Positions 1 to 64,000 of a stretch of 64,000 nt of DNA are shown piece after piece. The stretch lies in the NCBI GenBank assembly GCA_965248195.1, contig CBDFIQ010000002.1, positions 2,176,001 through 2,240,000 of the forward strand, written 5' to 3'. The translations under genes were made by a program, and so were the position numbers. The stretch is from Longimicrobiales bacterium (GTDB lineage: Bacteria; Gemmatimonadota; Gemmatimonadetes; Longimicrobiales; Gaopeijiaceae). Under the pieces are notes generated by a model. That model was not told the DNA's origin. It worked only from the letters and a program-made list of their open reading frames with translations, and ran no database searches. Positions within the stretch are counted from its first letter, which is position 1, and every line of letters begins with the position of its first letter.

Positions 1-683
1 GTGTCCACCATGTCGTCGATGAGCAAACAAGTTCTCCCCTCCACGTCACCGACCACATTCGCAACCTCGGCCATGTTGGGCCCCGGGCGCCGTTTGTCGA
101 TGATTGCCAGCGCCGCGTGGAGCCGGTTGGCGAACCCGCGCGCCATCTTCGCTGACCCGACGTCGGGCGCAACCACAACGAGGTCGGACAGCTTCTTGTC
201 TAGGAAATACCGGGTCAACACAGGCGCCGCATAGAGGTGATCCACCGGGATGTCGAAAAAAGCCTGGATCTGATGCTGGTGGAAATCCATCCCGATCATT
301 CGGTCGGCACCGGCGGCCACCATGAGATTCGCGGCGAGTTTTGCACCGATCGCCACGCGGGGCTGGTCTTTCCGATCTTGCCGGCCATAGCCGAAATAGG
401 GGACGACCGCCGTCACCCGAGCGGCTGAGGCGCGCGTGGCAGCATCGATCAAGAGCAGTAGCTCCATGATCGAATCCGCCGGAGCGACGGTGGGTTGAAT
501 GATGAAAACGTCTCGCCCACGCGCATTGTGGTCGATGCGCACGAAGATTTCGCCGTCAGCAAAGTTTCGGATCGTCGCCGACTCGGAGCTCTCCATGAGG
601 ATCTGTCCGATTTCGGCCGCCAAGGGGCGATTGGCCCGCCCGGCAAGGAGCAGAAGCGGACCTCTGCGAAACGTGTCGTCCAT
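1..683 (-). CDS. prs: Ribose-phosphate pyrophosphokinase (3' part runs off the window)
   Basis: Manual translation from ATG at 683: MDDTFRRGPLLLLAGRANRPLA...FADGEIFVRID...YFGYGRQDRK...VVVAPDVG...IIDKRR...LLIDDMVD; classic PRPP synthetase motifs. Confidence 0.97.
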   Translation of the reverse strand, partial: MDDTFRRGPLLLLAGRANRPLAAEIGQILMESSESATIRNFADGEIFVRIDHNARGRDVFIIQPTVAPADSIMELLLLIDAATRASAARVTAVVPYFGYGRQDRKDQPRVAIGAKLAANLMVAAGADRMIGMDFHQHQIQAFFDIPVDHLYAAPVLTRYFLDKKLSDLVVVAPDVGSAKMARGFANRLHAALAIIDKRRPGPNMAEVANVVGDVEGRTCLLIDDMVD

Positions 684-725
684 GGATCTCAACTGGGAAT
701 CGGCGCCAAACGGCAATAGCCAAAA

Positions 726-754
726 AAGCTAGACAGTGTCGGTCGGAGCGTCAA
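726..754 (-). promoter_or_regulatory. Sigma70-like promoter for prs
   Basis: TTGACG (754-749), 17-nt spacer, TAGCTT (731-726), about 43 nt upstream of the prs ATG. Confidence 0.6.
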
Positions 755-824
755 CGCCGAACCGCTTACGGAGTGGGCCAGCCTGACCCACTACCCCGCT
801 TGCGGTGTCGCTGTCTTTAGGGAG

Positions 825-1922
825 TTAGGGAACGATCTCGACCGTGCGTGTGCGCACCAACTCCTCGCGGCCCGTGGCCGTGACCCTCAGGCGGAAGACA
901 TAATCCCCCACATCCACCTCGGGGATCGTGACTTCCACCGATCGGAACCAGGGGCCGATTTCGGCTGGGCCGGGTTCGCTCCATACGAGTTGGAGCGGTT
1001 CCTCCCGGCTGCCGAAGCCCAACCAACGGCCGATCCTTCCGAAGAAACCCTCCCCTTTCTCGTAGAAGCTCAACTCGAAGGAGACGTCCTCTGGTCTCCA
1101 CCCCAACCCGAAGACCTCCCATCCGATTACAAGTGGTTTGTCCGCTTCCAACCGAGTAGAAGACCGCATCGACGGACCCAAAGGTGAATCCCCCAGGAGG
1201 ATGAGATCCGAAAGGGTGGCAAGATCATCCGGGAGCGCCTCGGTCGTGATTCCGTCCCATTCGCCCTCGTCAGCGGCATCTTCTAGAACATCCGAGCCCT
1301 TTCCGTCGAGTAACACCGAGGGGTCCTGCCACTTTCGCGCCTCTTCCGAATCCATGGTCTCGAAGCCGCGGCGGAAGCGCTGCAAGGCCGTCTCGTACCG
1401 GCCCATGCCGTGGAGCGCGAAGCCCTCGAGGACGCGGCACCACGACAAGGCAGCGCCACCACAAGCCCGAGCCACGCGAGCCGCATCCTCCCATTCGCCC
1501 GCCTCACCCAGGTACCGGATCCGCTGCCCGAGAATCCATTCGTCTGCCGGTATGTGCCCCGCGGCGGTGGCCAAGATCGTGAGCAGATCGTTGCGAGCCT
1601 CGACCAGCTCAGAAGGATCCGGGACGGGCTCCCAATCGTCCTCCCCTCCGTGCCAGAGGCAGAGACGTCCGATCCGCTCCTCGCAGGGGCGCCTGCCTCC
1701 AGCCCAAACGTAAGGCAGCAACCGGCGGCGGATCCGCTCGAAGCGCGCCTGAGCGCCCTCGGCCTGGCCGCGGATGCGGGTGGAGTCGGAGGCGGACCGC
1801 TCCTCCAGTTGCGGCTGGAGAACCACAGACGCCGATGGCGTGGCGAGTGTGATGGGGCCGGGAGCGCCACTGAGTCCAAGTGGAAGCCCACCGGCGCACA
1901 GGAGCGCGATAAGGATGCGAAC
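825..1922 (-). CDS. Hypothetical secreted protein with TPR-like helical N-terminal half and beta-rich C-terminal domain; start uncertain
   Basis: Long ORF (track 825..2009) whose 5' end overlaps the tRNA; signal-peptide-like VRILIALLCAGG...LSGA begins just after the tRNA; first canonical start after the tRNA is GTG at 1826. Confidence 0.7.
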   Translation of the reverse strand, partial: VRILIALLCAGGLPLGLSGAPGPITLATPSASVVLQPQLEERSASDSTRIRGQAEGAQARFERIRRRLLPYVWAGGRRPCEERIGRLCLWHGGEDDWEPVPDPSELVEARNDLLTILATAAGHIPADEWILGQRIRYLGEAGEWEDAARVARACGGAALSWCRVLEGFALHGMGRYETALQRFRRGFETMDSEEARKWQDPSVLLDGKGSDVLEDAADEGEWDGITTEALPDDLATLSDLILLGDSPLGPSMRSSTRLEADKPLVIGWEVFGLGWRPEDVSFELSFYEKGEGFFGRIGRWLGFGSREEPLQLVWSEPGPAEIGPWFRSVEVTIPEVDVGDYVFRLRVTATGREELVRTRTVEIVP

Positions 1923-1937
1923 TCCACCCCCTAAGAG

Positions 1938-2008
1938 TTGGCCCGGATGGATTCGAACCATCACCGCCGGTGCCAAAGACCGGTGTCCTGCCATTAGACG
2001 ACGGGCCA
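1938..2008 (-). tRNA. tRNA-Gln (anticodon TTG), CCA not encoded
   Basis: TGGCCCG/CGGGCCA acceptor stem, D-arm GTCTAATGGCAGGAC, anticodon arm CCGGT-CTTTGGC-ACCGG, T-loop GGTTCGAATCC; usual ispE-tRNA-Gln-prs context. Confidence 0.96.
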
Positions 2009-2114
2009 TAAGAATTGTCAGTCTGACCGCTTCTGTCCAACCGGGTCCGATGCGCGAGCTTGGAGCGGGTGATCAATCCTACCCGAGGCTTTCGATCCGT
2101 TCAACCCAAGCCGC

Positions 2115-3014
2115 CTAAGACTTCACGGAGACGGAGGTGGGCTCGGGTTGGGATGCCAACGTTTCGGTGACCACGAAGCGCACATCGGTCCACGACGTGG
2201 ACAGAGACGCCCGGGCCTGATCCGCTGCCGCTCGCTCCTTGAAGAGACCGAACAGCGCCGCCCCGCTTCCCGAAAGCCGTGCGGTGAGCGCCCCCGCCTC
2301 TTGCAGGGCCTCTCTGAGTTTTCCAAGCTCGGGGTGGGACTCGAACACGCTGGCTTCGAAGTCGTTTACAGCCAGCTCCGCCAGGATCTCCGGCCGGCAC
2401 AGCGCGTCGAGGGCCAGGGTCGCTGGCGTGATGCGTTCCGGGACGCTCAGATACTCATACGCCTCGCCGGTAGCGATATGAAGCGAGGGAAGGGCGAGTA
2501 GGACAAAGAGGCGAAGGGCGCCCGGAAGCGGCACCAGACGCTCCCCCCTTCCCCACGCGAGCGCGGTGCCGGCACCGGACGCGAAAAACGGCACGTCCGC
2601 CCCGAGTCGTCCCGCGATCTGGAGGAGCGCCGACGCCGACAACGGCGCTCCGAGCAACGTGTTGAGGGCCCTCAGGGTCGCGCCGGCATCGGAAGACCCT
2701 CCACCGAGCCCGGCCCCGACGGGAATATTCTTCGTGAGGTGAACGTGCACACCCGTGGTGAACCCCGCCGCTTCGAGTAAGGCATCCGCGGCCCGATACG
2801 CCAGGTTTTCTTCGTCGGGGCCGACCGAAGGGCCGACCACCTCGACAGAAACGCCCCGCTCCGTACGGTGAAGCAGAATCTCATCGCAAAGGTCCACCGC
2901 ACTGTAGAGTGTCTCGAGTTGGTGGTATCCGGACTCCTCCTTCGCGAGGATCCTCAAGAAGAGATTGACCTTGGCCGGCGCGGCTACCCTCACGACGGAC
3001 GTAACGTTATTCAC
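2115..3014 (-). CDS. ispE: 4-diphosphocytidyl-2-C-methyl-D-erythritol kinase
   Basis: APAKVNLFL, GYHQL, KNIPVGAGLGGGSSDA, GADVPFF, LSGSG motifs. Confidence 0.96.
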   Translation of the reverse strand: MNNVTSVVRVAAPAKVNLFLRILAKEESGYHQLETLYSAVDLCDEILLHRTERGVSVEVVGPSVGPDEENLAYRAADALLEAAGFTTGVHVHLTKNIPVGAGLGGGSSDAGATLRALNTLLGAPLSASALLQIAGRLGADVPFFASGAGTALAWGRGERLVPLPGALRLFVLLALPSLHIATGEAYEYLSVPERITPATLALDALCRPEILAELAVNDFEASVFESHPELGKLREALQEAGALTARLSGSGAALFGLFKERAAADQARASLSTSWTDVRFVVTETLASQPEPTSVSVKS

Positions 3015-4050
3015 CGCTGTTTTCTTCGCTCCCGGGGATGTATCCGCTCACCTCGCCGGCTCGTACATCCCTGACCGAGAACCCGATGCTCCACGCGTAA
3101 TACAACCCGATGATCGTGATCGGGAAAAAACCTCCGAGGTGGTAACCGAACGCAAAGGCCAGCGCGGACGGCTCGGCGACCCCATAAACACCGCTCAGCG
3201 CCAGATCCGCGCCGAGTTGGAAAGTACCGAAGAAGCCGGGCGCGGCCGGGATGGCAACCGCGAAGCCCACCACAGCCTCCGTGAAGACGGCAGCCGCAAA
3301 GCCCAGGTCGATACCGAACGCCTTGAATCCAAGCCAGAAAGAAAGTCCGTGCCAAAGCCAGAACGCGTAGCTCCACACCACGGCCTTGGTCAGAAGCACA
3401 GGGTGCCGAAGCACTTTCAGGGCACGGAGGAAGGATTCGAGCGCCACGACCACCCGCGGACCCCAACGTCCCGGAAACCGGACCAAAAGTCGCTCGGCGA
3501 GCCGTACGATGGGCTCAGGGAAAAGCAACAGCGCAACCAGACCCGCCAGGAAGATCGCGAGCAGACCGAAGGTCCCGCGGAGCACGCCTCCGAACGCCCC
3601 GGAAAGGAGTCCGTCGGCACCGGGAAAGGAGGGGAGCGCCATCGGCACCAGAAACAGCGTCACCAGTACGATCGCATCCAGGAAACGCTCCACCACCAAG
3701 CTCCCGAGCGAGCCCGATACGGTGATCGGTTCGACCCGGGTCAGCGCTAACGCCCGCGCGATCTCACCCAGCCGTGCGGGAAAGATGTTGTTCACCGCGA
3801 AGCCGATACTGATGCCGGCGAATCTGGAACGAAGTGCGGTATCCGGCTTGAGAGGATGCAGGAGCACCTTCCAACGTAGGGCCCGCACGAAGTATCCCGC
3901 CGTACCGACGAAGACTGAAGCCAGAAAATACCACGGGTTCGCCTGGGAGATTTGAGCAATGATCTCGCGTGGGTCTTCACCTCGGAGCACCCACCAGATG
4001 AAGAACGCGCTGACTGCGATGCCAAGTGCGGATTTCCAACCCATCCTCAA
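3007..4050 (-). CDS. Lysylphosphatidylglycerol synthase TM-region / flippase-like membrane protein
   Basis: Multi-TM protein; [40 protein letters not shown] motifs. Confidence 0.85.
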
Positions 4051-4790
4051 GAGGTAACGACTCCGCTCCTCGCTTCGCGAATGAGACCGCCCATCTCGCG
4101 GACCGCACGCTCCATGCCGACAAGGACGGCCCGTGAGACGACGGAGTGCCCGATGTTCAGCTCCTCGATCGAGGCGATCGCCGCCACGGGAGTCACATTC
4201 TCATAGGTGAGACCGTGGCCCGCGTGAACGGCCAGACCCAGGCCGATAGCGATTTGGGTCGCAGATCGGAGCCGAGCCAACTGAGCTTCCCGCTCCTTGG
4301 GGTTTGCGGCGTTGGCGTACTCTCCCGTGTGAAGTTCGACGGCCGTGACGCCGAGATCGGCCGAGATCTCGAGGGTCTCTTCATCCGGATCGACGAAGAG
4401 CGAAGTCCGTATTCCCACCGATGAGAGCCTCTCCACCGCTTCGCCCGTCACCACCCGGACCCCGGGCTCACCAAGCGCTAAGCCGCCTTCGGTCGTCACC
4501 TCTTCCCGGCGTTCCGGAACCAGAGTCGCCTGCATGGGCCGCAGGTCGCACGCGATATCCAAGACATCCGTGGCCGCGGCAAGTTCAAGGTTCAGCCCTG
4601 TCCGGACGGTCTCCATGAGAACACGCACGTCGCGCTCACTCACGTGCCTGCGATCCTCTCGAAGGTGGACGGTGATGCCATCTGCGCCGGCGAGCTCCAC
4701 GAGCATCGCGGCCCGGACCGGGTCGGGCTCGTCCGTACGCCTCGCTTCACGAACGGTGGCAACGTGATCCACATTGACGTAGAACCTCAT
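4047..4790 (-). CDS. pdxJ: Pyridoxine 5'-phosphate synthase
   Basis: [42 protein letters not shown]. Confidence 0.97.
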
Positions 4791-4931
4791 CCCTCTACCT
4801 CGAGCAGATTTCGAACAGACTCAACCGGCCAAAAGGTAATCGGATCGGCGCACTCCCGTCGTGTGCGGTACGGCACGATACGGACGGTGTGCGATACGGG
4901 CCGTCCGCGACATGGGCCCACGGGCGTTCCA

Positions 4932-6245
4932 TCATTCCGGCGGCCCATGGTCCCGAACCAACTCGACACTCACTTGCTGAAGGAGACGGCCGGCGACGGA
5001 TCGGGGTACACGGATCTCCAGCGCGAGAACGTCTCCGTCTTGAGATTGGCCGAGGACCTCGCCCTCCCGGTACAGCATTGCCAAGGTTTCGCCATCGTGC
5101 GCACCGACCCGGACCGAGAGATGGCGAAGCCCGCCTCGAACGCGGGCCTTGAATAAAGCCCCGAGCGGCTCGAGCGTCTCGGGTCGAAGCGCGGACAGAA
5201 AGACCGCGGGCGTCGCGTCGAACGCCCGGATCCGTCTATTGAGCGCTTCCTCCTCGGCGTGGGTCAGCCGATCCACCTTGTTAAAGACCAAGATCTGTGG
5301 GCGGTCCTCCAGATCGAGGTCATCGAGAACGCCCTCGACGACGTGCTTTTGCTCCTCCCAGCGTGGGTACGACGCGTCGATGACGTGCGCCAAAACGTCC
5401 GCCTCCCGGGCCTCCTCGAGCGTCGATCGGAACGACGCGACAAGGTGGTGCGGCAACTTTCGAATGAAACCGACCGTGTCCGTGACCAGGGCCTCAAACC
5501 CCTCGCCCAGGTCCACCGAGCGTGTGGCGGAATCGAGCGTCGCGAAGAGGCGGTCCTCGACGAAAAGGTCCGCGCCGGAAAGCGCGCGGAGCAGTGAGGA
5601 CTTTCCCGCGTTCGTATATCCGACGAGGGCCACCCGGAATTTCCCTTCCCGCGATTGTCGCTGGATGGCCCGAGCCCGGGTCACGCTCTCGAGCTTTTTC
5701 CCCAGATCGGCAATTCGGCGACCGATCATGCGCCGATCCGTCTCGAGCTGGGTCTCCCCGGGGCCTCGAAGGCCCACCCCCCCACGGATACGGGAAAGGT
5801 GGGTCCACATTCGCTTCAGCCGGGGCAGCAAGTATTGAAGCTGCGCCAATTCGACTTGCATCTTGGCTTCGCCGGTGCGAGCGCGAGTAGCGAAAATGTC
5901 GAGGATGAGCTCCGCGCGATCCAGAACCCGAACACCGATACGATCCTCGAGGGCTTTCCCCTGGGCCGGTGAGAGCTCGTCGTCGAAGATTACGAGATCC
6001 GCATCGGCAACGCCCACGGACTCCCGAAGCTCATCGACCTTACCCTTTCCGATGTAAAAGCGCGAATGGGGGGCGTCGATCCGTTGGCGGACGATGTCGA
6101 CGACCTGCCCACCGGCGGTATCGGTCAACCGGGTCAACTCCTCGAGATGTTCCTGAGCTATACCCTCATCGAGGGTTTTCAGGTGAGCCCCGACGAGTAC
6201 CGCTCGATCCACACTTACGCGGTTGTCGATCAGCTGGGTAGGAAT
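4932..6245 (-). CDS. hflX: Ribosome-splitting GTPase HflX (start ATT at 6245 or GTG at 6212)
   Basis: IGKGK, LILDIFATRA, QVELAQL, GPGETQLETDRR, GYTNAGKS, FATLD, DTVGF, NKVD. Confidence 0.96.
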   Translation of the reverse strand: MPTQLIDNRVSVDRAVLVGAHLKTLDEGIAQEHLEELTRLTDTAGGQVVDIVRQRIDAPHSRFYIGKGKVDELRESVGVADADLVIFDDELSPAQGKALEDRIGVRVLDRAELILDIFATRARTGEAKMQVELAQLQYLLPRLKRMWTHLSRIRGGVGLRGPGETQLETDRRMIGRRIADLGKKLESVTRARAIQRQSREGKFRVALVGYTNAGKSSLLRALSGADLFVEDRLFATLDSATRSVDLGEGFEALVTDTVGFIRKLPHHLVASFRSTLEEAREADVLAHVIDASYPRWEEQKHVVEGVLDDLDLEDRPQILVFNKVDRLTHAEEEALNRRIRAFDATPAVFLSALRPETLEPLGALFKARVRGGLRHLSVRVGAHDGETLAMLYREGEVLGQSQDGDVLALEIRVPRSVAGRLLQQVSVELVRDHGPPE

Positions 6246-6253
6246 GTCGCCTC

Positions 6254-7663
6254 CTAACGTCCTGGATCGTGGGGGCCGTCCGCAAGAAACCCACCCTTTT
6301 CGGCCAGAGCCTTGAGGTCGGCCCGGTTGTTCGCCTCGGGACGGTCGAGGACCTCTTCCAAAAGGTAACGGAGGATTTCGCCGAAATGCGGCCCAGGGGG
6401 AAGTCCCAACTCCTTGAGGTCGGTTCCGTCCAGCGCGAGGTCCCCGATGGTGAGCGGTGGGTCTTCGCGGAGGACCGTTCGGAGCGCGTTGACGCGACGG
6501 ATCACGTGTGCTCTCTCTGACTCCTCGTGCGCACGAGCACCCGCGAGCCAGGCCCGCGCGATGTCGGGGAAGTGGGCCGGTCCGACACGATTGAGCCACC
6601 TCCGGAGATCCACGGGCTCTTCGGACGGTGGAGTTGGGGAAAGACTCGCCGCGACCGTTGCCACCCGTTTCGTATCGGCGTTTGAAAACCGAAGCCGCTC
6701 CATCAAAGTCTCGATCCCACGCCGCGTCGCGCCTTGGGGAGGGTCCTCCGCGTCGCGGGCCGTGTCCTTCGCATCGATGTCCGCCTGGCCTTGGGTCGCT
6801 GAGACGAGCGCGAAAAGGAGCGAGAGACGCACCAACGGACGGGTGCGGGACACAGCATCGCATGCGCACAGCGTATGGTCGAGGTCCAGCTGCCTGCGAG
6901 CTGCGCCTCCTCGAGGTGCGTCCGGGGGACCATCCTCCTCCCTGCCGACGATCGGGAGTCCCAGATCGAGTTCGGAATACAACTCCGCGAACACCCCTGA
7001 ATCGGCGTAGAGACCCAGCGCGATCGAGGGGCTCCGCGCCTGGGCCAACACCTTCATCAGCTCTTCTTGAATCCGCTCCGCGGATAATTGGGAAAGCTCA
7101 GGGACGGCAGAGAGAAGGGCTCGCCACGTGTCCGCTTCAATCGTGAGCCCGAACTGGCCGGCGAACCGAAGCGCCCGCAGCACACGGAGCAGATCCTCGG
7201 CGAAACGCTTCGCCGGGTCCCCAACGGTCCGGAGAATCTGTGCGACCATGTCGCTGGCGCCGTTCCACGGATCCAACAACTCGTCGCGCCCAGGGTGCCA
7301 CGCGAGCGCATTGAGAGTGAAGTCCCGGCGGGAGAGATCCTCTTCGATACGCTCTGCAAATTCCACGACGGCACGCCGACCGAAGGTCTCGACATCACGC
7401 CGGAAGGTCGTGACCTCGTAGAGCGTTCCGTCAGGAGCAAGCACGCCCACCGTTCCATGATCCACGCCGATGGGCACGGTCCGGCGGAAGGAGTCCATGA
7501 TCTGCTTCGGGTGCGCCCTTGTGGCGAAGTCCCAATCGTCCGCTGGCCGACCCAGCATGATGTCGCGAATCACTCCACCGACGACCCAGGTCTCGAACCC
7601 AGCCTCCTCGAGTGTGCGCCAGAGCCAGAGGACCTGATCGGGCGGGGATACCTCGAAATTCAT
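6254..7663 (-). CDS. cca: Class II tRNA nucleotidyltransferase (CCA-adding enzyme family)
   Basis: VGGVIRD, DWDFAT, EVTTFR, RRDFTLNA, EDLLRVLRALRF, SAERI; ATG at 7663 directly after gmhA stop. Confidence 0.88.
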   Translation of the reverse strand: MNFEVSPPDQVLWLWRTLEEAGFETWVVGGVIRDIMLGRPADDWDFATRAHPKQIMDSFRRTVPIGVDHGTVGVLAPDGTLYEVTTFRRDVETFGRRAVVEFAERIEEDLSRRDFTLNALAWHPGRDELLDPWNGASDMVAQILRTVGDPAKRFAEDLLRVLRALRFAGQFGLTIEADTWRALLSAVPELSQLSAERIQEELMKVLAQARSPSIALGLYADSGVFAELYSELDLGLPIVGREEDGPPDAPRGGAARRQLDLDHTLCACDAVSRTRPLVRLSLLFALVSATQGQADIDAKDTARDAEDPPQGATRRGIETLMERLRFSNADTKRVATVAASLSPTPPSEEPVDLRRWLNRVGPAHFPDIARAWLAGARAHEESERAHVIRRVNALRTVLREDPPLTIGDLALDGTDLKELGLPPGPHFGEILRYLLEEVLDRPEANNRADLKALAEKGGFLADGPHDPGR

Positions 7664-7667
7664 TTCC

Positions 7668-8240
7668 CTAAGAGGACCCTTCGGCGAAATGGCGATCGAC
7701 GCGCTCACAGATGGCGTGCCCGATGGCGAGGTGCAGTTCCTGCGCACGGGCAACGGTCTCGGTGGGAATTACGAGAGCGAGATCCACCTCCTGCCGGAGG
7801 CGCCCGCCACCTCGGGCGAGGAGGGCCACAGTGTGCATTCGAGCGCTCCGCGCCACCGCCGCAGCCCGAATAAGATTTTCCGACTCTCCGCTCGTGGAGT
7901 GGAGAAAGAGAAGGTCGCCCTCCCGGCCCAGTGCCTCCACCTGACGGGCGAACACGTCCTCGAAAGTGAAGTCGTTGGCACCGGCCGTGAGGACCGACGT
8001 GTCGGTCGTGAGCGCCAAAGCACGCAAGGGCCCGCGGCGGCGTTTGAAGCGGACCACGTATTCGGCCGCCAGGTGCTGCGCGTCCGCAGCCGAGCCGCCG
8101 TTACCGCAGAAGAACAGCGTACCCCCCTGCTCCAAGGTCTCCTGGACCATCGAACCAGCTTGAGCGATTGGCCCTTCCAACTCTTTCGCACAGGCGGCCG
8201 CCAACTCGGACAGTTCGATCAAATCGTTCGATTGATTCAT
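7668..8240 (-). CDS. gmhA: D-sedoheptulose-7-phosphate isomerase (SIS domain)
   Basis: CGNGGSAADAQHLAAE, ANDFTFEDVFARQVEALG, STSGES, QELH. Confidence 0.93.
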   Translation of the reverse strand: MNQSNDLIELSELAAACAKELEGPIAQAGSMVQETLEQGGTLFFCGNGGSAADAQHLAAEYVVRFKRRRGPLRALALTTDTSVLTAGANDFTFEDVFARQVEALGREGDLLFLHSTSGESENLIRAAAVARSARMHTVALLARGGGRLRQEVDLALVIPTETVARAQELHLAIGHAICERVDRHFAEGSS

Positions 8241-8256
8241 TTCGCCCGGCGCCTGC

Positions 8257-9075
8257 TTACCCCTTGAAGATATTGGCAAACCGATCCCAGAACCCCTCGC
8301 GAATCTGCAACGGAGGAACCGGCAAAGGCAGTTGGTCCTGGATGACCCGCCCCGGATTGGTCACCGTGAGGAGCCCGAACTGTTCCAGGCCGTCGTGCGC
8401 CGCGAAGAAACCCTCTGCGTCCCTCAAATGGATTTCGAGGTGTGCTCTGGCGTGAAAGTCGCTCGACAGATAGTCCGCCCACCCACGGGCAACAAGCTCG
8501 CACGCCGCTCCCCGTGCCTCGGGACCATAACGTCCGGTGAACGACCCATTGTTGACCTGAAGGTACGCCCCCGCGTCACGCCACGCCCCCGCGCAATTCA
8601 GGTCCTGCCTGATCCCTGTATACCGCTCGGGGTGCGCAATGATCGGATGGTACCCTGCATCCGTAATCCGCTCAATCACATGCTCCGTCCCGGGAGGAAT
8701 CTGAAGGCGGCGCCATTCGACCAGCACAAAGGAGGTGCCAGCGAGGCGAAGGCGTGCATCGGAAAAATCCGGGTCCGGAACGTCGAGCATCACCTCATGT
8801 CCCCGAAGTAGCTCGACATCCGGGAAACGCTCCTGTACCTGCTCGGCCAACTCCTGCCAGGGCCCGTCAACCTCATCCAGCCACTCCCCGAGCAGTCCCG
8901 AATCCCGTGTGTGACTCGCGTTCACATGTGGTGTCGTGACGATTCGTCCGATCCCGGCTGCCACCATGCGCTCGACGGCTTCGAGGGACTCTTCCAGTGA
9001 CCGTGCCCCATCATCGACCCCGGGTACGAGATGACTGTGAAGGTCTCCCACACGAGCTCGCCCCGCTGAAGTCAA
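8257..9075 (-). CDS. PHP-family protein-tyrosine phosphatase (CpsB/CapC-like)
   Basis: DLHSHLVPGVDDGA, TPH, IAHPERY, SSDFH. Confidence 0.9.
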   Translation of the reverse strand: MTSAGRARVGDLHSHLVPGVDDGARSLEESLEAVERMVAAGIGRIVTTPHVNASHTRDSGLLGEWLDEVDGPWQELAEQVQERFPDVELLRGHEVMLDVPDPDFSDARLRLAGTSFVLVEWRRLQIPPGTEHVIERITDAGYHPIIAHPERYTGIRQDLNCAGAWRDAGAYLQVNNGSFTGRYGPEARGAACELVARGWADYLSSDFHARAHLEIHLRDAEGFFAAHDGLEQFGLLTVTNPGRVIQDQLPLPVPPLQIREGFWDRFANIFKG

Positions 9076-9392
9076 GCGACTGTCCCTCCGGCCGACACCC
9101 GGACAAGGACTTCACGGAGCACGGCTCGTACGTCGGCTACCTCGGAGGCGGCTTCGCAGCCGTAGGTGATCAACGCATCGGCAGCGAGAAGCTGATAGGC
9201 CGCCTCCCGATGCCGGCCGGGCTTCGCCACAGCCTCATCCAGATGGGCCAAACCCCCTGCGACGAGGCATTCCGGCATCGACGCCACGCCGCCATCGAGA
9301 TCTGCTTCATCATCCGGAATCTTCAACCAAGCCCTCAACTCGTCCGGAGCAGCAGGCGTGCGCGTGGCGAGCCAATCGATCGGCGACTGCAT
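9072..9392 (-). CDS. Hypothetical protein (106 aa)
   Basis: ORF overlaps the alaS stop and the phosphatase start (coupled), LLAADALITYGCEAA. Confidence 0.75.
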   Translation of the reverse strand: MQSPIDWLATRTPAAPDELRAWLKIPDDEADLDGGVASMPECLVAGGLAHLDEAVAKPGRHREAAYQLLAADALITYGCEAASEVADVRAVLREVLVRVSAGGTVA

Positions 9393-12067
9393 CAGCCCCC
9401 GGCTTCACGAATGAGCCTCTCCACCACATCTCGCCCCATTTGGAGCGCCTCGTCGATGCGATCGGGGTCCTCGACGCCCGCTTGGGCCATATGGGGCCGC
9501 CCACCACCCCGGCCTCCGACCACGGCGGCGATCTCGCGGACGACGGCATCGGCTCGGATGCCCCGGCCGATCAAGTCATCGGTGACGAAGGCGAAGAGCG
9601 TATGTTTACCCTCGGGCAGATCGGCCGACACCACCGCCACACCGCTCGCTTCCTCGGTGAGAAAGTTGTCACCCCACTTTCGGGCATCGTCGGCGTTACG
9701 GGCCCGAAGGCGTACCGCCTTGTACTCGGCAGTGACTAGGTCATCGAACGAGATCAAATCGCGCAAGAAAACGCTCTCACCCGCCCCTCCACTGCTTCGG
9801 AGTTCATCCAAGAGCCCCTCCAGGTCCTTGATTTCGGCGAGGAGTTGCCCAGCTCGGGTCGCGGCGTTTTCCTGAGATGTTCCAAGAATCGCGGCGACCT
9901 CGTCCAGTCGGGTCGTCCGCTCTTCCAGACTCCGCAGTGCCCGGCGGCCCGTGATCCCCTCGATGCGGCGCACGCCAGCGGCCACCCCGGTTTCACTCGT
10001 GATCTTGAACAAGCCGATGTCCCCCGTGTGCCCAACGTGGGTCCCACCGCAAAGCTCCATGCTGACACCAGGTATCTCGACAACTCGAACAACGTCGTCG
10101 TACTTTTCCCCAAAAAGCGCCATCGCCCCATCGCGGACGGCCTCATCATAGGCACGAGGGCCGATCACAAGCGGGTGATCCTCCCAAATGCCCTCTCTCA
10201 CGATCTCCTCCACCGCCCGTCGCTCATCCTCGGTCATCGGCGCAGTATGTGAAAAATCGAACCTCAGCCGATCGGGGTTCACGAGCGAACCCCGTTGAAC
10301 CACGTGGGTGCCTAGGACCGTCCGAAGTGCTGCATGCAGGAGGTGGGTGGCGGTGTGATTCCTCTGCGTGTCTCGCCGCGAGACCGCATCCACTATCGCC
10401 CGAACCTGAAGCGGCGCCTCCGGACGCTCGGGAAACGCTCCCTCCGGACCCGTCCCGAGCAGCGCCACTCGATCACCGACTGTGGCCACATCCCGGATTC
10501 GGCTCGACCATCCGTCTCCCTCCACGAGGCCGGTGTCGGAAACCTGTCCTCCCCCTTCGAGGTAGAACGGATTGTCGGCAATTTGGAGGGCCAGGCCATC
10601 CTCCGAGATCCGGACTGCCAACACGTTCGTGGCGGACTCGAGTTGATCGTAGCCGGTGAAACGCTGTTCACCTCCCTCCTCGAGTGTCTCCCATCCCTCG
10701 ACCAGATCCCCTCCCGAAAGCTTGACGTCGGACTTGGCCCGGTCCGCCCGGCTGCGCTCCCGCTGCCCCTCCAAGGCGTTTTCGAATGCCTTTACGTCGA
10801 CGGTGTAACCCCTTTCCTCGGCCATGAGCTCAGTGAGGTCCAGTGGGAAACCGAACGTGTCGTACAATTTGAACGCGTCGGCCCCCGAGATTACCGCTTT
10901 GCGCTTCTTCGGAGTGCCGGATTCGGGGGCCAACTCATCGAAGCGGGCCAACCCACCCTCGATCGAAGAGAGAAAACGATCCTCCTCTGCTCGCGTGGTG
11001 CTCACAAGGTGCTCCCGACTCTCCTCCAGCTCCGGATACGCCTCGCTCATCCCCTCGATGACGGCCGCGACCACCAGAACCAGCGTCGGCTCGCGACGCC
11101 CCAACAGCCACGCATGTCGGACCGCCCTCCTCAGAATCCGCCGTAGGACGTAACCCCGCCCAGCGTTGGAAGGAAACACGCCATCCGACAGAAGAAAGGC
11201 CACAGCGCGGGCATGATCCGCCAGAACCCGGTAGCCGACGCCCTCGTCCGACTCAGGGTCGTAGGGGCGCCCCAAAATCTCGGATACGACCTCGAGCAGA
11301 GGGGAAAACGCATCCGTGTGGTAGTTCGAGTCCGCCCCCTGGACAACCGCCGCCAGGCGTTCAAGCCCTAGCCCCGTATCGATGGAGGGCGCGGGCAGCG
11401 GGTGTAGCGTGCCCTCGTCGTCGCGGTTGAACTGCATGAAAACCAGATTCCACAGCTCAATGAGGATCCCGCGCTCTCCGAGATCGACGAACTCTTCAAG
11501 GGTCGGGGTACTCGTACGCTCCTCGGTCGGCCGGAGGTCGTAGTGTAACTCGGAGCATGGACCACACGGTCCGGTATCGGCCATCTGCCAGAAGTTGTCC
11601 TTGTCGCCGAGCCGGAAAATCCGTTCCGGCGGGACATCCACCACCTCCTGCCAGAGATCGAACGCCTCATCGTCGGATTCGTGGATCGAAATAAAGAGAC
11701 GATCGGGGTCCAGACCCAGCTCGCCCGTCAGGAATTCCCATGCGTAGGCGATGGCGTCGCGCTTGAAGTAATCCCCAAACGAAAAATTGCCCAGCATTTC
11801 GAAGAAGGTGTGATGCCTGGCAGTTCTCCCCACCTCCTCGAGATCGTTGTGCTTCCCACCGGCCCGGACGCACTTCTGAGACGTGGCCGCTCTGTTGAAG
11901 GGAAGCTCCTCTACGCCCAAGAAAACGCCCTTGAACTGGACCATACCTGCGTTCGTGAAAAGCAGCGTCGGATCGTTCTTCGGAACGAGGGACGAACTCG
12001 TCTCGACGGAGTGGCCTCGCGCACGGAAGAATTCGAGAAAACTCGTTCGGATTTCAGCTGTGGTCAT
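9392..12067 (-). CDS. alaS: Alanine--tRNA ligase
   Basis: DPTLLFTNAGMVQFK, RHHTFFEMLGNFSFGDYFK, editing motifs HTATHLLH and ELCGGTH, C-terminal GGRGGG. Confidence 0.99.
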   Translation of the reverse strand: MTTAEIRTSFLEFFRARGHSVETSSSLVPKNDPTLLFTNAGMVQFKGVFLGVEELPFNRAATSQKCVRAGGKHNDLEEVGRTARHHTFFEMLGNFSFGDYFKRDAIAYAWEFLTGELGLDPDRLFISIHESDDEAFDLWQEVVDVPPERIFRLGDKDNFWQMADTGPCGPCSELHYDLRPTEERTSTPTLEEFVDLGERGILIELWNLVFMQFNRDDEGTLHPLPAPSIDTGLGLERLAAVVQGADSNYHTDAFSPLLEVVSEILGRPYDPESDEGVGYRVLADHARAVAFLLSDGVFPSNAGRGYVLRRILRRAVRHAWLLGRREPTLVLVVAAVIEGMSEAYPELEESREHLVSTTRAEEDRFLSSIEGGLARFDELAPESGTPKKRKAVISGADAFKLYDTFGFPLDLTELMAEERGYTVDVKAFENALEGQRERSRADRAKSDVKLSGGDLVEGWETLEEGGEQRFTGYDQLESATNVLAVRISEDGLALQIADNPFYLEGGGQVSDTGLVEGDGWSSRIRDVATVGDRVALLGTGPEGAFPERPEAPLQVRAIVDAVSRRDTQRNHTATHLLHAALRTVLGTHVVQRGSLVNPDRLRFDFSHTAPMTEDERRAVEEIVREGIWEDHPLVIGPRAYDEAVRDGAMALFGEKYDDVVRVVEIPGVSMELCGGTHVGHTGDIGLFKITSETGVAAGVRRIEGITGRRALRSLEERTTRLDEVAAILGTSQENAATRAGQLLAEIKDLEGLLDELRSSGGAGESVFLRDLISFDDLVTAEYKAVRLRARNADDARKWGDNFLTEEASGVAVVSADLPEGKHTLFAFVTDDLIGRGIRADAVVREIAAVVGGRGGGRPHMAQAGVEDPDRIDEALQMGRDVVERLIREAGG

Positions 12068-12098
12068 GATGCCTGCGGTTGGGCGTCCATTGGCGCCC

Positions 12099-12107
12099 AT
12101 TATAACA
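12099..12107 (-). promoter_or_regulatory. Extended -10 promoter for the alaS operon
   Basis: TGTTATAAT, i.e. TG-n-TATAAT, 32 nt upstream of the alaS ATG. Confidence 0.65.
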
Positions 12108-12189
12108 ACTTAACAGGCTCGACCACACCGTTCTTGGTTGGGGAACGGGCGTTGACTCCGCGTGGGTGACTCTTAGGATCGGAGCCTGT

Positions 12190-13287
12190 TCAACCGCCGC
12201 CGCTCACCGCGGCTTCCTTCAAAGGCTCGTCCTTGGGTTCGTTTGTAGCTTCTTCGATCTCCGGTTCCTCCCCCAGACCGATCGAATCGCGAACGCGAGC
12301 GTCCACTTCCTCTAGCACATCCGGATTTTCCTTGAGGAAGTCCCTCGAATTTTCTTTCCCTTGTCCGAGGCGTAGATCCCCATACGAATACCAGGACCCG
12401 GATTTCTCGATGATTCCCTCCTCGACGCCGATATCGATGAGCAGGCTTTCATGGCTGATCCCGACGTTGTAGAGGATATCGAATTCGGCCTGCCTGAACG
12501 GAGGAGCACACTTGTTCTTCACGACCTTTACGCGTGTCCGGTTGCCGATGATATCTGCTCCATCCTTGATCGCGCCGATACGGCGAATATCCATCCGCAG
12601 GGAGGCATAGAACTTCAGTGCACGGCCCCCCGTAGTCGTCTCGGGATTGCCGTACATGACCCCGATTTTTTCGCGAATCTGGTTGGTGAAGATCACCGAG
12701 GTCTGGGAGCGGGCCACGGCACCCGTGAGCTTGCGTAGCGCCTGACTCATCAGCCGGGCCTGTAGACCGACATGCGAGTCACCCATCTCCCCTTCGATCT
12801 CCGCCCTCGGGACGAGAGCAGCGACCGAATCGATGACGACTACATCGATCGCATTACTCCGGATCAGTACCTCGGCGATCTCGAGCGCCTGCTCGCCTGT
12901 ATCCGGCTGGGACACGAGCAGGTTGTCTACGTCCACCCCGAGCTTGCGCGAGTACGTCACATCCAAGGCGTGCTCCGCGTCGATGAAGGCGGCGATCCCG
13001 CCCGCCCGCTGGGCATTGGCAATGATATGAAGGCACAGGGTGGTCTTACCACTCGACTCCGGCCCGTAGATCTCGGTGATCCTCCCTCTCGGGATGCCAC
13101 CGATGCCAATGGCCGCGTCAAGATTGATAGCCCCGGTGGGAATCGCCTCGATTTCCACCCTCATGCTATCGTCGCCCATCCACATGATGGCGCCCTTCCC
13201 GAAGGAACGCTCGATCTGCGTGAGGGCCGTCGTGAGGGCCTTCGTCTTCTTGTCGCCCCGGTCACCGTTCACTTCAAGCGTCGCCAT
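12190..13287 (-). CDS. recA: Recombinase A
   Basis: [55 protein letters not shown] before ATG 13287. Confidence 0.99.
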
Positions 13288-13319
13288 TGCGTCCTCGCAG
13301 AATTCGTGGGTTGGCACCT

Positions 13320-13347
13320 ATTGTACCACACCCGAAGATAAAGCGAA
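13320..13347 (-). promoter_or_regulatory. recA promoter: extended -10 with upstream TTCG-N7-TTCG direct repeat
   Basis: Minus strand reads TTCGCTTTATCTTCG-GGTG-TGG-TACAAT. Confidence 0.55.
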
Positions 13348-13458
13348 AGTCCTCTTAGCGCCCGATGGTCAGGCGACAGAAAATAGCCGGCCTCCGAGGG
13401 CCAGTAAATGTCCCTTCGAGACGTTTTCTCCAGCCCGGAGCCACGATCGAAGCCCAGA

Positions 13459-14841
13459 TCATCCAGGCACCTGTGAGTACGGTTGCCACACCCCGGGGCG
13501 TACCGGCACGTATAGGATTTCTGGTGGGGTACCCCCGGTACCCGTGCTAAAAAGTGGCACTCCCAAGTGCTCACCGACTTGCCGGATGTCGCCACAATCC
13601 AGCCGAACAGCGGCGCCGAATTTACCGTAGGTGCGCTGCTCGAACGTGATGTCGTCGTCGGCCTCGAACCAGGCACCGCCCTCGGCATAGACACCCGCAA
13701 GGACCATGGCTGGCCGTAATTCGCTCAAGGGAGTTCGGGACGGCCCGACCAGGGTGTCTCCAGCGGGCGTGAGAAGCACCTCGACCCCGTCCCCCGTCGA
13801 TAGGCAGAGCGTACCGGGCCTTCCGGCCGGCGGCGGGGGGGTCTGGATGCGGGTGACCACAACCGTGTCCGGTGGGGCGGCCGGCAACACCACCACGTCG
13901 GGATTGGGCCGGTCGCGGAGTGAAGCTCGGCAGAGCCCGCCGCCACAGAGGGCCACCGAGGCGATGAGCCCGAACTTGGAACTCCGGTATACCGTGGTAT
14001 TCGACGAATGATTCACGCCCAGTACATGGGTGCCAAGCCTCACACCATTCAGATCCAATTGGGTCCCGACGTTCCAGTCGAATCCGTTGTAATCGCTCAT
14101 GAAAGTGAGCATCCGGCTTTCGGCTAATTCCAGATTCCATGCCACCCCCGCGAACCAGCCACCGCTGTCGCCCGAGGCATACCACTCCAATCGGTCGGCC
14201 TCCTTGAACAGTCCGTTTCCCCAACCCACCGTGAAGGAGAAGTCGTGATCGGGCAGAAAGGAGGAGGGGAGACCGGGAAGATCCCAGCCCGCCACCGCGT
14301 AAAAGGAGAACCCGGTGTCGATCTCCCGCGAGCCCAGCTGGCCACGGAGTCGGCGGTCTGCCCTTCCGAGACGGTTCGGGGCGTAGGCGATGCCATCACC
14401 GAAATCGGGGCTGCTCGAATACCGCCCTCCGACCGCCAATCCGATGGGCTGCGTCTGAGGGCTCAGAATCGAGAGCCGGCCGAAGCCTCCCCAGAGGGTC
14501 CCTCCCTCCTCGGTATCGCTCAGGGACTGGAGATTGAGCCCGAACTCAAACAAATCGAAGAGCCCACGGGCAACGGCGAGATCACTGTTCCAGCCTCCGG
14601 GGAAGGCCTCGGTTCCCGTGATGTTACCCGAGGCATCGGTCGTGACGTCGGTATCGTTGCTCGTCCAGAAACCGGAGTAGGTGACGGTCAAGGCGCGATC
14701 CGCCAGCACCCCGGCCACCGGAATGTCGATCAACCCGGAGCCATGGCGAAGGGTGCTCGGGACCTTGGTCGTCTGAGCTGCGACACCGGAGGCTACGATC
14801 AGAGCGACCGGGAGGCCGAGGCTTCTAGCACCGAGCAGAAT
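13459..14841 (-). CDS. Hypothetical secreted / outer-membrane beta-rich protein with Pro-rich linker and C-terminal domain; probable ATT start
   Basis: Signal-like ILLGARSLGLPVALIVASGVAA-Q, alternating aromatic beta-strand pattern, PAAPP...TPPPP linker. Confidence 0.75.
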   Translation of the reverse strand: MLLGARSLGLPVALIVASGVAAQTTKVPSTLRHGSGLIDIPVAGVLADRALTVTYSGFWTSNDTDVTTDASGNITGTEAFPGGWNSDLAVARGLFDLFEFGLNLQSLSDTEEGGTLWGGFGRLSILSPQTQPIGLAVGGRYSSSPDFGDGIAYAPNRLGRADRRLRGQLGSREIDTGFSFYAVAGWDLPGLPSSFLPDHDFSFTVGWGNGLFKEADRLEWYASGDSGGWFAGVAWNLELAESRMLTFMSDYNGFDWNVGTQLDLNGVRLGTHVLGVNHSSNTTVYRSSKFGLIASVALCGGGLCRASLRDRPNPDVVVLPAAPPDTVVVTRIQTPPPPAGRPGTLCLSTGDGVEVLLTPAGDTLVGPSRTPLSELRPAMVLAGVYAEGGAWFEADDDITFEQRTYGKFGAAVRLDCGDIRQVGEHLGVPLFSTGTGGTPPEILYVPVRPGVWQPYSQVPG

Positions 14842-14846
14842 CGCCC

Positions 14847-15083
14847 CTACTCCGAGCCGAGGCGCTCCTCGACCCGCCGAAGCCGCCGGACGATCGAGAT
14901 CACCCAACCGAGAATGAGAAGCAAGACGACGGCGTACGCGGCAAATACGTGCCAGTAGGCGCGCCCGAGTGTCTGGCGGCCCAGGACCGTTCCCGCCTGC
15001 GCCCACACCGGGCTGGCCTGGAAAAGGAGAACCCCGAGCAAGAGGGCTGTCGTCCATCGAGAAAACCATTTCCGATCCATCAT
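14847..15083 (-). CDS. ccmD: Heme exporter protein CcmD-like
   Basis: Small ORF coupled to the ccmC stop; YWHVFAAYAVV...ILGW TM followed by basic RRLRRVEE. Confidence 0.75.
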   Translation of the reverse strand: MMDRKWFSRWTTALLLGVLLFQASPVWAQAGTVLGRQTLGRAYWHVFAAYAVVLLLILGWVISIVRRLRRVEERLGSE

Positions 15084-15799
15084 CAGGCCTCTGCTCCTTG
15101 TGCGCTCTTGAGAGTCGCGTCCCGAAGGCTCAATTCGTGCTCGTACCCCGCAACCGCGTACCGGGCCAGGAAAAGGCAAGCAAATACCAGGGTGAAGGCT
15201 AGGAGCCCCACGCCGAACGTCGCATACATCATGCGGTCAAGATCCTGAGCCAGACCGTCAGGGTTGAGGATCACGGGTTCGGGGTGCAGAGATCGGAGCC
15301 AGGTGACGCTGACGTGAATCAGGGGGATATCGAGGACACCGATGACCCCGACGACGGCCGCGAACCGTTTGCCCTGCTCGGGGTTCACCGTACTTCTCCT
15401 CACGAGGAAGTACCCTAGGTAGATGAACCAGAGTATCAAGGCGAGCGTGAGTCTCGGCTCCCACGTCCACCACGTGCCCCAAGCCACCCGCGCCCATAAT
15501 GGGCCCGTGAGCAAACCGATGGTCGTGAAGATCATACCGGCCTCTGCCCCCGTCACCGCCGCGCGATCGAGGCGCTCGTCTCCCAGCCAGAGGTACACGG
15601 CGCTGCAAAGACCGACGATTCCGAACCCCAGGAAAGCCACCCACCAGGCCGGCACGTGGATGTAGAAGATCCGCTGGACGAGCCCCATCGCCGACTCGGT
15701 CGGCACCCAGAAGAACACCATCCAGTACAGCGCGATAAAGGTCGCCACCCCCAGCGTGCCCAGGACGCCGACCGCCCACGGGGTTTGCTTCTGGGTCAT
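15083..15799 (-). CDS. ccmC: Heme exporter / cytochrome c biogenesis protein CcmC
   Basis: QRIFYIHVP, tryptophan-rich WARVAWGTWWTWEPRLT motif, SLHP. Confidence 0.93.
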   Translation of the reverse strand: MTQKQTPWAVGVLGTLGVATFIALYWMVFFWVPTESAMGLVQRIFYIHVPAWWVAFLGFGIVGLCSAVYLWLGDERLDRAAVTGAEAGMIFTTIGLLTGPLWARVAWGTWWTWEPRLTLALILWFIYLGYFLVRRSTVNPEQGKRFAAVVGVIGVLDIPLIHVSVTWLRSLHPEPVILNPDGLAQDLDRMMYATFGVGLLAFTLVFACLFLARYAVAGYEHELSLRDATLKSAQGAEA

Positions 15800-15847
15800 G
15801 TACCCTCCTGAGTGAACAACACGAGACCTGGACCCCCCTCTCCGGCC

Positions 15848-16528
15848 TTACTCTTCGATCACGAACCTGAACAACCAGGCGCACACGATCGTGAAGATGA
15901 TCGCGAAGGCCGCCAGCATCCTCAGGTTCCCGCTGACCTCCGCGACGGGCCGTCCGGCGAACAGGCGATTCGTCGCCGTGGTCCCGTAAACTACGACGGG
16001 AACCAGGAGAGGGAAGACGAGAACAGGCAGCAGGCTCTCTCCCATCGAGCTTCGAGTCGCCATCGCGCTGAAAAGTGTCGTCAGCGAGACGAACCCCAGA
16101 ACGCCCAAAGCCACGACCGCAACCAGGGTGATCGGATTCCCCGAGAACCGTAAGCCGAAGAACGCTCCAAATACAACGAAGACCAGGGCCGCCATCACCG
16201 ACAGCAAGACGAAGTTCCCGAGGACCTTGCCCAGGTAGAGGGCATCGAGAGGAATGGGGCTCTGGAGAATTCCGGCTAGTGCACCATCCTCCTCCTCCAG
16301 CCGAAACGTTCTCCCCATCCCGAGCATGCCGCCGAAGATGATGGTCAACCAGATCAGTGCTCCGGCGATGTCCTGCGGCCGCACCACCGCTGTGTCGATG
16401 GAAAAATTGAAGAGCACGCCGCTCAAGACCGCGAACGCCCCCATGGAAGTAAGCCGCTCGCGGGTTCGAAACTCGACCAATAGATCCTTGCGGGCGATGG
16501 CCCACACGAGATCGACGTACGACCTCAT
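15848..16528 (-). CDS. ccmB: Heme exporter permease CcmB
   Basis: KDLLVEFR, FRLEEEDG, LLPVLVFPLLVP; multi-TM; ccm context. Confidence 0.92.
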   Translation of the reverse strand: MRSYVDLVWAIARKDLLVEFRTRERLTSMGAFAVLSGVLFNFSIDTAVVRPQDIAGALIWLTIIFGGMLGMGRTFRLEEEDGALAGILQSPIPLDALYLGKVLGNFVLLSVMAALVFVVFGAFFGLRFSGNPITLVAVVALGVLGFVSLTTLFSAMATRSSMGESLLPVLVFPLLVPVVVYGTTATNRLFAGRPVAEVSGNLRMLAAFAIIFTIVCAWLFRFVIEE

Positions 16529-17238
16529 GCGGGACCCTCTACTGTGGCGTGGTACAGCGCCTCGAACTCTGCGAGGTCCAGACTCGCCGAGTCCCGCACA
16601 GACGAAAATCGCCCCTGAACCTGAATGGCAACTCGATCGGCCAACTCCAATCCCTGTATGAGATTATGCGTGACGAGCACGACCGTTCGTCGCCCATCCT
16701 TCAGCGATGCGAGTTGCTCGCGGAGCACGGCGGAAGCGTGCGGGTCGAGCCCGGTGTAGGGTTCGTCCAAGAGCAACACCTCGGGATCATGAAGGAGAGC
16801 CCGGGCGAGCGCTACCCGCTGCTTGAGGCCGCGAGACAGCTCACGCACCGGTGTCCGTGCCCGGTCCGTGAGTCCCAGGGACACCAACCGCTCCGGAATC
16901 CGCGTCTTCAAGTCCGTGAGTCCGAACAGCCGGCCGTAAAACCGCAGGTTCTCTTCGGTGGTGAGTGGCCCGTACAGGAGCGACTGGTGGGATACGAAGC
17001 CGACACGGTGTCTCCAGTCTCGACCCGCCACGTTCGCCGGTGCTCCCGCCACACGAACCTGTCCTGAGGTCGGCTTCATTACGCCGCCGAGCATTCGCAG
17101 AAGTGTCGTTTTCCCGGCCCCGTTGGGTCCGAAGACGGTGAGCATTTCACCGGGCTGAAGTTGGAAGCTCACGTCGTCGACCGCGCGGAGCCCCCCGAAA
17201 GTACGAACGAGTCCTACCGCCTCCAGCCCGAAACTCAA
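16525..17238 (-). CDS. ccmA: Heme ABC exporter ATP-binding protein CcmA
   Basis: GPNGAGKT, LSRGLKQR, LLDEP, H-loop VTH; directly upstream of ccmB. Confidence 0.9.
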   Translation of the reverse strand: MSFGLEAVGLVRTFGGLRAVDDVSFQLQPGEMLTVFGPNGAGKTTLLRMLGGVMKPTSGQVRVAGAPANVAGRDWRHRVGFVSHQSLLYGPLTTEENLRFYGRLFGLTDLKTRIPERLVSLGLTDRARTPVRELSRGLKQRVALARALLHDPEVLLLDEPYTGLDPHASAVLREQLASLKDGRRTVVLVTHNLIQGLELADRVAIQVQGRFSSVRDSASLDLAEFEALYHATVEGPA

Positions 17239-17247
17239 CGCCCCACC

Positions 17248-17757
17248 CTAAGCGGAAGCCGGGTTTCCGGCCGTGGTGGCGACCCCACCCAACCGCCCGC
17301 CGCAGCCTGAACAGAAGCGGCTCTTCTTGACATTCAGGTGCCCACATCCGGGGCAGGTCCGGCCCTCTGCCATCCCCTTACGCGCACGTGCGATCTCGGC
17401 TTCGAGACGGTCGCCGTCCGGGTCGGGGCTGGCACCCTTCGTGGAGTTCGTGGCAGCATCCGCGGGAGTCCCTTCGTCCGCGGCATGGCCGGCCGTGCCC
17501 TCCTCTCGCATAGCCTCCAACGCCTGACGAGCCAGATCGGACTTGATAAGCTGGTAGTCCGCCCGGTCGATTTTCCCGGCGCGAAGGTCGTATTCGGCGT
17601 CGCGGAGCCCCCGGAGTGCAGCCTGCTTACGGGCGTCGACCTCGGTGACCTCGTCGTCCGAGCACTCTATAGTGGCCCAGTCCCCCCGCAGGACAGGCAG
17701 CATGACGAAGAGGATCACGCCGGCTGAGACGAGCGTCATCCCAACGATCAACCCCAC
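17248..17757 (-). CDS. Membrane-anchored zinc-ribbon protein (CcmI-N-terminus-like)
   Basis: GTG at 17757 after the ccmF stop; N-terminal TM, LRDAEYDLRAGKIDRADY helix, C-terminal CPGC...CSGC. Confidence 0.75.
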   Translation of the reverse strand: MGLIVGMTLVSAGVILFVMLPVLRGDWATIECSDDEVTEVDARKQAALRGLRDAEYDLRAGKIDRADYQLIKSDLARQALEAMREEGTAGHAADEGTPADAATNSTKGASPDPDGDRLEAEIARARKGMAEGRTCPGCGHLNVKKSRFCSGCGGRLGGVATTAGNPASA

Positions 17758-17761
17758 GTCA

Positions 17762-19813
17762 TCAGCCCCGCGTGGCCAGAGCGGGCCGTTTGCCTCCAGT
17801 CTGCGGGCGCGAAGCCGTGGTAGTCGAGCCGCGGGAGGGCCACATTGCGATGATCCCGCCCAAGGTGACGACGAATCCCCCGTACCAGATCCAGCCCACG
17901 AGTACGTTGACCTGCACCTTGAAGGTCGCACGCTGAGCCGCGGCGTCGCTCTCGAAGGCTCCACCAAGATCGTTCACGTTGTCGAGGATCAGGTAGAGGT
18001 CTTCAAGGATGTAGGAGTTGATCCCCACAATCGTGAGCGGCGACGATTCCCACTTTTCGTAGAGGACCTTCTGCGCCGTGAGGGATTCGACCGGCCGGCC
18101 ATTTCGTTCGACGGTCATCAGGGCCACCGCCTGACGCACCATGTTCTGGCCGCGAGGCGACGACAGTCCCTGGTAAGTGAGCGCGTATTCGTGCCCGAAC
18201 GGAGACTCGATCGTGATGGTCTCGCCCGGATCGACGATCTGCACGATCTCGCGATTAAAAGCCACGCCGGCAAATGCGGTAAAAATCATCACGACCCCGA
18301 CGTGGACGATGTACCCTCCCCAGCGGCGCCGATTCCGGCTCACGAGGTGGAAGAAGGCCAGGAGATGACCCTCGCCCTCGATGTGGGCCCGTGCCTTGGT
18401 CCCCTTCACGAACTCGACAATGATGATGGTCATCACGAAGGCCGACAGACCGAATGTCAGCAGAGCCATGCCGTGGTGGACACCTCGCAGGAACAGCGCC
18501 CCGACGACCATCAAACCCACGATGACCGGCGTGAGAAAGTTCTTTACGAGATTGCGGCGAGACGCCCTTCGCCAAGCGATCACCGGTCCGATCCCCATCA
18601 AGGCGAGCAGAGCCAGCCCGATGGGCAGGTTGACCCGGTTGAAAAATGGCGGACCCACCGCGATGGCCGTTCCCGTAAGGCCCTCAGTGATGAGCGGGAA
18701 AAGGGTCCCCCACAGGATGGTGAAGGCTGCACCCAGGAGGATCAGGTTATTGAACAGAAATGCTGATTCTCGGGACAGAAACGACTGAATCTGGTTCTCG
18801 CTCTTGAGCTGCGGGTACCGCCACGCAATCAGCAGGACACAAACCCCGGCCATCACCCCCATGAACGCGAGGAAAATGAACGCGATCGTCGTGTTCTCGG
18901 CGAAGGTGTGAACCGACTCGATCAGGCCCGACCGCGTCAGGAAGGTGGCGAAAATCGTCAAAAGGAAGGTGAGGGTGACTAGGCCCATGTTCCAAACCTT
19001 GAGCATCCCCCGGTTTTCCTGAATCTGGATCGAGTGGAGGAAGGCCGTCGCCGTCAGCCAGGGCAACAGAGACGCGTTCTCAACTGGATCCCAAAACCAA
19101 AATCCGCCCCAGCCGAGCATCTCGTACGCCCAGCGCATACCAAAGATGACGCCGTTCGCCAAAAAGAACCAAGACAGCAGAATCCAACGCCGCGTGATGA
19201 CGATCCAGCGCGTATCCAACTTTCCGCTGAGCAGCGCCGAGACGGCGAAAGCGAACGGAATCGTGAAGGAGGTGAATCCCAAGTACAGCGTAGGCGGATG
19301 AATCGTCATCCAATAGTTCTGGAGCTGAGGGTTGAGCCCTCGTCCATCCGCAGCCGCAAAAGGCAGCCTCTCGAACGGATTCACTTCGGCGAAGAGCAGC
19401 ACCACCAGGAAGAAGCTTGAAATCGTGAGGAGCACACCGACCACATAAGGCATGAACTCCCGGTTCTTGGCCCGGTTCGTGAAGACCGCCGCCGCCGAGA
19501 AGAAGGAAAGGAGCAGCGCCCAGAATACCAAAGAACCACGCTGCCCGGCCCACAGGCCGGCGACCTTGTAAAACGTCGGCAACTCGCGGTTGGAGTAGTT
19601 CGCGACGTACCAGTACTCGAAACTATCCGTCAGGAAGGCGGTGATGATCCCCGCCGACGTCAGGATCAGAAGGAAGAAAACGGCGTAGACGCTATGCTCG
19701 GCGCTCAGAACGAGGTCGCCACGCCCCTTACGCCCGCCCACGAAGCCGGCGACTGCTCCCCAGATGCCGACCGGTAGTGCAATCCAGAGAGCAAGCTCTC
19801 CGAGGATTATCAC
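17762..19813 (-). CDS. ccmF: Heme lyase CcmF
   Basis: GLNPQLQN, HPPTLYLG, GWGGFWFWDPVENASLLPWL, TRSGLIESVH. Confidence 0.97.
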   Translation of the reverse strand: MIILGELALWIALPVGIWGAVAGFVGGRKGRGDLVLSAEHSVYAVFFLLILTSAGIITAFLTDSFEYWYVANYSNRELPTFYKVAGLWAGQRGSLVFWALLLSFFSAAAVFTNRAKNREFMPYVVGVLLTISSFFLVVLLFAEVNPFERLPFAAADGRGLNPQLQNYWMTIHPPTLYLGFTSFTIPFAFAVSALLSGKLDTRWIVITRRWILLSWFFLANGVIFGMRWAYEMLGWGGFWFWDPVENASLLPWLTATAFLHSIQIQENRGMLKVWNMGLVTLTFLLTIFATFLTRSGLIESVHTFAENTTIAFIFLAFMGVMAGVCVLLIAWRYPQLKSENQIQSFLSRESAFLFNNLILLGAAFTILWGTLFPLITEGLTGTAIAVGPPFFNRVNLPIGLALLALMGIGPVIAWRRASRRNLVKNFLTPVIVGLMVVGALFLRGVHHGMALLTFGLSAFVMTIIIVEFVKGTKARAHIEGEGHLLAFFHLVSRNRRRWGGYIVHVGVVMIFTAFAGVAFNREIVQIVDPGETITIESPFGHEYALTYQGLSSPRGQNMVRQAVALMTVERNGRPVESLTAQKVLYEKWESSPLTIVGINSYILEDLYLILDNVNDLGGAFESDAAAQRATFKVQVNVLVGWIWYGGFVVTLGGIIAMWPSRGSTTTASRPQTGGKRPALATRG

Positions 19814-20238
19814 CCGAGAAGTTCCTCAGGCGTAGCTTCGTAGCGACTTCCACACTTCGCGAGAACGATCGTGGCTTCGAAAACGCCATCCTCCCGGAAG
19901 CGACCCTCGACGACCACGTCCACATTCTCCGTGTCGTTGAAGGTATCGGGGAGCATGTCCCGGTATTCCACGGGGAAACGCACCGACTCATCCAGGAGAT
20001 CGACGACCGTGAACTGGTGCAGCAACTCGTCTTGGGCCCGGGTCCACGACCCCCGCTCGACGCGCCCACTCACCTTCACGCCTACGTCGTGGAACGTCGG
20101 ATCCTGCTCCACCCGTGCCATGAGCTCCACGGGGGTGAGGTAATACACCATCGTTTCCGTGACACCGGTCCAGATCAGGTAGGTGACGACCAGGGCCACG
20201 CCCCCCAATCCGACGAAAAATTTACCATTGTCTTTCAT
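19810..20238 (-). CDS. ccmE: Heme chaperone CcmE, CxxxY variant
   Basis: N-terminal TM, YYLTP, PDTF, VVVEG, AKCGSRY. Confidence 0.92.
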   Translation of the reverse strand: MKDNGKFFVGLGGVALVVTYLIWTGVTETMVYYLTPVELMARVEQDPTFHDVGVKVSGRVERGSWTRAQDELLHQFTVVDLLDESVRFPVEYRDMLPDTFNDTENVDVVVEGRFREDGVFEATIVLAKCGSRYEATPEELLG

Positions 20239-20365
20239 GATTCACGACTCGTGCGTTTTGGACATGGTGGCGCACTCCCCTTCGCGTCGAAATATAGGCA
20301 CACTCCGAAGCAGCGCAAACCACCGCCCAAGGGTCGACGACGGGTCCTCGAAAGCCTTTCACATG

Positions 20366-20371
20366 ATTATA
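20366..20371 (-). promoter_or_regulatory. Possible -10 element for the ccm operon
   Basis: Perfect TATAAT in the gltB-ccmE spacer of a GC-rich genome; no clear -35. Confidence 0.4.
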
Positions 20372-20424
20372 GAAAGTTACGGCGCCCCGAGTTCCCCATT
20401 CACCATCCACTCGATCCGAGCGAA

Positions 20425-23400
20425 TCAGTGATTCGTGCTCATGCTCCGGGCCGCGGGCACGGGTGGGGCCTGGGCCGGAACCGACACCTCCACGTGCCCG
20501 ACCTCTGCCCGCAGACGCCGGAGGTGGTAGCGCACCTCGGACATCGGGTCCGCCTCTCCAGGCACGTCTCGGGGGGCTACCTTCTGGAACTTGGGCAAGG
20601 CTTCCTCCCAGGCGCCGAGAAGCTCTTGGGCCCGCCTCGACCCCGTCCGCTCGTAATGACGCTCGATCATGGTCTTTAGCAACTCGATGTCGTCCGGATG
20701 CACCACGGCTTGCATTTCCACCAGGTCATGGTTCATGCGGGACGGGAGGTCACCGTATTCATCGAGCACGTATGCCATTCCATTCGACATGCCCGCCCCC
20801 AGATTTCGGCCTGTGTCACCGAGGATGACGACGGCCCCACCGGTCATGTATTCGCATCCGTGGTCTCCGACACCCTCCACAACCGCCCGGCCACCCGAGT
20901 TACGTACGGCGAACCGCTCCCCGGCGCCACCGGCGACGAACAGGTCACCGCCCGTCGCACCGTAGAGTACGGTATTCCCCACGAGCGTCGCTTTTTGCTC
21001 CAGGAATCGGGAGCCGGGCGGTGGGCAGACCGTGATTTCTCCCCCGCTCATCCCCTTCGCCACATAGTCGTTGGCCTCACCGATGAGGTTCAGGCACACT
21101 CCATTGGCGAGCCAGGCCCCGAACGACTGTCCCGCCGACCCCCGGAAGGCCAGGTCGATGGATCCTGGTGGCAGTCCGGCGTTCCCATGCACCTGAGCGA
21201 TGCGCCCCGAAATCCGGCCTCCCACCGTACGGTCCCGGTTCAGAATCTCATAGGAGCCCTGGAATGTGCCACCATCCTCGATGGCACTACCGATATCTTT
21301 CAGGATCCGGTCATCCATGGGACGGCCGGGCCGGTCGTTACGTTCCTGGACCACGTGGGCGGGTCCGCCCGACGTCCTCGCGATCATCTTGGAAAGGTCG
21401 ACGCCACGCCAACGGTCACCCTCCTCCGCCTCGATTTGTGTCAGCAGATCGGCCCTGCCGATCACGTCATCGAGCCGCTCATAACCGAGCGTGGCGAGGA
21501 TCTCCCGCACGTCCTCACCCACATGGGTGAGGAACTGGATCACCATCTCCGGCGTGCCGAAATACTTCTCCCTGTACTCTTCGGCCTGCGTCGCGATTCC
21601 CACGGGGCAGGTATTGAGGTGGCACTGGCGCGCCATCTTGCATCCGATCGCGATGAGTGCCGCGGTGCCGAAACCGTAGCGGTCGGCGCCGAGCAGGGCC
21701 GCAACCACGACGTCCCTCCCCGTATGCATGCCCCCGTCGGTACTGAGGATCACCCGGCCGCGAAGCCCATTCATCATGAGCGTCTGCTGAGTCTCCGCCA
21801 GCCCGAGCTCCCAGGGGATACCTGCGTACTTTATCGAGGTGAGCGGTGACGCACCGGTACCGCCGTCCGCCCCACTGATCTGGATGACGTCGGCATAGGC
21901 CTTGGCCACGCCCGCCGCAATCGTGCCTACCCCTTCCGAAGCCACCAACTTCACGATGACGCGGGCGGCCGGATTCACGACCTTGAGGTCGTAGATCAAC
22001 TGGGCGATGTCCTCGATCGAGTAGATGTCGTGGTGTGGCGGCGGAGAGATCAAGGGCGTGCCCGCGGTGACGTGCCGCAACTCGGCGATGTACGCCGAAA
22101 CCTTGTGGCCGGGAAGTTGTCCACCCTCCCCGGGTTTGGCACCCTGGGCGATCTTGATCTCCAGCTCCTTCGCCCCGACGAGGTACGCGGGCGTGACCCC
22201 GAACCGCCCGGAAGCGACCTGCTTCACCGACGAATTCGCATCGAGCTTATCACCACCCGGCGTGTAGCGGCGGGGATCCTCCCCACCCTCGCCGGTGTTG
22301 GCTAGACCGCCTAGCCGGTTCATCGCTCTCGCGAGATCCTCGTGAGCCTCTGGGCTCAGTGCACCCAACGACATAGCTCCGGTCTGGAATCGCCGTATTA
22401 TGGCCTCGACGGGTTCGACTTTATCGAGCCCGATCGGATCGCGGTCGGACGAGAGCTCGAGGAGATCCCGTAAGGCCGTAGGCGGACGGCTATGGACCAG
22501 GTCGCGGTAAGCCCGGTATTCTTCCTCGCCTCCGCCCTGGACTGTCTTGTGCAGAGCGCGCCAGACCTGTGGACTGTTCGCGTGGTAGTCGCCATCCCGC
22601 CGAAACTTGTACCAGCCGCCTCGCTCGAGCTTCTCCGCTGAGTACGCCTGGGTGTGCCGCTCAATCGCGTCCGCCGCGATGTGGCGGAAGCCGATACCGC
22701 CGATGCGTGACCTCGTGGTCGTGAAGCAGCGACGGAGGACCTCGTCACCCAGGCCGAGCGCCTCGAAAATCTGGGCGCCGTGGTAGGAAGAGACCGCGGA
22801 GATGCCCATTTTGGACATGACCTTGAGGATCCCCGCATCGGCCGCCTTCCTGTAGTTTCTGATGACTTCATCGAGTGCCTGGTCGTCGAACTCCCCTGCT
22901 CCGACCAACGCTCCCACGCTCTCGAAGGCGAGGTAGGGACAGATTGCCGAAGCCCCGAAACCGATCAGCGTAGCGAATTGGTGAACATCCCGAGCGTCCC
23001 CGGTGTCGGCGACGATGCTGGCCCTCATCCGGAGACCCTCGCGGATCAGGTGATTGTGCACCGTTGAAACCGCTAAGAGCATCGGAATCGGCGCACGGGC
23101 TTCATCGGTGGAGCGGTCGCTGACCACGAGCGCCTGGCACCCTTCGTCCACTGCGGCCACCGCAGCGGCGCAGAGGTCGTCGAGGGCCCCCTCGAGCCCT
23201 TCGGCACCGTCCTTCACGGGGAAACACGCCTCGAGTGTGGCAACGGAGAATCCCTCGGGCGTCCCTTCCCGAAGCTGCACCAACTCCCCCTCACTCATAA
23301 TCGGGCTCATGAGATGTACGAGCCGGGCAGCCTCTGGGTCCTCCTCCAAAATCGAATGGCGGCGGCCCAGGTAGGTATCGAGCGACATCACGATCTTCTC

Positions 23401-25056
23401 TCGAAGGGAGTCGATCGGTGGGTTGGTGACCTGTGCGAAGCGCTGCCGGAAATAGGTGTACAGGAGGCGGCCGGGTCCGTTCAGCGTGGACGGGGGCGTG
23501 TCGTCACCCATGGAGCCCGTGGGTTCCTTGCCGTCCCGTGCCATGGGTTTGAGGACGTATCCGATCTCCTCTTGAGTGTACCCGTGTAGCGCCTGCAAGC
23601 GAACCAGCTCGGCATCATCGGAATCGGGTCGATACCGCTTCGGGTCGAGCTCGAGGGGAGCGAGATGATGGAGATTTTCGCTCACCCACTGACCGTAAGG
23701 CCGCCGAGCCGCCATTTCGGCCTTGATTTCGTCGTTGTGCAAGAAGTGCCGCCGAGCCGTGTCGACGGCGATCATCTCACCGGGTCCGACCCTTCCCGAC
23801 TCCACGATCTCGCTCAGTGGCAGGTCAGCCAGCCCAACTTCCGAACTCATGATCACCACCCCGTCGGCCGTAACCTGATACCGGGCGGGGCGTAGGCCAT
23901 TACGGTCCATCACGGCGGCGGCAACCGTTCCGTCCGTGAAGGCGACCGCGGCTGGACCGTCCCAAGGCTCCGTGAGGCAGGCGTGATATTCGTAGAACTC
24001 CCGGAGTTGGGGATCCATGTTGGGCATGCTCTCCCACGCCTCCGGGATGAGCATCGCCATCGCGTGGAGCAGGCCGCGGCCAGAGGTCATCAGGAGTTCG
24101 AAAGCCTCGTCCAGGGAGGCCGTGTCAGACCCGATGGGATGGATGACCGGGATCAGATCCTCGAGCTGGTCGCCCCAAAAACTGGACGTGAGCTCGGGTT
24201 CGCGCGCCGACATCCAGTTCCGGTTGCCCAGGAGTGTGTTGATTTCTCCGTTGTGCGCGATCAAGCGGAACGGCTGGGCGAGGGGCCAGGTCGCAAGCGT
24301 ATTGGTGGCAAAACGCTGATGGAAAAGGGCGATCCCGGAAACCGTCCGTTCGTCCGCGAGGTCGGGAAAGAAGCGGGCGAGGTCTGTTGCGACCATGAGA
24401 CCCTTATAAACCACCGTCCGCGCGGACATCGACACGATGTAGCAATCGATGCCTTCTTCCCGGTAACCCGACTCGGCCCGCATCCGAGCGAGGTAGAGCG
24501 CCCGATCGAACTCGGGGCTCGACATGCCCGAGGGCCTCTCGATGAAGAGTTGCTCGATTCCCGGAAGAGATTGCAGGGCCGAGGCGCCAAGTACGGATCG
24601 GTCCGTCGGCACGACTCTCCAGCCAAGGGGCACGATGCCCGTCCGGTCCGCCGCCGCGTCCAGGATGGCACGCGCCCGGTCACGCATTTTCTTTTCTGTG
24701 GGCAAGAAGACCATCGCGAGGGCGAGCCCTGACAGGTCGCCCTCTTCCATACCCATGCCGGCGGCGTCTTCAGCCAACAACTCCTTCGGGACCTGAATCG
24801 TAACGCCCGCACCGTCACCCGAAGCCGCGTCGGCTGAGACCGCGCCCCGGTGCGTGAGGTTCGCGACCGAGCGCACCGCCAGCTCTACGATGCCATGGGT
24901 TCGCTCACCGTCGATCCTGGCTATGAAACCCGTCCCGCAGCCGTCGTGCTCGAAGGCCGGGTTATAAAGAGGCGGCGGGTTCGACGGAGACCAGGCGGCC
25001 CCGGACAGGGGCCCACCGTCCGGTATTCCGTGTCTAGAATCCAACTTCCGAGTCAT
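20425..25056 (-). CDS. gltB: Glutamate synthase large subunit
   Basis: EHDGCGTGF (catalytic Cys), HQRFATNT, HNGEINT, DRNGLRP, QGAKPGEGGQLPGHKV, SPPPHHDIYSIED, CKMARQCHLNTC, GXGXG C-terminal domain. Confidence 0.99.
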   Translation of the reverse strand: MTRKLDSRHGIPDGGPLSGAAWSPSNPPPLYNPAFEHDGCGTGFIARIDGERTHGIVELAVRSVANLTHRGAVSADAASGDGAGVTIQVPKELLAEDAAGMGMEEGDLSGLALAMVFLPTEKKMRDRARAILDAAADRTGIVPLGWRVVPTDRSVLGASALQSLPGIEQLFIERPSGMSSPEFDRALYLARMRAESGYREEGIDCYIVSMSARTVVYKGLMVATDLARFFPDLADERTVSGIALFHQRFATNTLATWPLAQPFRLIAHNGEINTLLGNRNWMSAREPELTSSFWGDQLEDLIPVIHPIGSDTASLDEAFELLMTSGRGLLHAMAMLIPEAWESMPNMDPQLREFYEYHACLTEPWDGPAAVAFTDGTVAAAVMDRNGLRPARYQVTADGVVIMSSEVGLADLPLSEIVESGRVGPGEMIAVDTARRHFLHNDEIKAEMAARRPYGQWVSENLHHLAPLELDPKRYRPDSDDAELVRLQALHGYTQEEIGYVLKPMARDGKEPTGSMGDDTPPSTLNGPGRLLYTYFRQRFAQVTNPPIDSLREKIVMSLDTYLGRRHSILEEDPEAARLVHLMSPIMSEGELVQLREGTPEGFSVATLEACFPVKDGAEGLEGALDDLCAAAVAAVDEGCQALVVSDRSTDEARAPIPMLLAVSTVHNHLIREGLRMRASIVADTGDARDVHQFATLIGFGASAICPYLAFESVGALVGAGEFDDQALDEVIRNYRKAADAGILKVMSKMGISAVSSYHGAQIFEALGLGDEVLRRCFTTTRSRIGGIGFRHIAADAIERHTQAYSAEKLERGGWYKFRRDGDYHANSPQVWRALHKTVQGGGEEEYRAYRDLVHSRPPTALRDLLELSSDRDPIGLDKVEPVEAIIRRFQTGAMSLGALSPEAHEDLARAMNRLGGLANTGEGGEDPRRYTPGGDKLDANSSVKQVASGRFGVTPAYLVGAKELEIKIAQGAKPGEGGQLPGHKVSAYIAELRHVTAGTPLISPPPHHDIYSIEDIAQLIYDLKVVNPAARVIVKLVASEGVGTIAAGVAKAYADVIQISGADGGTGASPLTSIKYAGIPWELGLAETQQTLMMNGLRGRVILSTDGGMHTGRDVVVAALLGADRYGFGTAALIAIGCKMARQCHLNTCPVGIATQAEEYREKYFGTPEMVIQFLTHVGEDVREILATLGYERLDDVIGRADLLTQIEAEEGDRWRGVDLSKMIARTSGGPAHVVQERNDRPGRPMDDRILKDIGSAIEDGGTFQGSYEILNRDRTVGGRISGRIAQVHGNAGLPPGSIDLAFRGSAGQSFGAWLANGVCLNLIGEANDYVAKGMSGGEITVCPPPGSRFLEQKATLVGNTVLYGATGGDLFVAGGAGERFAVRNSGGRAVVEGVGDHGCEYMTGGAVVILGDTGRNLGAGMSNGMAYVLDEYGDLPSRMNHDLVEMQAVVHPDDIELLKTMIERHYERTGSRRAQELLGAWEEALPKFQKVAPRDVPGEADPMSEVRYHLRRLRAEVGHVEVSVPAQAPPVPAARSMSTNH

Positions 25057-25099
25057 ACGTCTCCCGATCTATTGCTCTATTCCCAAACGCTGTGTACCC

Positions 25100-25138
25100 A
25101 AACAAAAAACGGCCTTCCCACACTGGAGAAGGCCGTTC
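25100..25138 (-). terminator. Intrinsic terminator in the gltB 5' leader (attenuator)
   Basis: AACGGCCTTC-TCCAGTGTGG-GAAGGCCGTT stem merging into TTTTTTGTTT, 44 nt upstream of the gltB ATG with no upstream same-strand gene. Confidence 0.85.
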
Positions 25139-25269
25139 GAGGAACCGAAAATACTTGCTCAGTTCACCCGCATGCTTCCCCAACGCGGAGCCCTTTTCCG
25201 GCCTCGCTCAAGAGATTCGGGGCAAGTACGTACTCGCACGCGCGAGTTCGGTGAACGGCGAACGCTCAT
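25100..25269 (-). promoter_or_regulatory. Structured cis-regulatory leader of gltB (candidate riboswitch or peptide attenuator)
   Basis: Several 6-7 bp complementary segments, alternative antiterminator pairings and a 36-codon uORF upstream of the terminator. Confidence 0.6.
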
Positions 25270-25659
25270 CGGATTCTTACCTGAGGCGACCCAATTGCGA
25301 GGACCTACCAGGCACTTTCACTTGCTCCCCATGAGGGCACAGGGCCCCGAAAACTCTGTCCACACTTGCCGATCCCGCCTGCACCGGTGCACCAGCCGCA
25401 CCTGGGCGAGTTACGCGAGGTAACCGACGAGAATAGGACTTTCTTACCAGAACGGCAAGCGCTCCTTGCCCCCCCGTCCCCTCGCTCGTACAATTGCTGC
25501 CGTTCCTCGCGGTTCCAAAAGCCACCTCCCGTCTTCCGTCTTTGACAGCGATGCTTCCCGAAATCCAGTCGCTGTGGAGTTGACCGCCGTGCCCGATCCC
25601 AAATGGATGTACCAAGGGGATGCAGTACCAAGAAGTGCCTCTCAACAGCCTTCTAGAGG

Positions 25660-26661
25660 ATGATGATGACGCATAGGTGGGAAGGGACGTCATTCGTCCC
25701 GTCGATCCTTCTTCTTGCGGTCCTGACTTCATCCGGATGTGCCCCCGGGGACCGTCCTGACATCCTCTCGCTGGCAACGGCGGGCACCGGAGGTGTCTAC
25801 TACGTGCTGGGGGGATCGATCGCGGAGCTCTGGAGCCGCGAGTTGCCGGAGCATGATTTCGTAGCCGAGGTCACGGGCGGCTCAGTCGAGAATCTCAGCC
25901 TACTCCTGGGCGGTGATGTCCACGTGGCCTTCTCTATGGGTACGAACGCCCATGAGGTGTTCTACGCAAGGGGATCTTTTTCGGAGCGGGAGCCGGCGCG
26001 GGTTCTCGCTCTCACTGCGCTCTATCCGAACGTCCTTCACCTGGTCACCGTGGAAGGAACAGGAGTGGAGAGCCTCGTTGACCTCGTGGGGCGACGGGTC
26101 TCCGTAGGAGCGCCAGGGAGTGGGACCGAAGTGGCCGCCCGAACCCTGCTGGAAGGAAACGGGATCGGCTACGACGATTTCCGGCCCCAGCGTCTCAATT
26201 TCAACGAGACTGCTTCTGCGCTCCGGGACGGGAACATAGACGCCGGATTCTTGAGCGCCGGCACCCCTACCAGTGCCCTCATGGACCTGGCTACGGCGCG
26301 GACTATGCGACTCGTTGCGATCGGAGCGACGGAAGTGGAGAACACTGGGGTCTTGGACCCGACCGTGAGTCGCGATTTCTTCCTTCCAGGAACATACCCC
26401 GGCCAGGAAATCGAGGTGGAGACATTGAGTACACCCAACCTCCTCGTGGTCCGCGCCGACATGTCGGAGGAGCTCGTCTACGATCTGATTCAAGCGCTAT
26501 CCGCGGTACAGACGGAGTTAGCTGGCGTGCATCCTGCGGCGCGCCACATCTCGGCGGAGTACACCCTGGACGCTTCTCCCATCCCGCTCCACCCGGGTGC
26601 CGTTCGCTATTTCGTGGAAGCAGGATACGAGGTGCCCGAGCGTCTGATCTTTTCCCCGTGA
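25660..26661 (+). CDS. TAXI-family TRAP transporter solute-binding lipoprotein
   Basis: Lipobox-like SSGC, ATAGTGGVYY, TGGSVEN, VGAPGSGTE, IPLHPGAVRYF. Confidence 0.94.
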   Translation: MMMTHRWEGTSFVPSILLLAVLTSSGCAPGDRPDILSLATAGTGGVYYVLGGSIAELWSRELPEHDFVAEVTGGSVENLSLLLGGDVHVAFSMGTNAHEVFYARGSFSEREPARVLALTALYPNVLHLVTVEGTGVESLVDLVGRRVSVGAPGSGTEVAARTLLEGNGIGYDDFRPQRLNFNETASALRDGNIDAGFLSAGTPTSALMDLATARTMRLVAIGATEVENTGVLDPTVSRDFFLPGTYPGQEIEVETLSTPNLLVVRADMSEELVYDLIQALSAVQTELAGVHPAARHISAEYTLDASPIPLHPGAVRYFVEAGYEVPERLIFSP

Positions 26662-26693
26662 GACATCCCGATATCCGCGTCGGTGGATAACCG

Positions 26694-28682
26694 GTGAGTT
26701 CCGCTGGTGAGCCCTCGATCCCGAGGAGGGACCTGGGTCTCCCAACCTTTTCCGCAGCGACCTTCGTCGTTCTTGCGATCGCCCTCTCGCTCTTCCAGCT
26801 CTACTTATCGGGCGTCCGGCCGATCGGACTCTTCTACGAGAGAGCGTTCCATCTGGCGGTCATTCAGGTCTTGGCCTTTCTCCTCTTTCCGACGAAGGGT
26901 CGCGAAACGTCCGGGGTTCGAAGTGGATTGGCATGGACGGTTGACGCCACTCTCATCGCTGGCTCCATCTTCGCGGCCCTCTACCTCACGCTCAATCTAG
27001 ACGCCATCGTGAATCGGGCAGGGGCCTGGGAGGGCGCCGACGTTTTCGCGGGCGGAGTGGCAGTGGTCACGCTCCTCGAAGCGTGCCGAAGGGCGTTGGG
27101 GTGGCCTATTTCGTTCATCGCCGTCTGTTTCATCGGCTACGGGTATGCGGGTCCCGCACTCCCCGGCCTGCTTCGGCATGGAGGCTACAGCACCGGACGG
27201 CTCGTGGGACAGCTTTATTTGGGCCAGGAGGGGATTTACGGGATCCCGTTGGGCGTAGCCGCCTCCTTCGTCTTCATCTTCATCTTGTTCGGAGCCCTGC
27301 TGGAGGTCACCGGCGCGGGCCAGTTTTTCATCGACCTGGCGTACGCGGTTACCGGAAGACAGCGCGGAGGACCCGCAAAGGCGGCCGTTCTGGCCTCTGC
27401 CGCGATGGGGTCCGTGTCTGGGAGTGCCATCGCCAACGTCGTAACCAGCGGGGCGTTCACCATTCCCCTCATGAAAAAGGTCGGATACCGTGCTGAGGAG
27501 GCCGGCGGTATCGAGGCGGCCGCAAGTACCGGGGGTCAAATCCTTCCCCCGATCATGGGGGCCGGAGCGTTTCTGATCGCCGAATATACCGGGCTGCCTT
27601 ATCTGGAGGTCGTCAAGGCGGGCCTCGTTCCCGCGATTCTATACATGGGAACCGTTTTCGTCTTCGTGCACCTCGTGGCGGTCGCGAGAGATCTCAAGGG
27701 CCTTCCAGCCTCCGAGCTTCCCCAGTTCGGGACGACGTTGGCCAAGGGCTGGCACTTCCTCGCAGCCCTAGTGGTCCTGATGGCCGCGCTCCTCATGGAT
27801 TTTTCGGTGGCCCGGGTCGGATTCTTTTCGTGCGTAGCGGTGGTGGCACTGGCGGCCTTGCGAGCCGCGTGGGACCGGACCCTACCCGGGAATCAAGTGG
27901 GCTCGAGGCCGGGAGAAGGGCTTCCGGGACCCTTCGCTGGCTGGGTCGGCGGCGGGATTGCACGCATTGTGGATGGGTTCGTCGTTGCGTGCCGAAACGC
28001 ACTTCCAGTGAGTCTGGCCTGCGCCGTGGCGGGAATCATCGTGGGCATCGTCGGCCTCACGGGTCTGGGCCTCAAATTTTCGGCCCTCATGCTTTCTCTT
28101 TCCCAGGGGAATCTCTTTCTTGCCCTGATACTCCTGCTTCTGGCAAGTCTCGTGCTTGGGATGGGACTTCCCGTAACCGCCAGTTACGTCGTCCTTATCG
28201 TCCTCGCCGGCCCGGTACTGATCAATGATTTCGGTCTTCCTGTCCTGATCGCTCACCTGCTCGTGTTCTGGTACTCCCAGGACTCCAACGTCACACCCCC
28301 CGTCTGCCTCGCTGCTTACGCAGCCGCGGGTGTCGCCGGATCCGACCCCATGCGCACCGGGCTCCAGGCATGGAAGTACGCCAAGGGACTTTATCTCATA
28401 CCGCTCCTCATGGTGGTGCATCCCGAGCTCGCCTTAGGGGGTGCGTGGCCGGTAGTGCTCGGGAAGGCGACGATGTCGATGGTGGCGTTAGCCGCGTTCG
28501 CCGCTGCGCTGGAGGGACACTCGCTGAAGCGTCTCACCGTAGGAGGTCGGATCCTGCTTCTGGTAGGCGCCTCCACCGCGTTTTTTCCGTCCTTCCTGGT
28601 GGGCGGTCTGGGAGCCCTAGGCGTCGTCGCCTACACCCTGAAGGACATCCGAAAACCGGATCACCCCGCGCCTTTTCACTGA
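26694..28682 (+). CDS. TRAP transporter fused 4TM/12TM permease (TAXI type)
   Basis: GGPAKAAV, SGSAIANVV, EAAASTGGQILPPIMGAGAF, GMGLP, TPPVCLAAYAAA. Confidence 0.94.
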   Translation: MSSAGEPSIPRRDLGLPTFSAATFVVLAIALSLFQLYLSGVRPIGLFYERAFHLAVIQVLAFLLFPTKGRETSGVRSGLAWTVDATLIAGSIFAALYLTLNLDAIVNRAGAWEGADVFAGGVAVVTLLEACRRALGWPISFIAVCFIGYGYAGPALPGLLRHGGYSTGRLVGQLYLGQEGIYGIPLGVAASFVFIFILFGALLEVTGAGQFFIDLAYAVTGRQRGGPAKAAVLASAAMGSVSGSAIANVVTSGAFTIPLMKKVGYRAEEAGGIEAAASTGGQILPPIMGAGAFLIAEYTGLPYLEVVKAGLVPAILYMGTVFVFVHLVAVARDLKGLPASELPQFGTTLAKGWHFLAALVVLMAALLMDFSVARVGFFSCVAVVALAALRAAWDRTLPGNQVGSRPGEGLPGPFAGWVGGGIARIVDGFVVACRNALPVSLACAVAGIIVGIVGLTGLGLKFSALMLSLSQGNLFLALILLLLASLVLGMGLPVTASYVVLIVLAGPVLINDFGLPVLIAHLLVFWYSQDSNVTPPVCLAAYAAAGVAGSDPMRTGLQAWKYAKGLYLIPLLMVVHPELALGGAWPVVLGKATMSMVALAAFAAALEGHSLKRLTVGGRILLLVGASTAFFPSFLVGGLGALGVVAYTLKDIRKPDHPAPFH

Positions 28683-28718
28683 TCCGCGCCCCTCGAGGCG
28701 AAAGATCAGCACCGTGCC

Positions 28719-29117
28719 CTACAAGCCACAGTACCGGAGGTACGACTGAACTTCCAACAGAATGTGATCACCGGGGTCGGTCCAGATCCCCCGCGTCGTA
28801 CACTCCCCACCGGCTAGCACGTCGATGCGGATTCGGAGTTCCTCAGTCCAGTCCCAGGGGAGCATGAACATGCCCGTCCTGGTTCCGCTGACCCTCCCCA
28901 GGCGGACCCGCTTACCGGACCAAAGCGCGTGAAGCGTGATGTCGTCGAACCCGTGGTTGATGACCTCGATATTGATCCTCGCTTCAGCCTGAGAGGTGAA
29001 GGGGGCGGGTCTCGACCGGGCGCACCCAAAGCCCGCGCCGGTGAGCACCACACTCAACAAAGCGATGCGTCCAGCGGCGGAAGCACGCCTGCCACGACGA
29101 ACGATTTTCTCACGCAT
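28719..29117 (-). CDS. Hypothetical small lipoprotein
   Basis: Basic N-terminus, hydrophobic stretch, GFGC lipobox-like; beta-rich EVINHGF...VRLGRVSG. Confidence 0.75.
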   Translation of the reverse strand: MREKIVRRGRRASAAGRIALLSVVLTGAGFGCARSRPAPFTSQAEARINIEVINHGFDDITLHALWSGKRVRLGRVSGTRTGMFMLPWDWTEELRIRIDVLAGGECTTRGIWTDPGDHILLEVQSYLRYCGL

Positions 29118-29246
29118 CTCGAACTCCTTTCCGGACCGGCAACATAAGAAAACCTCGAGGCCCACTCAACACACGATCTCAATATAGATAAGTACTCGCC
29201 AGGACTCGCTCAGGTCCTTTGGACGAGACGCTCTTAGGGCGGAGAA

Positions 29247-30752
29247 TTAGAGGGCTACGCCCTCCTCGGCCATTCCCTTCACGGCCCGAACCGCCTGGGC
29301 CCAACCGGCGATAAGCGTCGCACGCTCGGTGTCTGACATGCTTGATGTGAACCGGGTAGCCTCTCCCTGAGAGGCGAGGAAATCCTCGGCATGCGACCAC
29401 AGCCCGGTGGCAAGTCCGGCCAAGCCCGCCGCACCCAAAGCGGTGGTCTCAACCACCTCCGGGCGGCGCACAGGGACCCGCAACAACCCGGACTGAAAAC
29501 CCAATAGCCAATCGTTCTTTGCCGCTCCACCGTCGACACGCAGCTCTGTCGTTTTCGTCGAGGAGTCCGCTTCCATGGCATCGAGGACCTCCTGGGTGCC
29601 GTACGCCATCGCCTCCAACGCAGCCCGTACCAAATGCTCCCGGGTCGTACCTCGCGTAAGACCAAAGAGGGCTCCACGAGCCTCGGGCACCCAGTGTGGT
29701 GCCCCGAGCCCCACGAACGCCGGGGAGAAGTAGACTCCGTCATTCGACTCCAATTCTGCAGCCATCGCCTCCGACTCCGCCGCGTCGTCGATCAGGCCCA
29801 GTCCATCGCGGAGCCATTGAATCGCGGCCCCAGCGATGAAAACCGAGCCTTCCAGGGCGAACGCCAGCCCTCCCCGCGAATCACACGCCGCCGTGGTGAG
29901 GAGGCCGTGTTTCGAGGGCACGATCCGCTCCCCGGTGTGCATGAGGAGAAAGGCACCCGTGCCGTACGTACTTTTGGCCAAACCTGGAGACCAGCATCCC
30001 TGTCCGAACAGCGCCGCCTGTTGGTCGCCCGCGACCCCCGCAACCGGGACCTCGATCCCCAGCGCCTCACCTCGAACCACGCCGAAGTCGCCGCTGCTGG
30101 CGCGCACCTCCGGAAGAAGCGCCTGGGGGATCTCGAGCGTGTCGAGAAGCCACGGATCCCACGCCGCGAGGGACAGGTTGAACAGCAGAGTACGGGAGGC
30201 GTTCGTAGGATCGGTCGCGTGGACCGCGCCGTTCGTGAGCCGCGCGATCAGCCAGGTGTCGATCGTTCCGGCCACCAACTCTCCCTCTTCGGCCCGGGCC
30301 CGAAGCTCCGGGTGCTCGCGAAGGAGCCAAAGTAGCTTGGTAGCGGAAAAGTAAGGATCCAGCACAAGTCCAGTGCGCTCGCGTATCTCCGCCTCGTGGC
30401 CCGCCTTCTTGAGATCAGCACACAATCCGGCGGTGCGACGGTCCTGCCAGACGATCGCCCGATGGACCGGTTCCAGCGTCGCACGATCCCAAAGAACGAT
30501 CGTCTCGCGTTGATTCGTGATCCCGATTCCCCTGACATCGGCTCCCGCTGCCGAGGCGAGGGCCTCGCGTGCGACGGTCTGCGTGACCTCCCAGACTTCA
30601 ATTGCGTCGTGCTCGACCCAGCCAGGCTGGGGGAAGTACTGTGTGAACTCCGAATAGGCCCTGCCGAGGACCCGGCCATCCTCAGAGAACACGAGACAGG
30701 TGGTGCCCGTGGTCCCCTGGTCGATGGCTAGAATCGATGGAGTGCGGCTCAT
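29247..30752 (-). CDS. glpK: Glycerol kinase
   Basis: AIDQGTTGT, GITNQRET, VWQDRRT, DPYFSATK, AGDQQAALFGQ, LRVDGGA. Confidence 0.98.
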   Translation of the reverse strand: MSRTPSILAIDQGTTGTTCLVFSEDGRVLGRAYSEFTQYFPQPGWVEHDAIEVWEVTQTVAREALASAAGADVRGIGITNQRETIVLWDRATLEPVHRAIVWQDRRTAGLCADLKKAGHEAEIRERTGLVLDPYFSATKLLWLLREHPELRARAEEGELVAGTIDTWLIARLTNGAVHATDPTNASRTLLFNLSLAAWDPWLLDTLEIPQALLPEVRASSGDFGVVRGEALGIEVPVAGVAGDQQAALFGQGCWSPGLAKSTYGTGAFLLMHTGERIVPSKHGLLTTAACDSRGGLAFALEGSVFIAGAAIQWLRDGLGLIDDAAESEAMAAELESNDGVYFSPAFVGLGAPHWVPEARGALFGLTRGTTREHLVRAALEAMAYGTQEVLDAMEADSSTKTTELRVDGGAAKNDWLLGFQSGLLRVPVRRPEVVETTALGAAGLAGLATGLWSHAEDFLASQGEATRFTSSMSDTERATLIAGWAQAVRAVKGMAEEGVAL

Positions 30753-30853
30753 GGATGTTCGCTGCCTGGGATGCGCGGCGTGCTACTTCGATAAATCCGA
30801 AGGTGTCTGTGACTTGGCCAATCATGCAAGGTTCTCGGTCAGGGAGAGCCGGC

Positions 30854-30870
30854 ACTTAACATAATGTCCC
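30854..30870. other. dif-like half site (XerD arm plus 6-bp centre, no XerC arm)
   Basis: Minus strand GGGACA-TTATGTTAAGT; 10/11 identity to the E. coli XerD arm TTATGTTAAAT. Confidence 0.4.
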
Positions 30871-31053
30871 GTCCACCCTCCTCGGACGCCCTCACCCCCT
30901 TTTACACAAAGCACCCCTTGCGGCCCGCGTAAGCGGGGAGCACTTTGCCCCCTAGCCTTCTTGGGGCGTGGTCTACGCCTGTGTGGCGCCGGCCGCGACC
31001 ACCTCGCGGCGGTTCGACAGGGATCAAACAGCTCTAGGGCTGGAAGGTCATTC

Positions 31054-32268
31054 GTGCATAGGAGACACTTTCTCAAGACCGGCGGCGGCGCGGGGCTCGG
31101 TCTCGCCCTTGGTGCTTGCAGCTATCGCGCAGCAGGGCTGGGGGCCCCGTGGGTGCGGCCCGCCAATCTGGTTCCAGTCCAGGTCTCGTGGGACCGCATC
31201 ATCCGGACAACCGTCGCGTTGCGCCCCTATCGCGAGTCAGGGTTCGTGCTCAGGTCAGAGCGCTTCGACCACAAAACGGTGATACATAACTACGGCCACG
31301 GTGGGTCGGGGATGTCGCTCTCGTGGGGAACCGCGCACCTGGCAGCCGACCTCGCGGTCCATCACCCCGAGCGTCGGGCCGCGGTCATCGGCTGCGGCAT
31401 CATCGGGCTGACCTGCGCGCGGGTGTTGCAGCGCCGCGGTTTCCAGGTGGCGATCTACGCGAAGGTGCTGCCGCCCGACACGACGTCGAACAAATTATTT
31501 GGGGGGTTCACGCCCAACTCGACGCTTGTCAGCCAGCGGACGGCCCGGTGGGACAAGCAGTTCCGCCGGGCGGTCGAGATCGCGTACCGCGAGCACAGCC
31601 TCCTGGCCGGTCGCGGATACGGCGTGCGATGGATCGACGGGTACTCACAGATGGACAACCTTGATGGAGCTGGCACACAGGGCCGCACGGGCGGTGATGG
31701 CCGCGTCGAGGAGGATCCGCTGATGCCGAGAAGCTTCTCGGTGGATAGGGTCCTGCTGGAGCCGGGCCAGCACCCGTTCCGGATGCGGTACGCGCGACGA
31801 TCGCCGAGGCTGCAGTTCGATCCGGACATTTACCTCGACGCTCTCATGCGAGACGTGCTCACCTTTGGCGGCAGCATATCCGCACGCGAATTCGACACGC
31901 CACGCGACTTCATGTCGCTGCCCGAGCCCCTGATCGTGAACTGCACGGGCCTTGGCGCAAAGAAACTCTTTAACGATCACGAGCTGACTCCAGTGAAAGG
32001 GCAGCTCACCGTGCTCGTACCGCAGCCCGACGTGAACTATTCGTTCGGAGGTATGCTCCCGCGCGGCAGTGGCATCGTCTTTGGCCACGTGCGTCAGCCC
32101 GGGGTCTCCTCGCTCGCCGTCGACGAGGAGGAGCAAACTCGAGTCATGGAGAACGCCATCAGAGCCTTCAGCGGAATGCGCCCGCCGGACCTCCGCTCGC
32201 CGCTGACCGCGTTCCGTCCGCCGCCTGACCTACCGCCTGTCGGGAGCTTCTTCGGTCTCGCTTCCTGA
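31054..32268 (+). CDS. FAD-dependent D-amino acid oxidase-family protein, Tat lipoprotein
   Basis: MHRRHFLK...LALGAC; LRPYR, IHNYGHGGSGMSLSWGTA, AVIGCGIIG, IVNCTGLGAK, PVKGQ. Confidence 0.88.
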   Translation: MHRRHFLKTGGGAGLGLALGACSYRAAGLGAPWVRPANLVPVQVSWDRIIRTTVALRPYRESGFVLRSERFDHKTVIHNYGHGGSGMSLSWGTAHLAADLAVHHPERRAAVIGCGIIGLTCARVLQRRGFQVAIYAKVLPPDTTSNKLFGGFTPNSTLVSQRTARWDKQFRRAVEIAYREHSLLAGRGYGVRWIDGYSQMDNLDGAGTQGRTGGDGRVEEDPLMPRSFSVDRVLLEPGQHPFRMRYARRSPRLQFDPDIYLDALMRDVLTFGGSISAREFDTPRDFMSLPEPLIVNCTGLGAKKLFNDHELTPVKGQLTVLVPQPDVNYSFGGMLPRGSGIVFGHVRQPGVSSLAVDEEEQTRVMENAIRAFSGMRPPDLRSPLTAFRPPPDLPPVGSFFGLAS

Positions 32269-32394
32269 GGGAGGCTGACGGGGGAGTCGGGCGAGGGCCA
32301 GCCGTTGCTGCGCGACGTCCCACTCCGCTTCGATCATGTAGGGAAGATTCATGCTGACCGGAACGAAGCGAGCGGCACCTGCGTATCCAGGGAT

Positions 32395-34107
32395 GTGATC
32401 AAATGTCCGCCAGCCTCTGCGCGGCTGCCGTCAGGTGCGGTGTTGTCGGTCCTGGCGCTGGTCCTCGCCGCGTGCGGCCGAAGCGCCGCCTCTGATCCTC
32501 TTGCCGAGGTGACGTACGCCGAGCACATCGCCCCGGTGCTCTATGAGGAATGCGTCGGGTGCCATCGGCCAGGAGGCAGTGCGCCGTTCAGTCTCGTTAC
32601 GTACGACAACGCCAGCGAGCGCGCCGAGGGGATCGCTAGCGCGACGGCCGCCAAGGTGATGCCTCCGTGGCTCCCCGAATCGGACGGCGAGTTCGTGGGG
32701 GAACGCCGCCTCACCGACGATGAAATCGCGCTCTTCCAGCGCTGGGTGGAGGACGGGGCTCCTCGAGGCGACCTGACGGCGGCCCCGTCGCCCCCGCCCC
32801 CGCCGACCGGTTGGCAACTGGGCGAGCCGGACCTCGTCGTCGACTTTCCCGTCCACACGCTCCAGGAGGAAGGGCGGGACGTCTTCCGGAACATAGTCGT
32901 CGGCGTCCCGATCGATCGCCCACGGTACGTATCGGCGGTTGAGCTGCGACCCGGCGACCCCCGAGTGGTCCACCACGCTTTGATGGGGGTGGATACTACG
33001 GATTCGTCGCAGATGTTGGACGTCCGAGACGACGCTCCCGGCTTCGACGGCATGGAGCTGGGCAGCAACGCCGGGTTCCCAGACGGCCACTTGCTGGGGT
33101 GGACGCCGGGGAAGGGGGCGCGCCCTCCGCTCGAGAACATGGCTTGGCGCCTAGAGCCGGGCACCGACCTCGTGCTGAACCTGCACTTGCGCCCGACGGG
33201 GAAGGAGGAGCGCGTCGAGTCGCAGGTCGCCTTCTATTTCACGGAGACGCCGCCCGAAGAGCGCCCGGTGCTCATAGTGCTCGAGTCGCCGATGATCGAC
33301 ATCCTGCCCGGTGAGCCCGACTACCGAGTCACGAACAGCTACGAGCTGCCCGTGGGTGTCGACCTGTTGAGCATCTACCCACACGCGCACTACCTCGGCA
33401 AGGACCTTCGCGGATACGCGACCCTCCCCGATGGTTCGGTCAGACAGCTCATTCGCATCCCGAACTGGGACTTCAATTGGCAAGATGAATACCGGTTCGC
33501 CGAGCCCGTGCGGATGCCGGCAGGCACGGTCCTGACCCTGGACTTCACGTTCGATAATTCGGCCGACAACCCTCACAACCCGAGCGACCCGCCCCATCGC
33601 GTCGTCTACGGCTTGAATTCGACGGACGAGATGGCCCAGCTGATCCTCCAATTGCTTCCTCACGACGCGTCGGACCGGGCGACCCTCATCGCTCACGCGG
33701 CATGGCAGCACGAGATCGAGGCCATGTCCTACATGGCTGTCCAGGAAATCCAGAAGGGCAATCAGAGCCTTGATGACGGACACCCGGATCAAGCGATCTT
33801 TCACTACCGCGAGGCCATGCAGTACCAGATCGACCACGCCGAGGCTCTCACCGGGCTCACTCGTGCCTTCTTGATCAAGAGCGACTTCGAGTCGGCTCGC
33901 CTCGTGGGTGAGAGGGCCACTGAGGTCACGCAGGGTCGAGACCCCATGGCGTTGAGCGCGCTTGCCGAGGCGTATGCTGGTGTTCGGGACGGCAGGGCGG
34001 TGTCCACCGCAGAGGAGGCGCTGCGCCTCGCGCGCGGACTGGGGCGCACCGCGCTAGCGGATTCCATCGAGGCTCGACTGCCCGACTACCGCACGTTCAG
34101 GCGGTAG
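32395..34107 (+). CDS. Lipoprotein: c-type heme domain + copper type II (PHM/DBM-like) monooxygenase domains + TPR; start uncertain (ORF from 32305)
   Basis: LAAC lipobox, CVGCH, VVHHAL, LNLHL, YPHAHYLG, WDFNWQ, DEM, C-terminal TPR helices. Confidence 0.8.
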   Translation: MIKCPPASARLPSGAVLSVLALVLAACGRSAASDPLAEVTYAEHIAPVLYEECVGCHRPGGSAPFSLVTYDNASERAEGIASATAAKVMPPWLPESDGEFVGERRLTDDEIALFQRWVEDGAPRGDLTAAPSPPPPPTGWQLGEPDLVVDFPVHTLQEEGRDVFRNIVVGVPIDRPRYVSAVELRPGDPRVVHHALMGVDTTDSSQMLDVRDDAPGFDGMELGSNAGFPDGHLLGWTPGKGARPPLENMAWRLEPGTDLVLNLHLRPTGKEERVESQVAFYFTETPPEERPVLIVLESPMIDILPGEPDYRVTNSYELPVGVDLLSIYPHAHYLGKDLRGYATLPDGSVRQLIRIPNWDFNWQDEYRFAEPVRMPAGTVLTLDFTFDNSADNPHNPSDPPHRVVYGLNSTDEMAQLILQLLPHDASDRATLIAHAAWQHEIEAMSYMAVQEIQKGNQSLDDGHPDQAIFHYREAMQYQIDHAEALTGLTRAFLIKSDFESARLVGERATEVTQGRDPMALSALAEAYAGVRDGRAVSTAEEALRLARGLGRTALADSIEARLPDYRTFRR

Positions 34108-34199
34108 CCGATTCTCTGCAGGTAGTTCTTCTCCCGCGTTGAGAAAGAACGCGGCGTGATAGAGGCGGTCTATATGCCGGCCGCAGCTTCTTCGAACAT
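34107..34199 (-). pseudogene. Possible ECF sigma-factor N-terminal remnant
   Basis: MFEEAAA, one frameshift, then RHIDRLYHAAFFLNAGEELPAE, resembling sigma region 2 N-terminus. Confidence 0.25.
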
Positions 34200-34231
34200 C
34201 GGGTGCACGTGCATGTGCCCTTCAGCAGTTT

Positions 34232-35386
34232 TCAGGGAAGCCAAAGAACCGGGTTCGGGAAGAACTGGGAGAATGCGAACCAGAACGACACGTACCCCTC
34301 GGCGATCGTCCGGAGCTGGTCACCCGCCAATAGGCCGGAGAGCCCCTTCCCCTCTATACTCCACTGAGTCCCCGTCTCCACATCCACGAAGGCGCCGTTC
34401 CTCACCTCAAAGGTCAGATCACGGGTGGGGGTCCCCGGCGTAAACGCCATCGCCGCGGCCGCCCCGCCGTCCCAGAACACGACGACCGGGTCTACCCCGC
34501 CCTGTCCCCCATTGCCGTCGCCGAGGATCGTATGGACCACCGTAAGATCGCCGACGGCGGCGTCACGGAGGGCACCGAAGGGGAAGGCGATTCCTCCCTG
34601 ACCATCGACGAACGGAATCCCCAGTATCCGCTCCTTCGGAGGTCTCCGCAAATCAAGGTTCTCGAGGGAGGCTAACGTGAGGTAGTTGCCCTCCACTTCA
34701 TAGTCCCCATACGGATAGCGTGTGTAGTCCCTGTCGAACTTGGTGGCCCCGCTCAAGAGCCGCGTGTCCGGGTGGAGCGCCAACCAGTCTTCCCACTCGA
34801 TCTCGATGGCCGCAACCATCGTCAGCTTTTCCCCTTCCGAGGGGCCGCAGAACCCTCCGGCCAACATCTGCGGCCACAGTGAGTCGTCCTCGGAAAAAGC
34901 GGTCTCGACGACGGGGCGGCCGTACATCACCAGATTGTTGTTGAAGAGGAGCCCGGATACCCCGAACTCGACACCCTCGCCACCCCGGCGCTGAAAGACC
35001 ATGCTGGACCCGGTGAGCGGGCAGTAGGTGACCGCCAGACCGAGCTCGTTCATATTCGCGATCTCATGCCACCAGAGGATGTTATGCGGAAAGGCCAAGT
35101 ACTCGCCGTTGATTTCGAGCCCGATCACCCGATCCGTGGGGAGCAGGAAGTCGATCAAGGGGCTATCCGGGCCGACCAAGTCAGGGTCCGTAAGCGCTGG
35201 AATTCCGTCCCTCGCAGACCCCGAGATGAGACTCAGCTGAAGTTCCTGGCACAGCGCGGTAAGCTGGGGCTCTTCTCCCCCACCCCCAGACGGCTGCACC
35301 CCATCGGAGCACGCCGCTACGGCTACCGTGACCAAAGCCAGGCCGGAGCAGAGGAAGGAAACTCTTTCGAACCTTTGTTTTTCCAT
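34232..35386 (-). CDS. DUF3179-like lipoprotein
   Basis: VAAC lipobox; DGIPALTDP, WHEIAN, VTYCPLTGS, FGVSGLL, SLWPQM, FWFAFSQFFP. Confidence 0.85.
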   Translation of the reverse strand: MEKQRFERVSFLCSGLALVTVAVAACSDGVQPSGGGGEEPQLTALCQELQLSLISGSARDGIPALTDPDLVGPDSPLIDFLLPTDRVIGLEINGEYLAFPHNILWWHEIANMNELGLAVTYCPLTGSSMVFQRRGGEGVEFGVSGLLFNNNLVMYGRPVVETAFSEDDSLWPQMLAGGFCGPSEGEKLTMVAAIEIEWEDWLALHPDTRLLSGATKFDRDYTRYPYGDYEVEGNYLTLASLENLDLRRPPKERILGIPFVDGQGGIAFPFGALRDAAVGDLTVVHTILGDGNGGQGGVDPVVVFWDGGAAAAMAFTPGTPTRDLTFEVRNGAFVDVETGTQWSIEGKGLSGLLAGDQLRTIAEGYVSFWFAFSQFFPNPVLWLP

Positions 35387-35613
35387 ATTTGGACCCCCTG
35401 AGCCGCCCAGACAACGCTCTCTTTCAAGTCCATCGCGCGGCGCACGCATGCAGAATGCTCCGATCTGTTGGCCGAACTCATACCCCGCCTGAACAGTTCC
35501 CCCGCGCAAGCAAACCCGCAAGGCAGGGTTGGGGAACAACGAATGACATCGGTATCTTGTTGGGGAGCCCGCCCTTCAGACGCCGCGCGAGCCGATCACT
35601 CTGAGAACAGATG

Positions 35614-35922
35614 CTACAATGAAGTCTTGTGTAGACCGAGGTCAACGGGTGGCCGCCGTGAACCGCGAGCTCAGGAGTTCGCTCATCACGTTCCCATCGG
35701 ACGGCCGCCTGCCGGCGCGGACGCCCGATGCCCGAATTCACGATCGACAATCCGGCGACCTACACCGAGCCCTAGGGAGCCAAGATCTCGATGAAGGCGA
35801 TGGACGACCAACTTTTCGAGTCCGCGTGGCATGAAGGTAATTACTCCCTGTCGAACGTACTGAGTGACGCGCGGTATCAAAAGTGAGTGGAAGCGGCAGG
35901 AAGCCGGGTTGAGCCAAGGTGA
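35614..35922 (+). pseudogene. Degraded, internally deleted gene for a secreted protein of the family usually found beside DUF6152 genes
   Basis: DRGQRVAAVNRELRSSLITFPSDGRLPARTPDA, then in another frame EFTIDNPATYTEP*GAK...LFESAWHEGNYSLSNVLSDAR; TAG at 35773 where Trp is expected. Confidence 0.65.
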
Positions 35923-35969
35923 AAAAAAGAGAGTGGAGGCAGAAGAAGCCGGCACTGAGCCGAGGTGAA

Positions 35970-36434
35970 ATGATGAGAACTAGAAAATTGATCTACGGGG
36001 CTTTGACGTTCGCGGCTGTCGCCCTTTTGGCCTATGCGGCCCCCGTGGTAGGCCACCACGCATTTGGGGCGGAGTTCGACGTAGATGCCCCGATTCGCCT
36101 CGAGGGCCCCATCGTGAGGGTCGAGTGGGTGAATCCGCATTCGTGGATTCACATGGAGGTGACGAACGAGGACGGTACGAAACGAGTCTGGATGGTCGAG
36201 GCAGCCACACCGAACGTCCTTCTGTACCGAGGGCTCCGCCGAGAATATCTGACGATCGGCTCCGTGTTGATCGTCGACGGGTATCAGGCGAAGGACCACT
36301 CTCTCCCTCGGGCCAATGGCCGTGACCTTACGTTCACCGACGGCACGAAGTTCTTCTTGGGATCGGAAGGTATCGGCGCTCTGGAGGACGGTGCCGAGCG
36401 CAGGTCCCTCGCGGGCGGTCGCGGGAGGTACTGA
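35970..36434 (+). CDS. DUF6152-like secreted protein
   Basis: Signal peptide then HHAFGAEFD...EWVNPHSWI...WMVE; SD GAGG. Confidence 0.85.
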   Translation: MMRTRKLIYGALTFAAVALLAYAAPVVGHHAFGAEFDVDAPIRLEGPIVRVEWVNPHSWIHMEVTNEDGTKRVWMVEAATPNVLLYRGLRREYLTIGSVLIVDGYQAKDHSLPRANGRDLTFTDGTKFFLGSEGIGALEDGAERRSLAGGRGRY

Positions 36435-36478
36435 GGGGGCAAGCTGCGGGAGGCAGGATTATCCCGCGTCTTGCTCAG

Positions 36479-36715
36479 GTGCTTTTGGCGCCCTGTCTTG
36501 CAGGCGTCGCGGTTGCGCTCTATTCACCCGCGGCGACGCAGGCTCCATCCAGCGCTTCCGGGCAGTGGGTCGTGTCTCGGATGCCCGATGGCCGACCGGA
36601 CCTCCAGGGCAACTGGACCAACGTGACGGTCACGCCGATCCAGCGCCGGGAAAGACTGGGCCCGGTACTGACCCCGGACGGGTGGCGGCGATCGATGTGT
36701 TGTAGTACGCCTTGA
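36479..36715 (+). pseudogene. N-terminal fragment of a secreted PDLxGxW-type protein
   Basis: Signal peptide plus RMPDGRPDLQGNWTNVTVTPIQR, stop after 78 codons. Confidence 0.6.
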
Positions 36716-36905
36716 CTAGCGAGCGAGAGGCCGGTACGCCGCCGTGGCTTGGAAGCCCGTTAACGGGGCAGAGGGCAGCACCGTCCCCGTCGGGGCTACT
36801 GGCGTATCCGTCCCGACAAGAGCAGGAACCACCCGCACGGCTGCGGAGTTTGTACCTCACACAAGCGAGCCAGAGGCGCGCTACCACTTAGAGAGGAGGA
36901 TGACG

Positions 36906-37388
36906 ATGAACAGGATATATGGAGCGACCGTCATGCTGGGCTTGGTCGCCTCGAGCGCGGTCTCGGTCGAAGCCGCTGAGCTGGGCGGCCCCGGAGACGA
37001 GGTCAGCAACGAGATAGTTGTAGTGAACGACTACGTCACGCGGGTCCGCGTCTACGTGGAGGATTCTGAAGGCTTTCTGCACCAGCTGGGTCGTGTGGGC
37101 CGGGGAGAAGTCAAGCGGTTCGAGGCCCCAGCAGACATCTTGGAGCGTGGCGACTTCCGGGTCAGGGTCCATTCGCTCGCCCCAGACTGGTGGTCTCTTC
37201 ACGTCGAGGCGCCAGCAGACATCTTGGAGCGCGACTTCCCGGTCAGGGTCCCTCCGCTCGCCCCGGACCGGTGGTCCGATCACGCAGGGATCAAGACCAG
37301 GGCGCTCAATGTCGAGGATGACGAGACGGTGATCATGTGGCTCAGGACAGACCTGACGCAGTCGGTGGTCGAAGTCCGCAAGGGCTGA
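36906..37388 (+). CDS. Hypothetical secreted beta-rich protein with internal duplication
   Basis: AGGAGG SD, signal peptide VEA-A, VVNDYVTRVRVYV...LGRVG. Confidence 0.8.
   Translation: MNRIYGATVMLGLVASSAVSVEAAELGGPGDEVSNEIVVVNDYVTRVRVYVEDSEGFLHQLGRVGRGEVKRFEAPADILERGDFRVRVHSLAPDWWSLHVEAPADILERDFPVRVPPLAPDRWSDHAGIKTRALNVEDDETVIMWLRTDLTQSVVEVRKG
37120..37276 (+). repeat. Imperfect in-frame tandem duplication (84-nt period)
   Basis: 37120-37195 and 37204-37276 both encode EAPADILER(G)DF.VRV..LAPD.WS. Confidence 0.95.
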
Positions 37389-37404
37389 ATTACCGTTCGC
37401 AGGA

Positions 37405-37454
37405 ATCGTAGGGCCGTAGGGCATCGTAGGGCCGTAGGGCATTGATGCCCTGCG
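37405..37454 (+). repeat. 18-nt tandem repeat (4x CGTAGGGC) ending in a hairpin
   Basis: ATCGTAGGGCCGTAGGGC x2; last unit CGTAGGGCAT-TG-ATGCCCTGCG is an inverted repeat. Confidence 0.85.
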
Positions 37455-37640
37455 GCGCCTACTATTACAGTGAAGAGTGAAGATCCAAGACACTCGGAGA
37501 TACCGAAAGGTAGCCCCCGGGGGCACCCGCAGGGGCACCGTGGAGCGTGGGGAACAGCGCACGTCAACGAACGAACGGCAGGGAACCGAGCCTGCGTGTG
37601 CGGGGTAGGAATTTCGCTGATTCTGCTGGAGATGGATGCA

Positions 37641-38387
37641 ATGCCACACCCCTCGATCCGACCCTGGGCTGGAGCGCTGGCTGCTCTGGGGCTTCTCCTC
37701 GCCAGCCAGCACGCCCTGGCCCTCACCGCCACCCCACAGCAGCCGCTGCCGGGAATGCAGAGGGAGGCAGCTCCCCTCCAGGGTATCGTCGTCCACGAGT
37801 CGAACGGCCAGCCCATTGAATCGGCTACGGTCACGGTGCTCGGCACGGACATCGAGACCCAGACCGGGAGATACGGCGACTTCGCGTTTCCCGACCTACA
37901 CTTCGGATTGATGTCGGTCCGTGTCACCGCACCGGGGCACCCCAGCCTCGTGCAGGAAGTCGAGATCAAGCGCGATGGGATCGTCTTCGTTCGCTTCGTT
38001 CTCCCTTCGGTCGCCGCCGTGCTCTCCGAGCTGCTGGTGGGGGTTTCCCGCGACGAACCGATGGCCGGCCTGCTCACCGCGGCGGACCTGCTCGCGATCG
38101 AAGTCCCCTCCGCGCGTGTGAGATCCGGCAACGCCGGAAAGACCGACTACGCGATCCGGCTGCGGGAGTCCGCCACCAGCTTCACGCAGAGCGTTGAGCC
38201 CCTCGTCTTCGTCGATGGCGTCATGATCTCGGGGCTCGGGCAGGCGTTCGAAGCCCTGAGCCAGATTTCGGCCTGGGACGTGGAAGACATCGAGGTTCTG
38301 CGGGGCCCTGTGGCTGCGTTCCTCTATCCAATGGCGGCGAACGGCGTCGTGCTGGTGAAGACGCGGTCGGGCCGCCACGGCCGGTAG
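37641..38387 (+). CDS. Secreted carboxypeptidase-regulatory-like + TonB-dependent plug domain protein lacking a barrel
   Basis: Signal peptide; GQPIESATVTV, PLVFVDGV, EDIEVLRGPVAAFLY, ANGVVLVKTR then stop. Confidence 0.85.
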   Translation: MPHPSIRPWAGALAALGLLLASQHALALTATPQQPLPGMQREAAPLQGIVVHESNGQPIESATVTVLGTDIETQTGRYGDFAFPDLHFGLMSVRVTAPGHPSLVQEVEIKRDGIVFVRFVLPSVAAVLSELLVGVSRDEPMAGLLTAADLLAIEVPSARVRSGNAGKTDYAIRLRESATSFTQSVEPLVFVDGVMISGLGQAFEALSQISAWDVEDIEVLRGPVAAFLYPMAANGVVLVKTRSGRHGR

Positions 38388-38454
38388 AGCCACCAGTACC
38401 ACGAGAGGATCCGGACCGACCGTAGGGGCTACACGGCCGCCGCATACCGCCCGG

Positions 38455-38949
38455 CTAGTTGTTGAGAGCGCCCTGCTCGATCCAATTCCGGATGTTGGTC
38501 AGATCGATGCTATCGAGCGGTACGCCCCCTTGAGGCATGAGCCCTCCCACCCTCCGACGGTCCTCAAGGGCGATGACCAGGTAACTGTCCTGGGCATTGT
38601 TGGGCACGACCCGAATGAAGCCGGATTCTGCCTGTGCCGGCTTGTTCACGAGGTTGCCGAAGGCAGCCCCCGCTCGAAGATCCAGGCCCCCCCTACGGGC
38701 GTCACCATGGCAGCCCTGGGCCGTACAGCTCCGATCATCGAAGATTTCCTGGATGTCCGCGGAAAAGGACGGCTCCGCCTTAATGAAATGCGGACGACCG
38801 CCTCCGCCGCCGTTTCCCTCACCCCCGTCCGGTTGCGTAGGATTCCCGTCTCCCTCGCAAGCGGCCAGAAACAGAACCGCCGTCAGCCGTGCCAGCGTGC
38901 GCACCCGAGCCTTCGTCCAAGCTTTCCCAAAATCCACCGTCGGCCCCAT
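38455..38949 (-). CDS. Lipoprotein with CX4CH motif, putative c-type cytochrome domain
   Basis: FLAAC lipobox, Gly linker, FSADIQEIF...CTAQGCH...GLDL...SYL...MP...IRNWIEQGA. Confidence 0.75.
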   Translation of the reverse strand: MGPTVDFGKAWTKARVRTLARLTAVLFLAACEGDGNPTQPDGGEGNGGGGGRPHFIKAEPSFSADIQEIFDDRSCTAQGCHGDARRGGLDLRAGAAFGNLVNKPAQAESGFIRVVPNNAQDSYLVIALEDRRRVGGLMPQGGVPLDSIDLTNIRNWIEQGALNN

Positions 38950-39228
38950 CTCTCCCTCAGTTCGTAGCGTTGTCGTTTGCTTTCGCAACCAACCGGGGCT
39001 GGCGGGACAACCCCTGGCCCCGGTTGTCCGCGATCCCTCGTAGTGTCCCGCCCAGGGGAAGGTTCCCACAAATGAATGGGGGCGACCCGGACCCTCACCG
39101 GCGCACTGTCGTGGTATCGTCAGCCGGTTGGATTGTCTGCACGTCATGACGGGCTTCTGCTTGCGCCTACCGGCCCGCTCTCGGATGTTGACCTCGGGCT
39201 GATCCTCTCAAACCCAGGACGGAGGAGA

Positions 39229-39891
39229 ATGATGAAGACCCTTGGTGTCCTCTCGGTCCTTCTCCCTAGGGTCGTCCTCGCTAGTCTGTCCGCTGGAGAA
39301 GCCCAGGTGCGGCAGGTTCTTCAGCCCAGCGAGCTTTGCAGCGACCATTCCGACGCGGCCATCGCGACGTTCGAGGATGCGAACCTGGAAGCGCCGATTA
39401 GGGCTGCACTCTCGTTGGGTGAGCAGGATGATCTTACCTGCGGCTTGGTATCGGGGCTGACGGTGTTAGGTGCTCGCTCCGCTGGGATCGGGAGCCTGGT
39501 GGGGATCCAGAATCTCACGAGCCTGAGGCGGCTCGAACTGAACAACAACTCTATCACCGACATCAGCGCACTGAGCGGGCTCACGAGGCTTCAGTTCCTC
39601 TTCCTCGCGAACACCTCCATCACCGACATCAGCGCGCTGGGCGGGCTCACGAGCCTCACGCAGCTCTGGCTCTTCGAGAATTCGATCAGCGACTTCAGCG
39701 CACTGAGTGGGCTCACGAGCCTGACGCAACTCTTCCTCAACAACAACCCGACCACCGACATTCAGCCTCTCCTGGACAACACAGGGCTCGGACGGGGCGA
39801 TCAGGTCTTTCTCATGAACACGAACGTGAGTTGCACGGACGTGGCTGCGCTGGAAGCCAGGGGAGTTTTTGTGGACTCTGGCTGCCCGTGA
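39229..39891 (+). CDS. Secreted internalin-like leucine-rich repeat protein
   Basis: GGAGGAG SD; cap FEDANLE..IRAAL; four 22-aa repeats LTSLxxLxLxxNxIxDISALSG. Confidence 0.9.
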   Translation: MMKTLGVLSVLLPRVVLASLSAGEAQVRQVLQPSELCSDHSDAAIATFEDANLEAPIRAALSLGEQDDLTCGLVSGLTVLGARSAGIGSLVGIQNLTSLRRLELNNNSITDISALSGLTRLQFLFLANTSITDISALGGLTSLTQLWLFENSISDFSALSGLTSLTQLFLNNNPTTDIQPLLDNTGLGRGDQVFLMNTNVSCTDVAALEARGVFVDSGCP

Positions 39892-40187
39892 CCAAAGCCC
39901 ATTAGAGAGACGGCCAATTCCCCCACCTGATCACTGAGGTCGATCTCCAGTGAAGCCGAGGCATGGGGACCTGTCAATTCTGGAGTCGCGGCCGTCTCCC
40001 CGCCCGCAGGATCGCTCCGAGTCAGCTAAGCGGTGACAAATGACCTGTGAGAAACCCACCGTCTTGAAAGATGAGACGCCGCGCAGAGGAGCTTCAGAAC
40101 GTGGTCTTCGACATCCAAGAGCGGGCCGATAGGATCGCCTACGGAGAGAGGAGCCGGTCGGCGAACGCTCGGGGCCGCACTCACCCG

Positions 40188-41831
40188 TTACCGGACAAGC
40201 GGAGGAACGCTGGCGGGTGGACGCCGGTGCATGGTTGCTTGTTCGTAGGAGTAGGCCAGCTTGATGAGCGTCGGCTCGCTGAACGGTCTGCCGAGAAACT
40301 CGACGCTCACGGGTAGGCCCTCGGTCGTAAAACCTGCGGGGACGACGATGGCGGGGAACCCTGTCATCGAGCTGAGAATGTGTCCCCCAGGACCGCGTTC
40401 TCCGATTCGCGGGGCTGGCTCTGTTTTCATCGGATACACGAGGGCGTCCAAATCCTGGTCGGACATGAGCTGGACGACGACGTTCCGCAACGCTTGGTGT
40501 CTCAAGAGGCGCTCGAGATACTCCTCGTCATTCAAGGAAGCGAATTGCTCGGTCGCACGAAAATTGCGTTCGAGACGTGGAAGGAATTCACCCGACTCGA
40601 TGAGATCAGTCAGCGATTTGATCGGAGCGTCGTAATCTGGACGATTGAGATACTCGTTGATCGAAGTCCGAAACTCGTATGTGTTCGTTCGCGCATCGGA
40701 GAGAATTCCGACGAGATCGATCTCCACCCCCTGGTATTGATCCACGTACGCCGGATCGAACCGCGGAAGCATTTCGCTGAGCAGGGAATCGAACGGAACG
40801 GAATCCACGATGAACGCCCCTTGCCCCTTGAGCTCCGACACAGCGGCGCTCACCAGCAGTGACGTTTCCGTGTGATCGGGGCCGAAGAGCTCCCGAACCA
40901 CGCCGATGCGAGCCCCTTGGAGTCCGTCTGCCCGGAGAAATTCCGTATACGATGGCGGAATTTCGCCCACGCCCCACGCCGTGGAGATGTCCCTTGGGTC
41001 GTATCCTGCGATGGCGTCTAGGACGATCGCGGCGTCTGCCACCGTACGCGTCATGGGTCCGGCTCGGTCCTGCGTGAACGAGATCGGGACGATGCCGTAG
41101 CGGCTGACTACTCCCCGGGTCGGCGCGATCCCGACCAGGTTGTTGTTCGTGGAGGGATTGCGAATCGAGGTTCCGGTCTCCTCACCCATCCCGACGGTAG
41201 CGAAGTTCGACGCTACGGCAGCTCCCGTGCCGCCGCTCGAACCCCCGGGTATATGATCGAGAGCGTACGGATTCCGGGTCTGTCCCCCCAGCGAGCTTAA
41301 TCCTGTGCTCCCACTGCTGAATTCGTCCAGATTCGCTTTTCCCAGGATGATCGCGCCCGCTTGCCGCAGGCGTCGTACCACGAAGGCGTCCTCCGGCGGA
41401 ACGACCCCTTGCAACGAGATGGAACCCGCAGTGGTCGGCATATCCGTCGTGTCGTAGCTGTCCTTCACAATTACCGGGATGCAGTGCATCGGCCCCGTGA
41501 GGCCGGATCGGGAGAACTCGGCGTCCAGCTCTTCGGCGGTCCGGAGCGCACGCGGGTTGAGTGTGATGATCGCGTTGATTGCCGCACCTTGCTTGTCATA
41601 GGCTTCAATCCGGGCCAGGTACATCTCGACCAACGAAAGACAGTCGACGTCACCGGAGCGCATGGCCTCGTGAATTCTCTCGATCGTCGCTTCTTCGAGG
41701 ACGAACGGTTCCGGAGCCTGAGAAAGGTCGCACGAGGGGAGCGCGACGAGAGGCAGGAACAGAAGAAGTGCGGCTGGGAAGTGCCATGCGGTCGGAGAAG
41801 GTCTCCAGCCGCCTCGGCGCCCCATTTTCAC
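40188..41831 (-). CDS. Amidase-signature family lipoprotein
   Basis: LPSC lipobox; VKD, GGSSGG, ETGTSIRNP (Lys-cisSer-Ser triad). Confidence 0.93.
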   Translation of the reverse strand: MKMGRRGGWRPSPTAWHFPAALLLFLPLVALPSCDLSQAPEPFVLEEATIERIHEAMRSGDVDCLSLVEMYLARIEAYDKQGAAINAIITLNPRALRTAEELDAEFSRSGLTGPMHCIPVIVKDSYDTTDMPTTAGSISLQGVVPPEDAFVVRRLRQAGAIILGKANLDEFSSGSTGLSSLGGQTRNPYALDHIPGGSSGGTGAAVASNFATVGMGEETGTSIRNPSTNNNLVGIAPTRGVVSRYGIVPISFTQDRAGPMTRTVADAAIVLDAIAGYDPRDISTAWGVGEIPPSYTEFLRADGLQGARIGVVRELFGPDHTETSLLVSAAVSELKGQGAFIVDSVPFDSLLSEMLPRFDPAYVDQYQGVEIDLVGILSDARTNTYEFRTSINEYLNRPDYDAPIKSLTDLIESGEFLPRLERNFRATEQFASLNDEEYLERLLRHQALRNVVVQLMSDQDLDALVYPMKTEPAPRIGERGPGGHILSSMTGFPAIVVPAGFTTEGLPVSVEFLGRPFSEPTLIKLAYSYEQATMHRRPPASVPPLVR

Positions 41832-41851
41832 GACACTACCTGGCGACGTTG

Positions 41852-42823
41852 TCAGCGGGTCACGTTGACGGTCACGTCCTGGTCGACGAAGTAGCCTCCG
41901 TCATCCGTACGGCCACGAAGCACGTAGGTGCCCGGCTCGTGGAAGGTGACCCGAGTCACCCAAGTCCCGTCCTCCGGCTCATCCGGCGGGACCCAAAACA
42001 GCGACCACCGGGACTGGAAGGGCCTCGTATCCCACCACGTCTTCACCTGGTCGGGATCGAAGATCACCGCGTCGCCGTTGCCCCGGTAGACGAACCAGGA
42101 GTGGATCAGGGCAAAGTGCGTGCGCATGGTGTGGCTGGTGGGCTTTGTTGCCAACGCCTTCTCCAGGTCCAGCCCTCCATCCTCGGTGACGGGCAACGTA
42201 CTGTTGTCCCGCGCCAGAGATCCGTCATCGCTGACGTGCGCCACCAACGTCAGTGGCTCGCCCACCCGGACGTTCCGTACCCTGTCTCCCTCGAGCTCGG
42301 CAATCGGCGGCTGGTTTTCCGCCGCGCCTTCCCGAAATCCGCCGCCTCCGTACACTCCGCGCTGGGCCTGGTAGGTCTGGTCGTCGAGATAGTAGTCCCG
42401 GTGGAGCGATCCATACGCTCTCTTCGTCTCTCCCTGGGTCCTCAGCGTCCACACCAGCTCCTGATCACCGAAGTCCGGCGGAACCTGGACCTTGAAGACC
42501 ATGCGGGTATAGCGGGGCAAGAAGTAGCTCGGCTGTCCGCGGTCGGCCGGACCGGGCGAGAAGCTGTTGTCCAGCCCGACCGGAATCTCGAGCCTTTCCT
42601 CCCAATTCCGGTTCATGTAGCCGAACAAGAGGTTAAAGGAGCCGTTCGGGTTCCTCTGCCAGCCCTCGTAGCTCGGCGAGACCGTCTGTCCCCTCTGGTA
42701 AGTCAGCCCGTCCTGGCCCTCGACTCCCCGATGCGTCAGCAAGACGCCCAAAGCAAGGACCAGGAAGCACACACCTCCGGCGGCTCCGCCCCGCACCGGG
42801 GAACGGCCTTTGATGGTCAGCAT
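41852..42823 (-). CDS. Hypothetical secreted protein with Ig/PKD-like C-terminal domain
   Basis: GGAGGAG SD, signal peptide VEG-Q, PSYEGW, FGYMNRN, VSDDG, FHEPGTYVLR. Confidence 0.82.
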   Translation of the reverse strand: MLTIKGRSPVRGGAAGGVCFLVLALGVLLTHRGVEGQDGLTYQRGQTVSPSYEGWQRNPNGSFNLLFGYMNRNWEERLEIPVGLDNSFSPGPADRGQPSYFLPRYTRMVFKVQVPPDFGDQELVWTLRTQGETKRAYGSLHRDYYLDDQTYQAQRGVYGGGGFREGAAENQPPIAELEGDRVRNVRVGEPLTLVAHVSDDGSLARDNSTLPVTEDGGLDLEKALATKPTSHTMRTHFALIHSWFVYRGNGDAVIFDPDQVKTWWDTRPFQSRWSLFWVPPDEPEDGTWVTRVTFHEPGTYVLRGRTDDGGYFVDQDVTVNVTR

Positions 42824-42869
42824 CTATCGATCTCCTCCTTTGCCGGCTATCGATCTCCTCCCTTGCCGG
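42824..42869. repeat. 23-nt tandem duplication containing stop codon and RBS
   Basis: CTATCGATCTCCTCCTTTGCCGG / CTATCGATCTCCTCCCTTGCCGG, 1 mismatch. Confidence 0.95.
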
Positions 42870-44367
42870 CGGCGCCCACTGCCGCAATTTGGCCCTCGGC
42901 GTCCAACATGTCGGCCGGCTTGGAGGACGGCGGCGGAATCGTGGCCTTGCACAGCGGACAACCGATCACCCAATTGTTCGGCCCCAGATCGAGCTTCTCC
43001 ACCCGTTCGGCCATCTCTCGCTTGAACTCCTCGTCGCTGAGCGCGACCTCCACGGAAAAGAGGTGGAACATGTTGGACCTCGTGATGCTGCCCGGCCCCG
43101 ACCAGTTCCTCGGATCACTGATGCTGGGATTCTGTTCCGTGTTGTTCAGCTCGCCCGTGACCCTCAGGATCGTGCCCTTCGGCAGCAGCGGCGCGGCGTC
43201 CTCTCCGTACCAGTAGTTCCGCACCCAGTTGTGATCGTAGCCGATACACCAGAGGGTCTCCTCGAAATTGCCCCACATCGCCTCCAGGCACATCCGCCAC
43301 CCGGCCGCGTGCAGATGAGCCTCCGAGGCGAGAAGCTTCGTGTGCTCCTCCAGCACCCAGCTGCGGGTCAGTGGGTTGTCGGCCACGCCCGCCTGGACGT
43401 CGTGCGCCAGGCCGGCGCCATAGCGGTTCACCACGATCGGCGACTCGTAAGGAGCCTGGTAACCCTTCGGATGGAATTTGTAGCCGAACTCCAAGTGAGC
43501 CGAGGTCTCTCGTCCGTTCGAAGAGAGATGCAACGAGCAACTCGATATCTCCGAGTCCCCGCGCAGTAGCCGCCCCTCGTCTTCGGGAAAGATGTCGGCA
43601 TTCCGCCCCACTTCGTGGACGGGCCAGGTTCCCACACCCCTCCCGTTAAACGTCCCTCCCTCCTGGTCGGGCACTCGTGTCGAATAGGTCAGGTGGTGAA
43701 CGACCCACCGCGATCCCGCTGTCACGTCTCCATAGTTGGAAGGCACGTCGTTGAACTCCCGGACCTGGACTGCAGCCACGTACCGGTCCTCCCCCACGCC
43801 AATGGGTATGGTCCCCGGAGTCGGTGAGGGGATACAGATGAACTTGTCGGGCTCGTCGGCTCCCATGATGAAGGTCTCCGACCTCACCGTCAGGTCCGGC
43901 TCGAAGGCCCAGCCCTCCTTGTCATCGAACTCCTGGGGCGGCGGCGCGTCCGTGGGATTCCCTTGCGGGGCGCCATGGTCCGCCCACATCGCGATCTTCG
44001 CGATCTCCTCGTCGTCGAGCATGAGGATGTCAGGACCGTAGTCCTGGATGCCGAGGTCCCGCTCCAGGTAGTACGGCGGCATCGTCCCCGCACGGTCCCG
44101 CAGCCCCGTCTTGTACTTCATCAGCGGAGCGAAGGCCCGCACCTGCTCGTACGTCACCAGCGGCATGGGCGCCACCCCTCCCTCCCGATGGCAGGTCACA
44201 CAGTTCTTCTGGAGAATCGGCGCGATGTCCCTGGCGAACGTCACGTCGGCCTCGTCCGAAGGTCCCTGCAATTGGGCGCCAACTCCCACAGGCGCTACAG
44301 CGGAAGCGACCAAGACGACGAGACCGGCGATCCAGCGCCTGGGGCCAATCATCGCTTTTCCTCTCAT
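42847..44367 (-). CDS. Secreted c-type heme + copper type II monooxygenase-like protein
   Basis: Signal peptide VGA-Q; CVTCH, VVHHL, SLHL, EAHLH, YDHNW, SNMF. Confidence 0.8.
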   Translation of the reverse strand: MRGKAMIGPRRWIAGLVVLVASAVAPVGVGAQLQGPSDEADVTFARDIAPILQKNCVTCHREGGVAPMPLVTYEQVRAFAPLMKYKTGLRDRAGTMPPYYLERDLGIQDYGPDILMLDDEEIAKIAMWADHGAPQGNPTDAPPPQEFDDKEGWAFEPDLTVRSETFIMGADEPDKFICIPSPTPGTIPIGVGEDRYVAAVQVREFNDVPSNYGDVTAGSRWVVHHLTYSTRVPDQEGGTFNGRGVGTWPVHEVGRNADIFPEDEGRLLRGDSEISSCSLHLSSNGRETSAHLEFGYKFHPKGYQAPYESPIVVNRYGAGLAHDVQAGVADNPLTRSWVLEEHTKLLASEAHLHAAGWRMCLEAMWGNFEETLWCIGYDHNWVRNYWYGEDAAPLLPKGTILRVTGELNNTEQNPSISDPRNWSGPGSITRSNMFHLFSVEVALSDEEFKREMAERVEKLDLGPNNWVIGCPLCKATIPPPSSKPADMLDAEGQIAAVGAAGKGGDR

Positions 44368-44391
44368 GGCTTCTCCTCCTCGCACTGAAAC

Positions 44392-44438
44392 AAAACCGCA
44401 TCGTTCATAGCATCAAGAATAAAACCGCATCGTGCATA
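44392..44438. repeat. 18-nt direct repeat, 29-nt period (candidate operator)
   Basis: AAAACCGCATCGTTCATA (44392-44409) and AAAACCGCATCGTGCATA (44421-44438). Confidence 0.8.
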
Positions 44439-44509
44439 CACAACAGGCCCGACCCGAACCTTCCTCACATCCCGAGCGTCGTCCGGGCCGCAACGGTCGG
44501 AGCTCCGGA

Positions 44510-46015
44510 TCAGAAGCCGATGGGCCTCTCAGCAGCAGGGCACAGAGTGGCCCGGTCCGCACGAGTGAAATTTTCGTTGTTATCGTACTCGGAGTTCGGC
44601 ATGATCATCCGGACCCCGCCCTCCAGACCGAATTCCCGGGTGGGAAAAACCCCCTCGTCCCGCGGAAACCAAAAGAGGTCCACGTTCTGGATCTTCGTGG
44701 ACCACCAGCGTCCTCCCTCGAGCCAGAGCTCCCTGCGCTTTTCCTCGAAGACCATGTCCCGGATCTGGTCAGCGTTGCCGGGGTCCGCGTAGGTGACTCT
44801 CGGCAGGCCGTGAAAGTCGCGCAGGTCGTTCACGAGATCGATGGCGGACTGCCCGCCGTCGATTTCGGCCCGGATCAGCCACATCTCCCGCCAGCTGACC
44901 AAGGGGAAGGGGTCGTCCTCCTCCATGTACTTAGTGGGCGCGTCTCCGGGCTGGCCGGCGGAGCCCTCCTTGAAGACGTGCTCGACCCTCGTATCCCCCA
45001 CGGCTCCGGCGTCCACCGTCGTCCGGATCGGGATTCCGCTGTCCAGTATGGCCCGTCCATCGGGCATGAGGCCCAGGTTGAGGTACCCCGTGTAGGGGAT
45101 CAGGGCAGGCCACGGCAGGCCCGTCGCCGGGTTCGGCGTTGTAATGCCCTGGGCCCGGGCATCGGTCCCCGGCATGCTCCACCAGTCGTTGACGCGCAGC
45201 ATTTTACCGAACGGGAGCCGGAAGGCGGCTACCGCGACCTTGTTCCTCCGCTGGATTCCCACGTCTCGGGTCACCAGAGCGGTGAAATTCATCGGCACCC
45301 TCCCGACGTCGGCCAGCGCGCCGGTGAGGTCGCCTTTGGCCCAGCGCATCCGCGCGCGGAGGCCGTAGGCCATCGTCTCGGCGCTCGCCGCGATCCCGTG
45401 GGGCATTCCGAAATCACCGATGGTTGTGATGTGACCCAGCGCCGTCTGGATCCACTGCTCGCCCAGGGTCAACGTCGCGTCCGGCGACATGAGGGGACCG
45501 CCGTTCACGGCCATCTCGCAGAAGAACTCACCCAGAACCCCGATATCTGCCGCTATGTAGAGCGCGAGCTGCGCTTGCAGCAGCTCCCTGTTCGGCACTT
45601 CCGCGGCTGTCCACAGGGTGTCCAGCTTGTCGTAGGTCTGCTCGCCCACGGCCCTCGATGTTTGAATGTTCTGGTACCAGTTGGCGTCCTGCTCGACGCC
45701 GTCGCACCCCCCAGTCCCAGGACCGGTGGCGTACGTCGAGGGGGCGGCCATTCCTTGGATCCTCTCCCAGACGTCCTCGTGGCCCATCGCCTGTAAGGCT
45801 AGACTCGAATATGCGCACTCGAACATCGCGATGACCGAGTTCACCAGGGTCTCGGCCGCATCCGGGTCGTTCACAGCGTCGTCCGTCAGCTGGGAGGGCA
45901 GCTCCACTTCCAGCAGGGAGTCGCACGCGGTCAACGCACCGAGGCCAAAGGCGAGGATCAGGCATACGGTGCCTGCCTTCCCCAGCGCTCGAATGGTCGG
46001 TTGTCGGTCACTCAT
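44510..46015 (-). CDS. SusD/RagB-family outer-membrane lipoprotein
   Basis: LTAC lipobox, EMWLIRAE, EEKRRELWLEG, directly downstream of susC. Confidence 0.9.
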   Translation of the reverse strand: MSDRQPTIRALGKAGTVCLILAFGLGALTACDSLLEVELPSQLTDDAVNDPDAAETLVNSVIAMFECAYSSLALQAMGHEDVWERIQGMAAPSTYATGPGTGGCDGVEQDANWYQNIQTSRAVGEQTYDKLDTLWTAAEVPNRELLQAQLALYIAADIGVLGEFFCEMAVNGGPLMSPDATLTLGEQWIQTALGHITTIGDFGMPHGIAASAETMAYGLRARMRWAKGDLTGALADVGRVPMNFTALVTRDVGIQRRNKVAVAAFRLPFGKMLRVNDWWSMPGTDARAQGITTPNPATGLPWPALIPYTGYLNLGLMPDGRAILDSGIPIRTTVDAGAVGDTRVEHVFKEGSAGQPGDAPTKYMEEDDPFPLVSWREMWLIRAEIDGGQSAIDLVNDLRDFHGLPRVTYADPGNADQIRDMVFEEKRRELWLEGGRWWSTKIQNVDLFWFPRDEGVFPTREFGLEGGVRMIMPNSEYDNNENFTRADRATLCPAAERPIGF

Positions 46016-46051
46016 AATCGGTATCTCCTCCAGTAGTCGATCATCGGATGA

Positions 46052-46110
46052 GACCGTACGTACGGTAGGCGGCGGTGGCATCTACTCTGCCACCGCCGCC
46101 CCGTACGGTC
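46052..46110. other. Strong intergenic stem-loop between susC and susD
   Basis: GGCGGCGGTGGCA-7 nt-TGCCACCGCCGCC (13 bp), extendable by flanking CGTACGG/CCGTACG; no U-tract. Confidence 0.85.
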
Positions 46111-46125
46111 AGGTCAAGCTCGGTT

Positions 46126-49100
46126 TCAGAAGCTGACCCGCAACGTCATGTGCACGCTCGAGGTCGGTGGCGTGATGTAGTAAAAACCTCCACCATCGGG
46201 GCCGAACCCGGAAGTTTCGGGATCAGCGACGGCCACACCGCCGACAGTCGGGTGCTTCTGCCAGATGGTCCAGAGCTCCCGACCCGAGAACACGAGGGAA
46301 GCGCGGTCCGCGCCGCTTTTCGCGACCAGGGACGCGGGAAGCTGATACCTGACCCCGAGCTCACGCAATTTCCAGAAGTCCCCCCTAAACGCTTCGTCCA
46401 CGAGGTGGTCCCGGAAGGGGCCGGAATTAATACGGCCGGCCAAATATACGGCGTCGTCATTCTCCCAGTACTTCCGCACGCCGCTAAAATTGCCTTGCCA
46501 CGGGGCGTTGGACTCCTCGACCCAGCCACCGTGCTTACCCTGCGCCAGGGCGAAGATCTGGAGGGAGTTCTGGAGCAGGGAGACGGTGGGATTGACGGTG
46601 AATGTGTACGGGTGGAACCTCCGGCCGATCAGGAGTTCCAGTCTTCCAAGCCCTTCGCACTGCACTGCCGGGCCGCCCCTAGTGTAGCCGCGCGATGCAT
46701 CAAGAGCGCCGGCGGGACCCGTCCTCACCCCGCTGTCGCACATGGCGCTCGCTCGGTCGACCCCACCAGTTGGGAGCAAGTCGGCGCTCAAAACGGTGTA
46801 ATTGGTGGTTTCGTTCGGCCAAGGATACCCGAGCTTGATCTGACGGCCAGTCGAAACGTCGCCCAGCTCCTTGATCTCGTTGTCGGTGTGGGAAGCGTTG
46901 AGATGGAGGTCGAATGAGAAGTCGGCGCTCTCGTAGATCCGGCTGTTCACGACGACCTCCCATCCCCAGTTATCAAGCCGGCCCAAGTTCTGTTGGACCG
47001 AACCCGGAAAACCGACGCTCGGCGCAAGGCTCCGGTTCAGCAAGGCGCCTTTGTTCTGCTGGCTGTAGTAAGTGAACTCCGTGGAGACCCGGTCGTCCAG
47101 CACGGCCATGTCGAAGCCAAGCTCGAGCTCGGTGCTGACCTCGGGGCCCACCTCCGGGTTACCCGGCTGCACCGGAATGATGCCCGCCTTTCCGCCCGGG
47201 GCCGGAATCACTCCGTAGATGTTTGTGCCGGCGAAGGTGTTCGGCTGCCGTCCCGCCTTCCCCCACGCTCCGCGCAGGCGCAGGGAATTGACGAAGTCGA
47301 TGTTCCAGAAGGCCTCTTCCGAGAGGACATAGGTGGCCGAGAACTTCGGGTAGGTCTGCGCATCGAAGTCGGAACCGAAGGCGGAGTTGTCGTCGAAGCG
47401 GACCGCGGCGGTTACGAAGAGCCGGTCGTTCCAGCCCACCTGCTCCTGGACGAAGACGCCCAGCGACCGGTTCGTGATGTCATCGAAATTGATGATTGCT
47501 TTTTCGACCGGGACCTGGTTGATGGTCCTCGACAGCTCCGACGCGAAGTCCGTTCCTATGACCTGGATTCTCTCGTAGCTGCGGGAGTAGAATTGGCCTC
47601 CAAAGGACGTCTGGAGCCCCCAGGTCTCGGTCGGCTCGTAATTGACGCTGGCGGTGTACTCGAAGCTCACGTTCGTCGTGACGGGCCGTTCGTAGTCGAT
47701 CGTTCCCAAGGCCGTCTCGCGATAGACGGGAGACTCATCCACCGGGAAGTATCTCTCGTTCGTGTCCCATCCCTTGTCGAGCCCGAGGACGACGCGCTGG
47801 CTGAGCCACTCCCCGACGGTGTGGTTCAGCGTCCCGCCCCCGATGAACCGGTTGTAGTCCCGCGTGGTTTCGACTTCCGCGGCGTCCCCCGGGGTTTGCT
47901 CGTAGTACCCTTGCGTACGGGGGCAGTCTCGCGCACCCAGTTGATTCAACCCGACCACGCATTGCCAGATGGGGTCCTTCGTGTTCCTCCAAGCTCCGCC
48001 TTCACCGGAAACGGGGTCGCCGTACCTCGTGAAGCCGTCGGTGTAGCTCCCATTGACGTCGAACGTCAGGTTCTCGGCGAGGAGGAGGTTCAAGTTCGCC
48101 CTCACCCGGGTCTTCTCGTCCCTGTTATACCATTCGATCCCCTCCTCACCTGAGAAGTTGCCCGAGATGTAGTACCGGACGGAGGGGGTTCCTCCCCGGA
48201 CGCTGATGTCGTACGTCTCGATGCGACCGTTCCGGTAGAGGTTCTCCGTGGGCCAGTCGAACACTCGCTCCCCATTGGCGCCGAGGATCTCGCCGCTGAT
48301 GTATTTGTTCGACATGTCGTACATGTTGTACGGGATGAGGTCCCCGGCCGGGCAGGGGGGGGCGGCCGCCGAGGCGCACGTGAAGTTGGTGCCTATTTTT
48401 CCCGCCGGATCCATAAGGAAGTTCGCCCCCGTGCTCACCGCAACGTCGAACTGGGGCGCGCCCAACGCGCCCCTCTTGGTGATAATTTGGATCACTCCGG
48501 CGGAGGCCTCGGTTCCATAGAGGGTCGCGGCCGCAGGTCCCTTGATGATCTCGATGCTCTCGACCTCCTCCATGTTCAAGTCGTTTAACACGTTGGTATT
48601 ACCCCCGCCCAGGTCGTCGTCTGAAAATGAGCCACCGAAAGTCTGTCCGATGGGCGGGCCGGCCCTGGACTCGTTGTTCACCCGCACGCCGTCTATATAG
48701 ATGAGAGGGTTCGCCGACAGGGCGAAGCTTCCCATTCCGCGGATGCGGATCCGGGAGCCGGCCCCGACGGTTCCGGTGCGCCGTTGGAACTGGAGGCCCG
48801 GAACTCGTCCGGTGAGCGCGGCCTGCATCGTGGGGAGCGCGATCTGCTCCTGGAGCACGCTCGCGTCCAACCGGTCGACCGCATTCCCGAGCGCGCGCCG
48901 CCGGGTGCCACCCGCGGTTCCAGTCACGATGATCTCGTCGAGCGCCAGGGCTTCCTCGGTGAGAGTGAAATTCTGCTCCACCACCTGCCCACCACCCACC
49001 GTGACCTGCTCCGCGACCGTGCGGTAACCGATCCGCGCCACGTTGAGGTCGTGCGTGCCCGCGGGGACGTTCTGAAGCAGATAGCGGCCATTCTGCTGCG

Positions 49101-49290
49101 TGAGGCCGCCGAGGTCCAAGCTCGGGATGAAGACCTGGACCGCCCCAATCGGCAGTCCGGTCTGCGTGTCGAGGACTCGGCCGGTGACTGTGCCGCCTTG
49201 TTGGGCTGCGAGTCCCGGCGCGGCGATCAAGATCGCTGCCGTTAGCGCTCCCAGAACTCGCGTCATACCCAAACTAATTAATCTGGACAT
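46126..49290 (-). CDS. SusC/RagA-family TonB-dependent transporter
   Basis: Signal peptide, LDEIIVTG, PLIYIDGVR, IEIIKGPAAATLYGTEASAGVIQIITK, C-terminal Phe. Confidence 0.96.
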   Translation of the reverse strand: MSRLISLGMTRVLGALTAAILIAAPGLAAQQGGTVTGRVLDTQTGLPIGAVQVFIPSLDLGGLTQQNGRYLLQNVPAGTHDLNVARIGYRTVAEQVTVGGGQVVEQNFTLTEEALALDEIIVTGTAGGTRRRALGNAVDRLDASVLQEQIALPTMQAALTGRVPGLQFQRRTGTVGAGSRIRIRGMGSFALSANPLIYIDGVRVNNESRAGPPIGQTFGGSFSDDDLGGGNTNVLNDLNMEEVESIEIIKGPAAATLYGTEASAGVIQIITKRGALGAPQFDVAVSTGANFLMDPAGKIGTNFTCASAAAPPCPAGDLIPYNMYDMSNKYISGEILGANGERVFDWPTENLYRNGRIETYDISVRGGTPSVRYYISGNFSGEEGIEWYNRDEKTRVRANLNLLLAENLTFDVNGSYTDGFTRYGDPVSGEGGAWRNTKDPIWQCVVGLNQLGARDCPRTQGYYEQTPGDAAEVETTRDYNRFIGGGTLNHTVGEWLSQRVVLGLDKGWDTNERYFPVDESPVYRETALGTIDYERPVTTNVSFEYTASVNYEPTETWGLQTSFGGQFYSRSYERIQVIGTDFASELSRTINQVPVEKAIINFDDITNRSLGVFVQEQVGWNDRLFVTAAVRFDDNSAFGSDFDAQTYPKFSATYVLSEEAFWNIDFVNSLRLRGAWGKAGRQPNTFAGTNIYGVIPAPGGKAGIIPVQPGNPEVGPEVSTELELGFDMAVLDDRVSTEFTYYSQQNKGALLNRSLAPSVGFPGSVQQNLGRLDNWGWEVVVNSRIYESADFSFDLHLNASHTDNEIKELGDVSTGRQIKLGYPWPNETTNYTVLSADLLPTGGVDRASAMCDSGVRTGPAGALDASRGYTRGGPAVQCEGLGRLELLIGRRFHPYTFTVNPTVSLLQNSLQIFALAQGKHGGWVEESNAPWQGNFSGVRKYWENDDAVYLAGRINSGPFRDHLVDEAFRGDFWKLRELGVRYQLPASLVAKSGADRASLVFSGRELWTIWQKHPTVGGVAVADPETSGFGPDGGGFYYITPPTSSVHMTLRVSF

Positions 49291-49366
49291 TCCACATCCT
49301 CCCATGTCGAAGAAGACACGCGCTCGGCCGATCAACTCAGCCGCCCCTATCTTTTGCACCGAGGTC

Positions 49367-49395
49367 AGACTAGGCCGCAAACAAAAGGCTGTCAA
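49367..49395 (-). promoter_or_regulatory. Sigma70-like promoter of the susC operon
   Basis: TTGACA (49395-49390), 17-nt spacer, TAGTCT (49372-49367). Confidence 0.7.
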
Positions 49396-49702
49396 GCTCG
49401 CCAGAAATTAACCAAAATCAAGATTTCCACTGTCAGGTTCGACAGCGCTCTTCCGGGCGCGCACAGTAACGTCTCGCCGCAAAATCATCGTCTCGACCGC
49501 GTGCTCGACGACGCCCTCTCTTCGCAGCTCGGTGGTTTGCAACCGGCGATATCGGAAACTATAGTTGGCGGCAGTAACGGCTGTCGCATCGTCAGATGCC
49601 GTTACTCAGCACACGACGTAGCGGCTGGATCGAGCCGCGCCCTCAGGAGCTGACAGTAGGGTGGCAGGAAACGATCAACCTAACGCCAAGGGGAACTTTC
49701 CT

Positions 49703-51310
49703 ATGAAGCTGCAAGACGGCTGGAACCGCCGCGACTTCGTCCGGGTGACCGCTAGCGCCGCCGCGGGCGCCGCCGCCCTCCCCGCCCTGCCCGGATACTC
49801 GCGCGCCGAAGCCGCGACTCCCACCGCAACCCAGTCCGATGAGCTGGCGAGCCTGACGATTGCTCAGGCATCGCGCATGATCCGGGGGAGAGAGATCAGC
49901 TGCACGGAGCTCACGCAGGCCTGCCTGGCCCGGGCCGAGGCGTACAACCCCAAAGTCAACGCTTTCATCACGATCATGCACGAGGAAGCTCTCGCGCAGG
50001 CCCGGCAGCTCGACGCCGAGGCGAGCGCGGGGAACTTCCGCGGACCTCTGCACGGCATCCCCGTCGGGCTCAAGGACAACATCGACACGGCGGGAACGCG
50101 CACGACGGGCGGCAGCCTCGTGTTCGAGGAGAACGTCCCCGAAGAGGACGCCTTCGTGGTCAAACGCCTGAAGGAGTCCGGTGCCGTCATCATGGCTAAG
50201 GCCGGCCTTCAGGAGTTCGCGATGGGCGGGACCAACGTCTCGACGTACTTCCTTCCCGTCCGCAACCCTTGGGCGCTCGACCGCATCTCGGGCGGCTCTT
50301 CCGGGGGCTCGGCCGCCGCAGTGATCGCAGACATGACCCTCGGAGCGCTGGGCACCGACACCGGTGGCTCGGTCCGCATGCCCGCCGCCTACTGCGGCAT
50401 CGTCGGCCTCAAGCCCACGTATGGCCTGGTGTCCATCGGGGGGATCATCCCGCGCACATACTCACTGGACCACTGCGGTCCGATGACGAAGACGGCCGAA
50501 GACGGTGCCTTGCTCCTGTCCGGCATGGTGGGATACGACAAGCACGACGTGGCCAGCGTCGAGCATCCTCTCGAAGACTACCGCGCGGCCCTGAGTCAGT
50601 CCGTGAGTGGGCTCCGCTTGGGAATCCTGAGAGAGCCTTTCTTCGACTTCCTCGACGCCGAGATCGCGAGCGCCATGGAGGAGGCCATCGGCGTCCTGAC
50701 GGAGCTGACCCGGAGCGTCAGCGACACGCGCCTACCGCCCCAGGGGAAGTACTCGAGATCGTACCTCTCTGGGGAGATCGAGGCGTTCCACTGGGAGTGG
50801 TACCAGCGGAGCGCCGGCCGCTATTCGCTCAACCAGAGGCGGACGATCGCGGCCGTCCACAGGAGGCTCAACGACGTCGAGACGACGCAGTGCTCGACGA
50901 GGGTGGTGGACTACATCAACGCCCAGTGGGAGCTGCAGCGAATGCGGAAAACCATTGACGACGCCTTCGTAGACCACGACCTCGTCGTGCTTCCCACATG
51001 GCGCGTGATGCAGCCCACCATCAACGAAGCGCTCGATCGGGAAGAGAACGGGGGGGAGCCGACCGAGCCGAGGGCCACGTCGAACTGCTCACCCTTCAAT
51101 AGCTTCGGCATTCCCGCGGCCTCGATCCCATGCGGCTTCTCGGCAGACGGCCTCCCCATCGGGCTCATGATCGCCGGGCCGCGCTTCTCGGAAGGTAGAG
51201 TGTTAGCCCTCGCGAACGCCTATGAGAAGGCCACGGAATGGCATACCCGAAGGCCGGCCCTCAGCCTCGACATGCCTGTCCCACCCATCGACCGGAAGGA
51301 CCGCCGGTAG
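49703..51310 (+). CDS. Amidase-signature family protein, Tat-exported
   Basis: NRRDFV twin-arginine signal; LKD, GGSSGGS, DTGGSVRMP. Confidence 0.93.
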   Translation: MKLQDGWNRRDFVRVTASAAAGAAALPALPGYSRAEAATPTATQSDELASLTIAQASRMIRGREISCTELTQACLARAEAYNPKVNAFITIMHEEALAQARQLDAEASAGNFRGPLHGIPVGLKDNIDTAGTRTTGGSLVFEENVPEEDAFVVKRLKESGAVIMAKAGLQEFAMGGTNVSTYFLPVRNPWALDRISGGSSGGSAAAVIADMTLGALGTDTGGSVRMPAAYCGIVGLKPTYGLVSIGGIIPRTYSLDHCGPMTKTAEDGALLLSGMVGYDKHDVASVEHPLEDYRAALSQSVSGLRLGILREPFFDFLDAEIASAMEEAIGVLTELTRSVSDTRLPPQGKYSRSYLSGEIEAFHWEWYQRSAGRYSLNQRRTIAAVHRRLNDVETTQCSTRVVDYINAQWELQRMRKTIDDAFVDHDLVVLPTWRVMQPTINEALDREENGGEPTEPRATSNCSPFNSFGIPAASIPCGFSADGLPIGLMIAGPRFSEGRVLALANAYEKATEWHTRRPALSLDMPVPPIDRKDRR

Positions 51311-51333
51311 ACATGTGAGGTGTCCTGCCCGCC

Positions 51334-53004
51334 TCAATACTCGATCACATCGCCGGGGAGCGGCGGGGCCAGCGGCGTCGGTCGCCGCATCATCGTGGCC
51401 TGCTCGTAGTCGTAGGCATAGCCGATCAGCTTGCCTTCGTCATACGGCCTTCCCAAGAAGGAGATGGTCATCGGCAGGCCCTGGGAACCGAATCCCATTG
51501 GGACGACGATGCCCGGAAAGCCAACGGAGCTATACCCGGCAAGCGTGGAAGGACTGCGGACGTCGCCAGACGGCACGTAGGTCGGGTCTTCGGCGTTAAA
51601 CGTCGGATCTCTGACCGGCCGCGCAAAGCTGGCATGGAACGGAAACACCAGTGCATCGAGGTCGTAGGTCTCGAACAGATCGAGCTTCAGTTGGGTGTTC
51701 CTCGGCAGGACGTTCTCGATCAAGTCGCGGTAGTCGGGATGGTCGGTGGACGTCACGCTGGCCCGCTCCAGCAGATTCAAGACTGACTCCTCGGCGGGGA
51801 GCGATGAAGCCGCAACCTCTGTGTTGTAGACTTCGAGAAACTCCTCCACCGTCTTTGGAACCGCAGGCCCAAAGGTCGCGAGATAGGCCTCCCAATCGGC
51901 CTTGAACCGGTAGTCGGCGATCGGCCGGACCCCGCTCACGAACGAGCCGTCGAACGTAACGGGGTCGATGATTTCAGCGCCCAGCTCCCGCATGGTGGCG
52001 ATCGCGGCCTCGGCGAGGGCATCGATTTCCGGGTCGCCGCCGAAGTAGTCGCGCGCCACACCCAGCCGGGCGCCCTGGAGCGCGCCGCGCTCCAGAAACT
52101 GCACGTAGTCGAGGCCTTCGGCCGCCTGGCCAGCGGGGTGGGCAGCGTAGACGCTCAGATTCAGATTGTCCGGGTCGGCCGGATCGCGTCCGGCGATGGC
52201 GGTGAGCACGATCGCGATGTCGGTGACCGTCCGGGCCATCGGACCCCCGGTGTCGAAGTGCAGGTTCTTGGGTGCGATGCCATCTCGGCTGATGAGCCCC
52301 GTGGTGGGTCGGAGACCGACGATCCCGCTGAACGAGGCGGGGTTGCGAACCGACTGGCTGGTATCGGTCCCGACGGCGACGACACACAGATTGGCCGCCA
52401 CGGCCACCGCCGACCCGCTGCTTGACCCGCCCGCGCCGCGAAGCAGGTTGTAGGGATTGACGGTCTGTCCGTCGACCGAGTTGTAGCTGTTACCTCCCGC
52501 GAATTCTGCCAACGAGGCCTTGCCGAGAATCAACGCCCCCGCCTCTCGCAAAGCCCGCGTGATGAACGCGTCGTCCGGGGGAATCGCGTCCTTCAAGATG
52601 ACGGAGCCGTTGCTCGTCGGCATGTCGTCGGTGTCGATGTTGTCCTTGAGCAAGACGGGGATACAATGCAGGGCGCTCCGCGGGCCGCTGGACGCTCGCT
52701 CTTCATCGAGCGCTTGTGCGGCTTCCAACGCGCGAGGATTGACCGTAATGATGCTGTTCAGAAGTGGACCGGCGTCGTCGTAAGCCGCGACACGGTTGAG
52801 ATACATCTCCACGAGCTCTCGACACGTCAACGCGTCCGCGTCGAACGCGGCGTTGATGTCAGCGATTGTTGCCTCTTCCAACCGAAAGATCGAAGCCGGT
52901 GCCGGTGCCGGTGCTTCGGGGGCCGTCCGGCCGCATCCGCTCGGAATGAGGAGTATTGCCGATGCCAACGCGGCGACGACGGACCGTCTGTCAAGAGCAT
53001 TCAT
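51334..53004 (-). CDS. Amidase-signature family lipoprotein
   Basis: DRRSVV...IPSGC; LKD, GGSSSGS, DTSQSVRNP. Confidence 0.93.
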   Translation of the reverse strand: MNALDRRSVVAALASAILLIPSGCGRTAPEAPAPAPASIFRLEEATIADINAAFDADALTCRELVEMYLNRVAAYDDAGPLLNSIITVNPRALEAAQALDEERASSGPRSALHCIPVLLKDNIDTDDMPTSNGSVILKDAIPPDDAFITRALREAGALILGKASLAEFAGGNSYNSVDGQTVNPYNLLRGAGGSSSGSAVAVAANLCVVAVGTDTSQSVRNPASFSGIVGLRPTTGLISRDGIAPKNLHFDTGGPMARTVTDIAIVLTAIAGRDPADPDNLNLSVYAAHPAGQAAEGLDYVQFLERGALQGARLGVARDYFGGDPEIDALAEAAIATMRELGAEIIDPVTFDGSFVSGVRPIADYRFKADWEAYLATFGPAVPKTVEEFLEVYNTEVAASSLPAEESVLNLLERASVTSTDHPDYRDLIENVLPRNTQLKLDLFETYDLDALVFPFHASFARPVRDPTFNAEDPTYVPSGDVRSPSTLAGYSSVGFPGIVVPMGFGSQGLPMTISFLGRPYDEGKLIGYAYDYEQATMMRRPTPLAPPLPGDVIEY

Positions 53005-53110
53005 GGTTCCGCTTCTCCGGTGATTGGGGGCTGTGGCAGTAGAATCCCCGGGTCTATCGCGTTATGGGCGCCGCGGGCGGAAACCAAAGTGCTGCGGTTC
53101 TCGAGCCAGT

Positions 53111-54403
53111 CTACCACTGCGGCAGGTAGGTACGCCCCCCCTTGATGGTGCGCCAGGGCACGAGCCTTTCCCGACCGGTTCTCACTGCGCCATAGGAATC
53201 TTCGAACCTCTGCTCCCCGGTATGCATCTCGAAGATGGCGACATCGCCCTCGGCACCGACCTCAAGCGTCCCGATCTGGGCGTCCCATGCTAACGCGGAG
53301 GCCGGCACTGCCGTGGCCCTCCGCACCGCGTCTTCCAGCGACATCCCCAGATAGAGAAACTTGGAGAGTGTCGTGGCCAGATCATAGACCGGCCCTTCCT
53401 CGCCCACATTATATGCGTGAACGTCACTGCTGATCGTACTCGGCAGAACGCCCTGGTTCATGGCCATTTCCATGGTCTCGAAGGAAAAGCTTCCTTGGCC
53501 GTGTCCGACGTCGAACAGCACTCCCCGCTCCAAGGCGTCGCCCGCGGACGTCCGGAGAATTCCTTCGCCCGTCAGGATGCCCTGGTCACTTGACTCCGGC
53601 GTTCCCGACCGGCGGAAGCTGTGGGTGAGAATGTCTCCGCCTCTGAGCATCCCGAGAAGCTGATCAATGGGCGTTACGGTGCTGGTAATGTGCATCATGA
53701 TGGGTAGTCCAACAGCCTCCGCTACCTCGAGCGCCCGCTCCGTCGCGACTAGGTCGTTGGGGCCAGACTGCCCCCTCCCGTTGCGCACTTTTACGCCTAG
53801 GATTACGTCTCGATGCTGCTCGATCGTCTGAATCGCACGATTGACGTTCGCGTGCTCCAGGTCCTCCAGTTCTCCTCGCAAATTGGTGAGCATTCCCGTG
53901 ACCGAGATGTTCAGGAGCGCTCTAATCCGTGTAGCTTGCACGTCGATAACGTACTTGCGGAACCCGGGAAACGTCTGAGCCCCTGCGGAACCCGGATCGA
54001 GAACGGTGGTGGCGCCCCGGCTCAGGCAATACTTGTCCGCGTTGATGCCGTAGTGGGAGACGCCCTCGTAGACATGGGCATGCAAATCGACGAATCCCGG
54101 CGTCACGATCCGTCCATCCGCCTCGATGACTTGCCCCCAACCCGCAGAATCGATCCGTGGTGCAACTTCAGCGATTCTTCCGCCCCGGATGCCGACGTCA
54201 AATGTCCCGTCCAGGCCCTGTGACGGATCGATGACCCGCCCGCCGCGGATCAGGATAACCGCATCCTGCTCTCTCTCTCTCTTGAGCGAAGTCGGCGCGG
54301 CTGCGGCGACCTCCGGGCCATGGAGGCCTGCAGTCAATCCAGCAGCCGTTCCTGCGGCGGCTGTCAGAAAAGCACGGCGAGGGATGGCGTGTGTGTGGCA
54401 CAT
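53111..54403 (-). CDS. Amidohydrolase/deacetylase-family metallohydrolase (dihydroorotase-like), Tat-exported
   Basis: PRRAFL signal; PGFVDLHAH, GVKVR, MMHI, LTH, DVGHG, ISSDVH. Confidence 0.9.
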   Translation of the reverse strand: MCHTHAIPRRAFLTAAAGTAAGLTAGLHGPEVAAAAPTSLKREREQDAVILIRGGRVIDPSQGLDGTFDVGIRGGRIAEVAPRIDSAGWGQVIEADGRIVTPGFVDLHAHVYEGVSHYGINADKYCLSRGATTVLDPGSAGAQTFPGFRKYVIDVQATRIRALLNISVTGMLTNLRGELEDLEHANVNRAIQTIEQHRDVILGVKVRNGRGQSGPNDLVATERALEVAEAVGLPIMMHITSTVTPIDQLLGMLRGGDILTHSFRRSGTPESSDQGILTGEGILRTSAGDALERGVLFDVGHGQGSFSFETMEMAMNQGVLPSTISSDVHAYNVGEEGPVYDLATTLSKFLYLGMSLEDAVRRATAVPASALAWDAQIGTLEVGAEGDVAIFEMHTGEQRFEDSYGAVRTGRERLVPWRTIKGGRTYLPQW

Positions 54404-54563
54404 CTCGACTACCCCACTGAAAGGGGGAAGGTGAAATCCGCGGAACATCCATATACCCTCGGTGACCGCAAGGCAAGGGGAGCCAGGAGCCGTGCCGTGC
54501 GCATCCGGGCCGGGCTCCTTGCGCCTTCCCCACAGCTTTCTTGACTCCGATCGAGCGGGTACG

Positions 54564-54701
54564 TAAGTGTAGTGTTGCCAAAGTCTCATTGGCCTTGCTC
54601 ACCTTCTTGAGGATCTGGCGCACGATGTCGAGATCCTTCGCCGTAGTTCGCACGACCGTGTTCATGAACTCGAGAAACTCCTGATGGCGATGCTCCGGCA
54701 T
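54564..54701 (-). mobile_element. IS630-family transposase remnant (C-terminal, internally deleted)
   Basis: HRHQEFLEFM joined to ILKKVSKANETLATLH; end sequence ACACTACACT-TA. Confidence 0.65.
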
Positions 54702-54820
54702 GCACTCCTGAATGATGTGCTCATGCGCCCCTTCGAGGCCCTTCCCGCCCGGGCCCCCCGCGATTTGGCGCCGACGAGAGCGGGATCACGCTCGGGGATG
54801 ATAGCGGACCCGGTGGGACC

Positions 54821-54898
54821 GGGAGCGTGCCGCTGGGCATCTCCACCAGCGGAAACTCCCGAAACGTGATCGAAGCCCCGCCTGAGGCGCGTCGGTGA
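54821..54898 (+). pseudogene. Fragment of a GmhA/SIS-domain gene
   Basis: GSVPLGISTSGNSRNVIEAPPEARR*; SIS phosphate-binding motif. Confidence 0.6.
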
Positions 54899-55665
54899 TC
54901 CCCGCTCTGGACGAATGGATCGCGGGGCTCGGCGGCGGGGGCGCCGCCATGGCCCTGCTCGCGGCTCTCCTGCTCGGTCTCCGCCACGCCGCCGATCCCG
55001 ATCACGTAGCTGCCGTAGCCGCCCTCATGCTCTCCCGGGATGAAGGCTCGGAGGCAGATGCCGGTTTCCTGGGTCTCTGGTGGGGCCTCGGGCACGCGGT
55101 GGCCATACTCGCCCTGGGGATGCCCCTGGTCTTCTTCGGCCGCCTCCTCCCGGCGTCTGTCCACACGGCGGCGGAAGTGGCCGTCGGCCTCCTCATCGTC
55201 GCTCTCTCCGTGCGTCTGCTCGTCCGCTGGCAGCGGAGTTATGTGCACGCTCACCCTCACCGCCACGGCGACTTGGTGCACTCGCACCCCCATCTTCACG
55301 AGCACCGGCACGAGACGGAAGACGCGGCGTCCCACGGCCATGCCCACAGCGCGTCTCTGGGACGGTCCCCCTTTGAATCCTTCGGGATCGGGCTCATCCA
55401 CGGCGTCGGGGGATCGGCCGGAGCGGGCGTCCTGCTGGTCGCGTCGGCGCAGGATCCCCGTGCCGCGATCCTGGTCCTTCTCCTCTTCGCCTGCGGCACC
55501 GCCGCCTCGATGACCATCCTGTCTGCGCTGATGGGGCGCTTCCTGGTCCGCCGCTCCGTATCAGCCCGAATGGGGAGCATGATTCCGGCATGGGGCGCTG
55601 TCGGCTTCCTCTTCGGCGCGTGGTACGCCCTCGGCGCGCTGGAGCTGCTTCCGTACGTGTTCTGA
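54895..55665 (+). CDS. Ni/Co permease-like membrane protein (NicO/UreH/RcnA-like)
   Basis: GLRHAADPDH, WGLGH, His-rich loop HAHPHRH...HSHPHLHEH...HGHAH, GLIHGVGGS. Confidence 0.87.
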   Translation: MIPALDEWIAGLGGGGAAMALLAALLLGLRHAADPDHVAAVAALMLSRDEGSEADAGFLGLWWGLGHAVAILALGMPLVFFGRLLPASVHTAAEVAVGLLIVALSVRLLVRWQRSYVHAHPHRHGDLVHSHPHLHEHRHETEDAASHGHAHSASLGRSPFESFGIGLIHGVGGSAGAGVLLVASAQDPRAAILVLLLFACGTAASMTILSALMGRFLVRRSVSARMGSMIPAWGAVGFLFGAWYALGALELLPYVF

Positions 55666-55767
55666 CCTTCCTTTTTTCTCGCCTTTCTCTCCGTATTGTC
55701 CGTCGCTGGGTGCTCAACAGGAGACTCACCGTGACGAATAAAGCTGACTGACACGACCGAGCGCTCA

Positions 55768-55795
55768 GTCTGGCGGGGGTAACTCCCGCCTAGAC
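55768..55795. terminator. Hairpin between convergent genes, possible terminator
   Basis: GTCT-GGCGGGGG-TAA-CTCCCGCC-TAGAC; no clear U-tract. Confidence 0.35.
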
Positions 55796-55863
55796 GATGT
55801 GGCCGGAGTCATCGGCCCGCGAGGCCTTCAGCCTCACCTTCCTCTGCCCGGCCCTTGAAGCGC

Positions 55864-58233
55864 CTAGAACCTGAACAGGTACTGGACCTTCGCAAAGAGC
55901 GCCCGGTTCGTCCGCCGGAGGTCGCTCTCGAAGAAGAGCTGCTCGTCGACGTCGTCGCCGTTGATATCTCCCCTGATGAGATCCGCCTGCCGGTAGTGGT
56001 CGTCGTAGCCCACGTACAGGACGGTTCCCGCGTTCACCCGGTAGGTGAAGAGGACGTTCAGGTCGAAGGTCTCGTCAAAGGTGTTGTACTCAGTGATGTT
56101 CCGGAGCTGAAGGCGGTCCGTGAACTGGAAGGTGCTCAAGGCCCGGAAGATCTTCACGTTGAAGACTTCCTCGTCGCCGTTCCTCGGGTCCGTCAGGCGG
56201 CTTGAGTCGATGCTGAGGTTGGACGTCAGGCGCGAGATGGGACGGAGTGTGGCGTTGAGCCCCCACTGGACCTCATCCCCTAGATAGGGGTCGTCGGTAA
56301 AGCGGATTTGGTCACCCATCGCGAAGCGGGCTCCGAACGCGACCGTCTGGCTGGTGTTGACGTTGGCCCGGACATTAAAGCGCGGCTTCTCGAAGTCGAT
56401 GCCCGCGAAGCGCTCCATGTTCCGCTCCACCTGGATATAGGTGCTGATGTTGTGGGCGAAGAAGAAGTTGAGGCCGTACCGGAGCAGCTCATCCTGGAGC
56501 ACGTCGTCGAAGTCGTAGTTCCGGTAGTAGCGGAGACCGTGCCACGAGTTGATGATCCAGCTCTTCTCGTGCCAGAACGTGTAGCTGATCCGCCCGTCGA
56601 GCTGCCGCTGATCACGCCGGCGGACGAAGCCCGCGTCGGTCTCGAAGTCCGGGGAGATCTGAAATGCCTGGGCCCACAATTCGAGATTCCGCCCTCGGTG
56701 GCGCACCATTGCGTCCGTCAGGTACCCCCTACGCTCCACGCCGTCCAGGTCCCGGTGCCGGGTGCTCATGAGGTTGAACCTGACAATCCGGGCGGATCCC
56801 AGGCGGAGGTTTCCATCCAGGCCGGCAAGGCGGCTGTTGCTGCCCAAGAACTCCCGGTCGGTCACCACTGCGCCAATGTAGGACTGGGAAGAAACTTCGA
56901 ACTTCCCTCTTCCGATGTACGTCTGGGCCTTCCGCTCGAAAGAGGGATCCGCTGGGTCGTCTACCCGTCCCGGGGCTGCGTCGTTGGCGGCCAGCACGCC
57001 GAAGCTCAATCGTCCCACCTTCCCACTCAGCTTTGCTCCGTAGTCCGGGTCTACGATGGTCCGGGTGTGGACCACCGTCACGGGAGCAGAGACCTCGAAG
57101 ATCTCGGACCCCTCCACGAAGAAGGGGCGAAGCTCTTGGAAGAAGAGCGGGAACCTCCGGTTGACCTCGATCTGGGGCCGATCCGACTCGATTTGCGAGA
57201 AGTCCGGGTTCAGGGTGAAGTCGGCCGTTACGTTCGAAGTCACACCGTACTTTACGTTGACGCCGGCATCCGGCTCCATGTCTTGGTTGACGAAGCCAGG
57301 ACCGGCGTTCCGAGTCGGCTCGATCTCCCCGTACTGGATGGCCGTGAGGGTGGGGAGAACCTCCAGGTTCCGGGTCGTCGACAGCCCGGTCATCCCGTCC
57401 AGGACCCCCATCTGTGAGTAGAAGCCGGACTCGGCCCGCGACATGGGAGCCCACACGATGGTCTCCTGGTCCTTGCCTTTGATCTCCCGGACGATCTGGA
57501 GGCCCCACCGGTGGGTCTCGCCCTCGGGCCGCCGGGGATAGCGCAGGCTCTTTAAGGGGATAGCCATCTCGGCGGTGTAGCCGTCGGGAACGATCTGAGC
57601 GCCGGATTCGAACAAGGCGTCCCAAGACCGGTCCGCCCGGGGAATGGCGGTGCCACCACGAGGACCGCGCCCGTCCCCGCCCCCCCCAGCGTTGAGGATT
57701 CCGTCCCCCTGGACGCCGTAAGCGTTCACGTCGAAGCTGTAGGCGCGTTGCTGACCCAGGAACGGGTCTAGATAGATCGTGAAGAGGTCGTCTGCCATGG
57801 CCCGGTCGCGGTCGACGCGGCTCGCGCGCATGATGGACGGGTTCTCGTAATGTGCATAGAATCCGAAGTAGAGATAGTCGTCGTCGTAGGCGACGAAGAC
57901 CTCGGTGTTCTCGGTCGCGGAAGCCCCGTCCCGTGGCGACTCCTGCACGAAGTCGGCGAGCACTGCGGTCCCCTGCCACGCCTCTTCATCCAGCCGTCCG
58001 TCGATCTCTGGAGGTGTGTCGAGGCGGGTGGGGCGGACCCTCGGACGGCCCGGCACCAGCCCGAGCTGCACGTCGGCGAGCTCGGCGGTGGCTCGCTCGT
58101 CCCGGGAACCGTCGGCTCCTCCAGCAACCTGGGCGCTCACAGGTCCTGAAAGGACGAGAAGGGCTACGATCGCTCCGAAGCCCCCCGCAAGTCGGCCCAG
58201 GTGGGCGGCTCCTACGACATCCCTGCGAGACAT
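55864..58233 (-). CDS. CBM9-like + DUF5916-like outer-membrane protein
   Basis: Signal peptide VSA-Q; PEIDGRLDEEAW, AEMAIPLKSLRY, NPDFSQIESD, ELRPFFVEG, C-terminal YLFRF. Confidence 0.87.
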   Translation of the reverse strand: MSRRDVVGAAHLGRLAGGFGAIVALLVLSGPVSAQVAGGADGSRDERATAELADVQLGLVPGRPRVRPTRLDTPPEIDGRLDEEAWQGTAVLADFVQESPRDGASATENTEVFVAYDDDYLYFGFYAHYENPSIMRASRVDRDRAMADDLFTIYLDPFLGQQRAYSFDVNAYGVQGDGILNAGGGGDGRGPRGGTAIPRADRSWDALFESGAQIVPDGYTAEMAIPLKSLRYPRRPEGETHRWGLQIVREIKGKDQETIVWAPMSRAESGFYSQMGVLDGMTGLSTTRNLEVLPTLTAIQYGEIEPTRNAGPGFVNQDMEPDAGVNVKYGVTSNVTADFTLNPDFSQIESDRPQIEVNRRFPLFFQELRPFFVEGSEIFEVSAPVTVVHTRTIVDPDYGAKLSGKVGRLSFGVLAANDAAPGRVDDPADPSFERKAQTYIGRGKFEVSSQSYIGAVVTDREFLGSNSRLAGLDGNLRLGSARIVRFNLMSTRHRDLDGVERRGYLTDAMVRHRGRNLELWAQAFQISPDFETDAGFVRRRDQRQLDGRISYTFWHEKSWIINSWHGLRYYRNYDFDDVLQDELLRYGLNFFFAHNISTYIQVERNMERFAGIDFEKPRFNVRANVNTSQTVAFGARFAMGDQIRFTDDPYLGDEVQWGLNATLRPISRLTSNLSIDSSRLTDPRNGDEEVFNVKIFRALSTFQFTDRLQLRNITEYNTFDETFDLNVLFTYRVNAGTVLYVGYDDHYRQADLIRGDINGDDVDEQLFFESDLRRTNRALFAKVQYLFRF

Positions 58234-58259
58234 GTCTATTCTATAGATGTCTATTCTAT
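58232..58259. repeat. 15-nt-period tandem duplication
   Basis: ATGTCTATTCTATAG followed by ATGTCTATTCTAT. Confidence 0.9.
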
Positions 58260-58264
58260 GCTTC

Positions 58265-59092
58265 TCAATCCCTCCGGTAGGGGCTCTCTCGTCTGTGTCG
58301 GCACCGCGTGAGGTCAACGAGCATCGTCAGCACCTCGATGAGTCCGTCCCGGTCGGTGAAGCTAAAGCCGTGCCCCGGAATGATCTTGGTGTTCGGTCCC
58401 GACATGCCGATGGCGATTTCCATGGCTTCGATCATCCCCGACACACTTCCGCCGTTGTACACGTCGATGATGGGATACATGTTGGTCCGGAACACGTCCC
58501 CGGTGTGGAGGACGTCCGAGTCGGCGAAGTAGACGAAGCTGTCACCGTCGGTATGTGCGGGTGGGACGAGAAACGCCCGAACTTCCTCGCCATTCATATG
58601 GAAGGTCACGGCGTTGTCGAAAGTGAGGAGCGGGCGGGCCCCTTCCGGGGGTGCAGGCGAGATTCTCCCACCCCCTCGGGGAGTCCGGAGCCGTTCCAGC
58701 ATCCGCAGCCGAACGTTGTCGTGGGCGACGAGCGTCGCTCCCATGTTGGCCAGAGCTTCATTCCCCCCTTGGTGGTCGATGTGGACGTGGGTATTGATGA
58801 CGAACCGGATCTCCTCATCGGAGATCTCCCGAACCCCTTGGATGACGCTCTCCGTCAGTCTCGGGACCTGGTCGTCCACAAGGAGAACCCCCTCGGAGCC
58901 GGGCAAGACCCCGATGTTGCCCCCAGCGGCAGGGGTCTGGAGCATGTAGACCTGTCCCTGAACCGGGATGACGATCATTTCCACACCCTGGACAGTCTCG
59001 GACGCGGGGGCCGGGGCCTTGGCCACAACGGCGAACAGGAGAAGGGGAAGAAGGATGAGGAGCGAAGCTGGTCGGTAGGGAGATGTCTTCAT
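58265..59092 (-). CDS. Secreted metallo-beta-lactamase-fold hydrolase, possibly C-terminally truncated
   Basis: Signal peptide; GGNIG, LLVDDQ, THVHIDH, AHTDGD, HTGD, IIPGHG. Confidence 0.88.
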   Translation of the reverse strand: MKTSPYRPASLLILLPLLLFAVVAKAPAPASETVQGVEMIVIPVQGQVYMLQTPAAGGNIGVLPGSEGVLLVDDQVPRLTESVIQGVREISDEEIRFVINTHVHIDHQGGNEALANMGATLVAHDNVRLRMLERLRTPRGGGRISPAPPEGARPLLTFDNAVTFHMNGEEVRAFLVPPAHTDGDSFVYFADSDVLHTGDVFRTNMYPIIDVYNGGSVSGMIEAMEIAIGMSGPNTKIIPGHGFSFTDRDGLIEVLTMLVDLTRCRHRRESPYRRD

Positions 59093-59268
59093 GGTCGCTC
59101 CGAGCGCGGAAGGGGAAGGAAGGGAAACAAGGGTACGCTCCCTCGGCGACTTACGGCAACCAGATCGGTATGAGAAAGCAAAGTCGGCCTCCGTTACGGA
59201 GTCACCGTATGATGCGATGCTCCAATAGTGAAAAGGGCTCGAAGCCCACGGGCACGGAAGCTGGCCAG

Positions 59269-59418
59269 ATGAAGATACGAACGATGATCCCAACGTAACG
59301 ATCGGACTCGACCTCGGCGACCGCTTCAGTACTTTCCATGTTCTCGACGACCCACGGGTGTGTCTCGAGCAGAGTCAGATCCGCACCACGCCCAAGGGGC
59401 TACGAGTGCGGCTGCTGC
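59269..59418 (+). mobile_element. IS110-family transposase 5' remnant
   Basis: VTIGLDLGDRFSTFHVLD...LEQSQIRTTPKGL (first Asp motif of DEDD domain); ATG at 59269 out of frame; similarity ends at the maf stop. Confidence 0.75.
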
Positions 59419-60030
59419 TCAACAGGCTTCTGGCCTTGCCGGCAATGCGAAGGCGTATTCCCAACCGCTCTCCTCGAAGAGCTTCAGGAGGAGAGCCACG
59501 GGTAGCCCGACCACGCTGTAGTAGTCTCCCCGAATTTCGGTCACCAGCGCTGCACCGAGCCCCTGGATGCCATAGGCCCCTGCCTTATCGAGGGGCTCGC
59601 CGGTCGCCACGTAGGCGTGCGCGAACTGGGGTGAAAAGGGACGAAACGTGACCTCGGTGGTCGAGACCCCGCTACGCACTTCGCCGGACGGGCGAGCGAG
59701 CGCGAGGCCGCTCGCCACGGTGTGAGTCCGGCCTTCCAATCGTAACAGCATTGCCTCGGCCTCTTCTGGCCCCGAGGGCTTTCCCAGAATTTCGCCGCCC
59801 AGCGTCACCACGGTATCGCCCCCGAGCACAACCGCGCCGGGACACGCGGAGGCGACAGCGGTGGCTTTGTCACGAGCGAGCCGCTCGACGTGGGCCTCGG
59901 CGGACTCTCCAGGTTGGACGGTCTCGGAAACCTCGGCGGGCTGGACCGTGAAACTCAAGCCGAGCATTCGGAGGCACTCGCTACGGCGGGGGGAAGCCGA
60001 CGCGAGCACGAGGGGGGGTGGCCCACTCAC
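59419..60030 (-). CDS. maf: Maf-family nucleoside triphosphate pyrophosphatase
   Basis: [37 protein letters not shown]. Confidence 0.96.
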
Positions 60031-60467
60031 CGTTCGATGACGAGGGTCACTGGTCCATCATTGGTCAACGAGACATCCATAATCGCTCCGAACTTCCCCG
60101 TAGCCACCATGCCCGGGTGGCGGGCATCGAGAAGGTCCACGAACCGGTCGTACAGCAGTATCGCGGTCTCGGGTGGTGCGGCCTCGATGAAGCTCGGGCG
60201 ACGGCCTTTACGGAGGTCCCCGTACAGAGTGAACTGGCTCACCACCAGAATCGAGCCGTCCACGTCGGCCAAGGTGCGATTCATCTTGCCAGCGTCGTCT
60301 TGGAAGATTCGAAGTCCGACCACCTTGTCGGCCATCCACTCTACGTGATCGGTCGTGTCACTCGCCTTGAAGCCCACGAGCAGGAGGTGCCCAACACCGA
60401 TCTCGCCGACCACCCTTCCCTCTACGGTGACGTTGGCTTCGCGGACGCGCTGAAGCACGACCCTCAC
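60027..60467 (-). CDS. dtd: D-aminoacyl-tRNA deacylase
   Basis: VVLQRV, LRIF, VSQFTL, NDGPVT; GTG at 60467. Confidence 0.97.
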
Positions 60468-60477
60468 CGCGGGGCCG

Positions 60478-62316
60478 TCACTCCACCGTGACCGACTTGG
60501 CCAAGTTGCGTGGTTGATCCACGTCCCTTTTCCGGTAGATGGCTGCGTGGTAAGCCAACAGCTGCAACGGGATCGAGGTGAGCACAGGCAACAGAGCGGG
60601 AACGGTCTGAGGCACCTCGATGACGTGATCCACCTTGCCGAACAGTTCCGGCGCGTCACCGCTCACGACGGCCAGGATACGGCCGCCCCGGGCGCTCACT
60701 TCCTCGATGTTGGAAACGACCTTCGCATACACAGGATCTCGTGGGGCGAGTGCGACCACGGGCATGTCTTCGTCGATGAGGGCGATAGGGCCGTGCTTCA
60801 TTTCGGCTGCCGGATATCCTTCGGCGTGGATGTAGCTCACTTCCTTGAGTTTGAGCGCTCCCTCGAGCGCCACGGGAAACTGGTATCCGCGGCCTAGATA
60901 AAGAAAATTCCGAGCGTCGCCATACTCCGCCGCGAGCTTCTTCGTAAGGGGCTCCAAGGCGAGCGCCTGCTCCACCTGATCCGGTAACTCCTGCAGCGCC
61001 GCGACAAGCTCCCTACCCTGGAGAATGGAGAGCTGCCGGCGCCGCCCGATGTAGAGTGTAAACAGCGCCAACGCCAGAATCTGATTCGTAAAGGCCTTGG
61101 TCGATGCCACCCCGATCTCCGGACCGGCGTGGAGGTATATGCCGAAGTCCGTTTTCCTGGCGATGGACGATCCGACCACGTTGACGATCCCCATGGTCGA
61201 GGCGCCCCGTGCGCGAGCCTCGTCGAGCGCCGCCAGGGTGTCGGCCGTTTCACCGGATTGGCTGATCGCCAAGACCAACGTACCGGCTTCGATCACCGGG
61301 CTCCGATACCGGAACTCGGACGCGTACTCGACCTCAACGGGTATGCCCGCGAGTTCTTCGAGCATGTACTCGCCGATGAGAGCCGCATGCCAACTCGTCC
61401 CGCAAGCTGTGATCACGATCCGGCGGATCCCCGCCAGTTCTTCGTCCGACAGCGTGATCCCACCCAGCCGCGCATCTCCGGTCTCCTCCAACAACCGTCC
61501 ACGCATGACGTTGCGAAGGCTCTCAGGCTGCTCGCAGATCTCCTTCAACATGAAATGTTCGTAGCCGCCCTTCTCGGCATCCTCGAGATTCCACTCGATC
61601 TGATGGACGGAGCGCCGTACGTCGCCCTGTTCGATGTGGAAGACGCGGTAGCCCTCGGACGTGAGGACCGCGCAATCGCCGTGGTCGAGATAAACGACGT
61701 CCTTGGTGTGTTGGATCACGGCGGAAGCGTCGGAGCCGACGAGGTTCTCACCATTCCTGCCGATTCCGATGAGCAACGGACTCCCCTTTCGGGCCACCAC
61801 GATCTTCCCCGGATCGCGGCTGCTCACGACCGCGATTCCGTACGCGCCCTCGACCTGGTCGAGCGCGGCGAGCACCGCGTCCTCGAGGGCGGAGTTCTCT
61901 CGGAAGGCCTCATCGATGAGGTGGACCATCGCCTCCGTGTCCGTCTCCGTCTCGAAGGTGTACCCGAGCTCAGAGAGCTTGGATCGAAGGACATCGGCGT
62001 TCTCGAAGATCCCGTTGTGAACCAGCGCGATGTCTCTTCCCTGACTCCAGTGGGGATGCGCGTTGACGCGGTTCGGGGCGCCATGCGTCGCCCAGCGTGT
62101 ATGCGCGATTCCGCACGTGCCTGGCGGCATACCCTCTTCCAGAACACTCTCCAACTGAACGAGCTTGCCTGCTTCCTTCACCGTGCACAGGCGGCCCTCG
62201 GGGCTGATCACGGACAATCCGGCCGAATCGTATCCCCGGTACTCAAGGCGCCGCAGACCCTCCAAGAGGATCGGACCCGCCTCTTTGGCTCCCACGTATC
62301 CGACGATTCCACACAT
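60478..62316 (-). CDS. glmS: Glutamine--fructose-6-phosphate transaminase (isomerizing)
   Basis: [50 protein letters not shown]. Confidence 0.99.
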
Positions 62317-62376
62317 GTCGCTGCGTCCTCCGGTTCTTGCGACTTGATACTACATTACCTGGTCTGCGACTCCGAA

Positions 62377-63777
62377 CTACATCAGCCCTTCCAGAACGGC
62401 GGTCGCCCGGTCGATCAACTCTTCCGCCTCGCTCCGCCCAGGCGCCTCCGCAATCAGACGCACGACCGGCTCCGTACCCGAGGGCCGGACGTGTAGCCAG
62501 GCCTGACGTTCTGCCCAATGCAAGCGAGCACCATCGGCCGAGTCGAAACCGTCGCTCGCGAGCTGGCGCTCCAACTCGGCATACGCGTCGGAAAGCGCTT
62601 CCCTCGGAAAGTCGATCTTCGCCTTCACGATCGTATATGACGGCCAACGATCCACGGCGGCCGAAAGCGTCGATCCCTCGTCTACCAAATGCTGTAAGAT
62701 AAGTGCCGAAGCCACGGGCGCATCTCGCGTATGGTGGAGGTCGGGGAGGATCACGCCACCGTTCCCCTCTCCCCCCACGACCGCACCCTCGGATTGCATA
62801 CGACGCGCCACGTGGATCTCCCCGACCGGCGCTCGGACGAGCTCGCCTCCGTGAGCACGAACTACGTCCTCCACGACGCGACTGGTGGAGAGGTTCGTCA
62901 CGACAATCCCGGGGGTCCTCCGGAGCACCACCGCAGAGGCGAGTGCGAGCGTCAGATCCTCCCCCAAAGGAACGCCGCTCTCGTTTACGAGTGACAGTCG
63001 GTCCACATCGGGATCGACCGCCAATCCAAGATCCGCGCCCTCGCCGCGCGCGAAGTCGGCGAACTCGGCGAGGTTTTCCGCCGTCGGCTCGGGATCCCGC
63101 GGAAAACGTCCGTCCATCTCGGTGTTGATCGCTACGACGTCGCACCCTAACCCATCGAGAAGCTGGGGCATGATCGTGGCCCCAGCGCCTCGCACGCAGT
63201 CGAGGGCGACCTTGAACGCCCGGGCGCGCAACGCCGGAAGATCCAACTGTGGCAATTCGAGGATGGCTTCCAGGTGACGGCCTGCGGCGCCATCGTCGGC
63301 CCTCAGGTTACCGAGCCCGTCCCAGGAGGCGCGGACGGGATCTTCATGCAGAGCGAAGTCGAGGAAAGCCGACATCGTCCCGGCATCCAGAAATGTGCCC
63401 TCCGGGGCCGCAAGTTTGAGCGCGTTCCACTCCGCCGGATTGTGGCTGGCCGTGACTTCGATGCCGCCGAGGGCATCCGAGTTCTCCACGGCGAGCATGA
63501 GCGTGGGCGTGGACACGACGCCAAGATCCACGACGTCGCAGCCGACGGACACCAGGCCCGATGATGCGGCGCCGACGAGCATCGGCCCCGAGGTCCGGGA
63601 GTCTCTTCCGACCAGGATGTCACCGCCCCTGGCGTCTTCAGTACCCGCCGAGCGTCTTACGAAGGCCCCGAAAGCCGCGGCCAAAGAACACACGAGTTCG
63701 GGCGTCAACGGGTCACCTACCCTTCCCCGAAATCCCGCTACACTCACGACGAGCCCGTCGGGAATCATCAAAGGCAT
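62377..63777 (-). CDS. glmM: Phosphoglucosamine mutase (phosphohexomutase family)
   Basis: GRDSR, TASHNP, DPDVDR, GGEGNGG, RPSGTEP; directly upstream of glmS. Confidence 0.85.
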   Translation of the reverse strand: MPLMIPDGLVVSVAGFRGRVGDPLTPELVCSLAAAFGAFVRRSAGTEDARGGDILVGRDSRTSGPMLVGAASSGLVSVGCDVVDLGVVSTPTLMLAVENSDALGGIEVTASHNPAEWNALKLAAPEGTFLDAGTMSAFLDFALHEDPVRASWDGLGNLRADDGAAGRHLEAILELPQLDLPALRARAFKVALDCVRGAGATIMPQLLDGLGCDVVAINTEMDGRFPRDPEPTAENLAEFADFARGEGADLGLAVDPDVDRLSLVNESGVPLGEDLTLALASAVVLRRTPGIVVTNLSTSRVVEDVVRAHGGELVRAPVGEIHVARRMQSEGAVVGGEGNGGVILPDLHHTRDAPVASALILQHLVDEGSTLSAAVDRWPSYTIVKAKIDFPREALSDAYAELERQLASDGFDSADGARLHWAERQAWLHVRPSGTEPVVRLIAEAPGRSEAEELIDRATAVLEGLM

Positions 63778-64000
63778 GTAGTCAGAAGCCTTCCGGGCAC
63801 AGGGCCACAGCCTCTTGGAGTCCTGGGCCACCCGGATGGGGCGGCCCCACGAACACTACCCAGGGTGCTGGAGCACCGTCAACGACCGCGGGAAGCTTTG
63901 TACAAGTTGTCCAGAGGTTCCGTGGGTGGCACCGGCGGGGAAGCCCCGGGTACAAGCGGGCCGTTCATCGCAGGCCTAGCCGATCGCCCGTGCGGTGCAA

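Follow-up and report, generated by a model that had tools for sequence, protein, structure and literature searches.

A conserved leader with a predicted terminator/antiterminator switch precedes gltB in one genus of Longimicrobiales

Glutamine (glnA RNA) and ppGpp (ykkC subtype 2a) riboswitches control nitrogen genes through terminators. Classical attenuators of the trpL, hisL and leuL type possess their own promoter, a long leader in which a short open reading frame runs through mutually exclusive hairpins, an intrinsic terminator just 5′ of the biosynthetic gene, and a stop codon at a position where the ribosome, on terminating, would lie over the 5′ strand of the antiterminator. In the Salmonella mgtA and mgtCBR leaders, which are several hundred nucleotides long, RNA structure and translation of a short open reading frame could feed one termination decision; termination there is Rho-dependent, and the signals sensed are Mg2+, proline or ATP. 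The motif gltD (SRC-18-1) of Selenomonadales and Veillonellales is presented, in the part of PMC8632094 that deals with it, as an orphan riboswitch candidate whose proposed ligand is glutamine; it is lineage-restricted, preceded by a promoter, always found directly 5′ of a glutamate synthase gene, and followed by an RBS-occluding hairpin. gltB itself is mentioned in PMC6003355.

The gltB leader described here lies in a window of 64,000 nucleotides (the whole stretch of DNA that was analysed) from the genome of a Longimicrobiales bacterium. With the glutamine and ppGpp riboswitches it has in common its position in the 5′-UTR of a nitrogen-assimilation gene and an expression platform of the terminator type, but its conserved part is far larger than those aptamers, and it has no Rfam match and shows no covariation above shuffles. 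Each of the properties listed above for the trpL, hisL and leuL type has an observed or predicted counterpart in the gltB leader, which differs in being two to three times longer, in having no conserved regulatory codons and reading frames that differ between species, and in joining a weak Shine-Dalgarno sequence and a paired AUG to about 150 nt of conserved RNA ahead of the reading frame. It resembles the Salmonella leaders in length and in the possible joint action of structure and translation, but has no sequence relation to them and ends in an intrinsic terminator. The likeness to the gltD motif (lineage restriction, a preceding promoter or candidate promoter, position directly 5′ of a glutamate synthase gene) is drawn from the description of that motif only, and the two differ in phylum and in expression platform. 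The gltB leader has the architecture of a cis-acting transcription attenuator and matches no known family, and it probably throttles gltB by means of its terminator. No paper describing this leader was found in the literature, in a search that a motif named only in the supplement of PMC5737381 (224 motifs) would escape. The features are as follows, in the direction of transcription.

25453..25458, minus strand: -35-like hexamer TTGCCG of the candidate leader promoter (CTTGC invariant in 22/22)
25430..25435, minus strand: -10-like hexamer TATTCT, 17 nt past the -35 hexamer (alignment conservation)
25100..25424, minus strand: predicted leader RNA of about 325 nt, from the probable start (~25424-25421, placed by promoter spacing) to the end of the U tail
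25364..25411, minus strand: predicted P1 hairpin domain, ACUCGC (25411-25406) with GCAAGU (25369-25364); helix 2, 95.5% of cells paired
25218..25331, minus strand: predicted P2 multi-branch domain (helices 7-10), closing helix 25331-25319 with 25228-25218; hairpins P2a 25313-25279, P2b 25271-25249 and P2c 25246-25233 from the consensus fold
25159..25269, minus strand: uORF, invariant AUG (25269-25267) to UGA (25161-25159), 36 codons here, open in 22/22
25177..25215, minus strand: predicted P4 hairpin, its 3′ strand being the putative switching strand; helix 11, 96.5% of cells paired
25177..25186, minus strand: predicted antiterminator 5′ strand (the P4 3′ strand), pairing with 25129-25120
25138..25170, minus strand: predicted P5 hairpin abutting the terminator, with both uORF stops in its 5′ strand; helix 12, 98.9% of cells paired
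25120..25129, minus strand: predicted antiterminator 3′ strand, made up of the loop and the distal half of the terminator 5′ strand, from truncated folds
25100..25138, minus strand: intrinsic terminator, a stem-loop at 25138-25107 with a U-rich tail reaching 25100 (hairpin scan and folding)
25054..25065, minus strand: Shine-Dalgarno sequence GGGAGA (25065-25060) and gltB ATG (25056-25054)
20425..25056, minus strand: gltB, glutamate synthase large subunit, the presumed controlled gene (Pfam)

The gltB gene carries the GATase_2, Glu_syn_central, Glu_synthase and GXGXG domains of Pfam and is present once per genome in the five genomes checked. Upstream of it, at 25660-26661, lies a divergent gene for a TAXI-type binding protein (Pfam NMT1_3), followed by DctM. 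Both assignments agree with the original prediction, which had been made from the letters of the window and had taken 25100-25269 as the whole element. That interval is too narrow, being the 3′ half of a leader of about 325 nt: the conserved block spans about 25461 to 25100, so that 25269 cannot be the 5′ end of the leader, and is instead the A of an invariant internal AUG.

Matches to the leader occur in 8 of 11 other genomes of the same Longimicrobiales genus, at 83-91% identity, and in none of 29 genomes of other genera. With 13 further homologues recovered from metagenomes, the comparative set comprises 22 sequences, nine of them from genomes (nine species of the one genus), and its alignment has a mean column identity of 78%. 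The leader is single-copy in the genome, and all members of the set precede a gltB start and share its orientation. In two genomes (G009 and G010) it is 83-84% identical to that of the window, yet the sole gltB gene is only 48% identical in protein; the leader thus behaves as a module that stays at gltB when the gene itself is exchanged. A covariance model of 217 positions reaching from P2 to P5 (R1), searched with strict filters against 151 genomes of the family, found the element in one genus only. Two weak extra matches were discarded, one lying inside a 322-aa open reading frame and the other being a 43-nt fragment, and 14 of 27 pattern matches in metagenomes were set aside as chance matches, mostly in apparent coding DNA. 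Conservation among gltB leaders, which the original prediction had called for, was found within one genus (22/22) but not beyond it in the genomes searched, and came with no covariation above the control.

Among the nine genomes, mean pairwise identity is 0.81 in the block from promoter to terminator, 0.34 upstream and 0.41 downstream. Sequence 5′ of CTTGC is unalignable between species; CTTGC itself (alignment columns 3-7) is invariant in all 22 sequences, and in the -10 region T27, A28 and T32 are invariant and T29 and T30 at least 90% conserved. We read the CTTGC and TATTCT boxes as a sigma70-like promoter (25458-25430), on the strength of invariant positions at sigma70 spacing, and from this the gltB gene would be preceded by an untranslated leader of about 325 nt. 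The promoter was not listed by a consensus scan, since it has 8 of 12 matches by hand count against a threshold of 9. RNA-library contigs from relatives cover 25176-25412 of the leader, and three of them cross the terminator into gltB (X4 record 12, 24935-25230; X5 record 18, 24857-25275; X1 record 1, 25025-25175); these bridging contigs come from two studies and from relatives rather than this genome, may include DNA carry-over, and cannot show starts. In the four RNA runs no contig covers 25414-25447. Contig 5′ ends at 25412 and 25385 have unmatched tails and are unusable as start-site evidence, and the greater depth of X1 and X5 contigs over 25210-25345 than downstream is likewise unusable as evidence for premature termination.

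The terminator hairpin (25138-25107) has 13 pairs, 7 of them G-C, and a 6-nt loop, and is followed by six U; its U-rich tail stops at 25100, 44 nt 5′ of the gltB ATG at 25056, as originally predicted. A terminator scan of 1.1 kb gave one site against 0.9 expected in shuffles, so the significance of the hairpin rests not on the site count but on its retention in 22 of 22 homologous leaders. It appears in the minimum-energy fold of all 22 sequences when the stretch from P4 to the terminator is folded, and of 20 when the whole leader is folded. The spacer between the terminator and the Shine-Dalgarno sequence and ATG varies from 44 to 110 nt and differs in sequence (mean identity 0.41), and no conserved promoter-like boxes were seen in it on reading the aligned leaders.

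In the consensus fold, 95.2% of cells pair overall. This high figure is partly circular because these closely related sequences also served to derive the fold. The predicted P2 helices (helices 7-10) lie where the leader is best conserved; 93.6-99.2% of their cells pair, and no pair is double-changed. Five pairs of P4 vary, each on one side only, and in P5, which has a loop of 8-10 nt, both variable 5′-strand positions (G/A) sit opposite U. The closing helix of P1 has one pair that is double-changed in two sequences (AU 19, GU 1, GC 1, CG 1). Double-changed pairs number 3 in all, against 3.3 in shuffles, and the alignment scores 0.101 for covariation against 0.099 when shuffled, with 104 of 500 shuffles reaching the observed value; an aptamer fold supported by covariation was thus not found, in sequences too alike (78% mean column identity) for a fair test. 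With covariation no higher than in shuffles, support for the structure comes from conservation and energetics, and the folding energy of the segment is ordinary (z = -0.85 for 25057-25300 and z = -1.36 for 25098-25424). Two metagenome sequences, L060 and L063, have an additional hairpin inserted 3′ of P2c.

Several helices had been named in the original prediction, and they fare differently in the alignment. The hairpin ACUCGC/GCGAGU is present and has been retained, with 93.6% of cells paired (helix 10). The pairing of GCCGUUC with GAACGGC exists, with 94% of cells preserved, and those of GUUCACC with GGUGAAC and of GAGGCCG with CGGCCUU exist and are mostly preserved, but none of the three shows a change on both sides, and an end-pair mismatch occurs among them in 5 of the 22 sequences. 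The proposed pseudoknot between UACUUGC (25228-25222) and GCAAGUA (25158-25152) holds in the window's own sequence but is not conserved, its central pair being broken in 12 of 22 sequences; the much better-kept partner of UACUUGC is the upstream segment GAGCAAGU at 25331-25319 (helix 7, 99.2% of cells paired). The broader idea, that an upstream segment competes for pairing with the terminator, stands, but the best competitor is the P4 3′ strand and none of the helices that had been named.

When the RNA is cut before the 3′ strand of the terminator, the terminator 5′ strand pairs in the consensus fold with the P4 3′ strand. In single-sequence folds at nascent length this antiterminator (25186-25177 with 25129-25120) is the pairing chosen in 21 of 22 sequences (the remaining one uses the P4 5′ strand), and its gain over a fold with the terminator 5′ strand unpaired is 3.5-11.3 kcal/mol. 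Of its 10 pairs, with 95% of cells paired, 7 vary on one side only and none is double-changed; at alignment positions 388 and 389, in the terminator loop, 21/22 sequences have A or G, and these face two U. By our rough estimate, a 10-bp match allowing G-U pairs would be expected by chance within 300 nt upstream about 0.1-0.2 times per sequence.

Three mutually exclusive helices may compete in the nascent leader: P4, in which 25215-25200 would pair with 25192-25177; the antiterminator, which would enclose P5; and the terminator, 25138-25107 with its U tail. Were P4 closed at its base during the passage of RNA polymerase over 25137-25100, the terminator would form and transcription would stop 44 nt before gltB, whereas with the base of P4 open its 3′ strand would capture the terminator 5′ strand and polymerase would continue into the gene. 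The near-invariant 5′ part (25411-25218), consisting of P1, a short hairpin and the four-way P2 domain, is predicted to stack on P4, and binding of a nitrogen-status signal by this part would hold P4 shut, giving a riboswitch-like OFF switch. The signal would most likely be a small molecule, for example glutamine, glutamate or 2-oxoglutarate. So far a metabolite is indicated neither by a ligand or binding pocket nor by occurrence of the leader in a second gene context.

No described RNA family was found to match the leader. At gathering score, Rfam returned one tRNA only from the whole 64-kb window, which bears out the expectation that the leader is without a known family, and a permissive scan of 24900-25800 returned junk only (E 4.4-7.5). 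The glutamine riboswitch matched neither at gathering score nor, on 24900-25800, at E <=10, and the CGGAAnAGGG segment that had been thought to echo glnA turns out to be a hairpin loop, freely variable among the 22 sequences. Neither ykkC-type riboswitches, including the ppGpp class, nor T-box leaders gave an Rfam match at gathering or permissive score, the latter in agreement with the original prediction. A T-box-like UGGN bulge was rejected for want of a model match; a UGGA bulge would, we presume, suit a U discriminator base. A hammerhead-like arrangement (CCGAUGAG...CGAAC) was also rejected, its core U being replaced by C and no Rfam match being found, as was the PyrR binding site (RF00515), whose 19.4 bits (E 5.4, against a gathering score of 54) come mostly from the terminator hairpin.

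In sister genera the gltB leaders are different but have a common 3′ platform, a hairpin with the P5 word UGAGCUGA followed by a terminator; this word and its partner UCGGYUC recur in gltB leaders of other genera, which open with the layout CTTGC-N17/18-TATGAT, matching that of the candidate promoter in the window. Several types may be told apart: type A, that of the window; type B, found in genera g54 and g83, compact and with a stem tip of variable length; and further types in G071 and G064. None of 18 such loci matched Rfam at E <=1. The type-B model (R2) found nothing in the window's genome, and R1 with filters off found nothing in the gltB leader of G071 (best E 0.2). The genus of G071 is represented by one genome.

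A short open reading frame (uORF) that had been left out of the original prediction runs through the switch region. In all 22 sequences it has 32-42 codons and is closed by either of two invariant UGA triplets, 5 nt apart, and it brings with it an alternative in which the sensor is the ribosome. Its peptide is unconserved, the frames differing between sequences, and its AUG sits in the 5′ strand of P2b and would be paired, with a Shine-Dalgarno sequence that is weak in most sequences of the genus. A three-frame stop count showed the other two frames to be almost as stop-free, and the openness of the frame was accordingly dropped as an argument for coding. Other small open reading frames, including one with its UAA or UAG stop 9-10 nt ahead of the AUG, were rejected, since their frames shift and they have no conserved start.

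We tentatively favour the reading in which the gltB leader is a cis-acting conditional transcription attenuator that senses through the RNA itself, and put its probability somewhat short of even. Conserved, helix-compatible RNA extends over about 150 nt upstream of the uORF AUG and would be superfluous for a plain leader-peptide attenuator. In ribosome-mediated attenuation the same P4, antiterminator and terminator helices would operate with a ribosome on the uORF (25269-25159) as the sensor: an untranslated leader would form P4 and then the terminator, slow progress of the ribosome over the P4 5′ strand would free the P4 3′ strand for the antiterminator, and a ribosome at the stop in P5 would cover the core of the antiterminator 5′ strand, 11-16 nt upstream, and so restore the terminator. 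The invariance of the AUG and of both UGA codons, with a frame open in 22/22, would suit this arrangement, but an open frame is uninformative where the other frames are nearly stop-free, and at least four reading-frame histories yield unrelated peptides past about codon 13, while substitutions within the first 13 codons have, on our own reading of the alignment, no third-position bias. Also in favour, genus g54 shares the ten-letter start context CGAUGAGCGU; 3-5 nt before the AUG of its uORF stands a strong Shine-Dalgarno sequence, GGGAG or AGGAG, the two intact copies are 33 codons long, and the peptide begins M-[STI]-V-L-R-P, two species differing there by three silent changes at third positions. 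In both genera the stop lies directly 5′ of the terminator-proximal hairpin. In the genus of the window the Shine-Dalgarno sequence is mostly weak and the AUG paired in P2b. The codons over the P4 5′ strand include clustered Arg in most sequences and Glu in six (the G004-type frame), both of the glutamate family, but a regulatory-codon cluster conserved throughout was not found, the uORF being Arg-rich in most, Glu-rich in six and neither in others; no amino acid is consistently enriched, and Asn accounts for only 1-2 codons per peptide. The ribosome-mediated reading, which gives the conserved RNA before the AUG no role, is on balance unlikely, though as the main rival it deserves to be taken seriously.

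A trans-acting RNA-binding protein that chose between antiterminator and terminator by binding the 5′ domain or P4/P5 would be served by the near-invariant single-stranded junctions and loops as well as a ligand pocket would, and restriction to one genus and one target per genome is common among dedicated regulators. Pfam annotation of 29 open reading frames over about 4.9-46 kb of the window, however, revealed no RNA-binding regulator, and the CAT_RBD domain was not found in the genome by a search whose controls were positive in 4 of 14 genomes. An ANTAR-domain search gave no match in the genome, nor in any of 14 control genomes. As had been predicted, the hairpins have no paired ANTAR hexaloops (the P5 loop being 8-10 nt), and the layout of an ANTAR target, with tandem hexaloop hairpins, A1/G4 and the second hairpin overlapping the terminator, was not seen by eye, since P5 abuts the terminator. 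No TRAP- or HutP-type arrays of (G/U)AG or UAG repeats were seen on reading, and the PyrR model stays at 19.4 bits against its cut-off of 54; protein-dependent antitermination is judged improbable. Slightly more improbable still is that the unit is a stand-alone sRNA gene or a constitutive leaky terminator, with gltB expressed from its own promoter in the 44-110 nt spacer or through read-through that is unregulated. A unit of about 325 nt running from promoter to terminator would be as highly conserved as many sRNAs are, and the conditional behaviour of the leader is a proposal only, but the unit always adjoins gltB in one orientation (22/22), even after gene exchange, the spacer is the least conserved part, variable in length and lacking conserved promoter-like boxes on reading, the RNA-library contigs of relatives cross the terminator into gltB, and other genera have different leaders in the same place on the same 3′ platform. 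Returning to sensing by the RNA itself, its boldest form would make the 5′ 250 nt or so (P1, P2 and P4) a new, unusually large nitrogen-metabolite aptamer (for glutamine, glutamate or 2-oxoglutarate) that would turn GOGAT synthesis off through termination, one branch of a sensor-swapping set of gltB leaders on a shared platform and a cassette outliving replacement of its gene; this combination we regard as distinctly unlikely.

To our knowledge, glutamate synthase genes have so far been tied only to the glutamine and ppGpp classes and to the orphan gltD candidate. Nothing was found in the literature on the regulation of ammonium assimilation in Gemmatimonadota, and the leader would give this abundant, uncultured marine and soil lineage a cis-acting control point for GOGAT. 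If the RNA itself senses, the leader would add a class of nitrogen-metabolite riboswitch; if the ribosome senses, leader-peptide attenuation would extend to central nitrogen assimilation. Either way, a leader that remains 83-84% identical before gltB genes only 48% identical offers a natural experiment in regulatory modularity.

The 5′ leader of gltB is an unassigned, strongly conserved, gltB-specific element carrying a plausible switch between a long hairpin (P4), an antiterminator and a terminator. The original prediction held that no same-strand gene lies 5′ of gltB and that an intrinsic terminator ends 44 nt before the gltB ATG; both points are borne out, the neighbouring TAXI-type ORF (25660-26661, plus strand) being divergent and the U-rich tail of the terminator ending at 25100. 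The 170 nt originally flagged (25100..25269) is too short, however, as the conserved block in the alignment spans about 360 nt (25461-25100), twice that length.

Features of the gltB locus and its leader, 5′ to 3′ on the minus strand after the divergent neighbour
25660-26661, plus strand: ORF of a TAXI-type NMT1_3 binding protein, then a DctM permease (Pfam); next ORF upstream of gltB
25458-25453, minus strand: −35-like hexamer, CTTGC invariant
25435-25430, minus strand: −10-like TATTCT, 17 nt past the −35; first T, A and last T invariant
25411-25364, minus strand: P1 hairpin domain (RNAalifold)
25348-25334, minus strand: short G-C hairpin (RNAalifold)
25331-25218, minus strand: P2 four-way domain with hairpins P2a, P2b and P2c (RNAalifold)
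25269-25267, minus strand: invariant AUG starting a short reading frame inside the leader (uORF); its A is the first nucleotide of the region originally flagged
25215-25177, minus strand: P4 long hairpin (RNAalifold)
25170-25138, minus strand: P5 hairpin, abutting the terminator (RNAalifold)
25138-25107, minus strand: terminator-like hairpin of 13 pairs (7 G-C) with a loop of 6, then six U (consensus scan)
25056-20425, minus strand: gltB ORF, glutamate synthase large subunit (Pfam)

A DNA search matched the leader in 9 of 41 related genomes, namely the window's own, where it is single-copy, and 8 of the 11 others of its genus (83-91% identity); the three genus genomes without a match are 73-85% complete, and none of the 29 genomes from other genera matched. 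Thirteen of the 27 loci found by a metagenome pattern scan match the leader covariance model (E of 1e-73 or better), and the other 14 were discarded as chance matches. A gltB start lies downstream in all 22 sequences, a second type of the gene included. Across the nine genomes the block averages 0.81 in pairwise identity, as against 0.34 for the 150 nt upstream and 0.41 for the spacer between terminator and ATG. Transcription probably starts near 25424-25421, because columns 1-32 of the block are conserved in the manner of a sigma70 promoter, the species cannot be aligned upstream of it, and a CTTGC-N17/18-TATGAT layout also heads the gltB leaders of other genera. This promoter was not listed by the promoter scan, as it has 8 of 12 consensus matches (counted by hand) against a threshold of 9. 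Back to back with it, and facing the TAXI gene, is a plus-strand promoter-like site (25466-25494, TTGCCC-N17-TACAAT, 9 of 12 matches). Past that site a block at 25544-25574 contains the inverted repeat ACAGCGA...TCGCTGT, is kept in the six of nine genomes that share the neighbour, and may be a second leader, of the TAXI-TRAP transporter.

Attachment to gltB extends to a different gltB. Two relatives of the genus (G009 and G010) match the window's leader at 83-84% identity but its GltB at just 48% (424 residues); in six other genus genomes GltB is 82-87% identical, and gltB was single-copy in all five genomes checked. The leader thus appears to be a module that outlives its gene, either through replacement of the gene behind a retained regulatory cassette or through transfer of the cassette. 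In the same two relatives (loci L008 and L009) the ATG past the terminator begins a second short ORF of 31 codons, and L076 and L077 of genus g54 have a similar one of about 22 codons by reading. At all four loci this ORF starts at a Shine-Dalgarno sequence 3′ of the terminator, and its UGA overlaps the start codon of gltB (ATGGTGA or GGGTGA). The overlap of stop and start suggests translational coupling. In the window, codons homologous to this ORF (25056-24970) belong to gltB itself, where they encode an in-frame N-terminal extension. On the 3′ side of gltB, ccmE and ccmF (cytochrome c maturation; 20238-17762, minus strand) stand in place of gltD, and Pfam detected no glutamate synthase small-subunit gene in the scanned neighbourhood (~4.9-46 kb of the window).

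The leader had been predicted to be unassigned, and Rfam agrees: at gathering thresholds the sole match in the whole window is a tRNA at 1938-2008, and a permissive scan of 24900-25800 gave three matches (E 4.4-7.5), with the glutamine, ykkC/ppGpp and T-box models absent. The only one of these inside the leader, a PyrR site, was rejected, as it scored 19.4 bits where the cut-off is 54 and was mostly aligned with the terminator. No description was found in the literature searched, a comparison that stood apart from the 224-motif supplement of PMC5737381; the closest published concept is the gltD orphan motif of Negativicutes (PMC8632094).

Folding of the 22 sequences with RNAalifold from the putative transcription start gave standard pairs in 95.2% of 2186 alignment cells, as opposed to 28-50% when partners were slid. 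Covariation was not above shuffles (both-side changes in 3 of 100 pairs vs 3.3; a score of 0.101 matched by 104 of 500 shuffles), because the sequences are too alike; the data accord with the predicted fold but do not prove it. Nor is the window's own leader unusual in folding energy (z −1.36; z −0.85 for the region originally flagged). Most of the complementarities first proposed are real, as is the terminator. GCCGUUC with GAACGGC is paired in 94% of cells but shows no double change and has an A-C mismatch at the end pair in 5 of 22 sequences; GUUCACC with GGUGAAC is kept, with five C-A mismatches; GAGGCCG with CGGCCUU is invariant and hence uninformative. The proposed pseudoknot of UACUUGC with GCAAGUA is not conserved, its central pair being broken in 12 of 22. 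UACUUGC instead has an upstream partner, GAGCAAGU, with which it closes P2 (99.2% of cells paired). Two metagenome contigs (L060 and L063) carry an 18-nt insertion (alignment A4, columns 262-279) that duplicates the small ACUCGC/GCGAGU-type hairpin 3′ of P2c and extends the uORF in frame to 42 codons.

The case for the terminator rests on its conservation, since the 1.1 kb scanned contains one terminator-like site and shuffles contain 0.9. Its hairpin, 3′ strand included, is in the minimum-energy fold of 22/22 sequences folded from P4 to the terminator and of 20/22 whole leaders. When the alignment was cut immediately 5′ of the terminator's 3′ strand, to represent nascent RNA, 25129-25120 (terminator 5′ strand and loop) paired with 25186-25177 (P4 3′ strand), enclosing P5, and the P4 5′ strand reverted to a small local hairpin. 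In single-sequence folds the P4 3′ strand is chosen in 21 of 22, the exception (G004) using the P4 5′ strand, and this antiterminator fold is 3.5-11.3 kcal/mol better than one with the terminator 5′ strand free. Pairing holds in 95% of cells over its ten pairs, of which seven vary on one side only and none shows a double change in the 22 sequences. In 21 of the 22 the terminator-loop positions that face two U hold A or G. A 10-bp match with G-U allowed is, by rough estimate, not very rare by chance. Because the cut fold favours the antiterminator and the full-length fold returns the terminator, P4, antiterminator and terminator would be three mutually exclusive helices with the logic of a classical attenuator. 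On these models the antiterminator is a better switch than the helices first proposed.

The leader is probably a cis-acting transcription attenuator of gltB; that it is instead a stand-alone sRNA or an unregulated damper is quite improbable. Contigs from four metatranscriptome runs sharing words with this stretch cover the leader; they are mostly 90-99% alike and hence largely from relatives. Three cross the terminator into the coding region (run X4, 24935-25230; X5, 24857-25275; X1, 25025-25175), with ends not readable from the contigs and DNA carry-over possible.

What the attenuator senses is a more tentative matter: direct sensing of a nitrogen-status signal by the RNA itself is the favoured reading, at somewhat less than even odds. 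Attenuation mediated by a ribosome translating the uORF is the main rival and somewhat less likely. The frame is uninterrupted in 22/22 sequences (32-42 codons) and ends at one of two invariant UGA in the P5 5′ strand, 23-29 nt 5′ of the terminator stem; a ribosome positioned at this stop would mask the antiterminator core, which lies 11-16 nt upstream. Genus g54 (GltB 67-70% identical) has the same ten-letter start context and a strong GGGAG or AGGAG Shine-Dalgarno; the two intact copies of its ORF are 33 codons long, with an N-terminus preserved by silent substitutions. Against translation, frames differ between species through indels, leaving peptides unrelated beyond roughly codon 13; stops are almost as scarce in the two alternative frames; asparagine codons are not enriched, at 1-2 per peptide; substitutions show no third-position bias (by reading); and the AUG is paired in P2b, with a weak Shine-Dalgarno in most sequences. 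Control by a protein antiterminator is improbable: Pfam revealed no RNA-binding regulator among 29 ORFs (~4.9-46 kb of the window), and the CAT_RBD domain was not found in the genome by a search whose controls worked, whereas in the ANTAR-domain search the controls gave no signal either.

The gltB gene itself is patchily distributed: an N-terminal query matched in 15 of 61 family genomes, and at the level of the order 20 of 401 genomes have a match with E ≤ 1e-80. Long gltB leaders of their own, with a terminator-like hairpin near the start and no Rfam match, occur in G071, G064, g54 and g83, and no such leader is present in G153, the closest orthologue outside the genus (73% identical). Those of G064 (L026) and G071 (L019) are two further unrelated leaders of ~300 nt, each preceded by a TTGCAT/TATGAT-like promoter and closed by a strong terminator 20-40 nt 5′ of the start. 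In g54 (L073, L076, L077) and g83 (L074, L075, L078, L080, L081, L091, L092, L096) a compact element of 90-130 nt, type B, lies just past the gltB promoter. GCGG pairs with CCGC in its outer helix (GCAG with CUGC in g54) and CCUCCUC with GAGGA in an inner stem, whose tip measures 0 to about 45 nt; highly conserved single-stranded words follow, and in 4 of the 15 predicted pairs both partners change. Among 151 family genomes the matches of its model are confined to g54 and g83, with one per genome, always at gltB; the window's genome has no match, and two g83 genomes (L020, L079) lack the element, which looks like a separate orphan riboswitch candidate. Compared with L076 and L077, L073 (G168, g54) has lost ~115 nt, and with them the uORF end, the terminator and the second short ORF; its leader runs directly into the gltB region as a natural terminator-less variant. 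Common to the window's leader and those of the other genera are a UGAGCUGA ... UCGGYUC hairpin and the terminator-like hairpin that follows it, and these shared 3′ hairpins may be read as a common expression platform on which the upstream parts have been exchanged.
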